This document shows, piece by piece, positions 1 through 64,000 of a stretch of 64,000 bases of DNA. The stretch lies in NCBI RefSeq assembly GCF_044704955.1, contig NW_027254534.1, positions 62,001 through 126,000 of the forward strand, read 5' to 3'. The notes under the pieces are model-generated. The model saw only the letters and a list, made by a program, of their open reading frames with translations. It ran no database searches and was not told where the DNA came from. The DNA comes from Pristiophorus japonicus. Its lineage: Eukaryota. Made by a program: the position numbers and the translations under genes. Every line of letters starts with the position of its first letter. Within the stretch, counting starts at the first letter, position 1.

Positions 1-1079
1 CGAACAGAAAGCAGAGAGTCGGGATAAATGGGTCCTTTTCGGGTTGGAAATCGGTGGTTAGTGGTGTGCCACAGGGATCAGTGCTGGGACCACAACTGTT
101 TGCAATATACATAGATGACCTGGAAGAGGGGACAGAGTGTAGTGTAACAAAATTTGTAGATGACACTAAGATTAGTGGGAAAGCGAGTTGTGTAGAGGAC
201 ACAGAGGCTGCAAAGAGATTTGGATAGGTTAAGCGAATGGGCGAAGGTTTGGCAGATGGAATACAATGTCGGAAAGTGTGAAGTCATCCACCTTGGGGGG
301 AAAAAAAACAGTAAAAGGGAATATTATTTGAATGGGGAGAAATTACAATATGCTGAGGTGCAGAGGGACCTGGGGGTCCTTGTGCATGAATCCCAAAAAG
401 TTAGTTTGCAGGTGCAGCAGGTAATCAGGAAGGTGAATAGAATGTTAGCCTTCATTGTGAGAGGAATGGAGTACAAAAGCAGGGAGGTCCTGCTGCAACT
501 ATACAGGGTATTGGTGAGGCCGCACCTGGAGTACTGCGTGCAGTTTTGGTCACCTTACTTAAGGAAGGATATACTAGCTTTGGAGGGGTATAGAGACGAT
601 TCACTAGGCTGATTCCGGAGATGAGGGGGTTACCTTATGATGATAGATTGAGTAGACTGGGTCTTTACTCCTTGGAGTTCAGAAGGATGAGGGGTGATCT
701 TACAGAAACGTTTAAAATAATGAAAGGGATAGACAAGATAGAGGCAGAGAGGTTGTTTCCACTGGTAGGGGAGACGAGAACTAGGGGGCACAGCCTTAAA
801 ATACGGGGGAGCCAATTTAAAACCGAGTTGAGAAGGAATTTCCCAGAGGGTTGTGAATCTGGAATTCTCTGCCCAAGGAAGCAGTCGAGGCTAGCTCATT
901 GAATGTTTTCAAGTCACAGATAGATAGATTTTTAACCAATAAGGGAATTGAGGGTTATGGGGAGAGGGCGGGTAAGTGGAGCTGAGTCCACAGCCAGATC
1001 AGCCATTATCTTATTGAATGGCGGAGCAGGCTCAAGGGTCTAGATGGCCTACTCCTGTTCCTAATTCTTATATTCTTAT
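1..1079 (+). mobile_element. CR1 LINE 3' portion (RT C-terminus and 3' UTR), frameshifted
   Basis: GVPQGSVLGP, KFVDD, RPHLEYCVQFWSP and LEFRRMRGDL motifs over several frames; ends in GGCCTACTCCTGTTCCTAATTCTTATATTCTTAT tail. Confidence 0.95.
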
Positions 1080-1339
1080 TGACCTACGGTGACCTCCAAC
1101 TTGCATCTGTTTCGCCATCAGCTTCCTTTCCCGCCACCGACTCTGATTCCTATGGCAACAACCTCCCTCCTCGAACTCTCTGCCCCTCAAATAGCCTCTG
1201 GACTTCACTCGCCTGCTCCACCTGTCTCTGAATTTGGACAGCGGTTCGTCGATGCTCCGTGTCGGCCCCATCCTGCTGACACCGGCTTTGTCCCTCCATG
1301 GGACCTCGGACTTTGACCCTGGTTCTAGCCTCTAGCCCG

Positions 1340-1965
1340 TTTTAAGTAGGGCCTGTCCCAATGGAACAGCTCCGTCTTTCCCTAGTACTGGTGCCAGTGT
1401 CCATGAAGCAAAACCCTTGCCTCCCACACCACTCTTTGAGTCACACTTTTAACTTTCCAATCTGCTTATCCCTGTACCAATTGCCGCGTGGCTCACGTAA
1501 CAATCCAGAGATTATTACCTTTGAGGTTCTGCTTTTTAATTTGGACCCCGACTCCTTCAGCAGAACCTCATTTCTAGTTCTACCTATGTTGTTGGTTCCT
1601 ACATGGACCACGACAACTGGATCCCCCCCTTCTCACTCCAAGTTCTTCTCCAGCTGTGAGGAGATTCTTTAGCCCTGGCACCGGGCAGGCAACACAACCT
1701 TCGAAACTTCCGGTCGCGTCTGCAGAGAACAGTATCTATCTCTCTGACTATACTGTCCCCCAACACAACTACATTCCCTTTCAAAGTGTCCAGATAACTC
1801 CCCCCACCCTGATGCCCCACAATGTCTGCACCTCAGACTCCAGCTCAACAACTCTGAGCTGAAGCTCCTCAGGATGCATGCACTTACTGCAAAGGTGTTT
1901 GTCCGGGATCACAATGCTCCCCACAAACTCCCACATGCTGCATTTGTGACACACCACCTGCACTG
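1340..1965 (-). mobile_element. CR1 ORF1 fragment (Cys-rich zinc motif and SGNH esterase), degenerate
   Basis: Minus ORFs CHKCSMWE..CSKC and VVLGDSIVR..CCLPGA match ORF1 at 37489. Confidence 0.85.
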
Positions 1966-2244
1966 CCAGCCCTATATCACCATGTTCTATTTAATTAAAT
2001 GTTATTACATTTGTATTTAAGTAACTTATTTTACAGTTTAGTTCTTTGATTTCTTACTTGATCTGCATTGAGTAATGGATAATGACATTAAATATCTACC
2101 TGTAACACAAAGCATTACAAACAGTGTGGCAAAAAGCTGCAACTCCTTCCCCCTCTTCTCCCAATTCCCACTCTTTCCAAGTTCCCAAATAAACCATTCT
2201 GTTTAAGTACACTCCGTTTAAGACCGCACTGTGCAGACCACTCA

Positions 2245-2900
2245 AGGAGTGGTGAGGGAGTCCACAACAAGGGGAAATAACCTTCAAGTCAGAGCTAGGC
2301 CATTCAGGGGTGATGTCAGGAAGCACTTCCTCACACAAATGCTGAGAGGCTGTTTCTCTTGGCTCGAGAGTCTAGAAATAGGGGTCACAGTCTTGGGATA
2401 AGGGGTCGGCTATTTAGGACTGAGATGAGAAATGTCTTCACTCAGGGATGTGAATCTTTGGAATTCTCTAATCCAGAGGACTGTGGATGCTCAGTCATTG
2501 AGTATATTCAGGGCTGAGATAGATAGATTTTTGGGCACGAAAGGAATCAAGGGATACGGGGATAGTGAGGGAAAGTGGAGTTGAGGGAGAAGATCAGCCA
2601 TGATCTTATTGAATGGCGGAGCAGGCTCGAGGGACCGCATGGCCCACTCCTCCGATTTCTTATCCTCATATGTTCTTCAAGGGTAGTGGAAATCAAGAAC
2701 TCTGTTCCCAATAAAACTGAGGATGGGGGATAATTGAAAATTACAAAACTGAGGTTGATAGATTCTTCTTCGGCAAAGGTATTAAGGGCGATGGAACCAA
2801 GGCAGGTAGACGGAGTTAAAATACTGATCAGCCATGATTTAATTGAATGGCGGAACAGGCTCAAGGGGCCGAATGGTCTTTTCCTGTTCCTATGTTCCTG
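2245..2900 (+). mobile_element. Two nested CR1 3' ends (insert ~2341-2676 inside a host CR1 3' fragment)
   Basis: Host ..CACACAAA/AGGGTAGTGGAAATC is split by a second 3' end with its own tail; both end in GAATGGCGGA..GGCTC..CC tail motifs. Confidence 0.8.
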
Positions 2901-3167
2901 ATGATATTTGTAAACAGCTTTTACAGGGGATTAGAAGGAGAGGATATGCAGACAGGATTAAACCTGGGTCCCTCCTGTTCCTATGATTCAGTCACACTGG
3001 GCGTTACCTTTACCCACTGAGCCATTGGGAGGAGGGTCCAGTGACCCTGCTGGAAAATACACGTGTGAGGCCTCAGGTGAGGACAGTGGAATAGCCTGTT
3101 GACACTCGCTGTCGAGGTTCATACAGGGAAATTGGGCACATGGGTCATGTATTGGTGAATGCAGAAT

Positions 3168-3272
3168 GGAACCCAACCAGAGTCAGCACCTTTTAGGGGT
3201 GGAGAGGGAGAGGAACCAGTGAGTGTAGTACTGAACCCAGCCAGAGTCAGCACCATCAGGGGTGGAGAGGAA
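3168..3272 (+). repeat. Two units of the ZNF-associated 51-60 bp minisatellite (same family as 9187-9520)
   Basis: GAACCCAGCCAGAGTCAGCACC..GGGGTGGAGAGG. Confidence 0.85.
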
Positions 3273-3626
3273 GAGAAGGGTAAAATAGTAGCAATTTGTG
3301 CAATATGCCTTGTTCTCTCCCTGGATCTTAAACTACTGAACTCACTCTTCCTCTAAAACTTCAGCTTGGTGTCCCTCAGTCCCTACTCCTTGATTTACCA
3401 CACCTTCTCTCTCTTTCCCCCTGGATGTGTTCCACACTCTGGACCTTGGGCCTTCCCCAGGGATTCTCAGTATGAAGAGGGGGAATGTGTGTTGAGACAG
3501 GATGTCCCAGCTCTCCACCTTTAAAGGGACACGGAGAGGACCAGCTGGGCTGAATGGCCTGCTTTATGACATCACTGCAGTGCCTCGCAACCAACCTCAC
3601 TGAGCCCTGCTCATTGTGGACTGGCA

Positions 3627-3820
3627 GTGTTTGATGGGACAGTGTAGAAGGAGCTTTACTCTGTATCTAACCCGTGCTGTACCTGCCCTGGGAGTGGTTG
3701 ATGGGACAGTGTAGAGGGAGCTTTACTCTGTATCTAACCCGAGATGTACCTGCCCTGGGAGTGGCTGATGGGACAGTGTAGAGGGAGCTTTACTCTGTAT
3801 CTAACCCATGCTGTAGCTGA
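3627..3820. repeat. 67-bp tandem repeat, ~3 copies
   Basis: GATGGGACAGTGTAG at 3633, 3700 and 3767. Confidence 0.92.
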
Positions 3821-4079
3821 CTGCAGAGTGCTTCAGGCAGACAATATGATCTCAGAATATCCCATTCCCCAGCACTGACATCATCACCTCGATGAGAACA
3901 TCATTTAACCCAAAGATAAGAGAAACCCATCACCTGGACACAGATGCAGAGGGACAGTGAGTGTCCCGAACATTGTTGTGCAGTGTGCTCGATAGTTCCT
4001 CCCTGGGTCTGAGCCTTTTGGTGATGATTTGAATTTGATGTCCTCGAGTTACTGACTCACCGACTGGTGGAAATAGTTT

Positions 4080-4430
4080 TTCCTCATTTACCTGATCACA
4101 TTCTGACCACCTCCCTCAGATCTCCAATTCTCCTTTGTTCTAATGAAAAGAGCCCCAGTTTCTCCAATCTCCCCTGATAACTAAAGGCTCTTGTCCCTGG
4201 TATCGTCTCAGTGAATCTCTCTGCACCCTCTCCATGGCCTCGACATCCTTCCTGGTGTAAGATCCCCAAAACCTGACACAATATTCGAACTGCAGTCGAA
4301 CCAATGATTAGTACAGGTTTACATGACCTCTGCCCTTTTGTACTTCACACCCCTATTTATAAAACTTAGGATCACATGTGCTTTTTAACCACTTCATCAA
4401 CTTGTCCTCCCACTTTTAAAGGTTTGTGTA
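4080..4430 (-). mobile_element. Old CR1 ORF2 3' fragment
   Basis: Minus translation SYQGRLEKLGLFSLEQRRIGDL. Confidence 0.8.
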
Positions 4431-4469
4431 TCTGAAGCCCTTCTAGGTTTTAGAGATATTAACATAACA

Positions 4470-6033
4470 TGGCTAAAATACATCTCATGGGATTAAGGGT
4501 AATATATTAGCATGGATTGAGGATTGGTTAATGGACAGAAAACAGAGTAGGAATGAACGGGACTTTTTCATAGAATCAAAAAAATGTACAGTATGGAAGG
4601 AGGCCATTTCGGCCCATCGTGTCTGCACCTGCCGACCAAGACCTTTGCTTAAAAAGGGAGAAAGGGATAGACCGAGTTATTACAGGCCAGTACGCTAACC
4701 TCAGTGGTGGGAAAAGTATTGCAAAAAATCCTGACGGAAAGAATAAATCTTCATCTGGAAAGACATGGATTAATCAAGGACAGTCAGCATGGATTTATTA
4801 AGGGAAGGTCATGCCTGACTAACTTGATTGAATTTTTCAAGGAGGTAACCAGGAGGGTCGATAAGATCAGTGCGTATATTGTAGTGCAAATTAATCTTAG
4901 CAAATCTTTTGATAAGGTCCCACATGGCAGATTGGTTATGAAAGTAAAAGCCCATGGGATCCAAGGTAAAGGGGCAAGTTGGATCCAAAATTGGCTCAGA
5001 GGAAGGAAGCAAAGGGTAATGGTTGATGGGTGTTTTGTGACTGGAAGTCTGTATCCAGTGGGGTTCTGCAGGGCTCAGTGCAGGGTCCCTTGCTTTTTAT
5101 GGTATGTATCAATGACTTGCACCTAAATGTTGGGGGTATGATTAAGAAGTTTGCAGATGACACTAAAATAGGCTGTGTAGTTGATAATGAAGAAAGCTGA
5201 AGAACAGTGACAAATGGAATTCAATCCGGAGAAGTGTGAGGTAATGCATTTGGGGAGGTCTAATAAGACAAAGGAATACACATTAACTGGTATGGCATTG
5301 AAAGGTGTAGAGGCACAAATGGACCTTGGAGTGTAGGTTCACAGATCCCTGAAGGTAGCAGGCCAGGTAGATAAGGTGATTAAGAAGGCATGTGGAATAC
5401 TTGCCTTTATTAGTCGAGACATGGAATATAAGAGCCAAGGACATTATGCTTGAACTGCATAAAACACTGGTTAGGCCGCAGCTGGAGTACTGTGTGCAGT
5501 TCTGGTCACCATATTACAGGAAAGATGTGATTGCACTGGAAAGGGTGTAGAGGAGATTTACGAGAATGTTGCCTGGTCTGTAGAACTTTGGCTATGAGGA
5601 AAGATTGGATAGTCTAGGTCTGTTTTCTTTAGAACAGAGGAGGCTGAGGGGAGACCTGATTGAAGTGTATAAGATTATGAGGGGCCTGGATAGAGTAGAT
5701 AGGAAAGACCTGTTTCCCTTGGCAGAGGGGTCAACAACCAGAGGGTCTAGATTTAAAGTAATTGGATGGAGATATAGAGGAGACATGAGGGGAAATGTAT
5801 TTACCCAAAGGGTGGTGGGAGTCTGGAACTCACTGCCTGAAAAGGTGGTAGAGGCACAAACCCTCACCACATTTAAAAATACTTGGATGTGCACTTGAAG
5901 TGCCGTAACCTGCAGGGCTACGGACCTGGAGCTGGAAGATGGGATTAGGCTGGATAGCTCTTAGTCGGCCGGTATGGACACGATGGGCCGAAATGGCCTC
6001 CCTCCGTGCTGTAAATTTCTATGGATTCTATGA
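4470..6033 (+). mobile_element. CR1 ORF2 RT region and 3' end, 5'-truncated, with a short antisense CR1 tail at ~4570-4640
   Basis: SQHGFIKGRSCLTNLIEFF, FDKVPHGRL, KFADD and LEQRRLRGDL motifs; tail TTTCTATGGATTCTATGA. Confidence 0.93.
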
Positions 6034-6044
6034 CATAAACTGGC

Positions 6045-6729
6045 TGATATAATGTGTATAGCGTGAAAGAGAAGTTTAGTCTGAGTTAGAAACTCGACAA
6101 TCGATTCGGTGCAGACAGGTTGCCATGGCAACACTGATAAGACATTCCATTCACTGAATCCACTGTTGGAATCTGTAATCAGATCAGGGGAATGAACAGG
6201 GTTTGTCTGTCAGTAACCACAATGCAAGCTGAAACCAGAGTGAATGTCACAATAGATTAGATTTATAATGTGTGATGTTTATCCCTATAATTGTGAAACT
6301 ATAAGAAATAACAACTATCAGCAGGCAGGGTAGTTTAGAGATAATGAGAAAATTACTGAAGAAAAGTAACTGCTGGGAACCAGGGAAAGTGTCCTTGTAA
6401 ATCACAGATTAGAGAAGTTCCAGCTGTCTTTTCCCAGCTTCCTGCCCAAACCCAGCAGAGAAGACACAGAAGAGTCAGGTGTCAGAGGTGGATCACTGCA
6501 GTGTATAAAAGTGAGGGGAGACTGATGTAAGGGGACAGTCAGGACTGGAGACACCGGAGATCAAGCTCAGGGCGCCCGAGGTTCCATCCAGCGGGCTGAC
6601 CTTGTGTCAGTTACTGTGGGCACACGGGACTTGCATGTTTACTCTGATTGATGGGTCAATATAAGTTACGGTGGAGGACAGAGAATCTGCTCATCTTACA
6701 TTTATTTGCTAAGGTAATAGTTTCTGACA
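6045..6729 (+). mobile_element. Candidate solo LTR (~685 bp)
   Basis: TG...CA ends, near-TSD CTGGC (6040-6044) / CTGGA (6730-6734), internal TATAAAA at ~6504; no coding remnants. Confidence 0.35.
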
Positions 6730-6779
6730 CTGGACTTGCTAATTAACAGGACAAGGCATTAGCTAGAATCTAACACCTC

Positions 6780-7270
6780 TTTCCTATTCTGCTTCTCTAC
6801 TGCTTTTACATTTTTACCATTTAATGTACTTTTCTTAAAATTTCCTTGTCCCAAAATGTATCACCTCACATTTCTCTCTGTTACATTTCAGCTGACATCT
6901 ACCTGCCCCATTTACTAACCTGTGTATTCACACTGAAACTATGTACAGTCCTTTCAGTTGGCCATGGGCCCTTTTTTGGTCTCCTCTGGAGATTTTGATC
7001 GTGTGCCCCATATACCCAAGCCCAAATCATTTCTCTATATTGAGCAGAGCAATGGTCCCAACACTGACCCTGGGGACACCACTGTTTACATTTCTCGGAT
7101 CTGAAGAGCATCCATTAACCACTATTCTCTGTTTTCTGTCCTATACCCAACTTCCTCTCCACGCTGCCCCACTCCCTTTAATAACATGAGCCTTAATTTG
7201 ATCAACAAGCCTCCTGTCCGGCACCTTATCAAACACCTTTTGACAATCCATCTACACAACATCCACTGCA
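6780..7270 (-). mobile_element. Old CR1 RT fragment
   Basis: Reverse complement carries degenerate FDKVP and GVPQGSVLGP-type sequence. Confidence 0.75.
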
Positions 7271-7434
7271 TTTCCTTTCTCACTGCACTGTTATTTCCTC
7301 AAATAATCCCTGCTGTCTGTCCTGAACTAATCCATTTCACTACCAAACATTGCAATGTTTGCCCCACCCAACAGGGTTTCTTCTGTTGAAAGCCACAACA
7401 GAAAGATCCACAAAGCGGCGACTCGTCAGGGAGC

Positions 7435-7725
7435 GTCTGCAAATGAAGCAGAAACATGGAGTGGTCAGGGGGTGCCTGTAAATGAAGGAGAAATGGTGAC
7501 AGGCCAGGGAGGGTCTGTAAATGAAGGAGAATTGGTGATTGGTCAGGGAGGGTCTGTAAATGAAGGAGAATTGGTGATTGGTCAGGGAGTGTCTGTCAGT
7601 GAGGGAGAAATGGCGAATGGTCAGAGAGGGTCTGTAAATGAAGGAGAATTGGTGATTGGTCAGGGAGCGTCGTAAATGAAGGAGAATTGGTGACAGACCA
7701 GGGAGGGTCTGTAAATGAAGGAGAA
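7435..7725. repeat. 39-bp minisatellite, ~7 copies
   Basis: GGGTCTGTAAATGAAGGAGAATTGGTGATTGGTCAGGGA; period 39 (7511 to 7550). Confidence 0.92.
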
Positions 7726-8077
7726 ATAGAGACTGGTTTCCCTCTCTCTCTTGTCCCCTGTCATATGCAATATATGTGGAGGATTTTTATGAAAACTGAT
7801 CAAAAAAGAATTTTACAGAAAATAACTGATTTCACATCTTATGTAATATAGTTATAAATTGGGATGGTTCAAAGGAACTTCTTTGTCCATATTTGTAAAG
7901 CAACAAAGAGTGGGCGGGAGAGAAAATCATTGACTCATTGATTTTGTTCTCACTCTGCACACAGGGGCTTTCTCAGCATCTCTTCTGAAGGTGCTGGTAA
8001 TTGCCGGGGAGACGGTTTACAGCCCATAGAATTGTAACAGGTGGGCCCAGATTTAGATCACCCTGTTCTCTGAACTG

Positions 8078-8378
8078 CTCAAGTCCCACTCCAGAGACTT
8101 GAGCACAAAAGTCCAGGCTGGCACTCCAGTGCAGCACTGAGGGAGCACTGCACTGTCAGATGTCGTCTCTTGTGATGCGACGTTAAACCGAGAACCCGGC
8201 TGCAACTCGAGTGGATTTAAAAGATCCCATGGAACTATATCGAAGAAGAGCAGGGGAGTTACCTCGGCGTCCTGGCCAATATATATCCCTCAATCAACAT
8301 CACGAAAATACGTTATCTGTTCATTGCTGTTTGTGGGAGCTTTCTGTGCACAAATTAACTGCCACGTTTCCTACATTA
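8078..8378 (+). mobile_element. Deu-domain SINE (SacSINE1/AmnSINE1-like), partial
   Basis: Box-B-like TCAAGTCCC, then GACGTTAAACCGAG..AAAGATCCCATGG..GTCCTGGCCAA core typical of DeuSINEs (recognised from memory, not searched). Confidence 0.8.
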
Positions 8379-8392
8379 AAATAGGAAATACA

Positions 8393-9186
8393 ACACCTGC
8401 CCTTTCACCTCCTCCCTTCCCACCATCCAGGGCCACAGACACTCCTTCCAGGTGAAACAACGATTTATTGTACTACTTTGAATTTAGTATACTGTATTCG
8501 CTGCTCACGATGCAGTGTCCTCTACATTGGAGAGACCAAATGCAGATTGGATGATCGCATCGCGGAACACCTTCGTTCAGTCGCAAGCGTGACTCTGAGT
8601 TTCTGATCGCTTGTTATTGAAATTCTCCCGACCACTCCCTCTCTGACCTCTCTCTCCTCGGCCTCCTCCACTGTTCTAATAACGCTCGAGGCACAGAATT
8701 TCACCTTCCGGACTCAACATTGAGTTCCACAATTTCACCATAACCACCGCTCCCATTGTTTAGTACAGCAGCTGTTGGTAATGATCTCCAGTTACACCTC
8801 CTCCAGACCCATCTTTTGTTTCTTGTCCCATCACCATCTCCTTTTGCCTTGCTGCATCATCCCTTTTGTCATTTAATCACTCCTGTCTTTCCTCCCCTCT
8901 TTCCCTGCCTCTGCACTAATTTAAAACTTATATTCAAGACTGAGATAGATAGATTTTTGGAGTCTCGAGGAATCAAGAGATAGGGAGATGGGGCGGGAAA
9001 GTGGAATTGAGGTTGATGATCAGCCATGATCTTATTGAATGGCGGAGCAGGCTCGAGGGGCCGGAGGGCCGACCCCTGCTCCTATTTTCCAGTTCTGATG
9101 AAAGGAAAGTGACCTGATACGCTAACTCTATTTCTATCTCTACAGATGTTGCCTGAGTATTTCCATTATTTTCTTTTATATTTCAG
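8393..9186 (+). mobile_element. Penelope-like element 3' remnant (GIY-YIG endonuclease and terminal region), interrupted by a CR1 3' end at ~8930-9088
   Basis: Manual translation TCPFTSSLPTIQG..NLVYCIRCSRCSVLYIGETKCRLDDRIAEHLRSV; degenerate hammerhead core at 9091-9127. Confidence 0.85.
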
Positions 9187-9520
9187 GTGACCAGTGAGTG
9201 TAGAACTGAAACCTGCCAGAGTCAGCACCTTCAGGGGAGGAGAGGGAGGGGAACCAGTGAGTGTAGAACTGAACCCAGCCAGAATCAGCACCTTCAGGGG
9301 AGGAGAGGGAGAGGAACCAGTGAGTGTAGAACTGAACCCAGCCAGAATCAGCACCTTCAGGGGAGGAGAACCAGTGAGTGTAGAACTGAACCCAGCCAGA
9401 GTCAGCACCTTCAGGGGAGGGGAACCAGTGAGTGTAGAACTGAACCCAGCCAGAGTCAGCGCCTTCAGGGAAGGGAGAGGGAGGGGAACCAGTGAGTGTA
9501 GAATTGCACCCAGCCAGAGT
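9187..9520 (+). repeat. 51-60 bp minisatellite, ~6 copies, upstream of a ZNF exon
   Basis: GAACCAGTGAGTGTAGAACTGAACCCAGCCAGAGTCAGCACCTTCAGGGGAGG with a variable purine spacer. Confidence 0.93.
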
Positions 9521-9713
9521 TGGTGGTGAAAACTGGGAGCGGAGGACAAACTGTCTTGAGACGTGCGATGTGTTTGGCTTTCAGCACAGGGAGGAGGGAG
9601 AGAGTCGGATGGGGATTTACAGCTTTGGGGGAACAAGAGAGGAAAGAATGTTCCATAGAATCTAGAATTGTCTGTTCTATACTTAGTGATGAGTTCTGTA
9701 ATCTCCTTTTACA

Positions 9714-10730
9714 GGATATTAGAAGGGGAGATTTTCAGACTGGAAACAGAAACCAAACATCACGTCAAGATCTGACAGTTACTTGATTCCTCAGGCCTTT
9801 GAATGTGGCAGGAGAATTATTTGCTTGTTCTGTCTTTGAGAAAATATTTCACAAATCGGCATGACTGGAAAAGCACTGAGACACACACATCCGCGTGAGT
9901 GTTCCAGTGCACTGACTGGAAGGAGCTTTAACCAGTTACACAACCTGAAAAAACATTGCACCATTCACAGCACGGAGAAACCATTACACGTGTTGTGTGT
10001 GTGGACGAGGCTTCAACTGATCATCCAAACATGGAGAGTCACAAGGACACCTGCACCATGGAGAAACTGTGGAAATGTGGGGACTGTGGAAAGGGATTCA
10101 GTTACCCGTCTGAGCTGGAAACTCATCGATGCAGTCACACCGGGGAGAGGCCATTCACCTGCCCCATGTGTGGGAAGGGATTCACTCGGTCATCCCATCT
10201 GCTGAGGCACCAGCGAGTTCACACTGGGGAGAGGCCGTTCATCTGCTCTGACTGTGGGAAGCATTTCACTCAGTCATCCAACCTTCTGACACACCAACAA
10301 GTTCACACTGGGGCGAGCCCATTCACTTGCTCCATGTGTGGAAAGGGATTCCCTTCATCATCAACCCTGCTGACACACCAGCGAGTTCACACTGGGGAGA
10401 GGCCATTCACCTGCTGAGTGTGGGAAGGGATTCACTCAGTCATCCAACCTGCTGACACACCAGCAAGTTCACACTGGGGAGAGACTGTTGATCTGCTCTG
10501 AGTGTGGGAAGGGATCCACTAGTTCATTTAACCTTCTAACACACCAGCAAGTTCACACCAGGGAGAGCCTATTCACCTGTTTGGAGTGTGGGAAGCGATT
10601 CACTCAGTCATCCACACTTCTTACTCACCAGCAAATTCACACTGGGGAGAGGCCGTTCACCTGCTCAGAGTGTGGGAAGGGATTCACTCATTCATCCATC
10701 CTGCTGACACACCAGCATGTTCACAAGTGA
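9714..10730 (+). pseudogene. Tandem C2H2 zinc-finger gene (8 fingers from MEKLWKC), frameshifted in finger 5
   Basis: HTGERPF linkers; ORFs 9956-10417 and 10488-10730 are joined by a 2-nt loss (CACCTGC--TGAGTGTGGG); acceptor TTTTACAG near 9714; decayed fingers at 9820-10050; AATAAA at ~10869. Confidence 0.88.
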
Positions 10731-11196
10731 CTGCAGGGGTGGGAGTCTACTGTTATTGCTGATGTTAAGCACATCCTGGCTGAACCATGTTCATTCTGAC
10801 AGTTGGGGTTTGTTTCTGCTGATGTTAATGACCCCTGTAACTGGGCTGTTTAATATTTTGATATTTCAAATAAAACAGTGTGTCGATATTTAATGTCTCC
10901 AAGATAAGAGGAGACTAATTGATGTCCTGTTTCTGACTGCTCTATTTTGGGCCTTTTTTCAATTCTAACTCTACATTATTTCAGTTCTCAAACCTGTTCG
11001 TTACTCTCAGGGACAAGTCCCAGCTCCCCCTACCTTCCAGAGTGCCTCTCCTTGCCTTGGTATCCAGGGACGGTCTCGGTAACATGCCCGGGATCACTAA
11101 ACACAAAACACAGTTTGTTAATCATGTTCAGCTACTGGACTTAGCGTGTGCCTCACAGCATCTCTCTCACCTTCGCTGTGTGAATAGAGCAGCATG

Positions 11197-11500
11197 CCTG
11201 CAAACCTCGTCTTGAATTTAAATCCACTCAGCAAATGTATTTAACAAAATATAAACAAGTAAATACATCACGGCCCAATAATCCAACTCCTTATTGACAG
11301 CAGGAAGTCTGTTGTCTAACTCCTCGAGTGAACAAAATAAAGAGCCCACCTGCAAACCTCGTCTTGAATTTAAATCCACTCAGCAAATGTATTTAACAAA
11401 ATATGAACAAGTAAATACATCACGGCCCAATAATCCAACTCCTTATTGACAGCAGGAAGTCTGTTGTCTAACTCCTCGAGTGAACAAAATAAAGAGCCCA
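11197..11500. repeat. 152-bp direct tandem duplication, near identical
   Basis: CCTGCAAACCTCGTCTTG...AAAGAGCCCA at 11197-11348 and 11349-11500. Confidence 0.95.
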
Positions 11501-12009
11501 AATGTAAGAGCCCCTCGAATCCTTTAATACCTTTCAAATCGTGACCAGTTCCTTATTGTAGAATTCTCTGTCCCTGTGGGAGTCAATATCGGTCAAAAAC
11601 TGCTGATTGAAAACTTATAAAAAATGTTCTCTTTTTCAGCGTTTCAAGCTGACCTGTTCCTTCTCTGAGAATCTCCAAGGAGACTCTTTGATTTGAACAC
11701 ATCTCTCTTTTATATCCACCATTAGAGTTACGGGGAATTCGAATACATGACCACTCAAATTTAAAAGAGCCCATCAGTCATATACAGACTGAACCAAACA
11801 CACAGCTCGGTGTCAGTATGAACTATTCCTCTCACCAGCCTGTAAATGAAACCTGTAATACTGAGGCTAAAATTCCCCCTCCGTGTGCTGGGGGTGCAGG
11901 CAGTGCTGGGCAGAAGGAGCAGCAAACTGGCTTCAGAGCTGACTTTTTCCTTTCCCGGGGTTTTGCGATGAGCATATGCTGGGGCCCATTGAGCTTTCAC
12001 TGCTCCTGA

Positions 12010-12347
12010 CAGGGTAGATGAGAGAGGATGTTTTCCCTCATGGGGGAACCGAGGGGCCATAGTTTCAGAATAAGGGGTTGCCCATTTAAAACAGAAATTA
12101 GGAGGAATTTCTTCTCTGAGGGTGGTGAATCTTTGGAATTCTCTACCCCAGAGAGCTGTGTAGGATGGGTCTTTGAACATATTTAAGTGATGATACAGAT
12201 TTTTGAAGGAGAACGGAGTCAAGGGCTTTGGGGAGCGGGCAGGGAAGTGGAGTTGAGGCCAGGATCCCATCAGCCATGATCTTATTGAATGGCGGAGCAG
12301 GCTCAATGGGCCAAATGGCCTACTCCTGCTCCTATTTCTTATGTTCT
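12010..12347 (+). mobile_element. CR1 3' end
   Basis: RVVNLWNSLP-coding segment and GGCCTACTCCTGCTCCTATTTCTTATGTTC tail. Confidence 0.9.
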
Positions 12348-12849
12348 CTGGGATATTTCCAAGCATGTTCTCACTGCCCCTGGAATTTTAATGCATTGAC
12401 CCCCTGGGTGTGAGGCCAGCACTCTGTGCCATTAAACACTGGAGTGAAGCCGAGTCCTGCAGCCACACAGTCACTAGGTGCTAACTGTCTTGAGTGACCT
12501 TGGGGCGATTAGTCCCACTTTTGGGCTGGTTGTGGTTTCTTCCCGCTTCCCTTGGATTGCATTTTTATTTGTTCCCTCTGGTTTGGTTTCACTTTCATTG
12601 CTGGACATACCACTCAAAGCACTTTATCCGATCTGCCCCTGGGAATGAGCAGACTCCTCCCTCATTTCCCACACTGCACCGTCTCGCTTCCTCTTTCCCC
12701 CTTAGTTGTGTTGCACACTCTGGGCCCTGGCCCTTCCCCGGGGATTCTCAGTATGAACAGGGGGGATGTGTGTTGAGACAGGATGTCCCAGCTCTCCACC
12801 TTTAAAGGGACAAGGAGAGGACCCGCTGGGCTGAATGGCCCTGCTTTAT

Positions 12850-13640
12850 GACATCACTGCAGTGCCTAGCAACCAACCTCCCTGAGCCGGAGCCGCAGGT
12901 TGTTGTTCGGGGCCTGAGGCCCACAGCGGGTGTGTGTGAAGCGGATAATGCGGAATGTTGTCTCTTGGACGGGCGGGGCCTGTGCACGCACTCGGTGTGT
13001 GTGAAGTCCGCGGCCGGCCCCCCGGGGTTTATTAACCCGTTCCCTCCCTCCGCCCATCTCTCACCTGCTGCCTCAGACACAGCCGCCCCACCGCGCATGC
13101 TCAGCTCACATTGCCCGGGTGATTGACAGCAACTCCGGACCAATAGAAAGAGCGGGGGCGGGGCTGGAGGATCGAGCGGGCAGTTGGTCCTCCAACCAAT
13201 CGAAGTGTGCGAGAGGCGGGGCTGAGCCTGGTTGTGGGCGGGGCCCAGCCCGGGTGTTGCTGCCAATGACCAGACTGACGGACCTGGGCGGCGCCACAAG
13301 ATGTTCCCCCGGGATCGCAGCAGCTTCTCAACCCCCGGCCGCGGGCCCTCAATAAGCTGCTAACCGGCCCAATGATTCAGGCCTGAACAGCAGAGGCTGC
13401 GGGATCCTTGTCCCATCCGTCAATCACACCATCCTGCTGAAGGAAAGTTCCAGAACAAACTGCCCGCCCAGCACCACGTGTGCTCGGCCTGACTGACGGG
13501 AGCTCGGACCAATAGGAAGAGCCCCGGCAGAGATGGGCGGAGCGAGCTGGCGGCGGGTCCTCCAACCAATGGCGGCGCAGCAAGGGGGCGGGGCCTGGTG
13601 CCCAGCTCAGGTGTGCGGGGGCCGATTGTGACGCGCTGTC
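12850..13640. promoter_or_regulatory. CpG-island-like promoter with paired CCAAT and GC boxes
   Basis: High CpG density; CCAAT at 13140, 13196, 13509 and 13566; several GGGGCGGGGC; GCGCATGCTC at ~13093. Confidence 0.7.
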
Positions 13641-13664
13641 CCCAGGTGAGAGCAGCTGAGTGAG

Positions 13665-14322
13665 CCCAGAGCTGGGACTGGAATCTGGGTGAGGGGCCAC
13701 AGTGAGCACAGAGCTGGGGCTGGAATCTGGGAGAGGGGCCACAGTGAGCACAGAGCTGGGGCTGGAATCTGGGAGAGGGGCCACAGTGAGCACAGAGCTG
13801 GGGCTCGAATCTGGGAGAGGAGAGCTGGGACTGGAATCTGGGAGAGGGGCCACAGGCAGCACAGAGCTGGGGCTGGAATCTGGGAGAGGGGCCACAGGCA
13901 GCACAGAGCTGGGGCTGGAATCTGGGAGAGGGGCCACAGGCAGCACAGAGCTGGGGCTGGAATCTGGGAGAGGGGCCACAGTGAGCAGAGAGCTGGGACT
14001 GGAATTTGGGAGAGGGGCCACAGTGAGCACAGAGCTGGAGCTGGTATCTGGGAGAGGGGCCACAGTGAGCACAGAGCTGGGGCTGGAATCTGGGAGAGGG
14101 GCCACAGTGAGCACAGAGCTGGGGCTGGTATCTGGGAGAGGGGCCACAGTGAGCACAGAGCTGGGGCTGGAATCTGGGAGAGGGGGCCACAGTGAGCACA
14201 GAGCTGGGATTGGAATCTAGGAGAGGCCACAGTGAGCACAGAGCTGGGGCTGGTATCTGGGAGAGGGGCCACAGCGAACACAGAGCTGGGGCTGGAATCT
14301 GGGAGAGGAGCCACAGTGAGCG
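13665..14322. repeat. 42-bp G-rich minisatellite, ~15 copies
   Basis: GAGCTGGGGCTGGAATCTGGGAGAGGGGCCACAGTGAGCACA; 14-aa periodic ORFs on both strands. Confidence 0.96.
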
Positions 14323-15094
14323 GCCTTTCAAAGGGCCAGAGGGACATCAGCATCACCTGATAAGTTATTCAAATACACATTTCCTGCAGTATCAGAGACA
14401 GCCTCTGTCACTTTGCAAAAACTGTTTAATAATGGCCCGGAATTTGTGGTCAGCAGTGAAGCAAATACTTTCACCCCCGGCCCCAAAGTAAGCTTCCCAC
14501 AAAGATGTGGCAATCTCTGTCGAGATGTTCGTGTTTTCCGACGTGTTATTCAAATCAACAGAGTGCAGTGGGAATCCCCGAGCGCGAGTTGCTGTGATGT
14601 CAACAAGCTGCCGAAACAGCCAATCAAAATTCTCAACACGAACAAAGAAGTGGATAAGCTCTATAAATGTTTACTTCTTAGAAAAATGTTACAACAAAAC
14701 AAAGATTGGGGCTCCCATATGGGGAAACAGCGAACCTGAAATAAAGATGAACAAACTTTAAAAAAAGGCTTCTTAAATTTAATGTTTATTATAATGGATA
14801 AATTTAACACTGCACAATTTTATTCTTAAAACTGACTGATTTGACATTATCGCACTCACCAGGTGTCATGTCAGTTGATTCAACAAACTCACAAAGACAC
14901 TTCAGTTGGGTGTAAAACTTTATTTGTCCAAAGTCCATCCGAATTTAACCAAGCATCACAGTCTTAGCTAGACATCAATCCTACGACACCTGCTCTACCA
15001 CAAGCCGTCAGTGATTACACCCTCATGACCCGGGTAGAACCTCGGCTGAGTCAAGGAGCTGGGCTCCGTTCTCCCAATATGATGGGTAACTAAT

Positions 15095-16030
15095 TACATA
15101 GAATATACGGCACAGAAACAGGCCCTTCAGCCCAACCAATCCATGCAGGCATTTATGCTCCACTCGAACCTCCTCCCATCCTTCGATATCTGACACTATC
15201 AGCATAATCCTCTATTCCCTTCTCCCTCATGGTCTTGTCTAGCCTCCCCTGAAATGCATCTATATTATTTGCTTAAACCACTCCCTGTGGTAGCGAGTTC
15301 CACATTTTCACCATTCTTTGGGTAATGAAGTTACTTCTAAATTCTCTATTGGATTTCTTGGTGGCTATCTTATATTGATGGCCTCTAGTTATGCCCTTTG
15401 CCACAAGTGGGAACATTCTCTCTGTATCTACTCTATCAAAACCTTTCATAATTTAAAAATACCTCTATTCGGTCACCCCCCCCTCAGCTATCACCTTTCA
15501 AGAAAAAAGAAACTCAGCCTGTTCATCCTTTACTGATAAATATAACCTCACATTTCTGGTATCATCCTTGTAAATCTTTGTTGCACCCTCTCTATGCCTC
15601 TATAAACCTTTTTATAATATGCTGACCAGAATTATACACAAGCATGCTCCAACGAAGGTTCGATACAAGTTTAGCATTACTTCTCTACTTTTCAATTCTA
15701 TCCCTCTATAAATAAACCCTCGTGCTTGGTTTGCTTTTTTATGGCCTTATCAACCTGCGTCGCTACTTTTAGTGATTTGTGTACTTGTATTTTTAAGTTC
15801 CCTTTGCTTTGCAACCCCATTTAGATACATATTTTCCATGCAATATGTGACCTCCTTATTTTTCTTAACAAAATCTTACACTTATCTGTATTGAAATCAT
15901 TTACCAATTATATGTCCATTCTGCAAGTTTATTAAAGTCTTCTTGTAACGTGTTGCGTGTTGCTGTCATCCTCAGTATTGACTATTCCCTACACCCACCC
16001 CCCCAATTTTGTGGCATCCGCAAATTTATT
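15095..16030 (-). mobile_element. CR1 3' portion, degenerate
   Basis: Reverse-complement tail (TACATAGAATATACGGCACAGAAACAGGCC) and KFADA-type RT motif near 16020. Confidence 0.88.
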
Positions 16031-16574
16031 CCCCTTAACCACCCCCCCCCCCCCCCCCCACTTATATAATTGTTCCTGTGTATAACTCGGGTCTATGTAT
16101 AACTCGGGTCAGTGAACATGAGAACACGGCAGTAGAACCACAGCTGCTTCAGAGACCCCTCTCTTATTTCCACTGTCTCAAAGCTGCAGACTGTTCACTC
16201 CTTTCTTTCTCCAGTGCCTTCTATCACCTCTCTGTCTCTGTCTTCACCTGATCTTCCTCTTCTGGCCGCTTTGCTCAGAAACATGTTTTCCTGAGGCTTT
16301 TGTGTCAGCAAAGCACTTGTGGGGCCACGAGACTGGCTGCATGTTCGACCTCAGGCTAACTTTGCTTACCCATGATGCTAGTGTTAGCCACTTTCTCATT
16401 GTTTAGCACGAAATTCCGGCATAAAAGGAGCATTTATCTTCCAACAGACGTATATACAGAATATTAAACTCCAGTCTAATTATTCTGGGTTATTATCAGC
16501 ATCAACAAACCCCCTAAAATACCATAATTAACATGGGTCAGGCCTGAGTGTGATTAATTGCAGAATCAGACCAC

Positions 16575-17985
16575 TGCAGTGAAGTGTGAACTCGCTGGTG
16601 TCTCAGCAGGTCAGATGGACTGGTGAATCACTTTTCACTCAGGGCGCAGGGGAACGGCCTCTCCCCGGTGTGAAGCCACTCATGTTTCAGAAGGCCGGAT
16701 GATTGTGTACACGTCTTACCTCAATGAGAGGATTTGAACGGGCTCTCGTCAACGGTCTTTGGAGCTCCTGAAGCTCTTCTCACTGTCGGAACATTTAAAC
16801 GGTGCCTCCTCGCTGTGAACTCACCAGGGTCGCTGACCTCCCAAACCTCTTCCCGCAGTGAGAGCAGCTGAACGGCCTCTCCCCGGTTGATGCATCTTTA
16901 GTTCCTCAGTGCTTTTAAAGCTCCTCTTGCATTCGGGGCATTTATAGGGTCTCTCGTCAGTGTGAACTCGCTGGTGCACATGCAGGTAGGATAAATGAGT
17001 GAATGCCCTCCCACACACGGAGCAGGAGAACGGTCTCTCCCCGGTGTGAATCTGCTGGTGTGTCAGCAGATTGAATGACTGAGTAATCGCTTCCCACATA
17101 CTGAGCAGGTGAACGGCCTCTCCCCAGTGTGAATTCGCTGGTGTACCAGCAGGGTGGATGAACAAGTGAATCGCTTCCCACACACGGAGCAGGTGAACGG
17201 CCTCTCCCCAGTGTGAACTCGCTGGTGTACCAGCAGGGCGGATGAACACGTGAATCGCTTCCCACACACGGAGCAGGTGAACGGCCTCTCCCCAGTGTGA
17301 ACTCGCTGGTGTACCAGCAGGGCGGATGAACACGTGAATCGCTTCCCACACACTGAGCAGATGAACGGCCTCTCTGCAGTGTGAACTCGCAGGGTGTACC
17401 AGCAGGGCAGATGAATGAGTGAATCGTTTCCCACACACTGAGCAGATGAATGGCCAGTGTGACAGCGCTGGTGCTGTATCGGGTTGCTGGACCATTTAAA
17501 GCTCTGCTCACAGTCAGAGCATTGAAAAGGTCTCTCCTCGCTGTGAACCAACTCGTGTGACAACAGATTGTAAGACTGTGTAAACCTCTTCTCACAGTGA
17601 GAGCAGGCGAACGGTCTCTCCCTGGTGTCTCAGCAGTTTCCACGAGTGGTTAAATCCCTTCACACACACGGAGCAGATGAATGGCCATTTTCTGGTGTAA
17701 CTGTGTTGATGAGTTTTTAGCTGAGACACAGAGTTTACTCTCGTCCCACAGTCCCCACATTGATGGGGTCTCTCCACAGTACGGCTGCACTTGTGTCTCC
17801 CCATGCTGGATGGTCGGCTGAAGGAGTGTCCACAAAGGGATCACGCGTAAGGTTTGTCCGTTCTCAGATTGCTGCTTTCCACTTCCATATGCCGACAATA
17901 TTCAGGCCCTGACTCTGTCAGATCTTGACGTGATCTTTGCTTCAATCTTCCCTTCTGCACGTCCTCTCCATGTAATGCCCTGACA
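16575..17985 (-). pseudogene. Tandem C2H2 zinc-finger pseudogene (roughly 14 finger remnants, several frameshifts)
   Basis: Finger text switches frame between ORFs 16821-17495, 17063-17563 and 17592-17804; leader SRQDLTES at ~17910-17940; 3' UTR at 16450-16580 resembles 10730-10870. Confidence 0.9.
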
Positions 17986-18124
17986 TTACTAATGACTGTA
18001 AGTGCAGGAGAGAATTTCAGAATACACAATTTTCAATCTTACATTTTCTTTATGTTTTGCCCAAAATTGCTCTCCCTCCTCTCTGCACTGAAATCAAGAT
18101 GTATCACAATCCCACTGTCCCTTT

Positions 18125-21100
18125 AACAACAACAACTTGTATTTATATAGTGCCTTCAATGTAGTAAATTGTCCCAAGGCATTTTACAGGAGTATTGCAA
18201 CACAAACAATTTGACACTGAGCCACACAAGGAGAAATTAGGATATTTGATGTAGGTTTTAAGAAGCATCTTAAAGCAGGAAAGAGAGGTAGAGAAGCAGA
18301 AGTTTAGGGAGGGAGTTCCAGAGCTTAGGGCCCAGGCAGCTGAAGGCACGGCCACCAATGGTTGAGTGATTATAATCAGGGATGCTCAAAAGGGCAGAAT
18401 TAGAGGAGCAGAGACATCTCAGGAGGTTGTGGGGCTGGAGGAGATTACAAAGATAGGGAGGGGCGAGGCCATGGAGAGATTTGAAAATGAGGAGAATTTT
18501 GAAATCAAGGTGTTGTTTAACCGGGAGCCAATGTCGGTCAGCGAGCACAGGGGAGATAGGTGAATGGGACTTGGTGCGAGTTCGGACATGGGCAGCCGAG
18601 TTTTGGATGACCACAAGTTTACGTTGGGTAGAAAGTGGGAGGCCAGCCAAGAGTGAATTGGAATAGTCAAGTCCTGAGGTACCAAAAGCATGCATGTAGG
18701 TTTCAGCAGCGGATGAGCTGAAGAAGGCGGAGACGGGCGATGTTACAGAGATGGAAATAGGCAGTCCTAGTTAGACTGCGGATATGTGGTCGGAAGCTCA
18801 TTTCGGGGATAAGTATGGCACCAAGGTTGCGAACAGTGTGGTTCAGCCTCAGACAGATGCCAGGGAGAGGGATGGAGTCAGTGGCTAGGGAACGGAGTTT
18901 GTGACGGGGACCGAAAACAATGGCTTTGGTCTTCCCAATATTTAATTGGAGAAAATTTGTGCTCATCCAGGACAAGCAATCTGCCAATTTAGAGGCCATG
19001 GAGGGATTGAGAGAAGTGGTAGTGAGGTAGAGCTGGATGTCATCAGTGTACATATGGAAACTGTTGCTTTGGTTTTGGATAATATCACCAAGGGGCAGTA
19101 TATAAATGAGAATTAGGGGGCCAAGGATAGATCCTTGGGGGACACCATAGGTAACGATGCGGGAGCAGGAATTACATAGGATTACATCGGATATACGACA
19201 CAGAAGCAGGTCATTTGGCCCCACTAGACCCGGCAGCGTTAATGCTCCACTCGAGAATCCTCCCATCTTTCCTCATCTAAATCTATCTGCATAACCCTCG
19301 ATTCCCTTCTCCCTCATATGCTTGTCTCGTCTCTCCTTAAATGTATCTATACTATTCACTTCAACCACTCCCTGTGGTAGTGAGTTCCACATTCTCACCA
19401 CTCTTTGGGTAAAGAAGTTTCTTCTGAATTCCCTATTGGATTTCTTGTTGACTATCTTATATTGATAGCCTCTAGTTATGCTCTTCCCCAGTAGTAGAAA
19501 CATTCTCTCTCTGACCACTCTATCAAAACCTTTCATAATTTAAAAGACCTCTATTAGGTCACTCCTTGGCCTTTTTCAATAGAAAAGAGACCCAGCCTGT
19601 TCATCCTTTCCTGATATGTATACCCTCACATTTCTTGTATCATCCTTGTAAATCTTTTCTGCACCCTCTCCAATGCCTCTATATCCTTTTTATATGGTGA
19701 CCAGAACTGTATACAGTATTCTAAGTGTGGTCTGACCAAGGTTCAAAACAGGTTCAGCATAACTTCCCTACATTTCAACTCTATACCTCTAGAAATAAAC
19801 CCGAGTGCTCAGTTTGCCTTTTTATGGCCTTGCTAACCTGTGTCGTAACTTTTAGTGATTGGTGTATTTGTACTCTGAGATCTCTTTGTTCCTCTACCTC
19901 ACCCAGACTCGCTCCCTTCCAGTAATAAGCGACCTCCCTATTCTTCCCACCAAAATGTAATACCTCACAGTTATCTGTGTTGAACTACATTTACCAATTA
20001 TATTCCCATTCTGCAAGTTTATTAATGTCCTCCTCTAATTTGTTGCAGGCATCCCCAGTATTGACTATTGCTCCCAATTTGGTGTCATCCGCAAATTTAG
20101 AAATTGTGTTTTTGATTCCAAAGTCTAAATTGTTAATGTAAATTGCGAACATGTGGTCCCAGCACTGATCCTTGTGTAACACCACTGCCCACCTTCTCCC
20201 ACTGTGGATAGCTACCCTTTACCCCTACTCTCTGCTTTCTGTCTTGAAGCCAGCGAGCTATCCATTCTGCTACTTGTCACCTGACTCTGAAGAGAAGCCA
20301 TTGCAGGTGATTCTCTGGCTACAATTAGATAAGAATGGAACCAGGCGAGTGCACACCCACCCAGCAGGATGATGGTGGAGAGGCATTGGAGGAGGATGCA
20401 GTGGTCAACCGTATCAAAGGCTGCAGACAAGTCAAGAAGGATGAGAAGGGATAGTTTACCTTAGTCACAGTCACAAACAATGTCAGTTGTGACTTTGATG
20501 AGAGCTGTTTCAGTACTATGACAGGGTTGGAAACCTAATTTGATGGATTCAAACATGGAGTTGCGGGAAAGATGGGAATGGTTTGGGAGGTGACAACATG
20601 TTGACGATCTTTGGAGAGGAATGGAAGGTTGGAGATGGGGTGATAGTTTGCAAGAATGGAGGAGTCAAGGGTTGTTTTTTTGTGGAGCGGGGTGATGACA
20701 GATGTGAGGGAAAAGGGGACTGTACGTGAGGGGAGAGAACCATTAACAATGGCAGCGGACATGGGAGCCAGAAAAGGAAGTTGGGTAGTCAGCATATTGG
20801 TGGGAATAGGGTCGAGGCAGCAGGAAGTGGGTCTCATGGACAAGATGAGCGTGGAGAAATCATGAGGGGAAATTGGAGAGAAACTAGAAAAAGATATGAG
20901 TTTAGGGCTAGGGTAGGAGGGAAGTTCAGAGGAAGTTTGGCCCAGTGGGCTAGGGGGAGGAAGGGAAGTGGCAGAGGCGGCTGAACGGATGGTCTCAATC
21001 TTTGAGACAAAGAAGGCCATGAGCTCCTCTCACATTGTCGGAGGAGAGGGTGGAGACTGAGGAGAGTGGTTTAAGAAGATGGTTAGCCATGGACAATAGA

Positions 21101-21150
21101 AGCCGGAGTTTATTTTTACATTCCAGAATGACTCTGGAATAGTGTTCCTG
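18125..21150 (-). mobile_element. L2-clade LINE (RT and C-terminus), split by a CR1 insertion
   Basis: [54 protein letters not shown]; 3' tail ATATAAATACAAG(TTG)n at ~18125. Confidence 0.93.
19171..20288 (-). mobile_element. CR1 3' portion nested in L2
   Basis: ISKFADDTKLG, FFTQRVVRMWNSLP; L2 resumes across GGAGCAGGA / GAAGAGAAGCC. Confidence 0.92.
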
Positions 21151-21179
21151 GAATTAAACACAAGACAGAGACAGAGACA

Positions 21180-22365
21180 GGGTCAATGAGTGCAGTACAT
21201 TTGATGTAGTCTATGTAGATTTCAGCAAGGCTTTTGATAAGGTCCCACATGGCTGACTGGTCATGGAAGTAAAAGCTCGTCAGATCCAGGGCAAAGTGTC
21301 AAGTTGGATCCAAAATTGGCTCAGAGGCAGGAAGCAGAGGGTAATGATTGATGGGTGTTTTTGTGACTGGAAGGCTGTTTCCAGTGGGGTTCCGCAAAGC
21401 TCAGTACTGGAACCTTGCTTTTTGTGGTATATATCAATGATTTAGAATTGAATGTAGGGGGTATGATTAAGAAGTTTGCAGATGATACAAAAAATTGGCT
21501 GTGTGGTTGATAATGAAAAAGAGCGTTGTAGACTGCAGGAAGGTATCAATGGACTGGTCAGGTGGGCAGAATAGTGGCAAATGGAATTCAATCCAGAGAA
21601 GTGTGAGGTGATGCATTTGGGGAAGGCTAACAAGGCAAGGAAATACATAATAAATGGTAGGACACTGAGAAGCGTAGAGGGACTTTGGAGGGCATGTCCA
21701 CAAATCCCTGAAGGTAGCAGGACAGATAGATAAGGCATACAGGGTACTTGCTTTTATTAGCCAAGGTAGCATACAAGAGCCAGGGAGGTTACACTTGAAC
21801 TGTATAAAATACTAGTTAGGCCACAGCTAGAGTACTGTGTGCAGTTCTGGTCACCACATTACAGGAACGATGTGATTGCACTAGATAGGGTACAGAGGAG
21901 ATTTCTGAGGATGTTGCCTGGACTGCAGAATTTTAGCTACGAGGAAAGATTGGATAGGCTGGGGTTGTTTTCTTTGGACCAGAGGAGGCTGAGGGGAGAC
22001 CTTATTGAGGTGTATAAAATTATGAGGGGCCTAGATAGAGTGGATAGGAAGGACCTATTTCCCTTAGCAGAGGGGTCAACAACCAGAGGGCATAGATTTA
22101 AAGTAATTGGTAGGAGGTTTAGAGGAGTTTTGAGGGGAAGTGTTTTCACCCAGAGGATGGTGGGGGTCTGGAACTCACTGCCTGAAAGGGTGGTAGAGGC
22201 AGAAACCCTCTCCACTTCTAAATAGTACTTGGATGTGCACTTGAAGTGCAGTAATATGGACCAAGAGCTGGAAAGTGGGATTAGGCTGGATAACTGCTTG
22301 TCGGCCGGCACGGACATGATGGGCTGAATGGCCTCCTTCCGTGCCGTAAATTTCTATACAATGAT
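21180..22365 (+). mobile_element. CR1 RT and 3' end, 5'-truncated
   Basis: FSKAFDKVPH, KFADD and QFWSPHYR motifs; same subfamily as 4640-6033. Confidence 0.92.
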
Positions 22366-22539
22366 CATGAGGAAGTTTAAAAAAAACAGTCCCTGACCAG
22401 AGATTGCTGGATGCTGACACTCGTTGCTCACAAAGATAGCATGTCCCATTCCTCAGGCTGTAGGAATTCACAGAACAATGGCAATGTATCTTGGAGCAGA
22501 GACGGTTAAGTGGAGATGTGATAGAGGTGCTTTTTTTTT

Positions 22540-22872
22540 TAAGAGCAAACAAGGAGAAAATATTGTCAGTGGAAGGATGGCTGGTAATGAGAAGATACAG
22601 ATTTTAGATAATTGGCAAAAGAATCCAGAGGGGGAATGAAGAGACAGTTTTTACGCAGTGAGTTTTTATGTTTTGGAATGCACTGCCTGAATGGTTGGCA
22701 GAAGCAGATTCAATATTAACTTTCAAAAGGAAATTGGATATATAGTTGAAAGCAGAAATTTGCGGGGCTGTGGGGAAAGAGCAGGGGAGCGGGACTAATT
22801 GCGTAGCTCTTTCAGAGAGCTGGCATTAGCATGATGGGCCGAAAGGCATCCTACTGTGCTCTGATTCTGTAA
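22540..22872 (+). mobile_element. CR1 3' end
   Basis: WNALP-coding remnant and GATGGGCCGAAAGGCATCCT..TGATTCTGT tail. Confidence 0.75.
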
Positions 22873-22949
22873 CATCAGCTCCTCTCTGCACACTAGCACG
22901 GAGAGAACATGGAAGAATCTTTAAATCCAGCCCACTTATTGGGGACTCT

Positions 22950-23105
22950 TAACATTAACAAGCCCCAGTTGCCTGAATGTGTTCAGTCCTGGATGTGTTT
23001 AAAAGCACTGGAAATAATGCAATTGAACCACTGCAGTCATGATGTGGAAATTCTGGTGTGTCAGCAGGTGAGATACCCCAGTGAATCCCTTTCCACACAC
23101 TGAGG
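22950..23105 (-). pseudogene. Orphan terminal C2H2 finger plus ZNF 3' UTR remnant
   Basis: Reverse complement reads SVCGKGFTGVSHLLTHQNFH, followed by sequence resembling the UTR after 10730. Confidence 0.75.
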
Positions 23106-23779
23106 TTGACTTGAATGATCCAGGGTCCAAGGGTTTTGGACATCAGGTAATCAAGCTTACAAGAACATAGATTGTGATAATTCCCTCAGTCTGCAGAATA
23201 GAAGTACAGTGGCTTCACAGGCATTCTTCTGGAGTCTGTTCCAACTGACAATGACTTAAATTCAGGGAATGGGATTGTTTGGACCTATCCATTGACCGTC
23301 TCCTGAACTCCTGTTAATTCCGGGAGTTTTGTCCATCTGTGACCAGACTATAACCACAAGCCCGTCTGGTTATCGCACCTATACGGTCCCTGAGGTTATT
23401 ATTAGATTCACACCCAGACACTGGGCCTTTACTTGTCTAGCACTTCATCCCATAACATGGGGCTCAGTAATGTTTCATTCCTCAGAAAATCATCATCATA
23501 AGCAGTCCCTCGGGGTCGATGATGACTTGCTTCCAGACCAAAGATGAGCACCCAGGTGACCAATGAACTCATTTTAAACGGTTTAAACATTTTAAAATGC
23601 CTGTGCCTGAATTATTTTAATGTGAGCTGGCCGTTGCACACCAGCCACCACACGGACTGGACGGAGCAAGGTCTTGGTCCAGTGGTAAGGGGATCCAAGA
23701 CAACTGGAGACCAGGCTCTGCCACATGTGCCAATACATACACACAATCTCAAACATACTCCTACTGTCCTCCTTCCTCC

Positions 23780-24135
23780 CTCCTTCCACAGGGCCCCTCT
23801 CTATCTCTATATCCCTGGATCCTTCCACAGGGCCCCTCTCTATCTCTATATCCCTGGATCCTTCCACAGGGCCCCTCTCTATCTCTATATCCCTGAATCT
23901 TTCCACAGGGTCCCTCTCTATCTCTATATCCATGGATCTTTCCACAGGACCCCTCTCTATCTCTATATCCCTGGATCTTTCCACAGGACCCCTCTCTATC
24001 TCTATATCCCTGGATCCTTCCACAGGGCCCCTCTCTATCTCTATATCCCTGGATCCTTCCACAGGGCCCCTCTCTATCTCTATATCCCTGGATCCTTCCA
24101 CAGGACCCATCTCTATCTCTATATCCCTGGATACC
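23780..24135. repeat. 39-bp minisatellite, ~9 copies
   Basis: CCTTCCACAGGGCCCCTCTCTATCTCTATATCCCTGGAT. Confidence 0.96.
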
Positions 24136-25094
24136 ATTAACTAACAATATTATCGATCTCAGTCTTGAAAGCTCCAATTATCCCAGCATTCACAGCCTTT
24201 TGGGGAGATAATTCCAGTTTTTTTTACAGCCTTTTATATGAAAAAGTGTTTCCTGATTTCCCTCCTAAATGGCCTAGCTCTAATTTTAAGATTATTTCCC
24301 TTCATGATAAAATAGTTTCTCCATATCTAACCTATCGAATCCTTTGAACATTTAAACACGCTAATCTGTAGCTCAATGTTTTTATTTACTTGATATTGGC
24401 ACTAATGTGGATCAGAATTGTGCCCCCTATATTCTAGGAAAAAGCAAGGTTTCTGGGAGATATGACTATGTTGAACTGAGGACTGTACACAGCTGGGTTA
24501 TATCATTGTGTTGTAATCAATGCTCCTATCACACCTAACTCTCATTACTTTCCACAACTTCAAACCATTAGCTTCCTCTTACAACCAGGCTTTAAAAAAC
24601 CCAAGCTCGGTGGCACCAATTACTTCCTGATTTATTTTGCTTTCTAATGTTTTTAACCATCCTTTGTTCCTGTGTATCTCAAACCATTAATTTCTCAACA
24701 AGAAAAAATGAGCTTGTTAGCTGTAGTTAAAGCTTTGATACTTAACTCACTCCAACTGTTTTTTTTTAAACTTTGTTTTAAAATGAGAGGACCTGCTCAT
24801 ACTTTTTTTTTTTTTAAAGTGAAAATTAGTGGCGATAATTAACCTCTGCGTTTGTAATCATGGGTCAGATATTTGAAGTGTTTTACGTCTCTTGTTTTCT
24901 CATCCCTATAAATAGTTTCAGAACTTGTTAACGTGAAGTATTACCATGAAGGAACACAGTGCTAAGTTGTTTATACTGTTGGTTGCTAATCCAAAGCTGC
25001 AATTATCTTGCAGCTCCGATAACTTCATTTATTTAATATCATCAGAACAAGTAAAGCACAACGACATACTGCTCAGCTTAACAGAAGCTCAACA

Positions 25095-25393
25095 TATTTC
25101 TGGTGCCATAAATATAAGATAGTCACTAATAAATCCAGGAGGAAACTCAGGAGAAACTTCTTTACTCAGAGAGTGGTTAGAATGTGGAACTCACTACCAC
25201 AAAGAGTCGTTGAGGTGAATAGCACAGATGCATTTAAGGGGAAGCCAGATAAACACAAGGGACAAAGCTATACAAAGTTATTTTCATCGGGTTAATTAAA
25301 GTAGGGTCAAAAGAGGTTCGAATGGAGCATAAACACCAGTATAGACTGGTTGGGCCGAATGGCCTGTTTCTGTGCTGTATATTCTATGTAATA
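25095..25393 (+). mobile_element. CR1 3' end
   Basis: RNFFTQRVVRMWNSLP-coding segment; tail TATTCTATGTAAT. Confidence 0.88.
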
Positions 25394-25519
25394 GCATGAA
25401 AAGTCAAATAAAGGGAATTATCAGCACAACAGTTTGAAAGATTATCAGCAGTACAAGAATTTATAAAACATTCATCCGTTCCATGTTCATGTGGGCCCAG
25501 CTTTCTGCAGGGCCCTGTG

Positions 25520-27421
25520 TTACAGAACAGTGTGAACTCGCTGGTGTGTCAGCAGAGTCAAGGACCGAGGGAATTCTTTCTCACACACAGAGCAGGTGAA
25601 CAGTCTCTTTCCCGCTCTCTCCAGCTGGTGTCTCTTCAGCTCCTGGGACCGTTTAAACTTGTTTCCCAATGCCCGAACGTTTCACTGGCCTGTTCCCAGT
25701 GTGAACTCACTGGTGTGTCCGCAGGTGGGTCAGCCGAGTGAATCACTTCCCACACACAGAGCAGATGAACGGCCTCTCCCCAGTGTGAACTCGCTGGTCT
25801 GTCAGCAGAGTCGAGGACTGAGTGAAGCTCTTCCCACACACAGAGCAGGTGAACGGCCTCTCCTCAGTGTGAACTCGCTGGTGTGTCAGCAGAGTCGAGG
25901 ATCGAGTAAATCCCTTCCCACACACGGAGCAGTGAAATAGTCTGTCCCCACTGTGATCACGCTTGTGTGCCATCAGATTCCCGAAGCTTTTAAAGCTCTT
26001 CCCACAGTCAGAACATTTAAAAGGTCTCTCATCGGTGTGAACAAGCTGGTGTCCTTTCAGATTCCCGGAGCTTTTAAAGCTCTCCCCACAAACAGAACAT
26101 GTGAACGGCCCCTCATCAGTGTGAACTCGCTGGTGTCCCTTCAGATCCCCAGAGCTTTTAAAGCTCTTCCCACAGTCAGAACATGTAAATGGTCTCTTAT
26201 CAGTATGAGTTCGCCGGTGTGTCATCAGGTGGGATGTCCGAGTGAATCTCTTCTCACACACGAAGCAGGTGAACGGCCTTTCCCCAGTGTGAGCACGCTG
26301 GTGTGTCAGCAGGGTGGAGGAGAGACTGAATCTCTTCTCACACACGGAGCAGGTGAACGGCCTCTCCCCAGTGTGAGCACGCTGGTGTGTCAGCAGGGTG
26401 GAGGAGAGACTGAATCTCTTCTCACACACGGAGCAGGTGAATGGCCTCTCCCCAGTGTGAGCACGCTGGTGTGTCAGCAGGGTGGAGGAGAGACTGAATC
26501 TCTTCTCACACACGGAGCAGGTGAATGGCCTCTCCCCAGTGTGAGCACGCTGGTGTGTCAGCAGGTTCCCGAAGCTTTTAAAGCTCTTCACACAGTCAGA
26601 ACATTTAAATGGTCTCTCGTCAGTGTGAACATTCTGGTGTGTCAGCAGGCTGGATGACTGTTTGAATCCCTTCCCACACATGGAGCAGGTGAACGGTCTC
26701 TGTCCAGCTCCCTCCAGCTGGAATTGCTTCAGCTCCTGAGACCTTGTAAAGCTTTTCCCACAGTCAGAATGTTTCACCAGCATGTCCCCCCCATGAACTC
26801 ACTGGTGCCTCAGCAGGTGGGATGACTGAATGAACTCCTTCCCGCACACGGAGCAGGTGAACAGAATCTCTCCTATTCTCTCCAGCTGATGTCCCTTCAG
26901 ATCCTGGGAACTTTTAAATCTCGTTCCAAAGTCAGACCATTTAATTGGTTTCTCATCACTGTGCATAAACTGGTGTCTCAGGAGGGTGGAAGAATAAGTG
27001 AATCGCTTCAAAAACACGAAGCAGGTCAACCGACCCTCATCAGAGTGGACATGCTGGTGTCTCAGCAGCACGGATGGTGCAATTAATCCCTTCCCACTAA
27101 TGGAGCGGGTGAACGGTCCCTCCCTACTGCAAATTCACTGGTGTTAATCGCAGCGGTGATCGAGTGAATCCCGTCCCTCACACAGGCAGGTGAATAGGCT
27201 CCCCCAGTGTCTCGGCGCTGGTGTCTCTTTGGGTACTTGTAGATTTTGAAGGTCTTCCCACACTCAGATTTAAAAGGTCTGTCATGAGTGTGAACTCGCT
27301 AATATGCCAGATGATTCGAGGACCGATTGAATTAGGTCCTGATGAATCGTGTGACTCTGTCAGATCTTGACGTGATGTTTGTTTTGAGTTTACAGTCGGT
27401 AAATGCTCCTCTTCTAAAACC
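25520..27421 (-). CDS. Tandem C2H2 zinc-finger gene or young pseudogene; 346-aa open core (25743-26783) with ~10 intact fingers and decayed fingers on both sides
   Basis: Repeated CxxC..HxxxH with TGERPF/TDERPF linkers; TGA truncation at 25743; stops in upstream fingers; acceptor TTTTACAG|G at 27421. Confidence 0.82.
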
Positions 27422-27429
27422 CTGTAAAA

Positions 27430-28808
27430 GGAGTGCAGATAAAATTCAATATAGAGAAGTCTGAGGTGGTCCATTTTGGTCGGAAGAATGAGAGACAATA
27501 CATTCCAAATGGTACAATGTTAACAGGATGGAAGAAGAGAGAGCACCTGCGGATGCCTGTGCAAAATTCTTGGGAGGTGGCAGGACAGGTTAACAAAGCC
27601 AGGAATTGATGCTCAATCTATATAAAACACTACTGCATCTCGCTCTCCAACCAGTATTCCGTTCTGAGTACTGGTGAGGGCGAGGAATATAGCCAGGGCC
27701 AAATCCATGTCACCACGAGTGGCTCAGCTGTACAGTGGGGGAGGGAGGAAGGAGGAAGATAGGAAAAGCAATAGTGGTAGGGACTTCGATAGTCAGGGGA
27801 GCAGACAGGTGTTTCTGCGGCCACAGATGTGACTCCAGGATGGTATGTTGCCTCCCTGGTGTTAGGGTTAAGTATGTCACTGAATGGTTGCAGAACATTG
27901 TGAGGAGGGAGGGTGAACAGCCAGAGGTCGTGGTCCAAGTTGGTACCAACGACAGAGGTAGAAACTGGATGAGATCCTGCAGGCATTATAGGGAGTTAGG
28001 AAAGAGATTAAAAAGCAGGACCTCAAAAGTAGTAATCTCCAGATTACTCCCGGTGCCATGCGCGAGCGAGTATTGAAATAGTAGGATAGAGCCGATGAAT
28101 GCATGGCTGGAGAGATGCTTCAGATTCCTGGGGCATTAGGACCGTTTATGTGGGAGGTGGGACCTGTACAGGCCGGACGGATTGCACCTCAACAGAGCCG
28201 GCACCAATATCCCTGCGGGGAGGTTTGGTAGTGCTATTGGGGAGGGTTTAAACTAAGTTGGCAGGAGGATGGACACCAGAATGTAAAATTATAAAGGAAA
28301 AACAAAGGGCACAAAGGATTGGGAGAGACGGATAGCACCAAAGCAAGAAATAGTAAGGTATTAGGTGGGGTCAGACTAAGAGAGAACACAGAATGGTCTA
28401 AGATGGGTTTATAGTGTATGTATGTAAACACATGAAGCATAGTAAACAAGGCTGGTGAGCTGCAGGGAATATGATGTCATGGCAATAACGGAGACCTGGC
28501 TCAAAAAGGGCAGGGTTGGGTATTAAATATTCCTGGATATAGGAGTTCAGGAAAGATAGGGAAGGACAGATAGGAGGTGATGTGGCAGTATTGGTTAAGG
28601 AGAATGTTACAATGCTGGAGAGAGAGGATGTCCTGGAGGGGTCGAGGACAGAATCTATATGGCTATGGTTAAGAAATAATAGAGGTTACACAATAGATGT
28701 ATTGTAAAGGCCACCAACTAGAGGGAAAAATATGGGACATGATGTACACCAGCACGGACACGATGGGACAGATAGCCCCATTCTGTGTCGTCATTTTTCT
28801 ATGATTCT
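27430..28808 (+). mobile_element. Old CR1 fragments: ORF1 esterase, ORF1/ORF2 junction and APE endonuclease start
   Basis: AIVVGTSIVRG..CCLPG..VGTND, DGLHL and ITETWL motifs. Confidence 0.85.
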
Positions 28809-28819
28809 AAGGTTTATAA

Positions 28820-29625
28820 AAACAGAAGAAATAGGAGCAGGAATAGGCCATAGGGCCCCTCGAACCTGCTCCGCCATTTAATACAAACATGGCTGATCTG
28901 ATCAAGGACTCGGGTCCACTTCCCTGCCCGTTCTCCATAACCCCTTAACATTTAAGAAACTGTCTATTTCTGTCTTAAATTTATTCAATGCCCCAGCTTC
29001 CACAGCTCTCTGAGGCAGAGAATTCCACAGATCCACAACCCTCTGAGAAGAAATTTCTCCTCATCTCAGGTTTAAATGGGCAGCCCCTTATTCTAAGATT
29101 ATTCCCTCTAGTTCTAGTCTCCCCTATCAGTGGAAACATCCTCTCTGCATCCACCTTGTCAAGCTCCCTCATAATTTTATATGTTTCGATAAGATCACCT
29201 CTCATTCTTCTGAACTCCAATGAGTAGAGGCCCAACCTACTCAACCTTTCCTCATAAGTCAACCCCCTCTTCTCCAGAATCAACCTTGTGAACCTTCTCT
29301 GAACTGCCTCCAAAGCAAGTATATCCTTTTGTAAATATGGAAGCCAAAACTGCACGCAGTATTCTAGGTGTGGCCTCACCAATACTCTGTACAACTGTAG
29401 CAAGGCTTCCCTGCTTTTATACTCCATCCCCTTTGCAATAAAGGCCAAGATTCCATTGGCTTTCCTGATCACTTGCTGTACCTACATATTAACCTTTTGT
29501 GTTTCATGCACAAGTGCCCCCAGGTCCCGCTGTTGCAGCACTTTGCAATCTTTCTCCATTTAAAATCATAACTTGCTCTTTGATTTTTCCTGCCAAAGTG
29601 CATGATCTCACACTTTCCAACATTA
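28820..29625 (-). mobile_element. CR1 3' portion
   Basis: ORF 28981-29472 RPHLEYCVQFW..LEFRRMRGDL; reverse-complement tail. Confidence 0.93.
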
Positions 29626-29649
29626 TGGGGGAGCAAATTTGCAGAGAGA

Positions 29650-30590
29650 TGCAAGAACTACAGCGGCACTCAGATTCCCCACACCAGGTGTGTAGGACGA
29701 TTCTATAGTAAGTTATCAGCATCCAGACACAACCCAAACCCAGCACTGGTCCATGAATGGGAACACCCGATTGGCACAGTCCTCCCATGGGACTACCTGT
29801 AAAACTCTGAATCGCGTCCTGGAATATAACCACAGGTGCCTGGGCTGTACAACAATTGTTCTCAGTCCATTGAAACCGAGTTGAGGGCCTGTGTCATTAA
29901 CAGAATGTCACAGTGACCAGATGCTGATGTATCTGAGCAAGCGACAATGTATCTCTCGATCACCAGCCACAGGATTCTGGAGAATTCAACACATCGAAAC
30001 AAAATAACCCATTTTTGAAATGTCTCCTTTCACACTCCTCCCCCGCTGCCTGCAATAGATACACTTTGCGACACTCCTCAGTCAGGCTGTGTTTCCACTG
30101 TTCACTGTCCAAGAACAGACACTGTGAGATTGGAACTGAATCAGGAACATTCACTACTAATTTGGGGGAAGAAAGCAGCACTGATTTGAAAGAGCGAGGT
30201 GATTTACTTTCTCTGTTACCTTACACTGTACACTCAGCCCAAGAATGGCCTCCCCCTTCCACCACTCACTCCATGTTCCACAACTAGTTCCTGCTCCACT
30301 CTGCCCCTTACAAACAGCCCCCGACTGCCGCTGAACTTACCCCGACACAAAGCCCATCTGTGGACACAGTCCCAATGCGATGAGCTGCTGGAAGGAGGCT
30401 TCTGTTTGCTCCCTTACTCGGGCCCGGGATATCTGCACTCCCTGATGTGTTCAACGATCATTAGCCGAGCACAGAGGAAACGGCAGCCGCTGACAGAGCT
30501 GAAGGAGGGGAGCTCGCCTGGGCCCTTCCCGTCGGTTTAAACACTGTGTGGGGAGGGGAGGAGCAGCATGTATTTAGCGCATGCTCAGAC
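29650..30590 (-). other. Duplicated promoter/leader-exon module, copy A
   Basis: Aligns by eye with 61315-62215 and 34980-35770; conserved minus-strand donor GTAAGG and acceptor CTATTGCAG. Confidence 0.7.
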
Positions 30591-30657
30591 CATCTTTTTG
30601 TCACAAATTAAATTAGGAAAAATGGGATTGTTTCACAAGTTGCTTTTATCACTCATA

Positions 30658-31930
30658 GGGCCCAAATTTCCACATGATTTGCACCTGATTTTTAGGAGCA
30701 ACTGGTGGAGAACGGACTATCTTAGAAATCGCAATTCTCCACATTTTTTTTTCTGCAGTTCTAGTCAGGTAGAACAGTTCTACTTTGGAACAGAATTTTT
30801 TTCTTCAAAAGGGGGCATGTCCGGCCACTGACGCCTGATTTCAAAGTTTCCACAGTGAAAACGTACGCCAAACTAAGTTAGAATGGAGCAAGTGAAGATT
30901 TTTTTAGAACTGAAAAAATCTGTTCTACACATTAAAAAATCAGGCGCAGGTTACAAATTAGGCGTCCAGAACGAGGTGTGGGGGGGGGGGGGGGAAGGGA
31001 AGTCATTAAATTCTACAATAAATCCTTATTTATACTTCTACAAATATTATACAAATAAATCCAACCTGAATAAACATTTATAAGCAAAGAAAAGATTAAA
31101 TAAACCATCTTCCTACCTGTGTGAAGGCACAGAGAATGCTGCAGTCAGCCTGAGGCGCCCGTTCTTCCCGCGGGGGGGGGGGGGGGGGGAGGAGAGGAGG
31201 CGCCCGTTCTTTCCCACGGGGGGGCGGGGGGAGGAGGCGCCCGTTCTTCCCGCAGGGGGCGAGGAGGCGCCCGTTCTTCCCGTGGGGGGGGGGGGAGGAG
31301 GGGGGGGGGAGGAGAGGAGGCGCCCGTTCTTTCCCACGGGGGGGCGGGGGGAGGAGGTGCCCGTTCTTCCCGCAGGGGGCGAGGAGGCGCCCGTTCTTTC
31401 CCACGGGGGGGCGGGGGGAGGAGGCGCCCGTTCTTTCCCACGGGGGGGCGGGGGGAGGAGGCGCCCATTCTTCCCGCAGGGGGCGAGGAGGCGCCCGTTC
31501 TTCCCGTGGGGGGGGGGGAGGAGGCGGCGCCCGTTCTTCCCGCGGGTGGGGGGGGAGGCAGTGAGAAGGCTGCAAGTGCTGATGTGCTGATGGCAATGTG
31601 CGTTTATTTAAAAAATTTTCAAAATTAAACAGCGACAAAGAACTACAAAAATGGCCGAGTGCCAATGTTTTTTTCACACTGCGCGTGCGCGAACGCTCCA
31701 ACACACAGCGTTGCCGGCAGGGAAAAAACTAATTAAAATAGTACCCGCCCCCTCCCACTTACAAAATCGGCGCGAGTGTAGGCTCCGCCCCCCTGGGCAC
31801 CGCGCCAGGCAGACAAAGAGCTGCAGAACGCTCCAGAATCGCGATTTTTTTTAGGCACCGTTTTAGGCGCGAAAAACGGGCGCCCAGCTCGGAGGGGCCC
31901 CCGTTTTTTATCGTGTGGAAACTTGGGCCC
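30658..31930. mobile_element. Non-autonomous TIR DNA transposon (PIF/Harbinger-like) with an internal GC-rich tandem repeat at 31155-31560
   Basis: 21-bp TIR GGGCCCAAATTTCCACATGAT vs rc GGGCCCAAGTTTCCACACGAT (2 mismatches); flanks ATA / ATT; no transposase ORF. Confidence 0.8.
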
Positions 31931-32024
31931 ATTAAATGGACCACATTGAGAGCATGTTAGTTATCATCCGAATTACTGAATAAACAATTGTGTGAGCCTG
32001 ACACTGGAGTAAGAGTGACTAACC

Positions 32025-32490
32025 TGTTCTATTCGTTCCGTCAGTCTCTGGTGTGTGAGTGTTTCCCTGTCAGTTTCTAATAGGCGGATGTGGGTTTTAC
32101 TTGCATATTATTGTTCAGATACGTGGATGTGGGTTTCATACTGTACCGGTCAGTTTCTGTGATGTGAATGTGGGTTTTATTCTGTACCTGTCAGTTTCTG
32201 GTATGTGAGTGTGGGTTTTATTCTGAACCTGTCATTTTCTAGTATCTGAGTGGGATTTATTCTGTATCTGTCAGTTTCTGGTATGTGTGCGTTGGTTTTA
32301 TTCTGTATCTGTCAGCTTCTGGTATGTGAGAGTGTGTTTTATCCTATATCTGTGATTTTTTTTCTCTCATTATATTGGATGAATGCGATTCAGAAATATT
32401 TTGAGTAGAGACGAGCTATTAGTACATAATATAAACCATATGTGTCTGTGGTACAGTGAGTGAGTGTGGGATTCATTCTGTATCTGTCAT
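32025..32490. repeat. Degenerate 41-bp satellite
   Basis: TTCTGTACCTGTCAGTTTCTGGTATGTGAGTGTGGGTTTTA; same family as 59943-60890 and 62340-64000. Confidence 0.85.
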
Positions 32491-32859
32491 AAATGCAAGT
32501 GTTTGTTGTTGCTGTAGAAATGAAGCTTTTCAGTTACTTATGGTGGCTAACATTTACGCAGAAGAAAATGTCAGAAGCAGCCTCGTGGATAACCATCAGA
32601 AAAGTGCTGTTACTGGTGAGATCACGATGTGCTCGATACAAACTTGGCTAATAACTCTAGAGGTGATGGAAAAGAAAGCAACATTTGAGCGAGATGAGAA
32701 AACATAATCAGCACAAGGAGCCCAATCAGAGAGCTGGTGGGCAAGAAGCAGTGAGCTCCTGTTTACTGCCCGATGCTATTTCCAAAACAATGGGGAAGAA
32801 CAGTCCCTGGATCTGTGAACTTGAGGAGGCCTTTCAGCACATGGAACCTGGAGGCAAAT

Positions 32860-34685
32860 CATACCTTCGAGCCTGTTACATAAGGAACAGGAGGAGGCCA
32901 TTCAGTCCCTTCGAGCCTGTTACATAAGGAACAGGAGGAGGCCATTCAGTCCCTCGAGCCTGTTACATAAGTAACAGGAGGTGGGCATTCAGCACCTCAG
33001 CCATGCTAATAAAGGAATTGATGGAGGCGATGCATCGACTGGATACTGTTACACAGGAATAGAGGCGGCCATCCATCCTCTGGAGCCTTTCACATCGGAA
33101 CAGGGGTAGGCCATTCAGACCCTCAAGCGTGTTATGTAGGAACTGGAGGAGGCCATTCAGCCCACCGACAATGTTATAGGAACTGGAAGAGGCCAATAAG
33201 CCAGTCGCACATGTTATATTGGAACTGGAAGAGGCCACTCATCCCATCTAACTTATTACACAGGAACAGGAGGTGGCTGTTCAGCACCGAATGTTGTTAG
33301 ACAGGATCAGGATGAGGCCATTCTTCCCCTTGAGCCTGTTACATTGGATCAGGAGGATGCCATTCTGCCCTTCCATTCTGTTATGTGGGAAGAAGAAGAG
33401 TCCATTCAGCCTCTCTAACATTAGAAACACAAGCAAACCACTCAGCCTTTGATTCTGTGACATGGGAACAGCAGGACGTTTTTCATCCCCTCGAGCTTCT
33501 TACATTAGGAACAGGAGAAGACCACTCAGTCCCTCGGGTCTGTTACATAGGAATAGGAGTAGGCCAATTCCACCCCTCGGAACTGTTAACCAGGAACAGG
33601 AGGTGACCATTCATCCCCTCAAGCCTGTTACAGAGGAATTGGAGGAGGCCATTCAGCCCCTCCTGCATGTTATATAGGAGCAGGAGGAGGCCATTCAGCT
33701 CTTCGAGCTTATTATATTAGGAACTGGAGAAAGCCATTCAGCTCCTCAAGCCTATTACATTAGGAACTGGAGGGGGTCATCAGCTCCTCGAGCCTATTAC
33801 GTTAGGAACTGGAGAGGGCCATTCAGCTCCTCGAGCCTATTACATTAGGAACTGGAGCGGGTCATTCAGTTGCTCGAGCCTATTACATTAGGAACTGGAG
33901 GGGGTCATTCAGCTCCTCGAGCCTATTACGTTAGGAACTGGAGAGGGCCATTCAGCTCCTCGAGCCTATTACATTAGGAACTGGAGGGGGTCATTCAGCT
34001 CCTCAAGCCTATTACATTAGGAACTGGAGGGGGTCATTCAGCTCCTCGAGCCTATTACGTTAGGAACTGGAGAGGGCCATTCAGCTCCTCGAGCCTATTA
34101 CATTAGGAACTGGAGCGGGTCATTCAGTTGCTCGAGCCTATTACATTAGGAACTGGAGAGGGCCATTCAGCTCCTCGAGCCTATTACATTAGGAACTGGA
34201 GAGGGCCATTCAGCTCCTCGAGCCGATTATATTAGGAACTGGAGAGGGCTATTCAGCAACTGGATTTAAAAAGCAATAGGATGATGCAATTCTGCCCCTT
34301 GGGTCTGTTACATTAGGAATAGGACAAAGGCAATCATCCCCATGGGATTGTTTCATGGGAACAGGAGGAGGCCATTCAGCCCCTCAAGCTTGTTACATAG
34401 GAACTGGAGGAGGCTATTCAGCCCCTGGAACCTGTTACATCAGAACTAAAGGAGGCCATTCATCCCATTCTAGCCTGATACATAGGTACAGGAGGAGGTC
34501 ATTCTGCCCCTAGAGGTGGTACCTATGAACAGGAGGAGGCCAATAAGTCCCTCGTGTTTATAACATTAGGAACACGAGAAGGCCACTCAGTATCTCCAGT
34601 CTGTTAATTTAGGAACAGGAGACGGTTATCAGCCCCCTCGGGCCTGTTACACAGGAATAGGAGGCGGCCATTCAGCACCACAAAC
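32860..34685 (-). repeat. 42-43 bp satellite (~40 units) derived from the CR1 3' terminus
   Basis: Unit TAGGAAC(A/T)GGAGGAGGCCATTCAGCCCCTCGAGCCTGTTACA is the reverse complement of the CR1 end AGGCTCGAGGGGC(C/T)GAATGGCCTACTCCTGTTCCTA. Confidence 0.9.
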
Positions 34686-34699
34686 ATGTTTAATTCGGA

Positions 34700-35770
34700 T
34701 AACCTGTCTGTATACCCGCACAGTGTGATAGGTACCGTACCTATTGTGTGTGAGAAGGAGCTGGTTGCACTGTTCCTTATGTCTCAGGTGGAGGAAACTT
34801 CACATTTGTTCTGGTTCCTTCAATTTCTTGCCTGTAGGAGGATAAGGTACCTCTGATCATTCAAGAACAGGAGAGGTAGAAAAGACTAAAGTGATGAATG
34901 TAATCGTTCAATTAATATTCATTATGAACATTCACAAAGGGAAGCCAGCGATACAAACAGTGTCAGTGTCTGACTCCACTGCAGTACTGCAGTACTGAGC
35001 TTCTGCACACCAAGTGTGTTGGGCAGATTTACAGCAATTTACTGACATCCAGACACAACCCAACCCCTGCTTCAGGAATGGGACTACCCGATGGAGCACG
35101 AACTTTTACACAGCTCAGATTGCTACTCCCCTCTCCCAGGGCACTAACCGTTCAACCAGAAACAAAGAGCCGCTGTTTAAAACGTGTCCTTCACATTTCT
35201 CACCCGGTGCCTGCAATAGATGCTCCTTGTATAAATCCTCAGTGTCCGGCTCTGCTTCCACCGCTCGTTGTCCAATGACAACAAACACAGTGAGACTGGA
35301 ACTAAAGCAGGAACGTTCACTACTGGTTTGCAGGGAGAAAGCAGCAATGATTGTAAACAGCAGATCCTTCCCATTCTGTCTCCCTTACCCGGGACACACG
35401 CTGTCCACACACAGCCCGAGAATGGTCTCTCCCTTCCCCCACTCACTCCACGCACTGAGACCAGTTCTTGCTCCACTCCGCCTGTTATACACAGACCCCG
35501 ACTCCCCCTGAACTTCCCCCGGACTCAGTGCCGATCTCTGAGCCCATCTGCGGACACGCTCCCAAAGCGATGTGCTGCTGTAAGGAGGCTGCTGCTCGCT
35601 GCCTTACCCCGAGACCGCGGTGTGTCCATTCCCGGCTGTTTAAACCATCTTCCGTTCACTGACTGAATGGCGCTCACAGGCTGGGCTGGGGGAGGGGAAG
35701 GCGCATGCGCTCTTCTGCTCACTGGAAATCGACTCAAGGTTCGGGGCTTAATCGCGCATGCGCAGCTCTG
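34700..35770 (-). other. Duplicated promoter/leader-exon module, copy B, with two perfect NRF1-type motifs
   Basis: Homologous to 61030-62215; GCGCATGCGC at 35701-35710 and 35754-35763; donor GGG|GTAAGG at ~35605. Confidence 0.7.
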
Positions 35771-36954
35771 CAATAATTCAGCCTTCAAAAAGCAAAGTGC
35801 ACTTTTCTCGATTTACTTTTATCAGAATCTGAGCAAAGGAACTGGGCCTGGGGGGCAAGGACAGAGAATGTTTAAAGCTGGGGGCCTTGCCCCTTTGAGA
35901 TGCTCAATTTGTGATCATTCCGTGCAGGGTTTTTTTCTCTTCGTGAGCCTGTCCTCACAAAGTAATCCTGCAGAAACATCGGAGGGACGGCAGAGTAGGA
36001 GTGTTTGCTGGAACTGTGCAGGAGTCAATATCTGACAGAAACTGTCCCAGTTTAATTTAATCAGAGTGAAACATTCGGTCACTGAGAGTAATACCGAACG
36101 GCCCTGAGCTGCAAGATTACAGAGAGTACAACAGGCAAGCGAGGGTTAAATGTGGGACCTTGTTTCTCTCACTCTCTGACACTGTTCCGCAGTGTGGGGC
36201 TAATAATGTGTCTGTCTGTGGTACAATATCAGTGAGAGAGGGGACTGCATCTTCTGTCCCTCCAATGGGATCTTTCAGGATAAAACCGGACCTCACAGGT
36301 CAGTCTAGAACTGATACTGTGCACGTTTCTGTGTCTCACCGTCCTGCCTCGCACTCCCCTGTCTCTCTCTCTCAGCCCACTCTTTCTCTCTCTGTCGCTT
36401 TCCCCTTTCTCTTGTACTGTCTGTGAAGGCGGGATTCTGTTATTTCGCGTGATGTGGAAACACTTATGAGTACAACACAATAGGAGCAGGGAGGTCTTAC
36501 TGCAGTTGCACAGGGCCTTGGTGAGGTCACACCTTGAATGTTGTGTACAGTTTTGGTCTTCTAATCTGAGGAAGGACATTCTTGCTATTGAGAGAGTGCA
36601 GCAAAGGTTCACCAGACTGATTCCCGGGATGGCAGGACTGACATATGAAGAAAGACTGGATAGAATAGACTTATATTCTCTGGAATTTAGAAGAATGAGA
36701 GGGAATCTCATAGAAACATATAAAATTATGACGGGATTGGACAGGTTAGATGCAGGAAGAATGTTCCCGATGTTGGGGATGTCCAGAACCAGAGGTCACA
36801 GTCTAAGGATAAGGGGTAAGCCATTTAGGACCGAGATGAGGAGAAACTTCTTCACTCAGAGAATTGTTAACCTGTGGAATTTTCTACCACAGAAAGTTGT
36901 TGAGGCCAGTTCGTTAGATATATTCAAAAGGGAGTTAGATATGGCCCTGATGGC

Positions 36955-37310
36955 GTCGGCGAGAGGTGCGTGGAGAGACAGTCGGGACTTCGGTGTGAGG
37001 CCTATAAAAGGCACAGCAGGGAGTCCAGGGCCCAGAGTCGGCGAGAGGGATGTGGAGAGGCAGTCGGGACTTCGGTGAGAGGCCTATAAAAGGCACAGCA
37101 GGAAGTCCGGGGCCCAGAGTCCGCGAGAGGTGCATGGAGAGGCAGTCGGGACTTCGGTGAGAGGCCTATAAAAGGCACAGCAGGGAGTCCGGGGCCCAGA
37201 GTCCGCGAGAGGTGCATGGAGAGGCAGTCGGGACTTCGGTGAGAGGCCTATAAAAGGCACAGCAGGGAGTCCGGGGCCCAGAGTCCGCGAGAGGTGCGGG
37301 GAGAGGCGTG
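36955..37310 (+). repeat. 82-bp tandem monomers in the CR1 5' UTR, each with TATAAAA
   Basis: CCTATAAAAGG at 37001, 37083, 37165 and 37247. Confidence 0.95.
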
Positions 37311-40300
37311 CCGGTGCAGCTACAGGGAGAAGGCAAAAAAGAAGTAGAAAGAAACAGAAAGGTGACATCACAGCCAAGGGGGTAAGTGATTGGCTGGTGA
37401 TTGGTGAGTAGTTTTTCGTTTTTCTTTTTTCTCTTCAAAAACAGTGAGTAAACTTTAGCATTGTTGTTGCCTATCTAAGGGTTAAGTCATGGCGGGACAG
37501 CTCGGTCACATGTTATGCTCCTCCTGTACCATGTGGGAACTCAGGGACGACACCAGTGTCCGTGACGACTATATCTGCAGGAAGTGTGTCCAGCTCAAGC
37601 TCCTGACAGACCACGTTGTGGAGTTGGAGCTGAGGGTGGATTCACTCTGGAGCATCCACGATGCTGAGAATGACGTGAGTAGCACGTGTAGCGAGTTGGT
37701 CGTACCACAGGTGAAGGGTCCACAGTCATATAGGGAATGGAAGACCAGCAGGAAGAGCAGTGCAAGGAAGGTAGTGCAGGGGGCCCCTGTGGTCATCCCC
37801 CTGCAAAACAGATACACTGCTTTGAGTACTGTTGAGAGGGATGACTCATCAGGGGAGGGCAGCAGCAGCCAAGTTCATGGCACTGTGGCTGGCTCTGTTG
37901 CACAGGAGGGCAGGAAAAAGAGTGGGAGAGCGATAGTGATAGGGGATTCAATTGTAAGGGGAATAGATAGACGTTTCTGCGGCCGCAACCGAGACTCCAG
38001 GATGGTATGTTGCCTCCCTGGTGCAAGGGTCAAGGATGTCTCGGAGCGGATGCAGGACATTCTAAAAAGGGAGGGAGAACAGCCAGTTGTCGTGGTGCAC
38101 ATTAGTACCAACGACATAGATAAAAAAAAGGGATGAGGTCCTACAAAACGAATTTAAGGAGCTAGGAGCTAAATTAAAAAGTAGGACCTCAAAAGTAGTA
38201 ATCTCGGGATTGCTACCAGTGCCACGTGCTAGTCAGAGTAGGAATCGCAGGATAGCACAGATGAATACGTGGCTTCAGCAGTGGTGCAGCAGGGAGGGAT
38301 TCAAATTCCTGGGGCATTGGAACCGGTTCTGGGGGAGGTGGGACCAGTACAAACCGGATGGTCTGCACCTGGGCAGGACCGGAACCAATGTCCTAGGGGG
38401 AGTGTTTGCTAGTGCTGTTGGGGAGGAGTTCAACTAATATGGCAGGGGGATGGGAACCAATGCAGGGAGACAGAGGGAAACAAAAAGGAGACAAAAGCAA
38501 AAGACAGAAAGGAGATGAGTACACGTGGAGGGCAGAGAAACCCAAGGCAAAGAACAAAAAGGGCCACTGCACAGCAAAATTCTAAAAGGACAAAGGGTGT
38601 TAAAAAAACAAGCCTGAAGGCTTTGTGTCTTAATGCAAGGAGTATCCGCAATAAGGTGGATGAATTAACTGTGCAAATAGATGTTAACAAATATGATGTG
38701 ATTGGGATTACGGAGACATGGCTCCAGGATGATCAAGGCTGGGAACTCAACATCCAGGGGTACTCAACATTCAGGAAGGATAGAATAAAAGGAAAAGGAG
38801 GTGGGGTAGCATTGCTGGTTAAAGAGGAGATTAATGCAATAGTTAGGAAGGACATTAGCTTGGATGATGTGGAATCTATATGGGTAGAGCTGCAGAACAC
38901 CAAAGGGCAAAAAACGTTAGTGGGAGTTGTGTACAGACCTCCAAACAGTTGTAGTGATGTTGGGGAGGGCATCAAACAGGAAACTAGGGGTGCATGCAAT
39001 AAGGGTTCAGCAGTTATAATGGGTGACTTTAATATGCACATAGATTGGGCTAACCAAATTGGAAGCAATACGGTGGAGGAGGATTTCCTGGAGTGCATAA
39101 GGGATGGTTTTCTAGACCAATATGTCGAGGAACCAACTAGAGGGGAGGCCATCTTAGACTGGGTGTTGTGTAATGAGAGAGGATTAATTAGCAATCTCGT
39201 TGTGCGAGGCCCCTTGGGGAAGAGTGACCATAATATGGTGGAATTCTGCATTAGGATGGAGAATGAAACAGTTAATTCAGAGACCATGGTCCAGAACTTA
39301 AAGAAGGGTAACTTTGAAGGTATGAGGCGTGAATTGGCTAGGATAGATTGGCGAATGATACTTAAGGGGTTGCAGACCAATTGAACAAGTACTTTGGTTC
39401 AGTATTCTCTAAGGAGGACACCAGCAACCTTCCAGATATAAAAGTGGTCAGAGGGTCTAGTAAGGAGGAGGAACTGAGGGAAATCCTTATTAGTCGGGAA
39501 ATTGTGTTGGGGAAATTGATGGGATTGAAGGCCGATAAATCCCCAGGGCCTGATGGACTGCATCCCAGAGTACTTAAGGAGGTGGCCTTGGAAATAGCGG
39601 ATGCATTGACAGTCATTTTCCAACATTCCATTGACTCTGGATCAGTTTCTATCGAGTGGAGGGTAGCCAATGTAACCCCACTTTTTTAAAAAAAGAGGGA
39701 GAGAGAAAACAGGGAATTATAGACCGGTCAGCCTTACATCGGTAGTGGGTAAAATGATGGAATCAATTATTAAGGATGTCATAGCAGCGCATCTGGAAAG
39801 AGGTGACATGATAGGTCCAAGTCAGCATGGATTTGTGAAAGGGAAATCATGCTTGACAAATCTTCTGGAATTTTTTGAGGATGTTTCCAGTAGAGTGGAC
39901 AAGGGATAACCAGTTGATGTGGTATATGTGGACTTTCATAAGGCTTTCGACAAGGTCTCACACAAGAGATTAATGTGCAAAGTTAAAGCATATGGGATTG
40001 GGGGTAGTGTGCTGACATGGATTGAGAACTGGTTGATAGACAGGAAGCAAAGAGTAGGAGTAAATGGGTACTTTTCAGAATGGCAGGCGGTGACTAGTGG
40101 GGTTCTGTGCTGGGGCCCCAGCTATTTACATTGTACATTAATGATTTGGACAAGGGGATTAAATGTAGTATCTCCAAATTTGCGGATGACACTAAGTTGG
40201 GTGGCAGTGTGAGCTGTGAGGAGGATGCTATGAGGCTGCAGAGCGACTTGGATAGGTTAGGTGAGTGGGCAAATGCATGGCAGATGAAGTATAATGTGGA

Positions 40301-41094
40301 TAAATGTGTGGTAAAAACAGAGAGACGGACTATTATCTGAATGGTGACAGATTAGGAAAAGGAGAGGTGCAATGAGACCTGGGTGTCATGGTACACCAGT
40401 CATTGAAGGTTGGCATGCAGGTACAGCAGGCGGTTAAGAAAGCAAATGGCATGTTGGCCTTCATAGCGAGGGGATTTGAGTACAGGGACAGGGAGGTGTT
40501 GCTACAGTTGTACAGGGCCTTGGTGAGGCCACACCTGGAGTATTGTGTACAGTTTTTGTCTCCTAACCTGAGGAAGGACATTCTTGCTATTGAGGGAGTG
40601 CAGCGAAGGTTCACCAGACTGATTCCCGGGATGGCGGGACTGACCTATCAAGAAAGACTGGATCAACTGGGCTTGTATTCACTGGAGTTCAGAAGAATGA
40701 GAGGGGACCTCATAGAAACGTTTAAAATTCTGATGGGTTTAGACAGGTTAGATGCAGGAAGAATGTTCCCAATGTTGGGGAAGTCCAGAACTAGGGGTCA
40801 CAGTCTAAGGATAAGTTGTAAGTCATTTAGGACCGAGATGAGGAGAAACTTCTTCACCCAGAGAGTGGTGAACCTGTGGAATTCTCTACCACAGAAAGTT
40901 GTTGAGGCCAATTCACTAAATATATTCAAAAAGGAGTTAGATGTAGTCCTTACTACTAGGGGGATCAAGGGGTATGGCGAGAAAGCAGGAATGGGGTACT
41001 GAAGTTGCATGTTCAGCCATGAACTCATTGAATGGCTGTGCAGGCTAGAAGGGCCGAATGGCCTACTCCTGCACCTATTTTCTATGTTTCTATG
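36955..41094 (+). mobile_element. Near-full-length CR1: monomeric 5' UTR, ORF1 (37489-38437, zinc motif and SGNH esterase), ORF2 (APE and RT, ~38515-41002); inactivated
   Basis: CSSCTMWE..CRKC, IGDSIVRG, ITETWL, MGDFN, SDHN, KFADD; ~394-bp deletion at 39372 relative to 57351-57744; several frameshifts. Confidence 0.97.
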
Positions 41095-42257
41095 AAAGGG
41101 ATCAAGGGGTATGGAGAGAAAGCAGGAATGGGGTACTGAAGTTGCATGATCAGCTATGATCATATTGAATGGTGGTGCAGGCTTGAAGGGCCGAATGGCC
41201 TACTCCTGCACCTATTTTCTATGTTTCTATGATACTGTTTCTGTTTCTCTCTCTGTTGCTATACATGACGGTGTGGCACTGTTACTGAGCGTAATATGGA
41301 GACACTGATACCAAGTGTAAGACTAATAATGTGTCTCTTTCCCTCTCTTTCGGTGGTGCTGTACATGAATGTGTGATACTATTATTGAGCGTAATATGGA
41401 GACACAGTTAGGGAGTTTAAGACTGATTCTGTGTCTGTCTCTCTGTCGCTCCCTCTGATAGCCATCTCTGGGTGGTGAGCATGGTATGGATAGTTCACCA
41501 GTTACTGTGATATGTCCCTCATTTTCGGAGGATAGAGACAGACAAAGAGAGGGTGGATGGGCGGTGAACTCATAATTTCTATTTTCACGTTAATCAAACA
41601 TATTTCTGCGTACGAACAATGTAACAACTTAACAGCATATATAGGTTAAGCCAGCCACAGCTGTGATTGGCTCCTGCCCCTGAATCTGGGGAACAGACAC
41701 TGAGGAGCGCCGACCTCAGAGTGTTTAACACTTACTGAGCTGGGAAACTTAAAAAACCCCGAGAATCGGCAGCACAGGCCGAGCGGAGAGGTAACCCTGT
41801 GCTGGGAGCTGTAAATCTGGGATAGTTTGTGCTGTGAATGTGCAGATGTGAACATTGTGTGAGCGAGAGTGTGTTAAAGGGGCGGGCCGGTGAGACTAAT
41901 GTCACTGTGTTTGTGTGTCCGTCTCATCGCCGGATTCCAGAGTCCCTCTTGTATAAAATTCAAAGATTTTCCTGTCACAGGATCACCCTGCTGCCCTGCT
42001 CAGGTCTAAAGTGGGAATTAAACGTTAAGTTTGATGTGATTTCAAATTTCAATCGAAAAACGAAGAAAATGTCCGCAATCGGGTGAGAGAGCGCGATCAG
42101 TGCAGCAATGAAACGGGTTTAAATCTAAATTGCTGCCTTCAATTCGGAGGAAGCTTTCTCGACAACAAACATCCCGGTCTTCGGGACAGAAAGAGGCCAG
42201 TCTGGGAATCTGGAGGGCCCGGGTTGAATTGGAATCGGACAGTTAATGAGGAGAGAG

Positions 42258-42330
42258 AAACACAGAGAGGCTGGAGGGGCGGGGAGCTGACAGCAGGATG
42301 TCTCCGCCCCGTCCGCTCGCTGCCTTTAAG
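42258..42330 (+). promoter_or_regulatory. H1 promoter: H1 (AC) box, GC boxes, TATA-like CTTTAAG
   Basis: AAACACA at 42258-42264, GGGGCGGGG at ~42276. Confidence 0.75.
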
Positions 42331-42408
42331 TTGCTCTGTGCCGCCGCCTCCCGTTTCATTTCTGACCGAGCTCTGACTGTCAGAGAGATTTTTCACAGAG
42401 TCGCGGAC

Positions 42409-43107
42409 ATGACTGACACTGCAGCCGCCGAAACGGCTCCTCCTGCCGCCGCCGCTCAAACCAAGGCTCTCAGCAAGAAGAAGAAGCCAGCTCCCCGCTC
42501 CAAGCCAGCCGGTCCCACGTTGGGCGAACAGATCCTCAAGGTTGTGGCCGATGGCGGCGATCGCAAGGGGATGTCCCTGTCCGCGATAAAGAAGGCTCTG
42601 GCGGCCAAAGGCGTGAATGTGGAGAAGCGCGGGTCCCAGATCAGGTTCAGTATCAAGAGGAATGTGACAAATGGCTTCCTGGTGCAGACCAAGGGCACGG
42701 GCGCCTCGGGTTCCTTCAGAGTCGCTAAGAAGGAAAACCAGGGGAAAGTGGGAACGAAGGTGAAGAAACCAGCAGCCAAGAAATCCCCAGGCAAAAAACC
42801 AGTAGCCAAGAAATCTCCGACCAAGAAACCAGCAGCCAAGAAATCTCCGGCCAAGAAACCAGCAGCCAAGAAATCTCCGGCCAAGAAACCAGCAGCCAAG
42901 AAATCTCCGGCCAAGAAAACGAACACCAAGAAGGCGCCAACAGTAAAAAAGACAGCGAAAGCTGCGGCTGGGAAGAAGGCGACAGCGGCGACGCCCAAGA
43001 GCCCCAAGAAGGCCTCGGGCGCAAAGGTGAAGGTGGCCAAAAAGGTGGAAAAACCGAGGGCCAAGGCCAAATCAGCAAAACCCAAGAAAGCAGCGCTCAA
43101 AAAGTAA
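42409..43107 (+). CDS. H1: Histone H1 (232 aa), replication-dependent
   Basis: [13 protein letters not shown]-tail, globular domain ([24 protein letters not shown]), K/A/P-rich tail; stem-loop at 43143-43158. Confidence 0.97.
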
Positions 43108-43142
43108 ATAAAAAGTGCAACTTGTAAACATCTGAACCCAAA

Positions 43143-43158
43143 GGCTCTTCTCAGAGCC
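43143..43158 (+). terminator. Histone 3' stem-loop (H1) with downstream purine-rich HDE
   Basis: GGCTCTTCTCAGAGCC-ACCCA, then GAAAAGAG. Confidence 0.95.
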
Positions 43159-43899
43159 ACCCACATTTCTCAGAAAAGAGTTGATCCCCGAATCAAATGA
43201 TCCCTGTCCCGGGGCCGGGCTCAGATTTCAGACAGAAATCATTGAACATGAAGCCAGGATCCCTGGTGACTCGCTGACATTGGCTGCACTCACCCCTCCC
43301 CCAGTGTCTGCAATAAAACACACATTGAGAACGGGATGTCCGGCCCGGACCTCACTAACTGGGGATGTGTTCAGCTCCAGTCTCAGTTCCTGCTCATTGT
43401 CATTTTCAGGGGGAGAGTCTGTGAGACGGTGATACTGGCGGAGATACCCCGCCTCACAACTCAAACCCCAAACACCACATTCTCCAAATCAGCTGGAATA
43501 AGGTGTTTGTAAACTGCTGAACCCTTCTGTGAGAGGAAGTGTGGGGAGATGGAACAAGGTCTGAGATTGACAGGGAAAGGGCTGTATATAGGCGGGAATA
43601 TTCGCGATTGTTAATTGTAACGGGACCTTATTTAAAAGCTTCTGGTTCCTGGAAGCTTTGAATATAAATTCCGAGTCTGTTTCGGTTCTATTGTCGGAAA
43701 ACGGTTTGAAATTGGCGGCTGCAGAAAGCTGGAGGCGGAGCTGGAAGATCAGAGGCCGCTCACTGCTCTGTCTGTCAATCTTGACTGTCTCCTCCCCTTC
43801 CCGCCTCTCTCACTCTGCGCTTTCTCAGTCAGGTCGGCTCCGGCTCTATAAAAAGGAGCCGGCAGCAGTTCACTTCTCATTCAGCAGCTGTTTGAGTGA

Positions 43900-44223
<324 letters not shown>

Positions 44224-44359
44224 ATAACTCGACCCTTTTCCCCCAATCACAACACAAAGGCTCTTCTAAGAGCCACCCACCGGTTCACAGAGAGAGCAGC
44301 GACCTGGGGATCGGAACGCGGACAGTTGGGTTGGGAAATGGTTTCGGCTGTTTAATTAA

Positions 44360-44640
44360 TGGAAAGAAAGGTTTGGATTTATATAGCGCCTTTCACGACC
44401 ACCGAACGTCTCAAGACATAGAAACAGAAAATATGTGCAGGAGTAGAATAGGCCATTCGGCCCTTCGAGCCTGCACCGCCATTCAACAAGATCACAGCTG
44501 ATCACCCACTCCAGCACCTCCACTCCCCGACCCCCGCCCCCCCTCAGCCGCAAGGACCACATCCAACTCCCTCCCGAACACATCCAATGAACAAGACCAA
44601 TGAAGTACTTTTGGAGTGTAGTCGCTGTAGGAATATGGGA
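44360..44640 (-). mobile_element. DeuSINE 3' tail interrupted by a short CR1 3' end
   Basis: TTTATATAGCGCCTTTCACGACC and CAATGAAGTACTTTTGGAGTGTAGTC flank a CR1 tail at ~44416-44505. Confidence 0.6.
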
Positions 44641-45138
44641 ATTATTAAATATTTTACAACTATTGTAAATATGAGAGATCAAAAATTCCGGCTGACAGTC
44701 ACAATTACTGGGCAGGATACACAGTCCCAGACATTACAGTCTCCCCTCACAGATAATTCCTGTCATGTGCGGTTTCTGTGTGAGAATCGGTTAAATGGGA
44801 CGGCACTGGCGGGATTGATGCGGGACTTTATGTTTACAGGAAGCAGTGACCGGGGATTTATTCCCGCCCGGTACAGACGGATCACGGAATGGAACAGAAT
44901 TCAAACCGGAATGTGACAGAATGGGATTGGTGACTTATAATGGGGCACAATCGCCGTTATAAAGAGCGGGATTCTTAAATTGCTGGCGGGAAATTAGATT
45001 TTATTTAATCTCTGTTGGTTGATATTCTGAAATTGGCGGGCTTTTTGAAATTGACCAACTGTCAGTTTCAGTTCAGCCAATCAGGGCCCAGTAATCCCCA
45101 CCCTTCATTTTCACTCTCGGTGCTTGGTTCAAACTTGA

Positions 45139-45675
<537 letters not shown>

Positions 45676-46372
45676 NNNNCCCCTGCCTCGGCTCGAAGCT
45701 TCAGCACCAAGTGCAACAACGGCTCTTTTCAGAGCCACCAAATCAGCAAAGGAAAGAGCTGCGATCTCCTGTAACCAGAGTTTCGTGTTGTTCATTAACC
45801 TATTGTAGGGACGGGCAGAGGGTGTGGGACTGATTACTGCTCGTGTGTTCATATACCAGCTCAGTTCACATGTGAGTTATTGACGATTAACTGATGAGCC
45901 CTTTAATATTTTCGGAAACTGACATCGGCTTTGCGTCGCTCTGACCCCAAGTTCCCCGGGGCAGAACACAGATTTCCCTATTCGGTGTTGCCGGAGAATG
46001 GGGGCAGGCAGATCTGGGAAGCACTGCAATTGACCCGGATCCTGTATGTGTTGTGCAGTGCGGTCTAAACTGACCGGCTTAGCAGAGAAATAAAGAGCCC
46101 GGGAACGGCCGGAGCTCCCGAGAACGAAACCAGCATTCAAACTATCTCAAACCAGACCAGAATTAAACTAGGCCCTTTTATTACTACATTAATTCATCAT
46201 CGCCGACTCTCTCGTTTTCAGACAGATTAAAGAATATTTAAAGAACCGGTGGCGGTATTTATACAATTGTTGAGTGACAACTGTAGTTCAATTATTCGCT
46301 GTTAACGGCAAGAGTGTATGTGTGAGCAGAGAACCGTACTGCAGAGACCGTGAACTGAAAACTCCCGCATAC

Positions 46373-46637
46373 GGATAAGGGGTAAGCCATTTAGGACTGA
46401 GAGGAGAAACTTATTCACTCATAGTTGTTAACCTGTGGAATTCCCTACCGCAGAGAGTTGTTGATGCCAGTTCGTTAGATATATTCAAGAGGGAGTTAGA
46501 TGTGGCCCTTATGGCTAAAGGGATATTGAAAGAAAGCAGAAAAGGGGTACTGAGGGAATAATCAGCCATGATCTTCTTGAATGGTGGTGCAGGCTCGAAG
46601 GGCCGAATGGCCGCCTCCTGCACCTATTTTCTATGTT
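46373..46637 (+). mobile_element. CR1 3' end with 3-bp TSD (TAC)
   Basis: Empty paralogous site CCCGCATACAGGTCT at ~49894. Confidence 0.9.
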
Positions 46638-46777
46638 TACAGGTCTAAAACAGGCCAATCTATCGGTACATGAATTAAAGGTCTCTGACTCCATTAAGAC
46701 AGTAAGCAGCCCTTTCACAGATCCTGTGGGTGGCTCTGAAAAGAGCCTTTGGGTTATTAGATTAAATCTTGTCCGCT

Positions 46778-47281
<504 letters not shown>

Positions 47282-48126
47282 TCATTGGTCTTTTCCGCTG
47301 ACCAATCACCGTCTGCTTCGCCTGCCAATGAAAAGAGGGCGAAAATTACTGTTCGACTTCCAACGAATCTTCAATTTCAAAAACCCCGCCAATAATTTTT
47401 ACAATGCGGATTATGTTAATAAATTCACCATTAGCCAAAGATTTCCAAACACTTTTTATTTCCTTTTGCCGTATTCCATATTACCTTCAAAATTCCAGGA
47501 TGTTACAATCAGGTTTAAATTCGGGTTCAGTTTCATACGTTCTGTAACGGGACACATTCCAGCTCAATCTTTGTACAATTTGGGAATCACAGATCATGGA
47601 TCGATCCTCCGCACAGGCGGGATTGAGACCAGAACTGGGAGTTCTTCTGTGAAAAGAGAAGAGGGACACAGGATTCAAACTCCCTGTTCTGGACTCTGTA
47701 AGAACTCCCAGTCTGGGCCGTTGCACTCGGAATCTCGGATTAATAAGCGGGTTGACCCGAACTAGAATTTTTTTTGTATTGTAAAGGGCTTGAGAGAGAA
47801 TGAGGTGACTAAAGTCTGAATTTCACCTCCTAAAACAAGATCATAATTCATTGGCAGGCGGCCAGGGACAGTGTGTGCACTTTACTGGGAGGGAAATTCA
47901 TCAGAGAAGCTAAGGTTGAACCGGACAGTAAAACTGCTTATCTGAGAATTCAAATCTAAATCTACAGCTGGAACTTTAAATGTTGTCAAACACTTGCTCA
48001 GGAAATAACTACAGCAAATTGAATTTAAAGGGTAATGTGTTTGTGCAGCTCTTTCAGAGACGTTGTGGGTGGCTCTTAAAAGAGCCGTTGTGTTTCTGGT
48101 TTGTTGTATCAGGACAGAGTGGAGTT

Positions 48127-48504
48127 TTACTTGGAGCTGGTGTACTTGGTTACCGCCTTTGTCCCTTCCGACACGGCGTGCTTGGCCAGCTCCCCGGGCA
48201 GCAGCAGGCGCACGGCGGTCTGGATCTCCCGGGAGCTGATGGTGGATCGCTTGTTGTAATGGGCCAGGCGGGAAGCCTCACCCGCGATGCGCTCAAAAAT
48301 ATCGTTCACAAAAGAGTTCATGATGCCCATGGCCTTGGAGGAGATGCCGGTGTCGGGGTGAACCTGCTTCATCACTTTGTAGATGTAGATGGAGTAACTC
48401 TCCTTCCTCGACTTCCTGCGCTTCTTACCGCCCTTCGGTGGTGTTTTCTTGATCACTTTCTTGGCGCCTTTCTTGGCAGTAACTGATTTCTTCTCTTCAG
48501 GCAT
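48127..48504 (-). CDS. H2B: Histone H2B (125 aa)
   Basis: MPEEKK..KYTSSK; stem-loop at 48071-48086; TATA, octamer-like ATTAGCAT and CCAAT upstream. Confidence 0.98.
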
Positions 48505-49000
48505 CGTTTTGTTCAATCCGACGCAGACATGACCTAAACTTAGCTCGGAGCTCGCATTATATAGGCAGCCCCACACTCCGCCCACAGCCCTATGCTAATG
48601 AGGGATGGGTGAAGGCAACGATTGTGATTGGTTCACTCGCTGCGTTGTCAATTTCTATTGTTCTGTAATTCTCTGATTGGTCTCTTTAAACATCCAATCA
48701 GATTTACTGCTCGCCACAATCTCAAATTCTTGAATTAGGTCATCAGTTACATCCCCTCCCGAGCCATATTCTGTTCTTTATCGATCGAGATGTCTACATG
48801 TTCGACAGACATTGACCGGTTTGTAACCGAGATTGTCTGAGGGTCACTTCTGGTTAGGATTTGGGAGTCCTTCTATGAGGCAAAAGGCCCTCACTGTCCT
48901 TCCGCTCTCCTCCCACCGTTTAATTCAACACCTTTCTGATCTGTCACTGCTGTAACTACATTAGTTGTTTCAGTGTTACCTTCACCTGGAATATGCCGTA

Positions 49001-49305
49001 CCTTCTGTGCCGTAAAGGGCCTATTTCCCTTAGCACAGGAGGCATAAATGTAAAGTAATTGGTAGAGGATTTAGAGGGGAAATATCTTCACGCAGGCTGC
49101 GGTCTGAAACTCACTGCCTGAAAGGGTGGTAGAGGCAGAAACCCTCACCACATTTAAAACTACTTGGACGTGCACTTGAAGTGCCGTAACCTGCAGGGTT
49201 ACGGACCGAGAGCTGGAAAGTGGGATTCGGCTGGATAGCCTTTTGTTGGCCGGCACGGACACGATGGGCCGAAGTGGCCTCATTCCGTGTTGTAAGCTTC
49301 TATGA
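49001..49305 (+). mobile_element. CR1 3' end
   Basis: Tail CTTCTATGA; empty paralogous site CCCGTAAATGTC at ~54869. Confidence 0.85.
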
Positions 49306-49467
49306 TAAATGTCTATAATTCTGAAACTAAAAGGATATTCCGTCCATCGTGCATATGCTGATTTAAAACATATAGACCTTGGCGAAAAATATATATCTAT
49401 ACCGAACAAAATGTAAATGAACTGTATCTCCCTCCCTCCCCTCCTCTTCCCCCGTGAGGCGGTGGGT

Positions 49468-49590
49468 GGCACTTAGACGAGCCTTTGCTTTCTGCTTGGG
49501 GGAGAGGGTCGCGTTGAATCCATAGAAAGTGCGGCCCTGCCGTTTCAGAGTATACAGCACATCCATGACAGTGACTGTCTTGTGCTTGGC
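49468..49590 (-). pseudogene. H4: H4 3' fragment with damaged stem-loop
   Basis: [25 protein letters not shown]; hairpin rc GGCTCGTCTAAGTGCC is mispaired. Confidence 0.9.
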
Positions 49591-50033
49591 TGCTTAGTGT
49601 CGGCCTAAACTGACCGGCTTAGGAGAGAAATACACAACCCGGAACGACCGGAGATCCCGGAAACAGAACCAGCATTCAAACTCTCAAACCAGACCAGAAT
49701 TAAACTAGGCCCTTTTAATAACCGCCGACTTTCTTCATACAGCTTTCATTGATAGATTAAATAATATTTAGGGAACCGTTTGCGGTATTTATACAATTTG
49801 AGTCTCTGACAACTGTAGATTAATTATTAGTTGCTAACTAGAACAGTTTGTGTGAGCAGAAAACCATAATGCAGATACCAGGAACTGAAAACTCCCGCAT
49901 ACAGGTCTGAAATAGACCAATTTATTGGTACCTGAAAACAAGGTCTCCATTAATACAGTAAGCAGCCCTTTCACATATATTGTGAGTGGCTCTGAAAAGA
50001 GCCTTTGGGTTATAAGTTTAAATCTTGTCCGCT

Positions 50034-50477
<444 letters not shown>

Positions 50478-51441
50478 TTATACCTTCTGGAGGGATGCAG
50501 GGAGCGAACTTGTGATTGGTCACTCTATCGTGGATTTCATTGGCTGTTTCCGATGACCAATCACAGTCTGTCTAGTCCACCAATGAAAGGAGGGCGGAAA
50601 TTACTGGTTCTCAACAGCCAGAACCTAACGATTTTTTAAATTCAAAAATCCCGCCAATAATTGTTAAAATTGCGGATTATGTTAGCAACTTCACCATTAG
50701 CCAAATACTTTAAAACACTTTGTTTCCTTTTGTCTTATTCCATGTTCCCCTTGCAAATTCCAGCCTGTTACAATCAGGATTAAATTCGGCTTCAGTTTCA
50801 AACTGTCTGTAACGGGCGGGACTCAGTCCCCACTGATTGTGTAACGGGACACATTCCAGCTCCATCTTTGTAAAAGTGAACTTCTTTTCACAGGAGCTGC
50901 TGTGGGAGTGAGACCAGAACCGAGAGTCCTTTTGTAAAAAGAGAAGAGGGACAGGGTGTTCAAACTGCCCCTGTTCTAGTCTCTAAGAACTCCCATTCTG
51001 GGTTGTTACACTGCGGGGAGTCTCGGGTTAATAAACGGACTGAGCGCAACGGAATAAAAAAAACATGTAAAAAGGGCTTGAGTGAGAATGCGACTGAAAT
51101 CGGAGTTTCCCCGCCCCCCAAAATAAATTCGTCGGTAGGCGCTGTGAATGAACGAGTCTGAGAACAAAGGGAAAGCGACCAGGGCCCGTGTTTGTAGTTT
51201 ACTCACTGCAGCAAATTCCAGAGACGCCAAGGTCAAGCCGGTCAGTGAAGCTTTTTATGAGAATTCAAAACTAAATCTACAGCTGGAACTACAAAGGTTC
51301 TCACACACATTTGTTCGGGAAATAATTACAGTAAATTCAGTCTAAAGGGTGATGCGTTTGTGCAGCTCTTTCAATGATGTTGTGGGTGGCTCTTAAAAGA
51401 GCCGTTGTGTTTGGGGTTTGTTGTCAGGACAGCGTGGAGTT

Positions 51442-51816
<375 letters not shown>

Positions 51817-52100
51817 CGTCTTGTTCAGTCAGTTATAGATATGAAGGAAAGTCTGCTCCGGGCTCGTATTATATAGGCAGCCCCACACTCCGCCCACATC
51901 CCTATGCTAATAAGGGATGGGTAAAGGTAACGATTGTGATTGGTTCATTAGCTCCGTTGTCAATTTCCATTGTTCTGTATCTCTCTGATTGGATGTTTAA
52001 AGGGACCAATCAGATTTATTGCTCGCCACAATCTCAAATTCTTGAATTCGGTCATCAATGACATCCCCTCCCGATTTATACTCCGTTCTTTATGTTTCTG

Positions 52101-53232
52101 CGGCGCCTAAATTCTGCCAACGTCCGCCACGCGGCCGATGCCATCGAGTCGCTAAAAACAGCTCTGGGCCCTGACTCCGTTAGGTGCATCGAGGAGGCTC
52201 AGGCACTTGGGGAGATCCCGTCCGAACTGACCCCCGTCCGGACGGAATTCCTCATCGGTGCCAAACCCCGGAACCTCCCTCGGGGGCCGGCGCCTCACAA
52301 CTTGAGCCGCCTCAGGGAAATCCCCTCCGTGCCTTTCAGTTCCGCGCGGAGGGGTTTCCTGTACGGGCTGCTCCTGCACACCCTCAACTTTGCCATCCTC
52401 GCCGGCCGTCCGGACACGCCATGGCGTACCATCTTGCCGTCCGGAGGAGGCGGGGGTCCCCGATGGAGGGCACTCTACGCAGGGGTCCTCCCACTATTCA
52501 TCGGGGACTTGGCCTGGAGGGTGGTGCACGGAGCAGTGCCGTGCAACAAATTTTTAAGCCGGTTCACGGACTCCCAGGCCGCCTGCAATTTCTGCGGTCT
52601 GGAGGAGTCCGTGTTCCATGTTTTTATGGAGTGCACAAGGTTGCAGCCCCTGTTCCACTATTTGAAGGGGCTGCTCCTGAAATTCTGGCTGCACTTCAGT
52701 CCCACTCTCCTGATCTTTGGGCACCCTGTGCGGAGGGGAGCGGGTAGGTCCGAAGGCCTCCTCGTAGGACTGCTCCTGGGCACGGCCAAGGGTGCCATCA
52801 GCCGGTCCAGGCAGCGGGCGGTCGAGGGGGTCGTTCAACCTGACTGCCTGCCTCTCTTCCGCTCTTACATCCGGTCCAGGGTGTCCTTGGAGATGGAGCA
52901 CGCGGTGTCCACCGGTACGCTCGCGGCCTTCCGCGAGAGGTGGGCACCGGAGGGACTGGAGTGCATCATCACGCCCGGCAACCAAATTTTAATTTGATTT
53001 TACGTTTTAAAGTTAATTTGTTTTAATTGCCGGTGCTTTTAGTGTCCCCTTCCCTTTTATAGGGGGCACTGGGGAAAAATTGTGATTTTAGTGCCCAAAA
53101 AAAAAAACAAAAAAAAAAACACAAAAAAAAAACCAAAAAAAGGAAAAAAGGGCCTTGTAAATGTCTGGTGTGTCACCCAGGTCGGGTGGCACAGTTTAAT
53201 GTTTATGTTTTGCAGGTAGACTCTAAAAGAAT
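52101..53232 (+). mobile_element. 5'-truncated Tx1/L1-clade retrotransposon (ORF2 C-terminal zinc-binding region, 3' UTR) with 15-bp TSD
   Basis: DLAWRVVHG, CNFCGLEESVFHVFMEC; A-rich 3' UTR; TTCTTTATGTTTCTG at 52086-52100 and 53233-53247. Confidence 0.93.
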
Positions 53233-53548
53233 TTCTTTATGTTTCTGTTCTGCTCTCAGGCAAAAATGGTTAATGACGGCCAAACTTATAAGGAAAGTTA
53301 ATTCACGTTTTTTCCCATATATACATTCAATAATCTGAACAGCAAACTCGCTGCTGTGTATGTCGATCTAGATTTCTACATGTTCGAGACATTGACCGGT
53401 TTATAACTGAGATTGCCTGAGGGTCACTTCTGATCAGGACTTGGGAGTCCTTCTATGAGGGCAAGGGACCCTCACTGTCCTTCCGCCCTGATGCTGCCTT
53501 CATCCCATCGTTTAATTCAACACCTTTCTTATCTGTCACTGCTGTAAC

Positions 53549-54826
53549 ATGGATGTAACAGCATGGATTTATGAAGGGGAGTCATGTTTGACAAATTTGC
53601 TGGAATTCTTTGAGGATGTCATGAACAGGGTGGATAATGGGGAAGCCGTGGATGTGGTATATTTGGACTTCCAGAACGCATTTGACAAAGTGCCACATAA
53701 AAGGTTACTGACTGCACAAGATAAAAGTTCACGGGGTTGGGGGTAATATAGTAGCATGGATAGCAGATTGGCTAACAAACAGAAACCAGAGAGTGGGGAT
53801 AAATGGTTCATTCCCGGGTTGGCAATCAGTAACCAATGGGATGCCACAGGGATCAGTGCTAGGACCCCAACTATTTATGATCTATATTAACGACTTGGAA
53901 GAAGGGACCGAGTGTAATGCAGCCAAGTTTGCTGACGATACAAAGATGGGAGGAAAAGCAATGGGTGAGGAGGACACTAAAATTCTGCAAAAGGACATAG
54001 ACAGGCTAAGTGAGTGAGCAAGGATTTGGCAGATGGAGTATAATATTGGAAAGTGTGAGGTCATGCACTTTGGCAGAAAAAAATCAAAGAGCAAGTTATT
54101 ATTTCAATGGTGAAAGATTGCAAAGTGCTGCAATGCAGCGGGACCTGGGGGTACTTGTGCATGAAACACAAAAGGTTAGTATGCAGGTACAGCAAGTGAT
54201 CAGGAAGGCCAATGGAATCTGGCCTTTATTGCAAAGGGGATGGAGTATAAAAGCAGGGAAGTCTTGCTACAGTTGTACAGGGTATTGGTGAGGCCACACC
54301 TGGAATACTGCATGCAGTTTTGGTTTCCATATTTACAAAAGGATATACTTGCTTTGGAGGCAGTTCAGAGAAGTTTCACAAGGTTGATTCCGGAATGAGG
54401 GGGTTGACTTGAGGAAAGGTTGAGTAGGTTGGGCCTTTACTCATTGGAATTCAGAAGAATGAGAGGTGATCTTATCGAAACTAAGATTATGAGGGGGCTT
54501 AACAAGGTGGATGCAGAGAGGATGTTTCCACTGCTAGGGGAAACTAGAACTAGAGGGCTTAATCTTAGAATAAGAGGCCGCCCATTTAAAACTGAGATGA
54601 GGAGAAATTTCTTCTCTGAGGATTGTGAATCTGTGGAATTCGCTGCCTCAGAGAGCTGGGACATTGAATAAATTTAAGACAGAAACAGACAGTTTCTTCA
54701 TGATAAGGGAATAAGGGAATATGGGGCAGGGAAGTAGACCAGAGTCCATGATCGTATTAAATGGCGGAGCAGGCTCGAGGGGCCGTATGGCCTACATTTG
54801 CTCCTATTTCTTATGTTTTTATGTTC
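53549..54826 (+). mobile_element. CR1 RT and 3' end with 4-bp TSD (TAAC)
   Basis: SCLTNLLEFFE, KFADD; empty site TGTAACTACA at 48951-48960. Confidence 0.93.
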
Positions 54827-55101
54827 TAACTACATTCGTTTTTTCAGTATTACCTTCAGCTGGAATGCCCCGTAAATGTCTATGATTTGAAAACTAAAAG
54901 GACATTCTGTCCACCGTGTATATGCTGATTTAAAACACCTAACACCACAATATAGATCTTGGCAAAAAACATATCTATACAGAACAAAGTGTAAAGCAAC
55001 TATCTCGCCCCCGTTCCCCAGGTCACTGCTCTCTCTGTGAGGAGGTGGATGGGTCTGAGAAGAGCCTTTGTGTTGTGTTTGGGGGAAAAGGGTCATGTTA
55101 T

Positions 55102-55413
55102 TCAGCCGCCGAATCCATAGAGAGTGCGGCTCTGCTGTTTCAGAGCGTACACCACATCCATGGCAGTGACCGTCTTGCGATTGGCGTGTTCAGTGTAGAT
55201 GACCGCATCCCTGATCACATTCTCCAGGAAAACCTTCAGCACCCCGCGGGTCTCCTCGTAGATCAGGCCCGAGATCCGCTTGACACGGCCACGGCGAGCC
55301 AGGTGGCAGATGGCTGGTTTGGTGATGCCCTGGATGTTATTACGGAGCACTTTATGGTGCCGTTTGGCTCTGCCTTTACCCAGTCCTTTGCCTCCTTTAC
55401 CTCCTCCAGTCAT
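55102..55413 (-). pseudogene. H4: Divergent H4 (open ORF, 12 substitutions), probably a pseudogene
   Basis: S1T R3G G14R R19H D24N R35C R36H G42R T71I K77N R92Q G94S; stem-loop at 55051-55066 has a C-C mismatch; H4 promoter missing. Confidence 0.85.
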
Positions 55414-56011
55414 GATGATTCTTTACTGAAATCGCCGCTGAATGTTAATCTCTCGCCTTACCCATTGTCTGTTGAGATCACCAATGAAACGAGGGTGGAA
55501 ATTCCTGTCCTCAACAGTCACACCTCGAAAGATTTTTAATTTCAAAAATACCGCCAATAATTTTTTAAAGTGCGGATTATGTTAATAAATGCACCATTAG
55601 CCAAAGGTTTACAAACAGGTTTTACTTCCTTTTATTTTATTCCATATTTCCCTTACTAATTCCAGGCTGTTACAATCAAAATTAAATTTGCGTTCACTGT
55701 CAATCTGTCTGTAACGGACGGCAATCAATCCCCACTGATTCTGTAACAGGGCACATTCCAGCTCAAACTGTGTCAATGTTGGGAATCACAAATCATGGAT
55801 TGATCTTCCGCACAGGCGGGAGTGAGACCAGAACTGGGAGCCCTTCTGTGAAAAGGGAAGAGGGATAGAGTGTTCACACTGCTCCCATTCTGGTCTCTGT
55901 ACAAACTCCCATTCTGGGTTTTTACACTGCAGGGAGTCCCGGGTTAATAAACAGATTGACCGTAACAGGAATTGAAAAATAAACTTATAAAGGGCTTGCG
56001 AGAGAATGAGG

Positions 56012-59000
56012 TGCAGGACATTCTAAAAAGGGAGGGAGAACAGCCAGTTGTCGTGGTGCACGTTGGTACCAACGACATAGGTAAAAAAAAGGGATGAGGT
56101 CCTACGAAATGAATTTAAGGAGCTAGGAGCTAAATTAAAAAGTAGGACCTCAAAAGTAGTAATCTCGGGATTGCTACCAGTGCCACGTGCTAGTCAGAGT
56201 AGGAATCGCAGGATAGCTCAGATGAATACGTGGCTTGAGCAATGGTGCAGCAGGGAGGGATTCAAATTCCTGGGTCATTGGAACCGGTTCTGGGGGAGGT
56301 GGGACCAGTACAATCCGGACGGTTTGCACCTGGGCAGAATCGGAACCAATGTCCTCGGGGGAGTGTTTGCTCGTGCTGTTGGGGAGGAGTTAAACTAATA
56401 TGGCAGGGGGATGGGAACCAATGCAGGGAGATATAGGGAAACATAAAGGAGGCAAAAGCAAAAGACAGAAAGGAGATGAGGAAAAGTGGAGGGCAGAGAA
56501 ACCCAAGGCAAAGAACAAAAAGGACCATTGTACAGCAAAATTCTAAAAGGACAGAGGGTGTTAAAAAAACAAGCCTAAAGGCTTTGTGTCTTAATGCAAG
56601 GAGTATCCGCAATAAGGTGGATGAATTAACTGTGCAAATAGATGTTAACAAATATGATGTGATTGGGATTACAGAGACGTGGCTCCAGGATGATCAGGGC
56701 TGGGAACTCAACATCCAGGGGTATTCAACATTCAGGGGTATTCAACATTCAGGAAGGATAGAATAAAAGGAAAAGGAGGTGGGGTAGCATTGCTGGTTAA
56801 GGAGGAGATTAAGGCAATAGTTAGGAAGGACATTAGCTTGGATGATATGGAATCTATATGGGTAGAGCTGCAGAACACCAAAGGGCAAAAAACGTTAGTG
56901 GGAGTTGTGTACAGACCTCCAAACAGTGGTAGTGATGTTCGGGAGGGCATCAAACAGGAAATTAGGGGTGCATGCAATAAAGGTGCAGCAGTTATAATGG
57001 GTGACTTTAATATGCACATAGATTGGGCTAACCAAACTGGAAGCAATACAGTGGAGGAGGATTTCCTGGAGTGCATAAGGGATGGTTTTTTAGACCAATA
57101 TGTCGAGGAACCAACTAGGGGGGAGGCCATCTTAGACTGGGTGTTATGTAATGAGAGAGGATTAATTAGCAATCTCGTTGTGCGAGGCCCCTTGGGGAAG
57201 AGTGACCATAATATGGTGGAATTCTGCATTAGGATGGAGAATGAAACAGTTAATTCAGAGACCATGGTCCAGAACTTAAAGAAGGCTAACTTTGAAGGTA
57301 TGAGGCGTGAATTGGCTGGGATGGATTGGCGAATGATACTTAAGGGGTTGACTGTGGATGGGCAATGGCAGACATTTAGAGACCGCATGGATGAACTACA
57401 ACAATTGTACATTCCTGTCTGGCATAAAAATAAAAAAGGGAAGGTGGCTCAACCGTGGCTATCAAGGGAAATCAGAGATAGTATTAAAGCCAAGGAAGTG
57501 GCATACAAATTGGCCAGAAATAGCAGCGAACCTGGGGACTGGGAGAAATTTAGAACTCAGCAGAGGAGGACAAAGGGTTTGATGAGGGCAGGGAAAATAG
57601 AGTACGAGAGGAAGCTTGCAGGGAACATTGAAACAGACTGCAAAAGCTTCTATAGATATGTAAAGAGAAAAAGGTTAGTAAAGACAAACGTAGGTCCGCT
57701 GCAGTCAGAATCAGGGGAAGTCATAACGGGGAACAAAGAAATGGCAGACCAATTGAACAAGTACTTTGGTTCGGTATTCACGAAGGAGGACACAAACAAC
57801 CTTCCGGTTATAAAAGGGGTCGGGGGGTCGAGTAAGGAGGAGGAACTGAGGGAAATCCTTATTAGCCGGGAAATTGTGTTGGGGAAATTGATGGGATTGA
57901 AGGCCGATAAATCCCCAGGGCCTGATGGACTGCATCCCAGAGTACTTAAGGAGGTGGCCTTGGAAATAGTGGATGCATTGACAGTCATTTTCCAACATTC
58001 CATTGACTCTGGATCAGTTCCTATAGAGTGGAGGGTAGCCAATGTAACCCCACTTTTTAAAAAAGGAGGGAGAGAGAAAACAGGGAATTATAGACCGGTC
58101 AGCCTGACATCGGTAGTGGGTAAAATGATGGAATCAATTATTAAGGATGTCATAGCAGTTCATTTGGAAAGAGGTGACATGATAGGTCCAGATCAGCATG
58201 GATTTGTGAAAGGGAAATCATGCTTGACAAATCTTCTGGAATTTTTTGAGGATGTTTCCAGTAGAGTGGACAAAGGAGAACCAGTTGATGTGGTATATTT
58301 GGACTTTCAGAAGGCTTTCGTCAAGGTCCCACACAAGAGATTGATGTGCAAAGTTAAAGCACATGGGATTGGGGGTAGTGTGCTGACATGGATTGAGAAC
58401 TGGTTGTCAGACAGGAAGCAAAGAGTAGGAGTAAATGGGTACTTTTCAGAATGGCAGGCAGTGACTAGTGGGGTACCGCAAGGTTCTGTGCTGGGGCCCC
58501 AGCTGTTTACACTGTACATTAATGATTTAGATGAGGGGATTAAATGTAGTATCTCCAAATTTGCGGATGACACTAAGTTGGGTGGCAGTGTGAGCTGCGA
58601 GGAGGATGCTGTGAGGCTGCAGAGCGACTTGGATAGGTTAGGTGAGTGGGCAAATGCATGGCAGATTAAGTATAATGTGGATAAATGTGAGGTTATCCAC
58701 TTTGGTGGTAAAAACAGAGACAGACTATTATGTGAATGGTGACAGATTAGGAAAAGGGGAGGTGCAAAGAGACCTGGGTGTCATGGTACATCAGTCATTG
58801 AAGGTTGGCATGCGGGTGCAGCAGGCGGTTAAGAAAGCAAATGGCATGTTGGCCTTCATAGCAAGGGGATTTGAGTACAGGGGCAGGGAGGTGTTGCTAC
58901 AGTTGGACAGGGCCTTGGTGAGGCCACACCTGGAGTATTGTGTACAGTTTTGGTCTCCTAACCTGAGGAAGGACATTCTTGCTATTGAGGGAGTGCAGCG

Positions 59001-59495
59001 AAGGTTCACCAGACTGATTCCCGGGATGGCGGGACTGACCTATCAAGAAAGACTGGATCAACTGGGCTTGTATTCACTGGAGTTCAGAAGAATGAGAGGG
59101 GACCTCAGAAACATTTAAAATTCTGACGGGGTTAGACAGGTTAGATGCAGGAAGAATGTTCCCAATGTTGGGGAAGTCCAGAACCAGAGGTCACAGTCTA
59201 AGGATAAGGGGTAAGCCATTTAGGACCGAGATGCGGAAGAACTTCTTCACCCAGAGAGTGGTGAACCTGTGGAATTCTCTACCACAGAAAGTTGTTGAGG
59301 CCAATTCACTAAATATATTCAAAAAGGAGTTAGATGAGGTCCTTACTATTAGGGGGAATCAAGGGGTATGGCGAGAAAGCAGGAATGGGGTACTGAAGTT
59401 GAATGTTCAGCCATGAACTCATTGAATGGCGGTGCAGGCTAGAAGGGCCGAATGGCCTACTCCTGCACCTATTTTCTATGTTTCTATGTTTCTAT
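56012..59495 (+). mobile_element. Young CR1, 5'-truncated in ORF1; ORF2 nearly complete (650-aa open stretch)
   Basis: Same family as 36955-41094; frameshifts from a 17-bp duplication CAGGGGTATTCAACATT (~56717-56750) and small deletions at ~58720 and ~59106; tail (TTTCTATG)3. Confidence 0.97.
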
Positions 59496-59824
59496 GAAAT
59501 CTGAGCCTCATTCCCTAAACAAGCTCTTAATTCCTCGGCAGGCGCTGTAAATGGGAACGAGCGACAAGGAATCGTGTTTGTAGCATGAATGGCGGGAAAT
59601 TCAACAGCGGTCCTAACGTCGAACCAGACAGTGAAGCTGCTTATGAGAATTCAAAACTAACTCCACAGCTGGAACTGCAAAGGTTCCCAAACACACTTGT
59701 TCAGGAAATAATTACAGTAAATTGAGTCTAAAGGGTGATGCGCTTTAGGTCTTTCAGAGAGGTTGTGGGTGGCTCTTAAAAGAGCCAGTGTTTGGGGTGT
59801 TCCCTCAGGACAGCGTGGAGAGTT

Positions 59825-60890
<1,066 letters not shown>

Positions 60891-61029
60891 ATGTTTCAAT
60901 AGTGAAACAGCATTTGATCCTACCGCTCTGTGTGGCTGTAAGATTCACAATGAAACTCAGCCACTTCAGATCACTGTTGGACTGACAGCTTCTGCTGCCT
61001 GTGATAACAGGATTGAGGTCAGTTCTGTG

Positions 61030-62215
61030 TCTCTGCGCTCTGAGTGATAATGTACTTACTGTATGCGAGAAGGAGCTGCCTGCATTTTTTCTTGTGTGCT
61101 GGGTGGAAGAAATATCATATTTATACTGGCTCAATGAAGTATTTTGCTTTGAGAATAATAATACCAGAAAAATATTAGTTATGATATGGACAACTGATGG
61201 GGAAAATATAAAATAAAGTTGTAATGAATGTATATGTTTATAATAAAGTAAAGTATCTGGAGAGAGGAAACCGTGATACAAACAGTGTTCTTGTCTGACC
61301 TCACTGCAGTACAGCAGCACTCAGATTTTCCACACCAGGTGTGTAGGACGGTTCTATAGAAAGTTATCAGCATCTAGACACAACTCAAACCCAGCACTGG
61401 TCCATGAATGGGATCACCCGATTAATACAATCGAGGTTTATATCCTCCACTCCCATAGGACTACCTGTAAAATTCTGAATCGCTTTCTGGATTATAACCA
61501 CAGGTACCTGGGATGTACAACAATTGTTCTCAGTCTATTGGAACCGAGTTAAGTGCCTGTGCAGACAACAGAATGTCACAGAGCCCGGATCATGATGTAT
61601 CTGAGGGAGCGACAATGTATCTCTCGATCACCTTCAACACGGATCTGGAGAACTCAATGCAACGAAACAAAATTACCAAATTTGAAATGTCTACTTTCTG
61701 TCCTGGTGCCTGCAATAGATACACTTTGTGACACTCCTCACATCCTCACTGTCAGGCTGTGTTTCCACTGTTCAATGTCCAAGAAGGGCAGACACGGTGA
61801 GATTGGGACTGAATCAGGAACATTCACTACTGGTTTGGTGACAGAAACCAGCAATGATTTGAAAGAGTGTGGTGATTAACTTTCTCTGTTACCTTACACT
61901 GTACACACACAGCCCGGGATATCCCCGCTCCCTTCCCCCCACTCACTCCATGTTCCCAAACTACTTCCTGCTCCATTCTGCCTCTTACAAGCAGCCCCCG
62001 ATTCCCCGACACAAAGCCCATTTGCGGAAACAGTCTCAATGCGATGAGCTGCTGTAAGGAGTCTGCTGTTTGCTCCCTTACTCTGGCCTGGAATATCTCC
62101 GCTCCCTGATGTGTTCAACGATCATCAGCCCAGCACAGAGGAAATGGCAGCCACTGGCAGAGCTGGGGAAGGGGAGCTCGCATGTGCCCTTCCTGTCAGT
62201 TTAAATACTGGGCGG
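61030..62215 (-). other. Duplicated promoter/leader-exon module, copy C
   Basis: High similarity to 29650-30545, lower to 34700-35650. Confidence 0.72.
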
Positions 62216-62339
62216 GAGACAAGTGGGGGGTGGGGGGCGGTGTTGGGGGGGGGAGCAGGCAAGTATTTCAATGCTGGAGCGTGAAGCTTGGAGGTGAATC
62301 TGGAAGCTCAGAGGCCGCTGTCTCTGCCCAATCTGTCAC

Positions 62340-64000
62340 CCTGTATTGTTCAGACTATGGGATGTGAGTGTGGGTTTTACACTGTATTGTTCAGACTATG
62401 GGATGTGAGTGTGTGTTTTACACTGTATAGTTCAGACTATGGGATGTGAGTGTGTGTTTTACACTGTTTCGTTCAGACTATGGGATTTTTACACTATATA
62501 GTTCAGACTATGGGATTTGAGTGTGTGTTTTACACTGTATTGTTCAGACTATGGGATGTGTGTGTGTTTTACACTGTATAGTTCAGACTATGGGATGTGA
62601 GTGTGTGTTAAATTTTATATGAATCAAAAAGCAGAATGTTTAAAAGAGGAGAGACTTGTAAATGTAGTTATTCAGGGGGATTTGAGTGTCATTGTGCACG
62701 AATCACATATAGTTAACTTGCAGCTACTGCAAGCAATTAGGAAGGTAAAGGATATGTTGGCCTTTATTACAAGGGGTTTGGAGTAGAAGAGTAAAGAAAT
62801 GTGGCTGCAATTATGTAGGGCTTTGGTGAGACCACACCTGGATTACTGGGCACAGTTTTGGTCTCATTGCCTAATGAAGGATATTAGAGGGGGTGCAACA
62901 TTGAATCCTGGGATAGGGAGATTGAGTGAAATGCACCTATACACTCTGGAGTTTAGAAGAATGAGAGCTGAGCTCATTGAAACCTAAAAAGAATCTTAGA
63001 AGTCTTGGCAGGGTAGATGCTGTGAGGATGTTTCCCTTTGCTGGATAGTCTAGATCTAGGGGTCATAATCTCAGGATAAGGGATCGGACACTTAGGACTG
63101 AGATGAGGAGCAATGTGTTCACTCAGAGGGATGTGAATCTTTGGAATTCTATACACATAGGTCTGAGACACTCATTCATTGAGTATATTCAAGACAGAGA
63201 ACAAAGGGAATCAAGGGAAATGGGTATCAGGCAGGAGTTCAGGGTGAAGTTCAGCCATGAATGTAATGAATTGCGGAGCAGGCTCGAGCGGCCTTACCGC
63301 CTGCTATTTCTTATTCTCTTATAGCTGTCAGTATCTGGTACATGAGTGTTGTTCTTTCTTCAGTTTTTGGTGGGCAAAAGTGGGTTTTATTATACACCAT
63401 GTCAGCTTCTGGAATGTGACTGCGAGTTCCACTCTGTTTTTGCCTGTCTCCGGGATGTGAGTGTGGATTTTACTCTGTACCTGTCGGTCTCTGGTATGTC
63501 AATGTGGGTATTACCCTGTACCTGTCAGTTTCTCATATGTGATTGGGAATTTATTCTGTACTTATCAGTTTCTGTTATGTGAGTTTTATTCTGTACCTGT
63601 TATTTTCTGAATTTGTAACATGGGTTTTCCTCTGTACCTGCCAGTTTCTGGGATGTGAGTGTCATTTTTTGTCTGTACCTGTCTGTTTCCAGTATCGGAA
63701 TGTAGATAAAACTATGTAGTTCTCAGTCTCTGGGATGTGAGTGTGCGTTTTACTCTGTATCAGTCACGTCTTTGGTATGTGAGTGGGTTTTATTCTATAG
63801 CTGTCTTTCTCTGCTATGCGAGTGTGATTTTACACTTTATCATTCAGACTCTGGTATGTGAGTGGGGTTTTATTCTGTACCTGTCATTTTCTGCTGTGAT
63901 AGTGCTGCTTTTGTGCTGTATCTGTCAGTTTCTGATGTGTGAGTCTGTTTTAATCTGTACCTGTTAGGCTGTGGGATGTGAGCATGTGTTTGACTCTGCA
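62340..64000. repeat. 41-bp satellite: homogenised variant at 62340-62610, degenerate at 63325-64000
   Basis: CTGTATTGTTCAGACTATGGGATGTGAGTGTGTGTTTTACA, period 41. Confidence 0.88.
62615..63322 (+). mobile_element. Old CR1 3' portion inserted in satellite
   Basis: RPHLDYWAQFWS, LEFRRMR; tail TTTCTTATTCTCTTAT. Confidence 0.85.

What the first reader, a model, noticed from the sequence alone, without database searches (positions are those of the whole stretch)
32860..34685. 1.8-kb array of head-to-tail CR1 3' termini
Seen: ~40 units of 42-43 bp. The minus strand (AGGCTCGAGGGGCTGAATGGCCTCCTCCTGTTCCTA(A)TGTAA) reproduces only the last ~40 nt of the CR1 elements in this window, with no upstream CR1 body. 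Known: stringent LINEs (CR1/L2) recognise their conserved 3' tail to start reverse transcription. Inference: the array arose by iterative priming/template jumping or by amplification of one minimal insertion. It sits just downstream (minus strand) of the module-B promoter at 35.7 kb, so a transcript would carry ~40 sense CR1 recognition tails. It could act as an RT decoy, a mobilisable non-autonomous RNA or a small-RNA source.
Basis: partly seen in the sequence, partly recalled or inferred. Interest (0 to 1): 0.72.

Follow-up and report, generated by a model that had tools for sequence, protein, structure and literature searches.

The report
Decayed intronic CR1-tail minisatellite in shark
This run of about 43 short repeats is a worn copy of a genome-wide repeat made from the hairpin-shaped tail of a common jumping gene; here it sits inside what is likely an intron that is cut out of the RNA, so it is probably a passenger rather than a decoy, while how the same repeat reached many unrelated jumping-gene ends remains only inferred.

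Summary
The array is real: 43-44 head-to-tail units at 32,867-34,690 whose minus strand is the terminal stem-loop of a CR1 LINE. It is not unique: the unit junction occurs 41,922 times genome-wide, mostly near contig ends, and 26 of 38 dispersed arrays hang on a CR1 body. Only 1 of 30 ends of that lineage has an array; array-bearing ends are not a clade, yet 37 of 40 arrays share one unit, so arrays were likely gained repeatedly. The window copy is old: about 17% decayed, 0 of 44 units keep the full hairpin, no constraint seen; it was multiplied with a histone-cluster module (about 132 copies). Contigs of run X1 (kind not on record) join 32,656 to 34,74x across it, at GT-AG ends: it is probably intronic, which undercuts the decoy idea. 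Closest kind: retroposon-derived satellites (PMC10702118). This scan noted similar CR1-tail arrays in other shark genomes.

The parts
32867..34690 (-). Minisatellite of 43-44 units of 42-43 bp; each unit is the CR1 3' terminal stem-loop plus a few bases of tail; no CR1 body attached
33720..34232 (-). Units 12-23: recent local re-expansion of one variant unit; varies in number between module copies
34235..34690 (-). Units 1-11: decayed, orthologous unit by unit across module copies
32867..33717 (-). Units 24-43: mostly decayed, largely collinear across module copies
35608..35763 (-). Promoter-like region and probable exon 1 (start not mapped); two GCGCATGCGC palindromes at 35,701 and 35,754 (NRF1-like, name recalled)
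34832..35607 (-). Probable intron 1, 776 nt, GT-AG; an X1 contig skips 776 nt here (tool placed the cut 5 nt to the left; re-registered from the sequence)
34741..34831 (-). Probable exon 2, 91 nt
32657..34740 (-). Probable intron 2, 2,084 nt, GT-AG; contains the whole array, which starts about 50 nt after the donor
32538..32656 (-). Probable exon 3, 119 nt (3' edge inferred from one loose end and a GT donor); exons 1-3 have stops in all three frames
32030..32359 (.). Unrelated 41-bp tandem repeat belonging to the same module
2740..2900 (+). Array-free CR1 remnant of the lineage whose tail gave the unit (tail hairpin 2,852-2,890)
42250..48600 (.). Histone H1-H4-H3-H2A-H2B cluster that travels with the module in most copies, H1 facing away from the spliced transcript
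56694..59490 (+). Younger CR1 (endonuclease and RT domains) used as ORF2 and tail reference

Best explanation
The array is an old, decayed copy of a genome-wide 42-bp minisatellite whose unit is the 3' stem-loop of one CR1 lineage; it likely lies in intron 2 of a spliced non-coding transcript and is probably a neutral passenger that was multiplied with its histone-cluster module. Shown: unit origin, family size, module duplication, decay, joins across the array. Inferred: (1) one founding duplication fixed the junction (tail, then back to the 5' arm AACAGG); (2) standard units were later carried onto other, older CR1 ends of the same lineage by homology-guided DNA transfer (ectopic conversion or recombination, favoured near chromosome ends), about even odds against RNA routes and local growth; (3) arrays grow and shrink locally by slippage or unequal exchange; (4) this copy lost or never had its CR1 body, stopped being refreshed, decayed, and was then copied with the module.
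For: Junction motif 41,922 hits at up to 1 mismatch, reversed control 0. 40 fetched arrays of 4 to over 229 units with unrelated 3' flanks; CR1 body of the lineage just upstream in 26 of 38 with a 5' end held. 33 of 44 exact-match loci on C1-C8 within 20 Mb of a contig end, 12% expected. Locus majority within 1 base of the global unit in 37 of 40. Same 19 unit positions: 3.9% divergence in 40 arrays, 11.6% in 24 single ends, p = 2e-6. 0 of 50 leading-unit variants carried by most downstream units in 20 loci. Array-bearing ends not a clade, AU p = 0.00023. Window copy: collinear units in the 8 other copies mapped, 17-19% from the global unit in all 13; 0 of 44 units with all 10 pairs against 686 of 1,336 dispersed units; paired fraction 0.726 against 0.735 shuffled; array 8-9% between copies, introns 3.6-4.3%. 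Loose ends at 32,656 and 32,659 continue into exon 2, one matching 34,745-34,774 at 30 of 30.
Against: The dispersed arrays were picked by an exact 29-base match, which favours well-kept arrays. The tree for the clade test is poorly resolved (1 starred branch; 16 of 52 rows dropped). Local purging of variant units could also keep units close to the ancestral sequence, so import is not proven. No empty pre-insertion site was found. The unit starts exactly at the base of the RNA stem, which a DNA-only route does not explain well. All module copies with a recognisable exon 2 keep at least one unit, and most keep 22 or more, which inheritance explains but retention cannot be excluded.
Confidence: 0.72

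Rival explanations
1. RNA route: the family spreads by the CR1 reverse transcriptase. The enzyme copies the hairpin, jumps back to an RNA 3' end repeatedly, then switches to a longer CR1 RNA; or cDNA made from array RNA recombines into older CR1 tails. The window copy would be an old 5'-truncated product.
For: Unit equals the structured tail; the 5' breakpoint is fixed at the stem base while the tail part varies in length (42, 43, 45, 49-bp variants); anatomy body-array-tail in 26 of 38; 12 of 38 have no body, as 5' truncation would give; template slippage is documented for eel UnaL2, on 5-base repeats (PMC1636434, passages).
Against: Units made at insertion should be as old as the body, but are about three times less diverged; only 1 of 30 lineage ends has an array; no target-site duplication or empty site found; concentration near contig ends fits satellite-type exchange, while the first 100 listed lineage ends spread along C1.
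Confidence: 0.17
2. Independent local growth: each array arose in place by slippage at the hairpin soon after its CR1 inserted, and later turnover purged variants.
For: Arrays sit on ends of several subfamilies; some arrays carry locus-specific variants in blocks; the arms can pair within or across units.
Against: Same junction at nearly all loci with no direct repeat to guide it; 0 of 50 leading variants propagate; local-only turnover should let locus consensus drift, yet 37 of 40 match the global unit.
Confidence: 0.2
3. One reading: the transcript presents about 40 sense CR1 tails as an RT decoy, mobilisable RNA or small-RNA source.
For: Tails are in sense orientation to the inferred transcript; the module has about 132 copies, so the pre-mRNA or excised intron would carry many tails; stringent LINEs recognise their 3' ends (PMC3747384, passages).
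Against: Joins skip the array; hairpins are broken and unconstrained; one copy has lost all but one unit (L143); internal tails are not at an RNA 3' end.
Confidence: 0.05

Closest known systems
SINE-derived satellites (sSat1-3) of squamate reptiles, Vassetzky et al. 2023, PMC10702118 (parts 1-4 of 5 of the text read)
   Same: Tandem units cut from part of a retroposon; a longer terminal unit that continues into the parent element; a few to hundreds of units; units more alike (89%) than the parent copies (64%); subtelomeric bias; minor loci without the extended unit.
   Different: Parent here is an autonomous CR1 LINE, the unit is shorter (42 bp against about 70-290) and coincides with the terminal stem-loop; here the array-bearing ends were tested and are not a clade.
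Chicken HinfI (SCR1) repeat and the common cetacean satellite (seen as passages and table rows in reviews PMC9659126 and PMC6947457; originals not read)
   Same: Tandem repeats derived from a LINE 3' region, CR1 in the chicken case.
   Different: HinfI contains part of ORF2 and 3' UTR in a long unit; this unit is only the last 42 bases and remains attached to dispersed parent ends.
Microsatellite seeding by CR1-L3 LINEs in snakes, PMC6050309 (passages)
   Same: CR1 3' ends nucleate tandem repeats genome-wide.
   Different: There the 5-base tail repeat expands and comes with the element; here the whole recognition hairpin is the unit and only a small share of ends carry it.
Eel UnaL2 3' tail and template slippage, PMC1636434 (passages)
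   Same: Two-tier stem-loop followed by a short tail repeat.
   Different: Slippage there is on the 5-base repeat; repeated copying of the whole hairpin was not in the passages read, and RT binding was not tested here.

Membership tests
Retroposon-derived satellite/minisatellite (sSat-like) | Head-to-tail units homologous to part of a retroposon | tested here: met
Retroposon-derived satellite/minisatellite (sSat-like) | Terminal unit extends into the parent element | tested here: met
   26 of 38 dispersed loci, ORF2 C-terminus matches upstream in many; not met by the window copy, which is a body-less variant
Retroposon-derived satellite/minisatellite (sSat-like) | Units more uniform within and between loci than parent copies | tested here: met
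   ascertainment favours this result
Retroposon-derived satellite/minisatellite (sSat-like) | Many loci, biased to chromosome ends | tested here: met
   (contig ends taken as chromosome ends)
CR1 LINE 3' terminus (as source of the unit) | Follows an endonuclease-RT ORF2 and folds as a conserved stem-loop | tested here: met
   Pfam RVT_1 and Exo_endo_phos; 5 of 13 pairs with two-sided changes in 11 ends; the clade name CR1 rests on recalled ORF features, no reference tree was built
Non-autonomous retroelement (SINE-like) mobilised by CR1 | Own 5' head or internal promoter shared by copies | tested here: not met
   5' flanks are truncated CR1 bodies or unrelated DNA; Rfam finds only histone stem-loops in the window
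Non-autonomous retroelement (SINE-like) mobilised by CR1 | Insertions with empty sites or target-site duplications | tested here: inconclusive
   no reconstructable pre-insertion site among the loci tested; library small
RT decoy or small-RNA source | Tails present in a stable RNA | tested here: inconclusive
   contigs join across the array; fate of the excised intron not testable
RT decoy or small-RNA source | Hairpin kept by selection | tested here: not met
RT decoy or small-RNA source | piRNA or siRNA reads, RT binding | not testable with these tools
   no small-RNA or raw RNA reads were offered

The most novel reading that the evidence does not exclude
The 42-bp family is a retro-minisatellite: CR1 reverse transcriptase copies its own recognition hairpin over and over, telomerase-like, and the concatemeric cDNA lands on older CR1 tails by homology, which would explain one fixed junction at the stem base, one standard unit on ends of several subfamilies, and units younger than their hosts. 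The window array would be a fossil of this process.
Probability: 0.15. Interest if true: 0.7.

Novelty: new member of a known kind. Interest (0 to 1): 0.3.

Why it matters
For this locus little: it is a decayed, probably intronic passenger. For the family somewhat more: roughly 10^5 units (about 5 Mb, rough estimate) attached to datable CR1 ends give a clean system to ask how a retroposon-derived satellite spreads between loci, because each array carries an age marker (its host end) and a shared junction. If the RNA route holds, a LINE enzyme would be writing satellite DNA from its own recognition signal.

Tried and rejected
No RNA holder was listed for the array (one run, kind unknown, share 0.20); not used as evidence. 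Depth figures were not used to rank parts, and uncovered bins are not taken as absence. Single array-bearing master subfamily: rejected. Array as a copy of each resident tail: 0 of 50 variants propagate. Empty site in the paralogous module at 59.9-62.3 kb: exon 2 region aligns, the left spacer does not (score 40, shuffle maximum 54.5). Empty sites among 20 further module copies: none; 14 had a recognisable exon 2, 6 were rearranged or interrupted within the stretch fetched. Pre-insertion sites for dispersed arrays: none credible. Unit divergence does not track flank divergence (rho 0.11, n = 15). Protein coding by exons 1-3: stops in all frames; a link to the downstream zinc-finger gene was not shown. 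Rfam: only histone stem-loops. Look-up of earlier scan notes by sequence: nothing. Paper searches for a description of this shark repeat and a word search in PMC13343379 gave none; subscription papers, repeat databases and supplements were not seen and may hold it.

Full report
Observation. TRF reports a 43-bp period in 42.9 copies at 32,867-34,676 with 73% matches; greedy alignment yields 43 units, 44 with a last fragment. A tail motif finds 22 sites in the array and 13 elsewhere in the window, none in shuffles; the 13 are LINE 3' ends. The array's majority unit beats 1,000 shuffles against each of the 13 and is closest to the remnant at 2,852-2,890 (32 of 37). Eleven of these ends fold into one two-tier stem-loop with two-sided changes in 5 of 13 pairs (two weaker ends were left out). 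The unit begins at the 5' arm of the outer stem and ends in the short tail, so it is the terminal hairpin. The LINEs encode endonuclease and RT domains; the name CR1 and the reading of the genome (5.9 Gb) as a shark's rest on recalled features.

The locus is one of many module copies. A 371-base piece of the array found 40 places of 40 candidates scored (2,480 candidates), all on C9:200-229 Mb or small contigs. In 12 of 12 copies fetched with flanks the order is 41-bp repeat, spacer, array, spacer, promoter; histone genes follow on the far side in 11 of the 12. A 26-base word at the left edge gives 132 copies. Units are collinear between the window and the 8 divergent copies mapped, so the array was in place before the module multiplied; units 12-23 are a later re-expansion. 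Unit number is 25-45 in 13 copies and 1-39 in the 14 of 20 further copies that had a recognisable exon 2; L143 has one unit left beside another inserted sequence.

The array probably lies in an intron. The one run offered, X1, has no kind on record. Laid on the right flank, one contig skips 776 bases; the tool placed the cut at 34,826/35,603, and shifting it five bases gives 34,832-35,607, also 776 bases, with GT and AG on the minus strand. Laid on the left flank, loose ends at 32,656 (1 contig) and 32,659 (3 contigs) continue into exon 2; the first equals 34,745-34,774 at 30 of 30. A loose end at 34,744 resembles 32,626-32,655 (21 of 30 by eye). The canonical placement gives a 2,084-base GT-AG intron, 32,657-34,740, holding the whole array. 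The three exons have stops in all frames.

No sign of constraint here. Units are 17-19% from the family unit (trimmed alignments understate this). None of 44 keeps all 10 stem pairs, against 686 of 1,336 dispersed units; pairing is no higher than in column shuffles (0.726, 0.735); G/C sites change at 21% in stems and 19% outside, A/T sites at 10% and 15%. Against seven divergent copies the array differs by 8-9% (one misaligned copy inflates the left part), the introns by 3.6-4.3%, exons 2 and 3 by 7%.

The family is genome-wide. The head-to-tail junction occurs 41,922 times at up to one mismatch, control 0; scaling by 586 matches in 1,757 units gives about 1.3 x 10^5 units, a rough figure that misses decayed arrays such as this one, which has no match. 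Of 44 exact-match loci on C1-C8, merged by hand from the listing, 33 lie within 20 Mb of a contig end (12% expected). Forty loci were fetched: 4 to over 229 units, unrelated 3' flanks apart from one shared neighbouring CR1, and a short CR1 body just upstream in 26 of the 38 whose 5' end was held; one of the 26 (L096) is a younger CR1 that landed inside an array. Among 84 CR1 ends, 17-18 of 19 array-bearing ones fall in one older lineage (8 label changes, 17.6 when shuffled), as expected in part from a lineage-specific search word.

How it spreads. Of the first 30 lineage ends on C1, picked without regard to arrays, 1 has an array. Within the lineage, array-bearing and array-free ends are mixed (13 changes, 12.4 shuffled) and a clade is rejected (AU p = 0.00023; 36 of 52 rows kept, those with short or foreign bodies dropped; tree weakly resolved). 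Yet 37 of 40 loci share one majority unit, units are less diverged than their flanks (4% against 12%, n = 15, p = 3e-4) and than single ends at the same 19 positions (3.9% against 11.6%; 6 of 30 ends dropped), and none of 50 leading-unit variants dominates downstream (20 loci; 4 with odd leading units dropped). I read this as late import of standard units onto older ends by homology-guided DNA exchange, with local growth afterwards. This is inference: selection of arrays by an exact match, and local purging of variants, could mimic it, and the fixed breakpoint at the stem base keeps an RT route open. No pre-insertion site was recovered.

Comparison. SINE-derived satellites of squamates show the same anatomy, uniformity and subtelomeric bias (PMC10702118; parts 1-4 of 5 read). 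LINE-derived cases include chicken HinfI and the cetacean satellite (passages in PMC9659126 and PMC6947457) and CR1 microsatellite seeding in snakes (PMC6050309, passages). Stringent 3' recognition and slippage: PMC3747384 and PMC1636434 (passages). Eight paper searches did not show this repeat; supplements and repeat databases were not seen. Earlier notes of this scan report similar CR1-tail arrays in other shark genomes; they are unchecked and not counted as support.

Verdict. A new member of a known kind, interest 0.3, with a 15% chance that the family is an RT-written satellite.

Noticed in passing
window 32,030-35,800 and about 132 copies on G000:C9:200-229 Mb: A multi-copy, probably spliced non-coding transcription unit faces away from the H1 gene of a histone quintet; related promoter-exon modules recur at 29.7-30.7 and 60.9-62.3 kb, and a loose end suggests exon 3 can join an exon of the next module. 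Exons differ more between copies than introns do.
   Followed up: partly
window 40,961-41,232: A young CR1 ends in a 137-bp tandem duplication of its 3' end, a possible first step towards a tail array with another breakpoint.
   Followed up: no
L080:641-1591, L094:7568-8355, L101:9122-9748, L108:1-768, L090:6578-7259, L108:1086-2686: Other minisatellites (33-56 bp units) resemble slices of L2-like or CR1 sequence, so LINE-derived tandem repeats are common in this genome.
   Followed up: partly
window 3,621-3,819; L031, L033, L078, L108: A dispersed 67-bp minisatellite family often abuts CR1 ends, probably because CR1s insert into it.
   Followed up: no
window 52,062-53,149: End of a Tx1/L1-like element with a poly(A) tail inside the histone cluster; a fragment of its tail is inserted in the promoter of module copy L012.
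   Followed up: no
G000:C3922:62001-126000 against G000:C9:208.59-208.63 Mb: The window contig is 98-99.9% identical over about 36 kb to a stretch of C9, either a very recent duplicate or an unplaced haplotype.
   Followed up: no
window 9.9-10.7, 16.9-17.7, 25.5-27.4 kb: C2H2 zinc-finger genes interspersed with the histone modules; a link to the spliced transcript was not shown.
   Followed up: no
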